DNA from: an uncultured virus (IMG/VR IMGVR_UViG_3300035696_000032)
Taxonomy: Duplodnaviria > Heunggongvirae > Uroviricota > Caudoviricetes
Length of the DNA: 20,000 nucleotides
Reading direction: 5' to 3' (one strand)
IMG/VR virus record: IMGVR_UViG_3300035696_000032
Under the pieces are notes generated by a model that ran no database searches, was not told where the DNA came from, and was given only the letters and a program-made list of their open reading frames with translations. Below, piece after piece: positions 1 through 20,000 of the stretch (the stretch's first letter is position 1; each line of letters begins with the position of its first letter). A program made the position numbers and the translations under genes.

Positions 1-249
1 GACGGACGCGATGACCGCGGACCCCGGGGGATTCCAGAGCGCGAGCCCGGTGTACGTCGTCGCGCCGATGAGGGTCAGCGCCTGCACGGACTGGTTCGCC
101 ACCGTGTAGAGACGGTTGTTGTAGTTGCCGGTGAAGCGCCATCCGTGGTCGTTCGCGGCCACGACGCCGCCCTGCTGGTCCATACGGGCCGCGCCCGGAG
201 AACCGATGCCCAGTTGCTGCTCACCAACGACGCCTTCCGCTAGAACCAT
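1..249 (-). CDS. Hypothetical protein, probably virion structural (N-terminal part; runs off the window)
   Basis: ATG at 249 preceded by GAGGTGGTGAAAG. Open to the window edge: MVLAEGVVGEQQLGIGSPGAARMDQQGG...YTGLALWNPPGSAVIASV. Not in the ORF track. Confidence 0.7.
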   Translation of the reverse strand, partial: MVLAEGVVGEQQLGIGSPGAARMDQQGGVVAANDHGWRFTGNYNNRLYTVANQSVQALTLIGATTYTGLALWNPPGSAVIASV

Positions 250-260
250 CTTTCACCACC

Positions 261-617
261 TCACCGTCGAATGGACGTCCCGGTCCGGAGATACTCCCGG
301 GCCTTTTGAACCTTGACCACATCCTCTGTGTAACGTCGGTCGAACTGCGTGAGGAAAATCTCCTCCTGCATCGCCCGCTGCTGGTACGGGTCGACGTGAA
401 GCTCGCCCAGGTTGCTGACGTAGGCGAGGTTGTTCGGCGCGTTCGGGTCGCCGAGGTGAACGACCTCGGCCTCCTCGTAGTTGTAGGCGCCCACGACAGG
501 GTCGAAGATAATCCACAGCCGCGTTCGCATCTTCTTGCCGGTGGAGTCCGGCGGAAGACCGATGTAGTCTTCCTCGGAGCCCGGGAACAGTTGCTGGAAG
601 TCCGGATTGTAAGCCAT
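261..617 (-). CDS. Hypothetical protein (118 aa), possible virion/tail-associated
   Basis: GGTGAG SD before ATG, protein-like composition, and co-directional tight packing with its neighbours. Confidence 0.75.
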   Translation of the reverse strand: MAYNPDFQQLFPGSEEDYIGLPPDSTGKKMRTRLWIIFDPVVGAYNYEEAEVVHLGDPNAPNNLAYVSNLGELHVDPYQQRAMQEEIFLTQFDRRYTEDVVKVQKAREYLRTGTSIRR

Positions 618-618
618 C

Positions 619-921
619 TCACCAGGTCACCAGGAAGACGCGCGCGGGAGAGCAGTAGCAACGCACCGGGGCGTCGCCGTGCTCCGTCGAGCCGATGATG
701 GAGATGGTGTCCGAGCACTTCGGGCAGTCGGCAGTGATGCGCCAAATCGCCTTGCCCTTCATGGAGCCGTCCTCGGTCTGGGTCGCGGCGACCGCCGTCC
801 CCGCGACCTTCGTCCACGCGAACTTCCGTCCGGTGGCGCCGTCGACTGGGGCGGGGGCCGAACCGGTCCACGCTTCGGGGGGGAGGCTCGGGGCTTCTGC
901 GGGGATGGCCTTGTGCGGCAT
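619..921 (-). CDS. Small protein with C-terminal Zn-ribbon (CPKC...CYC), 100 aa
   Basis: Start reassigned to ATG 921 (MPHKAIPAEAP...), just downstream of the stop of the preceding gene. The longer 619..1377 ORF overlaps that gene. Confidence 0.7.
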   Translation of the reverse strand: MPHKAIPAEAPSLPPEAWTGSAPAPVDGATGRKFAWTKVAGTAVAATQTEDGSMKGKAIWRITADCPKCSDTISIIGSTEHGDAPVRCYCSPARVFLVTW

Positions 922-923
922 GT

Positions 924-1532
924 TCAGCTCCAGGTGTAGGTGAGGGTCGCCGCGGCGGTTCCGCTCGCGGAGACGGCCTGACCCGTGAAGACGTCGTGGG
1001 TGATGGCGAAGGTCGAGTTGCTCGCCATGCCCGCCGTCGTCGTGATGTAGAGGGCAAGCTCGGTGATGGTGACGGTTCCGGCCGTGGTGTTGTTCCAGGT
1101 CGCGGTGACGGTGAACGTACCGCTCGCGCCGCCCGCGACGATGGCCGTGACGGAGGCGCCGACCGGGTTGGTGGCGCCGCCGGCCGACGTGCCGATGACG
1201 TAGTCGGACCACGTCGCCGCGGTGCCGTTCGTGCCGAACGCGATGGCCGGGGTGCCCGCGAGGACCTGCGCGGTCTGCGCGTGCGACGCCCCGCTCGTGT
1301 CCTTGAAGGACAGCCCGGAGACGTTGAGCTGGCTGACGACAAAGAACTGCGCCGACTGGAGCAGCGTCATGTCGCACTCCTTGTCGAACGTGCTCGTGAC
1401 CTTACCGTCCGCGTCACGGCACACGAGGTTCAGATGGGCACTCACGTTCCCCTTTGCAGCCAGGCTGGGCCCGGGCGAAACAACGGCCCTCTCCCCCGCT
1501 CCCCCGCCGGGCGTATCAACAGCCGACGACAT
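924..1532 (-). CDS. Ala/Thr/Gly-rich beta-strand protein, putative virion (tail/fibre-type) protein
   Basis: ATG 1532 preceded by GGAGGAG. Small-residue-rich beta-strand pattern (FTVTATWNN, VTITELALYI, TLTYTWS). Function is inferred from composition only. Confidence 0.65.
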   Translation of the reverse strand: MSSAVDTPGGGAGERAVVSPGPSLAAKGNVSAHLNLVCRDADGKVTSTFDKECDMTLLQSAQFFVVSQLNVSGLSFKDTSGASHAQTAQVLAGTPAIAFGTNGTAATWSDYVIGTSAGGATNPVGASVTAIVAGGASGTFTVTATWNNTTAGTVTITELALYITTTAGMASNSTFAITHDVFTGQAVSASGTAAATLTYTWS

Positions 1533-1582
1533 CGTCTCCTCCACCCGGTTGACGCTATTTGAGCCCTAGGTCGATGGAGAGG

Positions 1583-1653
1583 TAGGCCCGGGGAGAGTCG
1601 AACCCCCTTCTCCAATTTATCAGAATGGTGTCCTGCCGTTAGACGACGGGCCC
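1583..1653 (-). tRNA. tRNA-Ile (anticodon GAT)
   Basis: Minus strand: GGGCCCG tc GTC taacggcag GAC a CCATT ctGATaa ATTGG agaa GGGGG ttcgact CTCCC CGGGCCT A (followed by CC). One T:T mismatch in the anticodon stem. Confidence 0.85.
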
Positions 1654-1666
1654 GTTGCGATGCGAA

Positions 1667-1740
1667 TGGGCGCGGCGAGAATCGAACTCGCGTCTACGTC
1701 AGCTTATAAGGCTGGAGCAAGACCACTATGCGACGCGCCC
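1667..1740 (-). tRNA. tRNA-Ile (anticodon TAT)
   Basis: Minus strand: GGGCGCG tc GCA tagtggtct TGC t CCAGC ctTATaa GCTGA cgtagac GCGAG ttcgatt CTCGC CGCGCCC A. Perfect acceptor and T stems, C:A at the top of the anticodon stem, 7-nt variable region. Confidence 0.85.
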
Positions 1741-1807
1741 GCTCGGCCGAATCAGCGGACCGTCGCGTATGCGGGGCGTCACGAGGGGATGAACGGGCTC
1801 CCGCTAC

Positions 1808-2503
1808 TTAACGGTCGCGGAGCCGCACGACCCGTCGGGTGCGCCGCCCCATGAACGAACGGTCCTCGACCTGGGTCACGAGGTAGCCCGCCTTGCTGAA
1901 CGAGATGACCTCGCCCTCGCCGATGTACTGGGAGAGGATGGAGACGTTCGTGCCGTAGCGGGTCGAGCAGATGAGCGTGGTCTCGCCCATGACGGCCTTC
2001 TCCGAGGCGCTCCAGGAGACCGGGCGCTCGCACTTCAACGTCCGGCCGGCCTTCGTGTCGAGGAAGCGCGGCTGCTCCCGGTAGATGAGCATCGGCTCGT
2101 CGCGCTCGAAGGTCGCAAGTTGCATGACGGCGGGCTTGAGGTCGGCGGGGAGCTTGTTGAACTTCCCATGCTGGAACCAGGTCGGCTGCATCGCGTCGAC
2201 CAACGGGACGAGGTTGTAACGGACCCACTGCTCCTTGATTTGCGGCCGAAGTCCCTGGAGGAGAAACGAGCGGAGCCCGGAGTAGCCCTCCTGGAAGGGC
2301 ATGTCCATCTCGTGCTGCTGCGCCTCCTCGATGGTCGTCCCGGCCTTCGCGTACTGTTCCTTCAGCTTCGGGTCCATCTCGGCGAGCTTGCGGAAGCCCT
2401 CCTGCGTCTGCTGATGGAACTCCTGGAAGCGTTCGTCGGCGACCTCGTTGACGCGGCGCGAGAGGGCGTCGATGACGAGGACCTGCTGGGGAGTCAGCCG
2501 CAC
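1808..2503 (-). CDS. Hypothetical protein (231 aa)
   Basis: Globular protein-like translation. GTG start with a TATA-like CTTGAATAG about 25 nt upstream on the minus strand. Divergent from NADAR. Confidence 0.75.
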   Translation of the reverse strand: MRLTPQQVLVIDALSRRVNEVADERFQEFHQQTQEGFRKLAEMDPKLKEQYAKAGTTIEEAQQHEMDMPFQEGYSGLRSFLLQGLRPQIKEQWVRYNLVPLVDAMQPTWFQHGKFNKLPADLKPAVMQLATFERDEPMLIYREQPRFLDTKAGRTLKCERPVSWSASEKAVMGETTLICSTRYGTNVSILSQYIGEGEVISFSKAGYLVTQVEDRSFMGRRTRRVVRLRDR

Positions 2504-2551
2504 CCTGAGGCCAGGAGGCCCGGACTATTCAAGACCCGCGCCGCCGCGACC

Positions 2552-2561
2552 TATTTATATA
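2552..2561 (+). promoter_or_regulatory. Archaeal-type TATA box TATTTATATA (NADAR operon)
   Basis: AT-only island in GC-rich DNA, 31 nt before ATG 2583. The same motif recurs before other operons. Confidence 0.7.
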
Positions 2562-2582
2562 TCACGCTACCTGAGCCTAATC

Positions 2583-3038
2583 ATGGAGGCTGCCGCGGTC
2601 CCGGCCATCACCCGGTTCCGTGGTGACTACCACTTTCTCTCGAACTTCTACGAGGCGGACGTGCCGTACGGTGGGAAGCTCTACCCGACGGCCGAGCACG
2701 CCTACCAGGCCGCCAAGACCGGCGACCCCGAGGTGAAGGAGGCCATCCGGAGGGCCAAGACGCCGGGCGAGGCGAAGCGGATGGGGCGGCGCGCGGCGCG
2801 GCGGCTTGACTGGCTCGAAGTCCGACGGTCCATTATGTACGCCGTCGTGCAGGCGAAGTTCCTCCGCCATGCCGACCTGCGCCAGAAGCTGCTCGACACC
2901 GGGGATGCCGTGCTCATCGAGGGCAACGACTGGGGCGACAGGTACTGGGGCATGGTCGAGAACGAGGCGGGCACCTTGAAAGGGGAAAACCACCTCGGTC
3001 AGATTCTCATGCGGGTTCGAGCGGAGTTGCGACGATGA
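2583..3038 (+). CDS. NADAR (YbiA-like) family protein
   Basis: Motifs FLSNFY, YPTAEHAYQAAK, AKRMGR, MYAVVQAKF, LLDTGDAVLIEGNDWGDRYWG, GENHLGQILMRVR. Start moved to ATG 2583 (leaderless, after the TATA box). Confidence 0.93.
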   Translation: MEAAAVPAITRFRGDYHFLSNFYEADVPYGGKLYPTAEHAYQAAKTGDPEVKEAIRRAKTPGEAKRMGRRAARRLDWLEVRRSIMYAVVQAKFLRHADLRQKLLDTGDAVLIEGNDWGDRYWGMVENEAGTLKGENHLGQILMRVRAELRR

Positions 3039-3616
3039 AGCCGTGGACGAAGAAGCAGCAGCGCGAGTACGGTCTGAAAATCCTGTGGGACGAGCATCGG
3101 AGGCTCCTCTCCGCCTACCTGTGGGCCCACCGGTACTTCGAGAGCCGCGGCGACGACCCGAACACCTACATGGTCCCGAAGGACGGCTCGCTCGACCCGA
3201 TGCGGACTGCCAAGAGCGCCATCCAGGCGCAACTCAGCGAGAACGCCACCGCGCTCTACAAGGCGATGGGCCTGAAGGACGAGGGTCGGCAGTGCCGATA
3301 CTGCCTCGTCCGCCCGGCCACCCACTTTTACGCCGGGCACTTCCTCGGTCCCCGCTACGGGGAGATGGGCCAGTCCGGCTGCGCCGACCCCGCCTGCGAC
3401 AAGACCTGCGACGTGTGGGGCGGCAGCATCGGCTACGCTCGGCGCCATCCGTACTACTGGGTCACGGAGACGAGCAAGCACGGGAAGCGCCGGTACCAGC
3501 AGGCCGACCGGGAGAAGGCCGAACTCCTCGTGGACGGCAAGTGGGTCCGTGGCAAGTGGAACCCCGACGTGGTCGAGAAGGGCGTCCACATGGGCGGCCG
3601 TTGGGAGCCCGCGTAG
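3035..3616 (+). CDS. Hypothetical protein with Cys motifs (CRYC...CADPAC)
   Basis: ATGA overlap with the NADAR stop; protein-like translation. Confidence 0.75.
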   Translation: MKPWTKKQQREYGLKILWDEHRRLLSAYLWAHRYFESRGDDPNTYMVPKDGSLDPMRTAKSAIQAQLSENATALYKAMGLKDEGRQCRYCLVRPATHFYAGHFLGPRYGEMGQSGCADPACDKTCDVWGGSIGYARRHPYYWVTETSKHGKRRYQQADREKAELLVDGKWVRGKWNPDVVEKGVHMGGRWEPA

Positions 3617-3619
3617 GCA

Positions 3620-3629
3620 TATTTATATA
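3620..3629 (+). promoter_or_regulatory. TATA box TATTTATATA
   Basis: Intergenic, upstream of GGAGG SD and ATG 3661. Confidence 0.65.
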
Positions 3630-3660
3630 TGTCAGAACCCATGTCCAATATGGAGGAACC

Positions 3661-3864
3661 ATGAGCATCCCCACACCCCCGGCTCCCGGGCCGCAGGGCC
3701 CTGGTCACGAGTGCTTCGACTGCGGGTCTTCTTGCAAGACCTGCTGGCGACTCACGAGCGATAATCAGTGGGTCCACAAGGGCGACCCGTGGACGTGCCG
3801 CTGCCCTGCCTGTCCGATTTCTCGGTCGCCCATTCCGAACGAACTGCCCCCTCCGGTCCAGTGA
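3661..3864 (+). CDS. Small Cys/Pro-rich Zn-binding protein (67 aa)
   Basis: GGAGG SD, ATG 3661; CFDC, CKTC, CRCPAC. It is the C-terminal part of track ORF 3043..3864. Confidence 0.7.
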   Translation: MSIPTPPAPGPQGPGHECFDCGSSCKTCWRLTSDNQWVHKGDPWTCRCPACPISRSPIPNELPPPVQ

Positions 3865-3866
3865 CC

Positions 3867-4211
3867 ATGCGCGTGCGGCGCGTCGGCCTTCTGAGGAAGC
3901 AGGACCCGGCCCTGCGGAAGCCCTCGCCGGCTTCCCTTCGGACGGACCGCCTCATGGAACGACTCCACGCCGCGAAGGCGAAGGACTTCATCTGGAAGGA
4001 GACGTGGCAGGAGTTCGCGCGGCTCTCGAACAACGAGCCCGACATCTACGGGCGACGCATCTTCACCCCGCTCGCCACCGACAAGGCGGCCTACGTCGCC
4101 AAGGTCTGCCACCGCGCGTACCTCCGCGGCGTGCTTCCGATGGGCCGCTCCTGGTCGTATCTCTCGGGGGCCATCCGTATGATATTTCACGAACTGGAGC
4201 AGAGTCCATGA
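3867..4211 (+). CDS. Hypothetical basic protein
   Basis: Starts at ATG 3867 (or GTG 3861 overlapping the previous stop). ATGA overlap with the next gene. Confidence 0.65.
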   Translation: MRVRRVGLLRKQDPALRKPSPASLRTDRLMERLHAAKAKDFIWKETWQEFARLSNNEPDIYGRRIFTPLATDKAAYVAKVCHRAYLRGVLPMGRSWSYLSGAIRMIFHELEQSP

Positions 4212-4615
4212 AACTCCCTCCCCGCCCCCGCAAGGGAACGAAGTGCCGCAGCCACAAGTGCCGGCGGCCTGCGACGGAGTTCGACTACCTCGGGCACCTC
4301 GTCCGCGGCTACAAGAAGCTCCCGAAGCGCCGGATGATGGCCTGGGAGCGCCTGCCGTACTGCACCGTCCACGGCCTCGCCAACCGGTTCGGCCTTGACG
4401 CCTACAAGTGCCCGAGCCGAGAGTGCCTTCGGAACCGGTTGGTCGCCGCCGGGGGCTGGCTCAACTCGCGGACGCACCCGGAGGACCTCTACGTCTACAT
4501 CCCCGCCGAGGCCACGCTGGTCGAGCCGCCGACGGTCGAGGAAGGTCCGAAGCCCATCCCACCGGCGAAGGTCCACTGCCCCTGGTGCGGCACGCTGATG
4601 CGCGAGGTGCGCTGA
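4208..4615 (+). CDS. Cys-rich Zn-binding protein (135 aa)
   Basis: ATGA overlap at 4208-4211; CRSHKC...CTVH, CPSREC...CPWCG. Confidence 0.75.
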   Translation: MKLPPRPRKGTKCRSHKCRRPATEFDYLGHLVRGYKKLPKRRMMAWERLPYCTVHGLANRFGLDAYKCPSRECLRNRLVAAGGWLNSRTHPEDLYVYIPAEATLVEPPTVEEGPKPIPPAKVHCPWCGTLMREVR

Positions 4616-4620
4616 CCCAC

Positions 4621-4630
4621 TATTTATTTA
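4621..4630 (+). promoter_or_regulatory. TATA box TATTTATTTA
   Basis: Intergenic; 32 nt before in-frame ATG 4653, with AGGTGA SD before ATG 4641. Confidence 0.6.
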
Positions 4631-4640
4631 AGGTGAAACC

Positions 4641-5012
4641 ATGACCGATGCGATGAAGACCCCGGCCAAGCCTCCCCGCCCTAAGAAGCAGAACTCCGCG
4701 CCCCGGCTGATTCAGCTTCCGGAGGACGTCTCGAAGTGGCTGGGGAAGCACCCCGACTTCAACCTCTCAGAGTTCGTTCGTGAGGAATGGCGCCGATGGA
4801 ACTCGGACGGCCGCACGGACTGGCCGGTCGGCCAGCACCGCGGTCGACTTCCCGACGGCGTACCTCGGCCCGTCCGCGTCGTGACGACCGTCGCACTCGA
4901 CCCGGCCATCGTCCACCAAATCGACCGGCTGCGGAAGCGGAAGCCGAGCTTCAACATGAGCGCCTGGGTCGAGCAGATTATCCGGGAGAAGGTCGGCCTC
5001 CCGGCCTCGTGA
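4641..5012 (+). CDS. Tandem ribbon-helix-helix DNA-binding protein
   Basis: Two RHH-like repeats: LIQLPEDVSKWL...FNLSEFVREEW and TTVALDPAIVHQID...FNMSAWVEQIIREK. Confidence 0.7.
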   Translation: MTDAMKTPAKPPRPKKQNSAPRLIQLPEDVSKWLGKHPDFNLSEFVREEWRRWNSDGRTDWPVGQHRGRLPDGVPRPVRVVTTVALDPAIVHQIDRLRKRKPSFNMSAWVEQIIREKVGLPAS

Positions 5013-5383
5013 CGCTCAGGACGCGCTGGCTCCGCGTGGAGGGTGGCGTGACGAAGGCGCTTCCCCGCCTGGACAAGATGGCGTTGGCCCGTGAGGAGCA
5101 GGCCCATCGTGACCTCGAAGCCAAGGTCAAGTGGCGGTACTGGGTCTTCATCGAGGGCGGGCTACCGGTCCCGGTCTCCGAGGGCTACTGCCCGATGTGC
5201 AAGGTCTACGTTTTTCGCTATTGGCATAATCCCGGCCATGAGCATATCTACCAGTGGCCGAACGAGACGACCAAAAAGGGCAAGCGCATCGTGGTCACGA
5301 TGGGCGACCTCCCCGTCGAGTACGAGCCGATGACCTACGTCGAGATGCTGGAGCGCGTGGTTCAAGACCATCCGCCGGAATAG
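5009..5383 (+). CDS. Hypothetical protein with CPMC...HxxxH motif
   Basis: GTGA overlap at 5009-5012 (alternative GTG at 5048 with SD). C-terminal part of track ORF 4787..5383. Confidence 0.65.
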   Translation: MTLRTRWLRVEGGVTKALPRLDKMALAREEQAHRDLEAKVKWRYWVFIEGGLPVPVSEGYCPMCKVYVFRYWHNPGHEHIYQWPNETTKKGKRIVVTMGDLPVEYEPMTYVEMLERVVQDHPPE

Positions 5384-5389
5384 GGGAAC

Positions 5390-7849
5390 GTGCCCGCCCT
5401 CCTCGGACAGTGGAACGTCTCCGGGGCCTTCGGTACTGTCCTTCTCAACGTCACCGTCGCCATCGACGACTCGGTGAACCCGCACAAGGTCGGTGTCGGC
5501 TTTCAGTGGGAGCCGCGCGAGAGTGAGGACGGGCGTCGCCTCGTCTCCGGCTCGAACGGTCTCATCGACACGCTCCGCGTCTCCACGGACCTGCCCGACG
5601 GGCCGCTCACCTACGAGGCGAAGACAGGGCGACACTGGTTCCCCTGGACGGAGGTGCACCGCGCGGGCTTCTGGCGGTGGCTCCAGGAGTGGGTCGGGCG
5701 CGGGCTTTCGTCGATGCAGGTCGCCGTGCTCGTGCGCGAGTTGAATCAGTTCCCTCCTCTCTTCATCATCCCCTCGGTGACGCGCGTGCCGCAGGCCATC
5801 GGCTCCATCCCCGCGGGCTCGCTCATCCAACTCAGCAACGTGGAGCACTGCTCGGAGCGCATCTGGGAGCAGCTTCGGCAGGTCCCTGGCGTATTCGTCC
5901 TGACGGCGAGCGGGACACCGCAGCCCATCACGAGCAACTGGGTCGAGACGTTCATCGAGCGACGCGGCCTGAAGCCGAGCCCGGCGTTCGTCTCGGCCAT
6001 CCATGTCGACGCCGTGGCTCGGCTCTTCCCAGAAATCAAGGCTCAGCAGCAGCAAATCCGGCGAGACATCGGCCTCGACTATCCGATGTACCCGCCGCAG
6101 GCGTTCCCGCTCCCGGGGCGCGACCCGTTCACGCGGCAGCACTTCCAACTCTACCCGTACCAGGCTGGCGGCGTCTCGAAGTTCCTGGCGATGCGCCGTC
6201 TCGTTTTGAACATGGAAATGGGACTCGGGAAGACGATGGCGGGCCTGGCGGCGGCCGAGACCCTCTTCGCGCAGCGGGCCGTTGACCGTTGCGTCATCAT
6301 CTCTCCGCGCCGGGCCCAGCGGACCGTGTGGGAACGGTTCCTGATGATGTACTACGGCAAGAAGGCCGTCGTCATCGACGGCGGGCCGAAGGAGCGCCGG
6401 GTCCAGTATGCCCACGCGATGCGCTCGCCGTACGTCATCACGCGCTACGACACCTGGCGGCTCGCCGACGCGCAAATCGGGCTTGCCAGCCTGCTCGGCC
6501 CTCGGACGATGGTCATCATCGACGAGTGCCACCGAGTGAAGAACCAGGACACGGCGCGGCACAAGGCCATCTTCGAGATGCTCGAAGGGACGCGCTGGAC
6601 GGGCCTCAAGTACGAGCGGATGCCCCAGTGGTCGACGCCCTACCGCCTCCTGATGACGGGGACGATGGTCCACGACAAGCCGGTCGACGTCTACGGACCG
6701 GTGACGATGCTCGGTTGGCGCGTCTGGAACAACTACAACGAGTTCGCGCGGACCTACTTCCACATGCGGACCGTGCAGTCGGCGCGGGTCGACAAGCGCA
6801 CGGGCCAGCGCCGGACGATGCAGAAAGCAACACGGCTCCGCCCCGACAAGGTCGCAGACCTTCAGGCCGTGCTCTCGTCCGTGACGTACACGAGGACCGT
6901 CGCGGACGTCGGGCTGCAACTACCGCCCATCACGCGCATGAACCTGGTCATCGACCCGACGCCGGCGGAGTTGGCCGCCTACCGCGTCATCAAGGGCGAG
7001 GTGTTCCGGTTCCTCGACTCGCTCGAATCGCTCCAGAAGAAGGCGCAGGCGATGCCGACCGAGCGGCAGCGCGCCGAGGCCCAGGCCGCCTTCGACGCCG
7101 CCTCGCACAACCTGCTCGCCACGATGGCCTTCGAGCGGATGTTCTCCTCGGACCCCGTCCTCCTCCTCTACTCGGCGAGCCAACGCGACGGCTACGGTCG
7201 CTTCGTCCCCGGCAGCGGGAGCGAGATAGCCGACCGGCTCGTGTTGCAGATTGGCCGGGACGTCCTGACGGCGCTCAGCCCCGGCTCGAAGCTCTCGGCG
7301 CTCATGGAGTGGCTCACGGACTTCCTTCAGCAGGGCCGGGGCGCGAAGTGCGTCGTGTTCTGCTCGTTCCAACGGCTCTTCCAGTTCCTTCAGCAGGTCG
7401 TCCGGACGCCGCTCCCCGCGATGTCGAACGAGGACTACGCCGAGTTCCGATACGTGATGTCGCAGTCCCTCTTCTTCGACGGGAGCAAGACCGACGCGCA
7501 GGGCGATGCCGTGGTCCGAGCGTTCACGAACGAGCAGCGCCACCGCGTCCTTTTCTGCACGGCGGCCGGCGGCGAGGGGCAGAACTTCCAGGTCGCGGAC
7601 TACGTCGTGCACTTCGACGAGCCGCTCTCCATCGGCGACCTCCAGCAGCGCGAGGCGCGGGTGGTCGGAGGGCTACGCCGGTCCGGCGGGCGGCCTGCGT
7701 TCATCTCGACCATGCGCTTCGCTCCGGCGGTCGAGCTTCAGAGCCTCCTCGATTCTCGGCTCGCGCGCTTCGTCGACCCCCGAATCCGGGCCCTCCTCGC
7801 GGGGAAGAGCCAGGAGAAGACCATCCTGATGCGGGGCGTGCGGTCGTAG
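5390..7849 (+). CDS. SNF2-family (SF2) helicase/translocase
   Basis: Q motif LYPYQ, Walker A MEMGLGKT, IIDECHRVKN, LLMTGT (III), VVFCSF (IV), TAAGGEGQNFQVADYVVHFD (V), QQREAR (divergent VI). Confidence 0.92.
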   Translation: MPALLGQWNVSGAFGTVLLNVTVAIDDSVNPHKVGVGFQWEPRESEDGRRLVSGSNGLIDTLRVSTDLPDGPLTYEAKTGRHWFPWTEVHRAGFWRWLQEWVGRGLSSMQVAVLVRELNQFPPLFIIPSVTRVPQAIGSIPAGSLIQLSNVEHCSERIWEQLRQVPGVFVLTASGTPQPITSNWVETFIERRGLKPSPAFVSAIHVDAVARLFPEIKAQQQQIRRDIGLDYPMYPPQAFPLPGRDPFTRQHFQLYPYQAGGVSKFLAMRRLVLNMEMGLGKTMAGLAAAETLFAQRAVDRCVIISPRRAQRTVWERFLMMYYGKKAVVIDGGPKERRVQYAHAMRSPYVITRYDTWRLADAQIGLASLLGPRTMVIIDECHRVKNQDTARHKAIFEMLEGTRWTGLKYERMPQWSTPYRLLMTGTMVHDKPVDVYGPVTMLGWRVWNNYNEFARTYFHMRTVQSARVDKRTGQRRTMQKATRLRPDKVADLQAVLSSVTYTRTVADVGLQLPPITRMNLVIDPTPAELAAYRVIKGEVFRFLDSLESLQKKAQAMPTERQRAEAQAAFDAASHNLLATMAFERMFSSDPVLLLYSASQRDGYGRFVPGSGSEIADRLVLQIGRDVLTALSPGSKLSALMEWLTDFLQQGRGAKCVVFCSFQRLFQFLQQVVRTPLPAMSNEDYAEFRYVMSQSLFFDGSKTDAQGDAVVRAFTNEQRHRVLFCTAAGGEGQNFQVADYVVHFDEPLSIGDLQQREARVVGGLRRSGGRPAFISTMRFAPAVELQSLLDSRLARFVDPRIRALLAGKSQEKTILMRGVRS

Positions 7850-7852
7850 CCG

Positions 7853-7999
7853 ATGGGCGCCGTCAAGTCGGAGCACCCGGTAAAGACCCGATACTGCCGC
7901 TACTGCCATCGGTGGATTCGGACCACCAAGTACGGATGGCGCGTGCACGTTCAGAAGCACCGGCCCTGGACATCGGTCTCGCGGCACCGCGCGACCTGA
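7853..7999 (+). CDS. Small C2H2 zinc-finger protein (48 aa)
   Basis: MGAVKSEHPVKTRYCRYCHRWIRTTKYGWRVHVQKH...: CxxC-x13-HxxxH. Starts 3 nt after the helicase stop; below the ORF-track cutoff. Confidence 0.7.
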   Translation: MGAVKSEHPVKTRYCRYCHRWIRTTKYGWRVHVQKHRPWTSVSRHRAT

Positions 8000-8006
8000 G
8001 TCCGAT

Positions 8007-8016
8007 TATTTATCTA
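8007..8016 (+). promoter_or_regulatory. TATA box TATTTATCTA
   Basis: Intergenic; 33 nt before ATG 8040. Confidence 0.6.
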
Positions 8017-8027
8017 CCTGAGGAGCC

Positions 8028-8381
8028 GTGTCCGTCCCGATGCCCGGACCGGTCCGATTCAACATGCAGTGCCGGCTTTGCGGCTTTCACCGAACGGTCT
8101 CCATCTCCGGCACGGTTCGCCCCGACATGACCGAGGAGCAGGCGAAGCTCGCCATCACGGAGCAGACGGTGCGGGCCGAGGACAACTTCTTCCGTGACCA
8201 CTGGAAGAGGGAGCACCCGGCCGAGGCCGAGGAAATCGCCCACCACATCGAGCAGGTGGCGAAGCTCGCGCGGGTGACGACCTACCACAAGCGCGTGCTC
8301 GACAGCCGCGTCGAGGGCCAGGGCGAGGTCCCGCTGACCGGGGAGCAGCCGCCCCCCGCGCCGCCGCCGTCTACCCCTTAG
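8028..8381 (+). CDS. Hypothetical protein with split Zn-finger (CRLC...HWKREH)
   Basis: GAGGAG SD before GTG 8028 (or leaderless ATG 8040). Converges on DUF5131. Confidence 0.7.
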   Translation: MSVPMPGPVRFNMQCRLCGFHRTVSISGTVRPDMTEEQAKLAITEQTVRAEDNFFRDHWKREHPAEAEEIAHHIEQVAKLARVTTYHKRVLDSRVEGQGEVPLTGEQPPPAPPPSTP

Positions 8382-9099
8382 GGAACTCGGTCCACGTCTT
8401 GCCGTCGATGACGGCCTTCTCGTGAGACCGCTTGTCGGGGTGCCCGCCAAGCTGCTTCAGGAACACCGGCACATGGGCGTGCTGGCATCCCTCGATGAGC
8501 GCCGCCGCCGTCTGTAGGTTCATCGGCCGGCAGTGCACGCCGCTCTCGCCCCCGACGATGACCCACTCATAGAAGTTCAGGACCGTGTAGAAGTACTCCA
8601 CGGCGTTGGTGACCTTCTCCTCCAGCCACGGCTCCGCCGAGAGGAAGTGCACCCTCGCAGGGACCTGACCGAGGTACATTCCACGCTCGAACGCCAGGTC
8701 GTGCGTCTCCCCGGTCGTCCCGAGCCACACATTCGGCCATCCGCTTGGCCCCCAGTCATCCGGCAGGTGTTCGCTGATGCGCTCGGGGCGCTTCGTCAGT
8801 AGCTGGAACGTGTGCTGCGGGCAGCGGCGGATGATGTCCCATGCCTCAGCCCGCCATGCGTCGGCCTCCTCCAGGAAGAAGTCCGACATCGAGCAACTGA
8901 ACACGCGCCGGGGCTCCTTCCATCGGAGGGGCGCGCTGAACGTGGCCGGGGAGGCGCGGCGGACCTGGTTGAAGTCGTGCCCGAAACGGCGGTCGAGCGT
9001 CTCCGCGTAGCAGAACTTGCAGCCCGCGCTGACCTTATGGCAGCCCCGCCACGGGTTCCAGGTCGAGCCCGTCCATGCGATTCCCGTCTTCTCTCCCAT
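8371..9099 (-). CDS. DUF5131 / phage Gp37-Gp68 family protein (radical-SAM-like CX6CX2C)
   Basis: IAWTGSTWNPWRGCHKVSAGCKFCYAE, VFSCSMSDFF, HTFQLLTKRPER, FLSAEP, WVIVGGESG, PVFLKQLGG. Start ATG 9099. Confidence 0.92.
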   Translation of the reverse strand: MGEKTGIAWTGSTWNPWRGCHKVSAGCKFCYAETLDRRFGHDFNQVRRASPATFSAPLRWKEPRRVFSCSMSDFFLEEADAWRAEAWDIIRRCPQHTFQLLTKRPERISEHLPDDWGPSGWPNVWLGTTGETHDLAFERGMYLGQVPARVHFLSAEPWLEEKVTNAVEYFYTVLNFYEWVIVGGESGVHCRPMNLQTAAALIEGCQHAHVPVFLKQLGGHPDKRSHEKAVIDGKTWTEFPKG

Positions 9100-9120
9100 C
9101 GCCGGTGCTAGAGCATGTGA

Positions 9121-9130
9121 TAAATAAATA
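9121..9130 (-). promoter_or_regulatory. TATA box TATTTATTTA (minus strand)
   Basis: 31 nt upstream of ATG 9099. Confidence 0.65.
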
Positions 9131-9131
9131 C

Positions 9132-10553
9132 TTACGCACTGAAGGACATGAGGTCGGGCACGTCGGCCGAGCACCGCCTGCGCGCCATCTTCACGTACTC
9201 ATCCTTCAACTCGACCCCGATGGAGCGACGGCCGAGGCCGCGAGCCACGGTCATCGTCGTACCAGAGCCGGCGAATGGGTCGAGTACGATGCAGGGCGTC
9301 GGCTCGGAGGCTTCGCAGGAGCACGTCGGCGACCATCCCTTCGTCTCGCGCTTCGTCGCCGTGGACGTCCCGTAGATGGATGAGAGGGTCCTCGGCTCCC
9401 AGCCCCCGCGACGTCCGCTGTTGTCGAGGTAGGAGTCGTCGACGTCTTCGTACGACTCCATGTACCCCTCGGGCCGTTTGACGTCGACGTCCCGTTCGTA
9501 CGGCGCCCCACACTTGGCGCAGCATCCCTTCTCGCTCGTCCCGAGCAGGATGCACCGCCGAGGAATCTCCTCGGGGAAGGTGGCGAAGTGCGCCTCTTTG
9601 TAGGGCTGGGTCGGGACCTGCCAGACCGTCCGCAAGTTCGCGCCGGACTCCGGCGGGACGTATCGGTCGTTGAACCCGGTGTACGTGTTCTTGCCGAGGG
9701 CGTCCTGCTTCCGTTGCATGTTGGCGATGATGCGGCTCTTGGTCTCGCTCGGGTCCTGGGCCCCCGTCCCCTCGTAGAGTTTGGTCGCCGTGCCGTTGTA
9801 GCCCTGCGCGACTTCCCTCACGGTGGATTGGGCGAGGGCCGTCCGCACGGCGTCCTGGTCGTAGAAATACCTCTCGCTCTTCGTGAGGAGAAAGATGTAC
9901 TCGTGCGCCCGGCTCGGGCGGTCCGTTATCGACTCGGGCATGGGATTGTTCTTCGACCAGACGACGTCCGAGCGCAGCCACCACCCGTCGTCCTGGAGCG
10001 CGAAGGCGACCCGCCACGGGATGCCCACCAGGTCTTTCGGCTTGAGGGTCGCGTGCTTCCTCGGCCGGTCGCCCGGGGAGTAGGCCGCCTTCCCCACGTC
10101 CTTCTGGCCCCCGCCGGTGGCGAAGTACGAGTCGCCCAGGTTCCACCACATCACACCATCGTCACGGAGGACGCGCCGAATCTCTCGGCAGATTTCGACC
10201 GTGTGGGCGACGTATAGCTCGGGAGTCGGTTCGAGGCCGAACTCGCCCCGCCACGCACCGCAGGCGCAGAAGGCGCCGCGCTCGGAACCCCGAGCGTAGT
10301 CCTCGCCGCGATTGTTCTTGTCGGTCGGCGTTCCGGACCCGCCCTTCGCGTCACCGGGAATCGGGTCCAGCCATCGGTGCTGGCACTCCGCGTCCCCGCC
10401 CCACACCTGCGGCTCGGTCCCGTACGCGCGGAGCCCCCAGTACGGCGGGCTCGTCACGACGCACTGAACGGACTTCTCGGGCAGGGAGCGGAGTACGTCG
10501 ATGACGTGCCCACAGAGGATGAGAGGCTTCAGGTCCGCCGGGAGGTCGGTCAC
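9132..10553 (-). CDS. Beta-class amino DNA methyltransferase (N4-cytosine/N6-adenine)
   Basis: Catalytic VVTSPPYW near the N-terminus, NLGDSY, KDLVGIPWRVAFALQ, HFATFPEE, and SAM-binding VLDPFAGSGTT near the C-terminus. GTG 10553 overlaps the primase stop. Confidence 0.93.
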   Translation of the reverse strand: MTDLPADLKPLILCGHVIDVLRSLPEKSVQCVVTSPPYWGLRAYGTEPQVWGGDAECQHRWLDPIPGDAKGGSGTPTDKNNRGEDYARGSERGAFCACGAWRGEFGLEPTPELYVAHTVEICREIRRVLRDDGVMWWNLGDSYFATGGGQKDVGKAAYSPGDRPRKHATLKPKDLVGIPWRVAFALQDDGWWLRSDVVWSKNNPMPESITDRPSRAHEYIFLLTKSERYFYDQDAVRTALAQSTVREVAQGYNGTATKLYEGTGAQDPSETKSRIIANMQRKQDALGKNTYTGFNDRYVPPESGANLRTVWQVPTQPYKEAHFATFPEEIPRRCILLGTSEKGCCAKCGAPYERDVDVKRPEGYMESYEDVDDSYLDNSGRRGGWEPRTLSSIYGTSTATKRETKGWSPTCSCEASEPTPCIVLDPFAGSGTTMTVARGLGRRSIGVELKDEYVKMARRRCSADVPDLMSFSA

Positions 10554-13294
10554 TGAGCCTCGTCCTTTCCGTGCGAATCGTACCACCGACAGGCCGGGCA
10601 GGCGTAGCAGACGTGGTTCTCCAGGGTCGTGCAGAGGGTGCAGTTGGGATGCGTCGGCCGATTGACCGGCGGAGTCTTGACGCCCAATTCATCGCCCGTC
10701 CCGGGGATGCCTCCGACCATGTTCCGGGCAGCCTCCGGAGGGGTCGGGGGTGATGGGGGCGAGGTTGCGGGGGGAGGAGGGGGTTCTGCCTCTCCAAGCC
10801 GCTCCCGGGCCCTATCCGCACGCGTCGTTTGCCCGTCGAAGAGGTCCTCAGGGTCGGCTCGGGGGGGTTCGCGTTCTACGTGTTCTACCTGTTCTACATC
10901 CTTTCCCAGCATTACCCCCCTCTCCACGCGCGTAGGGGTTATCCCGGAAATGGGTGTAGTATCGGTAGAACCCGTAGAACCGGCGAGGCTCGGAGCCGGC
11001 ACGGGCTCGTCCAGCCCCGAAGCCTTCAATCGCACCCCCATCCACACCCGGACGCTCTTTCCGGAGCGTCCTCCGGGCTTGGCGACCGTCGCATGAACGC
11101 CCGGAACAAGGTGGGGTAGTTCGATTCCCACGTCGGTCTGAGACCGTGCCTCTACCCCGTGGTCCTCGCAGAACTCGGCGTACGTCGCATAGAACTCGTT
11201 CTTGGCGACCCACGACCCGCGCTCCCGAATGATGACTTCCTCGGCGAACCACGCCAGGGAGTCCGACAAGCGGCGCCACCGCTGCCGAGTCTCCTCCACG
11301 GAACCGGTGTCGGGGAAGCGCCCCCGCGCGAGGAGCCGGTCGAGTCCGGCCAGCGCCCAGTTGAGGATGCCCGGCGCCTCTTCGAGGAGTTTCGATTCGA
11401 GGAACGGAACCTGACGGTCCTGTGGGATTTGGACGCCGAACTCCAGGGTCACCCACCGGCGGAAGAAGGCATCGTCCCCCCAGGGAACGGCGGGCAGCGC
11501 GTTGGCCGAGAAGATGAGCTTCGCGGGGTTCACGAAGGCGAACGGGGCCTGGAACTTCTTCTCGGCGGGGACGTGGTCCGAACCGCCCGTGAGCATCTTG
11601 AACAGGCCGACGTCTTTGATGAGCCGTGGCGAGAGGTCGGTGTAGATGTTGGCGAGCTTGCTGAAGAGCCCCGCCGAAGCGAACCGGTTGTCGGCCAGCG
11701 ACTGAAGCGCAATCGTGCTCGTGTTCTCGTCGCCGAGGAGACCGCGCAGTACTTCGAGGAGGGTGGACTTCCCCGAGTCGAACTCTCCCATCAGGAAGAA
11801 GGCGACCTTGTACGGATTCCCCGGTCGCAGGCAGTAGCCGAACATCTCCTGAATGACGTCCTGCTTGTCCTGTTGGGGCAGGACCTCCGATAGGAACTTC
11901 AGAAAGTTCGGGCAGGTGGCGTCGGGGTCGTAGTCGACGGGCAGCCGCATCACGAAGTGGTGGTCCGGCGAGTGGTCGACCTTCACCCGCGGTGAGACAT
12001 CGAGGTCGAGGACGCCGTTGTTCAGGCAAAGACGGCCCGGCGGGTTCAGCGAGTCGCGCTCCAAGTAGGTCGAACGCTTGACGGAGTCAACGCTCTCCGC
12101 GACGAACCGCTGCGTCGCGGTCCGGTCCCTCTCGCGGTGCTTCATCTCAATCCACTCGCCCATGAACGCGAGGGCCCCGCCGTTGTAGACACCGTGTCGG
12201 TCGTAGAGGAGAACCTCGCCGGTGTCGCGCAGCGTGATGAAGGAGTACGTCTTCTGGAGCGCCGTCACGAAGGCCAACCGATTCGGCTCCTCGTGTTCCT
12301 TCGCGCCTTCACCGACCACATTCCAGAGCGGCGGGACCTCGGGAGGAATCGGCAGCGCGAGCAGCGCGCGTCGAAGTTCATCCTTCATCGCGTGCGCTTC
12401 TGCTCCCTTGGGCCATGCGCCCTTCTGGTCACGGCCCCAGGAAGCCGCCGGCGACTCCGGCCGCGTCGTCGTGGGAGGGAGTCCCGGAACAGGCGTGGTG
12501 CCTGGTCCCGCCGGCCCCGACGGAGGAGACGGGCTCTCGGGCGCCGGGCGGTAAAACTTCAGCATCGCCGACCGCGCCGCAGGGATGAGTTCCCCCTCGT
12601 GCGTTTCCCAGTCGTCGAGCGACTCGCGCACGATGGCGCGAAGTTGCCGGACCAGGGTTCCCTCGTCGATGCCCGCGATGCGCGAGACGAGCGAGGCCGC
12701 CGTCGAGACGATGAAGTCGTGGTGCCGACCGTGCGGGATGCGACCGTCCTGCCCCATCGGGAACTGCCGGCCCGTCGGGCTCCGCTTCTCTTCGAGGACC
12801 TTGAGGAGCCAGGGCGGAGGAAACGGAAGCCGCGTATCGAAGATGCTCTTCTCCCATGCGTAGCAGTTGCCCGATGGGTGTGGCGAGGGGGCCACGACGA
12901 TGTAACCGCCCTCGGCGCGCAGGTCGAGCCCCGGCCGAAAACCGACCGTGTTGCTGACGAGCCCGCCCGGGTATTGCAAGAGGAAGTGTCGGCCACCGCC
13001 GCCCGTTCGAGCGACCGGACCGTCCGGCAACGGCCCGAACTCCGCCGTCAGCGCCGCGAGTGACTCCGTGCCGCCGTGCCGTGGGTCCTCGTCGACCACG
13101 ATGAAGCCCGTGCTGTCGCCGGTCGGGACGCCGATGGAGGCGTCGGGCCATCGCGTCCACCACTCGCGGACCAGGTCAGTGTCGAGTGTCCGGTCTTTGA
13201 ACCCATGTTCCGTCAGGGGCGACTTGTCGAGCTTGCACGGGAAAACGGGGAACCCGTGGCGCACGTACTCCAGAGCCGCGTCGAGCAGGGTCAT
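10550..13294 (-). CDS. Bifunctional Prim-Pol (AEP) fused to D5/P4-type SF3 helicase
   Basis: GFPVFPC, VVDEDPRHGG, RTGGGGRHF, DLRAEGGYIVVAPSPHPSG; Pro-rich linker; LCLNNGVLDL, YDPDATCPNF, Walker A GEFDSGKST, KMLTGG, KLIFSAN, AFFRRW; wHTH-like region; C-terminal Cys cluster. Start ATG 13294. Confidence 0.93.
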   Translation of the reverse strand: MTLLDAALEYVRHGFPVFPCKLDKSPLTEHGFKDRTLDTDLVREWWTRWPDASIGVPTGDSTGFIVVDEDPRHGGTESLAALTAEFGPLPDGPVARTGGGGRHFLLQYPGGLVSNTVGFRPGLDLRAEGGYIVVAPSPHPSGNCYAWEKSIFDTRLPFPPPWLLKVLEEKRSPTGRQFPMGQDGRIPHGRHHDFIVSTAASLVSRIAGIDEGTLVRQLRAIVRESLDDWETHEGELIPAARSAMLKFYRPAPESPSPPSGPAGPGTTPVPGLPPTTTRPESPAASWGRDQKGAWPKGAEAHAMKDELRRALLALPIPPEVPPLWNVVGEGAKEHEEPNRLAFVTALQKTYSFITLRDTGEVLLYDRHGVYNGGALAFMGEWIEMKHRERDRTATQRFVAESVDSVKRSTYLERDSLNPPGRLCLNNGVLDLDVSPRVKVDHSPDHHFVMRLPVDYDPDATCPNFLKFLSEVLPQQDKQDVIQEMFGYCLRPGNPYKVAFFLMGEFDSGKSTLLEVLRGLLGDENTSTIALQSLADNRFASAGLFSKLANIYTDLSPRLIKDVGLFKMLTGGSDHVPAEKKFQAPFAFVNPAKLIFSANALPAVPWGDDAFFRRWVTLEFGVQIPQDRQVPFLESKLLEEAPGILNWALAGLDRLLARGRFPDTGSVEETRQRWRRLSDSLAWFAEEVIIRERGSWVAKNEFYATYAEFCEDHGVEARSQTDVGIELPHLVPGVHATVAKPGGRSGKSVRVWMGVRLKASGLDEPVPAPSLAGSTGSTDTTPISGITPTRVERGVMLGKDVEQVEHVEREPPRADPEDLFDGQTTRADRARERLGEAEPPPPPATSPPSPPTPPEAARNMVGGIPGTGDELGVKTPPVNRPTHPNCTLCTTLENHVCYACPACRWYDSHGKDEAQ
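10873..10980. repeat. Inverted iteron-like arrays, putative replication origin
   Basis: GTTCTAC at 10873, 10882, 10891 and the reverse complement GTAGAAC at 10965, 10974 (degenerate GTAGTAT at 10956), all with 9-bp period. Palindrome ACGCGCGT near the centre (10926-10933). Confidence 0.6.
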
Positions 13295-13470
13295 ACCTTC
13301 TCGCACGGTAGGCCGACGTGCAGGACCCGCCCGCAGAGCGGGCAGGCTGGAATGATGTTGCCGCAGACGGGGCACGGCGTCTCAGGCCGTGACTCGTCAG
13401 AAATCGGGCTCCCGCAGTCGGGGCATTTGAAAAAAGCGCGGGAGTCTCCCCTCGGAGGCGGGCTCTCCAT
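13291..13470 (-). CDS. Small triple-CPxCG zinc-ribbon protein (59 aa)
   Basis: MESPPPRGDSRAFFKCPDCGSPISDESRPETPCPVCGNIIPACPLCGRVLHVGLPCEKV; ATGA overlap with the primase start. Not in the track. Confidence 0.8.
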   Translation of the reverse strand: MESPPPRGDSRAFFKCPDCGSPISDESRPETPCPVCGNIIPACPLCGRVLHVGLPCEKV

Positions 13471-13835
13471 GCGTCCGCCCTCTCAGAGTTGGATTCGAGG
13501 GCGGTCCGTAAGGGCCAGAGCGATGACCGGGTCAGGCGACTTTTCTTCTTTCGCGCTCGCTGCTAGAAAGAACATGGCGAGGGCCCCAACCGCATCGCGG
13601 TATTTGTATGCTACGCTCCAGTGGCAGCGCAGCCGCTCGTCGATGGGGCGTGGGCACCCACGGGCCATGTTCTCAGCGAGGCCGAGTACTTCCGCGGGCG
13701 CCCGAGACCGATTACTAGGAAAGGGAGTCACGATATAAGGGTTCGCGCCGAAGATTATGTACCCCTACCGTGCCGGAGGCCGTTTCACGACCTCTGGCGG
13801 GTGCTTTATCATCATCAGTAGCCTGTCGGGTTTCG

Positions 13836-13952
13836 ATGAAGAGGCCGAACCGGTGCCAACGGTGCGGTTACGAGTGGGTCCCTCGAAAGAAGGACCCCGT
13901 CGCCTGCCCGCGGTGCCACAGCTTCTACTGGAGGAAGAAGAAAGATGGCTGA
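13836..13952 (+). CDS. Small Zn-ribbon protein (38 aa), CxRCGxxWxPR...CPxCxSxxW type
   Basis: MKRPNRCQRCGYEWVPRKKDPVACPRCHSFYW; TATA-like TTTATCAT about 30 nt upstream; overlaps the Bet start. Confidence 0.8.
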   Translation: MKRPNRCQRCGYEWVPRKKDPVACPRCHSFYWRKKKDG

Positions 13953-14772
13953 GAAGGGAAGCGCGACGAAGGCACAAATCGGCTACCTGAAGGACCTCGG
14001 CGTAGAGGAGACCCCCTCGGGTCTCAGCTTCGAAGAGGCCAGCGCGTGGATTGACGAGGTGAAGGAGTATCGTCGGGTCTCCGAGCGCGGGACAATTCCC
14101 GAGAAGCCCACCCGCACGGACCTCCTCACGGTCCCGCCCGGTCGAGGCAAGCCCGCGGAGTCGGCCCCGGAGCCGGTGGCCGTCGCCAAGCCCGCCGCTG
14201 AGCAGGCCGACTTCAAGACCGCGCTCGATGTGATGGACGAGAAGAAGACGCACGGCCGGCTCACCCTGGAGCAGGTCACCATCCTCAAGTCGCTCGGCCG
14301 ATTCCCACCCGACGCGAGCCCCAACGAGATGGCGTTCGGGATGAACGTCGCCAACCGCCTCGGGCTGAGCCCGCTGAAGAAGCAAATCCGCTTCCTGCGG
14401 TTCAGCCGCAGCGAGCCCATCGAGCCGTTCGTCACCATCGACGGCCTGAGCAGCATCGCCGCCAGGACCGGCAAGTACGCCGGCATGGACCCGGTCGCCG
14501 TCGACGTGGACCCCGAGAACCAGAACATCCCCATCTCGGCGAGCGCCACCGTCTATCGGATGGTCGAGGGCCAGCGGTGCCCCTTCACCTCGACCGTACG
14601 GTGGAAGGAGTTCGCCAAGAAGGACCGAGAGGGGAACCTCACGCGGGCCTGGGCCGAGATGCCGACCTTCATGCTCTCGAAGGTGGCCCGGGCCCAGGCG
14701 TTGCGGATGGCCTTCCCCGAGGAGTTGTCGGGCGTCTACGAGATGGACGAAGCTCCGGTCGAAGAGGGCTGA
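13945..14772 (+). CDS. bet: Phage recombination protein Bet/RecT-family single-strand annealing protein
   Basis: LGLSPLKKQI, VTIDGLSSIAARTGKYAG, ATVYR, PFTSTVRWKEF, WAEMPTFMLSKVARAQALRMAFPEELSGVY. Confidence 0.88.
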   Translation: MAEKGSATKAQIGYLKDLGVEETPSGLSFEEASAWIDEVKEYRRVSERGTIPEKPTRTDLLTVPPGRGKPAESAPEPVAVAKPAAEQADFKTALDVMDEKKTHGRLTLEQVTILKSLGRFPPDASPNEMAFGMNVANRLGLSPLKKQIRFLRFSRSEPIEPFVTIDGLSSIAARTGKYAGMDPVAVDVDPENQNIPISASATVYRMVEGQRCPFTSTVRWKEFAKKDREGNLTRAWAEMPTFMLSKVARAQALRMAFPEELSGVYEMDEAPVEEG

Positions 14773-14816
14773 GGCCCTGCTGGAAGGCCCGTCAGGCCAA
14801 CCCTTTCCCCCTGCGA

Positions 14817-14830
14817 TATTTATTTATCTA
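14817..14830 (+). promoter_or_regulatory. TATA box TATTTATTTATCTA
   Basis: Intergenic AT island matching the recurrent motif. Confidence 0.6.
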
Positions 14831-14882
14831 TGCCCCGCCTTAGGTTGTCTGAGCGCCGAGGGCGCCAGAAGGTAGAATCAGC

Positions 14883-15806
14883 ATGAGCGCAACCGAGAAC
14901 CTGCCGTTCAAGAGTCGGCGAGTCAGCATCAACTCGACCACCATCAAGACCCTCGCCCGCATGGAGAACCCGCGACCGCTGCGCGAGAGCCACGTCCTGC
15001 ATCTCGTCCGGGTCGCCCGCGCGGGCAAGCCCTTCGAGGGCAGCTTCGTCGTCAACGACGTCGGCGGCGGAGGCCGAGAGCGGTTCCGCCTCATCGACGG
15101 GAACCACCGACTGGAGGCCGTGAAGCGCGTCCTCTCTGACGACCCGTCCTTCCGCATGGAGGTGGAGTTCCACATCTACGACCACCTGACCGAGGCCCTG
15201 GAAATCGAACTCTTCGACCGCGTCAACCGAGTCACGAACGTGACCAACCTCGACCGCCTGACGAACCGCCGGGCCCACATCGCCATCATGGAGATGATGG
15301 AGTCCGACTTCCCGTACACCGTGACCTTCCGGCCCGGGCCCATCAAAGAGGGCATGAGCGGGCTCTCGCTCCTGAAGGCGTACGTCGACCGGCACCGACC
15401 CTGGCGGCGCGTCGGCGTGAGCGCGGACGAGCGGCAGAAGTTCTTCGACGCCCTCTCCTCCCTCGGCCCGAAGGACCACGCGGCGCTGAAGGAGTTCGGC
15501 GACGCCTTCCTCACGGGCTTCGGGACGCCGGGGAACCTCAACCCGATGTCGAAGTTCACCGGGCTGGAGGTGGCCGTCAAGACCTACTTCCAGAGCGTGG
15601 ACGGTGGGTTCGTGGACGCCGACGAAATCCCGCGCCGGTGGAAGTCGGCCTTCGACGACCAGGTCCGCATCGCCGTGCAGAACACCTCCATCGGGGCGTT
15701 CAAGTTCGCCCACGGCCTGCTCGTCACCAAGATGAACGAGGGGCACAAGAAGAACCTCGTGCCGACCCTGACCGAGTTCGCCGCGAAGTGGGGAGACGCG
15801 CCGTAA
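14883..15806 (+). CDS. ParB/Srx-like N-terminal domain protein (DGxHR motif)
   Basis: NPRPL...FRLIDGNHRLEA...ELFDRVN pattern typical of ParB-like/DGQHR domains. Confidence 0.7.
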   Translation: MSATENLPFKSRRVSINSTTIKTLARMENPRPLRESHVLHLVRVARAGKPFEGSFVVNDVGGGGRERFRLIDGNHRLEAVKRVLSDDPSFRMEVEFHIYDHLTEALEIELFDRVNRVTNVTNLDRLTNRRAHIAIMEMMESDFPYTVTFRPGPIKEGMSGLSLLKAYVDRHRPWRRVGVSADERQKFFDALSSLGPKDHAALKEFGDAFLTGFGTPGNLNPMSKFTGLEVAVKTYFQSVDGGFVDADEIPRRWKSAFDDQVRIAVQNTSIGAFKFAHGLLVTKMNEGHKKNLVPTLTEFAAKWGDAP

Positions 15807-16252
15807 TGTCGCGCGCCAAGTCCTCGCGCCCGTCGATGACGGACGAGCAGTACGATGCGTGGCGGCTCAAGAGCCGTGCCGAGCGGGAGGCGGTCATCGT
15901 CGAGCGCCTCATGGAGGGGAAGCTCATCCTCGGGCACGTCGATTACAAGTACGACGGCCCAGCCGACTTCCCGATGAACACGCTGTCCGAGTACATCAGC
16001 CGATGGAAGGAGCAGGGGTTCATCACCGGCTTCGTCCCGCGCTTCAGCGGTGCGGGTATCGAGTATTTCCGGGGCCTCCACAACATCCAGAACGCGCTTC
16101 CCCGCGAGCCGATTCCTGAGTTGGTCGCGGCTCCCGGCAAGTGCCCATACTGTGGCAAGCCCGAGCCCCACGAGAAGAAAGTGAAGTGCATCGTGACGGA
16201 GACCATCGAGACGGTGGTCAAGGGCGAAGTCCAAGTACCCCCACCGACGTAG
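15806..16252 (+). CDS. Hypothetical protein with CPYCG...H...C Zn motif (148 aa)
   Basis: TAATG overlap with the previous stop; start reassigned to ATG 15806. Confidence 0.75.
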   Translation: MSRAKSSRPSMTDEQYDAWRLKSRAEREAVIVERLMEGKLILGHVDYKYDGPADFPMNTLSEYISRWKEQGFITGFVPRFSGAGIEYFRGLHNIQNALPREPIPELVAAPGKCPYCGKPEPHEKKVKCIVTETIETVVKGEVQVPPPT

Positions 16253-16259
16253 GGGCGGC

Positions 16260-16658
16260 GTGCACAAGTCCACCTGGAAGAAGGGCGAGCAGGTCCTCGC
16301 CAAGTTCTTCGGCACGACGCGCACCCCGCTCTCGGGCGGCAACTCGAAGCAAACGCGGAGCGACTCGCTCCACAAGCGGCTCTACTTCGAGATGAAGAAA
16401 GGGAAGCACGTCCCCAGGACGCTCGCGTCCATCCTCGAACTCTACCGCACCACCGAGCAGCGCGCGGAGAAGGAGGGCAAGGTTCCCATTCTCGTCATCC
16501 GCCAGGCCGGCACCGCCGCCCCTACGGCACAGTGGCTCGGATGGATTCGCCTCACCTACCTCGGCATCCCGCGCGACATGGTCGTCGCGGTGTCACTGGG
16601 CGACCTCCGCGAGTACTTCGAGTCCAGTCCTGGAGCCGAGGAGCCGACTACTTCGTGA
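16260..16658 (+). CDS. Hjc-like PD-(D/E)xK nuclease, putative Holliday junction resolvase
   Basis: WKKGEQVLAKFFG (E helix), RTPLSGG, SD...YFEMKK catalytic motif, GKVPILVIR. Confidence 0.75.
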   Translation: MHKSTWKKGEQVLAKFFGTTRTPLSGGNSKQTRSDSLHKRLYFEMKKGKHVPRTLASILELYRTTEQRAEKEGKVPILVIRQAGTAAPTAQWLGWIRLTYLGIPRDMVVAVSLGDLREYFESSPGAEEPTTS

Positions 16659-16929
16659 CCTTCCTCTCGATGGCCGCCAAGAGGCGGGCCCAGTCGCGCG
16701 CAAGGACGTCGAACTTCCTCTGGACGGTGGCGAGCTTACTCTTGAAGCGCGCGTCCGCCCCGGCGATTTCGCCCGCCGACTTGACGGCCGGCCAGTCGAT
16801 GTCGCCGTGAGCCACGATGTAAGCCTCATGGCTGAGGTCCCAAGCCAAGTGACTCAGGTCCTTTCCGCGCTGCTGAATGTCGTTCAGGAGCCGCTGGCAC
16901 TCGTCCGGTACGGCCGCCTTCCGCGTCAT
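16648..16929 (-). CDS. Small helical/coiled-coil protein (93 aa)
   Basis: Minus-strand TTTATATA (16954-16961) upstream of ATG 16929; amphipathic helices. Confidence 0.65.
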   Translation of the reverse strand: MTRKAAVPDECQRLLNDIQQRGKDLSHLAWDLSHEAYIVAHGDIDWPAVKSAGEIAGADARFKSKLATVQRKFDVLARDWARLLAAIERKVTK

Positions 16930-17018
16930 CGCCGCCCGGATGGGAGGCCGTCATATATAAACAGCGGCAGGGCATAGCCCTTAAGTGCATGTAATTTAAT
17001 GGCACGGGTAGGTGCAGC

Positions 17019-18095
17019 ATGAGCGCAAGCGCAAAGTATCAAGAGGTAGCAATTAGCCGACTGCGACCGAACCCGTTCAACCCGAGGAAGACCGCCGACC
17101 GTCCCGAGGACCAGCCCGACCAACTGAAAATCAAGGACATGGCCGAGTCCATCCGGAAGGACGGCGTGCTCTCGCCCATCATGGTCCGTCCGAAGGACGG
17201 GAACTACGAGGTGGCCTTCGGCGGTCGGCGCCTGCTCGGCCTGAAGATGGGAAAGGCGTCGAAGGTCGCGGTCATCGTGCGTCCGCTCGACGACCGGGAG
17301 ATGCGCCGGTACTCGATGGTCGAGAACCTCCACCGGTTGGAGATGACGGCGGAGGAGAAGGAAGAGGCCCTCGGGAAGATTTTCGAGCAGGACTACAAGC
17401 ACAGCAAGGTCGGCGCGGGCGCGGGGAACAAGGGCGGCGTCCGGCAGATGGCGAGGGACTTCGGAATCCCGCAGAAGACGCTCGGCGAGTACATCCAGGC
17501 GCACGAGACGCGGGCCGCCGAGAAAATGAGCGCCATCGCTCATTTGTCCCCGAAGGACACGGTCAAGGTCGGCCGCATCCTCAAGGACTCGCCGAAGGCG
17601 GCGCGGGTGCTCGCCAAGGCCCGGAGCAGCGGCGGACTGACCGCGGCCCGGTTGGAGGACGCGGTGACGCTCGTCCAGCGCGCCCCGGCCGAGCACAAGG
17701 AGCAGGTCGCGGAGGGCATCGCTCGGGCCGCCGAGAAGCGAGTGGACGACGAGCGGGCGAGCGACAAGGTCATCGAGGGCGAGATGGAGGACGCGAAGGC
17801 GTTCGTCGACAAGGGCAAGGTGTCGAAGCAAATCTCCTGGGAAATCCGGGGCGACCAGGCCCGGCTGAACCGTGCCACGGCGCTGGCGGAGATGGCGCGC
17901 AAGCTCGACGCGACGTACCTGGAGACCTTCTACGACCCGAAGGCCCGGGCCCAGGCCGTGGACATCCTCTACGAGGCGGGGCAGGCGCTCCTAGCGACCG
18001 CCCGCGCCGGGCGTGACCCCGCGAACGTCAAGCGATGGGGCGAGGACCACAACGAGCGGAAGGCCCTGGCGAGCGGCGCGGGGAGCGGAGCATGA
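17019..18095 (+). CDS. ParB/RepB/Spo0J family protein
   Basis: LRPNPFNPRK, MAESIRKDGVLSPIMVRP, YEVAFGGRR, MVENLHRLEMT, then an HTH-like VRQMARDFGIPQKTLGEYI. Confidence 0.88.
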   Translation: MSASAKYQEVAISRLRPNPFNPRKTADRPEDQPDQLKIKDMAESIRKDGVLSPIMVRPKDGNYEVAFGGRRLLGLKMGKASKVAVIVRPLDDREMRRYSMVENLHRLEMTAEEKEEALGKIFEQDYKHSKVGAGAGNKGGVRQMARDFGIPQKTLGEYIQAHETRAAEKMSAIAHLSPKDTVKVGRILKDSPKAARVLAKARSSGGLTAARLEDAVTLVQRAPAEHKEQVAEGIARAAEKRVDDERASDKVIEGEMEDAKAFVDKGKVSKQISWEIRGDQARLNRATALAEMARKLDATYLETFYDPKARAQAVDILYEAGQALLATARAGRDPANVKRWGEDHNERKALASGAGSGA

Positions 18096-18832
18096 GCGCC
18101 GCCGACATCCCCGCGGACGACGAAATCCGAAAGCAATCGCTGAACACGTACCTCCGAAGGCTCGGCTTCCGGGGACCGAGGCGCGCGAAGCAGAGGAACT
18201 TCTACCGGCAGCTTCGAATACTCGTCTTCGAGCAAGGGAAGAACCCGACGATGTCCGAGGTGATGAGGCTGGCCGGGATGAATCCCGACGGTTTCCGGGA
18301 CCGCGGGACGGCGTACGCGATGAACGGCGAGATTCGACGGTGGATGATAGCGGCCCTCTACTGGTTCCGCGTCCACAACGGCGAGGACCAACTCGACGAA
18401 ATCGACAACCGCACCTCCGCCCCCGTACAGTTCGACATCTTCGTGCAGAACATCGGCGAGAACGGGATACCCGCGGTCGCCGCAGAGGGCAACAGTTTCA
18501 TCGAGGAGCCACGCTACCACAAGCTGAGCCTGTCGGACTACCTGGAACTGCGGCGGAAGAGCCTCAACCGCGTCGTTGCGATAGCCGGTCGAGTCTCCGA
18601 GGAAGACCACATGGTGACGAGGGCCGTCCCTAAAGCCCTGGCCCAACTGCACCCCGTCGCCCTGCACTCAAACGGGAACACGCTTAGTCTGCCCGACCCG
18701 AAGGGCAAGTGGTACGACTGCCCCGTCTGCGGCTACGGAACGGACACCGAGGAACTGACCCGAGAGCACGAGCAGCAGTCTCACACACCGGAGGAGGTGG
18801 CCGCCGCCCGCCGCAAGGAGGGCGGCGACTAG
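18092..18832 (+). CDS. Hypothetical protein with C-terminal C2H2 zinc finger (246 aa)
   Basis: ATGA overlap with ParB; CPVCGYGTDTEELTREHEQQSH. Confidence 0.75.
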   Translation: MSAADIPADDEIRKQSLNTYLRRLGFRGPRRAKQRNFYRQLRILVFEQGKNPTMSEVMRLAGMNPDGFRDRGTAYAMNGEIRRWMIAALYWFRVHNGEDQLDEIDNRTSAPVQFDIFVQNIGENGIPAVAAEGNSFIEEPRYHKLSLSDYLELRRKSLNRVVAIAGRVSEEDHMVTRAVPKALAQLHPVALHSNGNTLSLPDPKGKWYDCPVCGYGTDTEELTREHEQQSHTPEEVAAARRKEGGD

Positions 18833-18842
18833 GAGGTAGTCG

Positions 18843-19004
18843 ATGGCGAAAAGCACAGCGAAGTACATGCTCACCTTCTACCCCGACGCCGAGGCCATGC
18901 GCCAAATCCAGACCCTCGCGGAAAAGGAGGACCGCCCGATGACCAGGGTCGTTCTCACCCTGGTCCGCGAGGCGCTGGACGCACGTCGGGCCAAGAGGCG
19001 GTGA
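18843..19004 (+). CDS. Ribbon-helix-helix (CopG/Arc-like) protein (53 aa)
   Basis: GGAGGT SD; MAKSTAKYMLTFYPDAEAMRQIQTLAEKEDRPMTRVVLTLVREAL. Not in the track. Confidence 0.8.
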   Translation: MAKSTAKYMLTFYPDAEAMRQIQTLAEKEDRPMTRVVLTLVREALDARRAKRR

Positions 19005-19330
19005 GCGCGATGGAGCCGGCCGAGCGTGGCGCAGCGGAGGGCAATCTGTTCTACCAAAAGCTCTGGGAACTGAACGAGACGATGGAGGAAGTCGCTCAGA
19101 GCTTCGTCGACTCCAACCTCGGGGGGGCCAAGGTCGACCGCGAGTTCGCCCCACTTTTGGCGGGCCTGGAGCTGGCGTACGGGAAAATCATCAACCTCGT
19201 AGCCCACAAGAGAAGGCTCCCAGGACTCCCGGGCGTGATGGCGAATCGGGACGTCGGATGGGTGCTGGGCATCGCCGGCGCTAAGGCACCGCCGGAACTC
19301 GGTGGCCCACCGCTGAGTAAGCAGAGCTAG
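19001..19330 (+). CDS. Hypothetical protein (109 aa)
   Basis: GTGA overlap with the RHH stop; last CDS before the ncRNA array. Confidence 0.65.
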   Translation: MSAMEPAERGAAEGNLFYQKLWELNETMEEVAQSFVDSNLGGAKVDREFAPLLAGLELAYGKIINLVAHKRRLPGLPGVMANRDVGWVLGIAGAKAPPELGGPPLSKQS

Positions 19331-19376
19331 GCGACTCGCACCAACCTCTAAGTAGACCAACCCCTTCCTTCTTTTC

Positions 19377-19496
19377 GGACGCGGTATAGAGGACGGGTTC
19401 CTTCTCTGAAAAAGAAAGTAAGCGGGTTCGATTCCCGTCGGCCCTTCGGGGCTGGCTGAGGCAGCACTAAAAAAACCCTCCTCACCTTTCCCGTCC
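19377..19496 (+). ncRNA. Structured ncRNA unit 1: Y RNA-like scaffold with permuted tRNA-like domain (GAA loop)
   Basis: GGACG(C)GG...CCCGTCC closing helix; inner stem GAGGA(C)GGGTT/AACCCTCCTC; TTCT-ctGAAaa-AGAA; T arm GCGGG-TTCGATT-CCCGT; CGGCCC-TTCG-GGGCTG; GCTG-AGG-CAGC. Confidence 0.75.
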
Positions 19497-19534
19497 ACCC
19501 CAAGTCTTAATACTAGTCGGACCATCCATCCTTC

Positions 19535-19670
19535 GGACGCGGTAAAGGGAACGGTTACTTCGCATCATAAGCGCCCGCTCCGGGTTCAACTCCCGGCGCC
19601 GAGACCTCCTCGGTGGGGTCGGTACCCTGGGTTCCCCGAAAGGGGGTCTCCGTCCCCGCCCTTCCCGTCC
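19535..19670 (+). ncRNA. Structured ncRNA unit 2: same scaffold with permuted tRNA-like domain (CAT loop) plus GAAA hairpin
   Basis: CGC-atCATaa-GCG; T arm CCGGG-TTCAACT-CCCGG; 7-bp CGCCGAG-acctc-CTCGGTG; GGGT-cggt-ACCC; CCCC-GAAA-GGGG; preceded by TTAATACTAG at 19507. Confidence 0.75.
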
Positions 19671-19708
19671 ACCTCAAGTTTTAATACTAGTCCGGCAGTC
19701 GCTCCCTC

Positions 19709-19793
19709 GGACGCGGTATAGTCGAGGGGTACTTCTTTCTCCATTCAGGAAAAATGCCCGAAAGGGCAGTCTCCCTCGGCGCTCTTCCCGTCC
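19709..19793 (+). ncRNA. Structured ncRNA unit 3 (85 nt)
   Basis: Same termini; inner stem GTCGAGGG/CCCTCGGC; GTACTTC motif; TGCCC-GAAA-GGGCA hairpin; TTAATACTAG at 19681. Confidence 0.72.
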
Positions 19794-19824
19794 ACCTTAA
19801 GAACGAGCGGGGCCGTCGCCCTGC

Positions 19825-19894
19825 GGACGCGGTACAGGGCTCGGGTACTTCCCCGTAAAGGAGACGCTACCACCCGGGCTCGCTCTTCCCGTCC
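19825..19894 (+). ncRNA. Structured ncRNA unit 4 (70 nt), minimal, GTA anticodon-like loop
   Basis: Same termini; 10-bp inner stem GGGCTCGGGT/ACCCGGGCTC; TTCC-ccGTAaa-GGAG; TTAAGAA at 19797. Confidence 0.7.
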
Positions 19895-19925
19895 ACCTTT
19901 AGTACTAGTGCGCGCTGGAGGGTGT

Positions 19926-20000
19926 GGACGCGGTATAGCACGGGGATACTTCACCAATTCCTGATGATGCCCGAAAGGGCAGTCTCCCTGTGCGCTCTTC
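19926..20000 (+). ncRNA. Structured ncRNA unit 5 (truncated by the window end)
   Basis: GGACGCGGTATAG start; inner stem GCACGGGGA/TCCCTGTGC; TACTTC; TGCCC-GAAA-GGGCA; ends in GCTCTTC like units 3 and 4; TTTAGTACTAG at 19898. Confidence 0.7.

Follow-up and report, generated by a model that had tools for sequence, protein, structure and literature searches.

The window analysed here is the whole 20,000-nucleotide stretch of an uncultured Caudoviricetes virus (IMG/VR IMGVR_UViG_3300035696_000032). Its genes are phage- or plasmid-like, encoding PrimPol/D5 primase-helicase, RecT, ParB, SNF2 helicase, DNA methylases and a DUF5131 protein, and it carries two tRNA-Ile genes. A direct-repeat search together with a reading of positions 19340-20000 revealed at least five tandem RNA genes at the end of the window, with starts at 19377, 19535, 19709, 19825 and 19926. 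The sequence GGACGCGGUA opens all five units and CCCGUCCACC closes units 1-4; the window end cuts unit 5 before its 3' strand, and a complete copy of this unit is present in a related contig (L214:9927-10010, minus strand). The units were scored with two covariance models, R1, built from five published phage YrlA RNAs only (ET08, three CcrColossus RNAs and phage G; source coordinates from Chen 2014 Table S2, PMC4201824), and R2, built from the window-type scaffold.

19347..19354, plus strand: AT-rich box TCTAAGTA, positions -30 to -23 relative to unit 1.
19377..19499, plus strand: unit 1, complete YrlA-like Y RNA gene at array position 1 (fold; R2 67.4 bits; R1 25.5 bits; RNA-library contig).
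19535..19673, plus strand: unit 2, second tRNA-like Y RNA (R2 65.5 bits; R1 9.1 bits, E 0.01 in 701 nt).
19709..19796, plus strand: unit 3, small Y RNA with the common scaffold and a short insert (fold z = -3.98; R2 89.1 bits).
19825..19897, plus strand: unit 4, small Y RNA (fold; R2 78 bits).
19926..20000, plus strand: unit 5, small Y RNA cut at the window end (R2 66.6 bits, 3'-truncated).

The folds of the units share a common frame. A helix termed P1, GGACG(C)GG/CCCGUCC, joins the two ends of each unit through 7 bp with one bulged C. Inside P1 lies an internal loop, UAUAG facing GCUCUU, followed by a second helix, P2, whose sequence differs between units; after the 5' strand of P2 comes the motif (G)UACUUC or UUCCUUC and then a variable insert. 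When 11 distinct units, taken from the window and from two of the related contigs described below, were aligned, 93.7% of the cells were paired, P1 was invariant and both sides changed in 5/9 P2 pairs. The scaffold covariation score was reached by 0/500 shuffles, and in a control where the 3' partners were slid by 1 to 3 columns only 48-65% remained paired. Furthermore, P2 holds G-U pairs, which equal A-C on the opposite strand. The scaffold is a real RNA structure, formed by the plus strand. The three-base tail that follows P1 varies slightly among the 11 units, being mostly ACC, with GCC in one and ACU in two.

A CRISPR-like array, terminators and self-cleaving ribozymes were considered as identities for the repeats and rejected, given unit lengths of 72 to 139 nt, repeats that pair across the inserts and no Rfam fit. 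AT-rich boxes precede the units: in 13/13 units the most AT-rich upstream 8-mer falls between -34 and -22, in a window with a G+C content of 66%. These boxes may have a promoter role. A promoter scan of 19200-20000 returned no sigma-70 sites, and the two terminator-like sites in the same interval both lie on the minus strand and are at chance level.

The segment 19400-19465, to which the original prediction referred, is the insert of unit 1 and is not free-standing. The parts of the unit are as follows.

19377..19384, plus strand: P1 5' strand, GGACG(C)GG, with bulged C19382 (invariant and 100% paired in 11/11 distinct units).
19389..19399, plus strand: P2 5' strand, GAGGA(C)GGGUU, pairing with 19474-19483 (fold).
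19402..19416, plus strand: V stem-loop, UUCU-CUGAAAA-AGAA, with GAA at 19408-19410 (sequence; weak fold, two registers).
19417-19421, plus strand: spacer AGUAA, 5 nt (sequence).
19422..19438, plus strand: T arm, GCGGG-UUCGAUU-CCCGU (pair probabilities 0.91-1.0; R1 aligns its own T arm here).
19439..19454, plus strand: AS, CGGCCC-UUCG-GGGCUG, an acceptor-like 6-bp stem with a UUCG tetraloop (pair probabilities 0.98-1.0).
19455..19465, plus strand: minimised D arm, GCUG-AGG-CAGC, 4 bp with a 3-nt loop (pair probabilities 0.95-0.98).
19474..19483, plus strand: P2 3' strand, AACCCUCCUC (fold and unit alignment).
19490..19499, plus strand: P1 3' strand, CCCGUCC, with an ACC tail (CCCGUCC invariant in 11/11 units).

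RNA folding of 19377-19499 gave a minimum free energy of -48.9 kcal/mol (z = -2.73), equalled by 1/200 shuffles. All the elements that had been proposed for 19400-19465 are present in the sequence where they were placed, and the predicted fold recovers the T arm, the UUCG-capped stem and the mini hairpin, with pair probabilities of 0.91-1.0 across these three arms. The 5' strand of P1 in unit 1 has pair probabilities of 0.92-1.0; by analogy with the Y RNA literature, this strand would be the one that binds Ro60. Both the folds and the covariation in P2 support a pairing of the 5' and 3' ends of unit 1 into the stem-bulge-stem that is expected of a Y RNA. In unit 2 the V loop reads AUCAUAA and the T arm CCGGG-UUCAACU-CCCGG; this unit also has a capped stem, a D-like hairpin GGG-UCGGUA-CCC and one additional hairpin.

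We then looked for related arrays. A metagenome pattern scan for the unit junction matched 101 stretches, of which three (L214, L235 and L245) contain true arrays. L214 is 100% identical to the window over 9490-19499; beyond that point it diverges and lacks window units 2 and 3. L245 and L235 represent a more distant lineage, 82-93% identical to the window in aligned blocks. In L214 and L245 the last unit of the array ends 55-60 nt before an ORF of 523/524 amino acids on the same strand, whose TROVE (E about 3e-28) and Ro60 vWA domains identify it as rsr; both contigs thus have an rsr (TROVE) gene on the same strand within about 4 kb, and the array abuts rsr in all three related contigs. Among solved structures, the Rsr ORF is most closely related to Ro60 from Thermus phage phiLo (9KOP/9L5Y, E 5.7e-34); D. 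radiodurans Rsr and animal Ro60 come next. A contig from DNA run X2 joins window unit 5, via one further unit, to the same rsr leader. Judging from L214 and the X2 contig, the window's own rsr probably lies just past base 20000, outside the window. The array is a Y RNA gene cluster ahead of a phage rsr gene, because the arrays of L214 and L245 end at rsr and the X2 contig links unit 5 to the rsr leader.

Other collections yielded no further arrays of this kind. There was no DNA match to 18800-20000 in the phage collection, and four IMG/VR pattern scans returned no related array, two of them being without any match. Among 119 single IMG/VR matches only one (L056) passed the whole-unit filter, and this proved to be unrelated sequence with no surrounding array; the single match of another IMG/VR scan (L120) lies inside coding sequence. 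Species genomes gave 92 single matches, with no complete unit or clustered array by motif count, and these were taken as chance. The small ORFs neighbouring the array received no function from PHROGs or Pfam.

The two lineages also allow the variability of unit 1 to be judged. Unit 1 keeps the first position in all three arrays, and its insert of ~71 nt shows no substitutions between the window/L214 and L245/L235 lineages. Over 19375-19544 the window and L245 are 90% identical overall, with the differences located in P2, the A-run and the flanks, and the changes in P2 are compensated. An invariant insert amid a changing P2 and changing flanks argues for selection acting on the insert. The insert itself shows no covariation, its three copies being identical.

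At least a third of the sampled words of the stretch is present in each of six peat DNA runs. Both forms of the array occur in DNA runs X2-X4, where a joint of 19499 to 19812 with 14 other letters represents the L214 form and separate contigs cover units 2-4. A soil metatranscriptome run contains one 177-nt contig of the L245 type, which covers 19375-19497, includes 56 upstream nt and ends where unit 1 ends; past unit 1, no contig of RNA run X10 matched the stretch. Production of a stable unit 1 RNA is thereby weakly hinted at, given that the library may include DNA and that contigs cannot show RNA ends.

YrlA RNAs are encoded within 4 kb of rsr on the same strand and carry a 5' GNCGAAN0-1G motif, which is followed by the arms V, T, AS (a loop-closed acceptor-like stem) and D, in that order (Chen 2014, PMC4201824). 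The literature already describes YrlA as a circularly permuted tRNA whose acceptor stem is closed by a loop. Unit 1 resembles the YrlA RNAs of S. Typhimurium, M. smegmatis, ET08, CcrColossus and phage G in lying upstream of rsr on the same strand, in having paired 5' and 3' ends as the (in unit 1 putative) Ro-binding stem, in its arm order V, T, AS, D, and in the UUAC/UUCC-UUC motif that precedes V. The AS of unit 1 occupies the same position as the AS stem-loop of YrlA, between the T and D arms, and at 6 bp it has the length of the AS in Salmonella YrlA. The conserved T stem-loop of YrlA is present in unit 1, one loop base off the published GCGGGTTCGAATCCCGT. Several tandem copies, as in the window array, are also found in CcrColossus, which has three (Table S2).

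Searches with R1 gave a full-length match to 19376-19497 at 25.5 bits (E 4.2e-5 in 116 kb, 2.5e-7 in 701 nt), in which P1, P2, the V hairpin and the T arm are aligned and the D-arm region is deleted. The E-value alone is no proof, because tandem true tRNAs, a false-positive class flagged for YrlA searches (Chen 2014, PMC4201824), also score 25-30 bits with R1, on par with unit 1; the end-to-end alignment and the genomic context are needed as well. R1 finds strong YrlAs (36-63 bits) in the Rsr loci of Streptomyces phage LuckySocke, Gordonia phage Neville and IMG/VR contigs. Common to unit 1 and to the published and newly found YrlAs are a 5' GCG-UAG, (G)UUAC-UUC, the T arm and a 3' UUC-YC before the closing strand. 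No Y RNA was detected by R1 or R2 near the TROVE gene of halovirus HGTV-1, uncultured jumbo phage LR745206 or phage SRB7757. Rfam reported no Y RNA family in eight Rsr loci, and in 19250-20000 no Rfam family reached its gathering score and none was assigned at E up to 10, the best match being tRNA-Sec with 14.7 bits against a threshold of 47.

The original prediction had contrasted unit 1 with YrlA, on the grounds that YrlA replaces the anticodon arm with the Ro-binding stem. This contrast has to be abandoned: the arm order, the arrays ending at rsr in the relatives and the R1 match make unit 1 YrlA-type. The remainder of that description, namely a tRNA mimic of circularly permuted layout with a loop-sealed acceptor stem that is not chargeable as it stands, is borne out. 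The stretch 19377-19499 is very likely a YrlA-type Y RNA gene, with 19400-19465 as its effector module, and the first of at least five tandem genes before rsr.

Unit 1 nevertheless differs from the published YrlAs in several respects. Its P1 helix is clean, with 7 bp and a single bulged C, and ACC comes after it. Neither the 5' motif GNCGAAN0-1G nor CGAA is matched in unit 1, where GACGCGG has the GNCG and CG replaces AA; the motif deviates also in other phage YrlA-like RNAs that we found, which read GAUGCG or GGUGGCG. Unlike YrlA loci, the window array combines units that resemble tRNA with very small ones, all built on the same invariant scaffold.

The main difference concerns the D arm. The D and T loops and stems, together with a UA between AS and D, are highly conserved in YrlA, and the elbow formed by the D and T stem-loops has been proposed as the YrlA effector site (10.1101/312249). 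In unit 1, GCUG-AGG-CAGC follows directly 3' of AS, retaining the outer three pairs of the D stem, with a loop of 3 nt and no UA; the near-invariant D stem-loop of YrlA (GUAGCUCAGU.GGUAGAGC) and the UA linker after AS were not found in this unit. A strict D-arm pattern was present in 11/15 other YrlA-like RNAs and in 0/2 window units, with one further RNA (L315b) having a D arm that is visible by eye and missed by the strict pattern. The shrunken D arm and the missing UA linker are the true departure of unit 1 from YrlA. No YrlA lacking the D loop was described in the bacterial and phage Y RNA literature consulted, although the supplementary figures of Chen 2014 may show such variants. Unit 1 is assigned as a YrlA-type phage Y RNA, its distinguishing elements being a minimised D arm and a putative variant Ro-binding motif.

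A second phage system provides a link to Ro60 itself. R2 matches a Y RNA-like element beside the phiLo Ro60 gene (L325:3992-4054, E 5.7e-4) that carries GGGUACUUC and CUUUCC as the window scaffold does, and a second similar element lies at about 4178-4263. The phiLo Ro60 has been shown experimentally to bind two Y RNA-like elements (PMC12135203), which may differ from the pair seen here. Like the window phage, phiLo combines a phage-borne Ro60 with several Y RNAs, Yrl1 and Yrl2 (PMC12135203). The phiLo elements are unlike unit 1 in having no T arm or other tRNA-like insert, and unlike window-type arrays they sit 3' of the Ro60 gene in reading direction; phiLo Ro60 and the Rsr ORF share only about 28% protein identity (tblastn). 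D. radiodurans Yrn1 is similar to unit 1 in possessing a T arm, only some of the D-loop features and a hairpin that has been compared to an anticodon arm, whereas its arm order relative to the ends is unlike that of YrlA and unit 1, a comparison made from the published description only (Chen 2014, PMC4201824).

These data bear on a different reading of unit 1, that of a tRNA decoy acting independently of Ro60, for example as bait for anticodon nucleases, tRNA-modifying enzymes or tRNA-directed defences, with the scaffold serving stability or processing. Such a role would be in keeping with a T arm and a capped stem that two diverged phage lineages conserve perfectly. It would also be in keeping with the phage tRNA genes in the window, the location of other Rsr loci within phage tRNA clusters, and the RNA-run contig covering unit 1 only. 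Against it, the scaffold is homologous to Y RNAs beside the Ro60 genes of unrelated phages, for one of which, phiLo, Ro60 binding is experimentally established (PMC12135203); moreover, rsr adjoins the array in all three related contigs, and no defence or anti-defence gene was identified near the array. We consider a Ro60-free decoy decidedly unlikely.

We next considered the V hairpin, which the original prediction had taken for a retained anticodon arm. In unit 1 this hairpin is weak: the 7-nt-loop register has an energy of -0.1 kcal/mol and pair probabilities of 0.10-0.14, and an alternative register with a 5-nt loop has -1.4 kcal/mol and probabilities of 0.51-0.81. Hairpins of at least 3 bp with a 7-nt N-U-NNN-R-A loop, ending 3-7 nt before T, were sought within the 30 nt that precede the T stem in 17 YrlA-like RNAs. 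Such anticodon-like V hairpins were found in 10/17 RNAs, or 8/15 outside the window, compared with a mean of 0.2 and a maximum of 3 in shuffles. The triplets in the ten loops all differ (UGA, GUU, CUG, UAU, UCG, AUG, GCU, GAU, GAA and CAU). Because 10 of the 17 RNAs carry the loop and its triplets all differ, the anticodon-type loop frame is a trait of the YrlA family, and the Phe identity is not conserved. A hairpin with an anticodon-like loop is therefore indeed present in unit 1 as had been claimed; it is the V stem-loop of YrlA, weakly folded and with an unconserved triplet, rather than a kept anticodon arm.

The resemblance to tRNA was assessed with ARAGORN. No tRNA was called in unit 1 in its native order. 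A pure re-permutation, with 19449-19467 joined to 19400-19444, was called under two settings only, mitochondrial mode (Phe, gaa) and an 80% threshold, and the lowered-threshold call, though Phe, read aaa as the anticodon. With two or three extra window bases and an artificial ACCA, the re-permuted sequence was called tRNA-Phe(gaa) in standard mode. In standard mode, re-permutation, which had been suggested as a check, hence returns the expected tRNA only when bases are added, the pure permutation being uncalled there. The tRNA resemblance of unit 1 is real but needs an added end which the RNA lacks, and unit 1 lacks the parts expected of a cloverleaf, namely an open acceptor stem of 7 bp, a complete D arm and an anticodon arm that is stable.

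CUGAAAA is the usual anticodon loop of tRNA-Phe(GAA), and permuted tRNA genes in which the 3' half stands ahead of the 5' half, as it does in unit 1, are familiar from the red alga Cyanidioschyzon merolae. Those genes mature to ordinary chargeable tRNAs with free acceptor ends, whereas the acceptor end of unit 1 is predicted to be a tetraloop-capped 6-bp stem within the presumed Ro-binding scaffold. Unit 1 could in principle be a permuted tRNA-Phe gene of this sort, cut in the UUCG-capped stem, trimmed, provided with CCA and possibly ligated at the D/anticodon junction to give a chargeable tRNA-Phe. The standard-mode call of the re-permuted sequence with ACCA and the Phe-type loop both point that way, and there is a precedent in M. 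smegmatis YrlA, which undergoes an RNase P cut and CCA addition in vivo (Chen 2014, PMC4201824). That cleavage is ascribed to the 7-bp stem of M. smegmatis YrlA, with none observed for Salmonella YrlA (Chen 2014, PMC4201824); unit 1 has a 6-bp stem without a leader, and M. smegmatis-like processing of a capped stem of this length is, by analogy, unlikely. Further points against a permuted tRNA-Phe are the failure of the pure permutation in standard mode, the 3-nt D loop, the absence of a U8/N9 linker, the low probabilities of the 7-nt-loop register, the differing triplets of the equivalent hairpins in relatives, and a scaffold that also carries units without any tRNA features. Maturation to a chargeable tRNA-Phe therefore strikes us as extremely improbable. 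Unit 1 is not a decoding tRNA: it has a sealed acceptor end and a stem of 6 bp, and its V-loop triplet is unconserved among relatives.

YrlA has been proposed to stem from a dimeric tRNA transcript (10.1101/312249). The collinear order of hairpin, 5-nt spacer and T arm in unit 1 would fit such an origin, which concerns its history and not its present function. Another reading is that unit 1 is a decaying remnant of tRNA genes, as dimeric tRNA debris with no present function, sharing only ancestry with YrlA. The proposed dimeric-tRNA origin, the degenerate D arm and the scores that tandem tRNAs obtain with the YrlA model are consistent with decay. It is however difficult to reconcile a decaying sequence with an insert of ~71 nt free of substitutions between lineages while its flanks are about 90% identical, with compensated changes in the flanking P2 stem, with a first-unit position kept in all three arrays and with the presence of the sequence in an RNA library. 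We regard a functionless remnant as very unlikely.

Returning to the YrlA-type Y RNA, we propose a model for its action. P1 with its bulged C, the internal loop and P2 would, by analogy with known Y RNAs, constitute the Ro60-binding module. The insert is modelled as a partial tRNA mimic in which the T arm and the capped acceptor-like stem abut end to end and should stack coaxially, as the T and acceptor stems of tRNA do, with the rudimentary D hairpin and the V hairpin placed beside this stack. The RNA may thereby link the Ro60 ring with a tRNA- or RNA-recognising protein of the host, so that host RNA metabolism would be re-aimed during infection. Analogues of such tethering are the Ro60-Y RNA-PNPase complex of D. 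radiodurans (Chen 2014, PMC4201824) and the phiLo Ro60-Yrl-PNPase complex (PMC12135203).

A more speculative extension, which we rate as unlikely and put forward only tentatively, is that unit 1 is a stripped-down YrlA, consisting of a T-arm/acceptor minihelix and a tRNA-Phe-type loop (CUGAAAA, with A36-A37-A38), that serves as Ro60 bait for a host enzyme or nuclease reading anticodon loops or minihelices. The array would then supply interchangeable adaptor cassettes, all on a common Ro60-binding scaffold, gained and lost among co-occurring strains. Each cassette may be driven by a TATA-like box of its own, and such boxes would suggest that the host is an archaeon.

The conservation of Ro60-Y RNA particles extends from bacteria to humans. 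The T arm and capped stem of unit 1 are unchanged in the two lineages sampled and are accompanied by almost no D loop, which suggests that a T-arm/acceptor minihelix may suffice; if so, the search for the YrlA partner would be narrowed. Our data extend the known YrlA family into an uncultured peat phage lineage without overturning current knowledge, and they show that a phage array can be modular, with different Y RNAs built on a single scaffold and with units present or absent among co-occurring strains.

Unit 2 of the tandem Y RNA gene array is a second tRNA-like Y RNA:

Window 19535-19673, unit 2, tRNA-like Y RNA

Its V hairpin reads CGC-AUCAUAA-GCG, its T arm CCGGG-UUCAACU-CCCGG, its capped stem CCGAG-ACCUC-CUCGG and its D-like element GGG-UCGGUA-CCC, and the unit carries an additional GAAA-capped hairpin. 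With a lowered threshold, ARAGORN called a tRNA-Met(cat) in the native 5' part of the unit. Unit 2 is absent from the metagenome contig L214, though this contig is otherwise identical to the window. In L214, as well as in contigs from three peat DNA runs, a unit resembling unit 4 comes next after the end of unit 1, the two being separated by 14 other letters:

Window 19499/19812, L214 10139-10112, array jump

The same three runs also hold other contigs with units 2-4. The array difference between strains looks like whole-unit gain or loss between invariant scaffold repeats.

The most AT-rich 8-mer upstream of each unit was found at -34 to -22 from the first G in all units of the window and of the related arrays on contigs L214 and L245 (13/13), against a background of DNA with 66% G+C. 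Examples are TTTTAATA, CTTAAGAA and CTTTAGTA, and those of the window are placed as follows:

Window 19347-19354, AT-rich box before a unit
Window 19505-19512, AT-rich box before a unit
Window 19679-19686, AT-rich box before a unit
Window 19796-19803, AT-rich box before a unit
Window 19897-19904, AT-rich box before a unit

The Ro60 gene rsr is also preceded by a similar box, TTTTAATACT or, in L245, TTAAATACT. A scan of window 19200-20000 found no sigma-70 promoter; the spacing of the boxes before the units resembles that of an archaeal TATA box. Before several units the linker is complementary to the start of the 5' strand of the same unit's variable stem P2:

Window 19704-19709 with 19723-19728, linker/P2-strand complementarity
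Window 19818-19822 with 19835-19839, linker/P2-strand complementarity

Pairing between the two strands might give an alternative hairpin whose loop holds GGACGCGGUA and which would compete with P1 and P2. It could serve as a switch of processing or folding, or be a chance feature.

Two adjoining tRNA-Ile genes of the window, taken together, score 15.3 bits with R1, the covariance model built from five published phage YrlAs, and illustrate its dimeric-tRNA false-positive class:

Window 1581-1653 and 1667-1740, minus strand, tRNA-Ile genes, anticodons GAU and UAU

The Rsr genes in phages of Streptomyces and Gordonia and in IMG/VR phages (L319, L320, L317 and L318) lie within or adjoining tRNA gene clusters. 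At E up to 0.01, R1 places 2-4 YrlA-like genes upstream in L315, L317 and L318 of IMG/VR as well as in Gordonia phage Neville, where small annotated hypothetical CDSs overlap these stretches. Streptomyces phage LuckySocke has one such gene, which is unannotated. Just downstream of the Ro60 gene of Thermus phage phiLo, on its 3' side, lie two elements resembling Y RNAs, which we take to be probably the published Yrl1 and Yrl2:

L325 (phiLo) 3992-4054, Y RNA-like element
L325 (phiLo) about 4178-4263, Y RNA-like element

Both carry GGGUACUUC and CUUUCC motifs and overlap the annotated CDS phiLo_25 (4023-4259). R2, the model from the window-type scaffold, gave four weak matches (E 0.005-0.34) in Caulobacter phage CcrColossus, adjoining its three published YrlAs:

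L323 (CcrColossus) 201-325, 352-500, 1212-1301 and 1314-1395, minus strand, weak R2 matches

Counted with the published YrlAs, these matches may raise the number of Y RNA-like units in the CcrColossus cluster to as many as seven.
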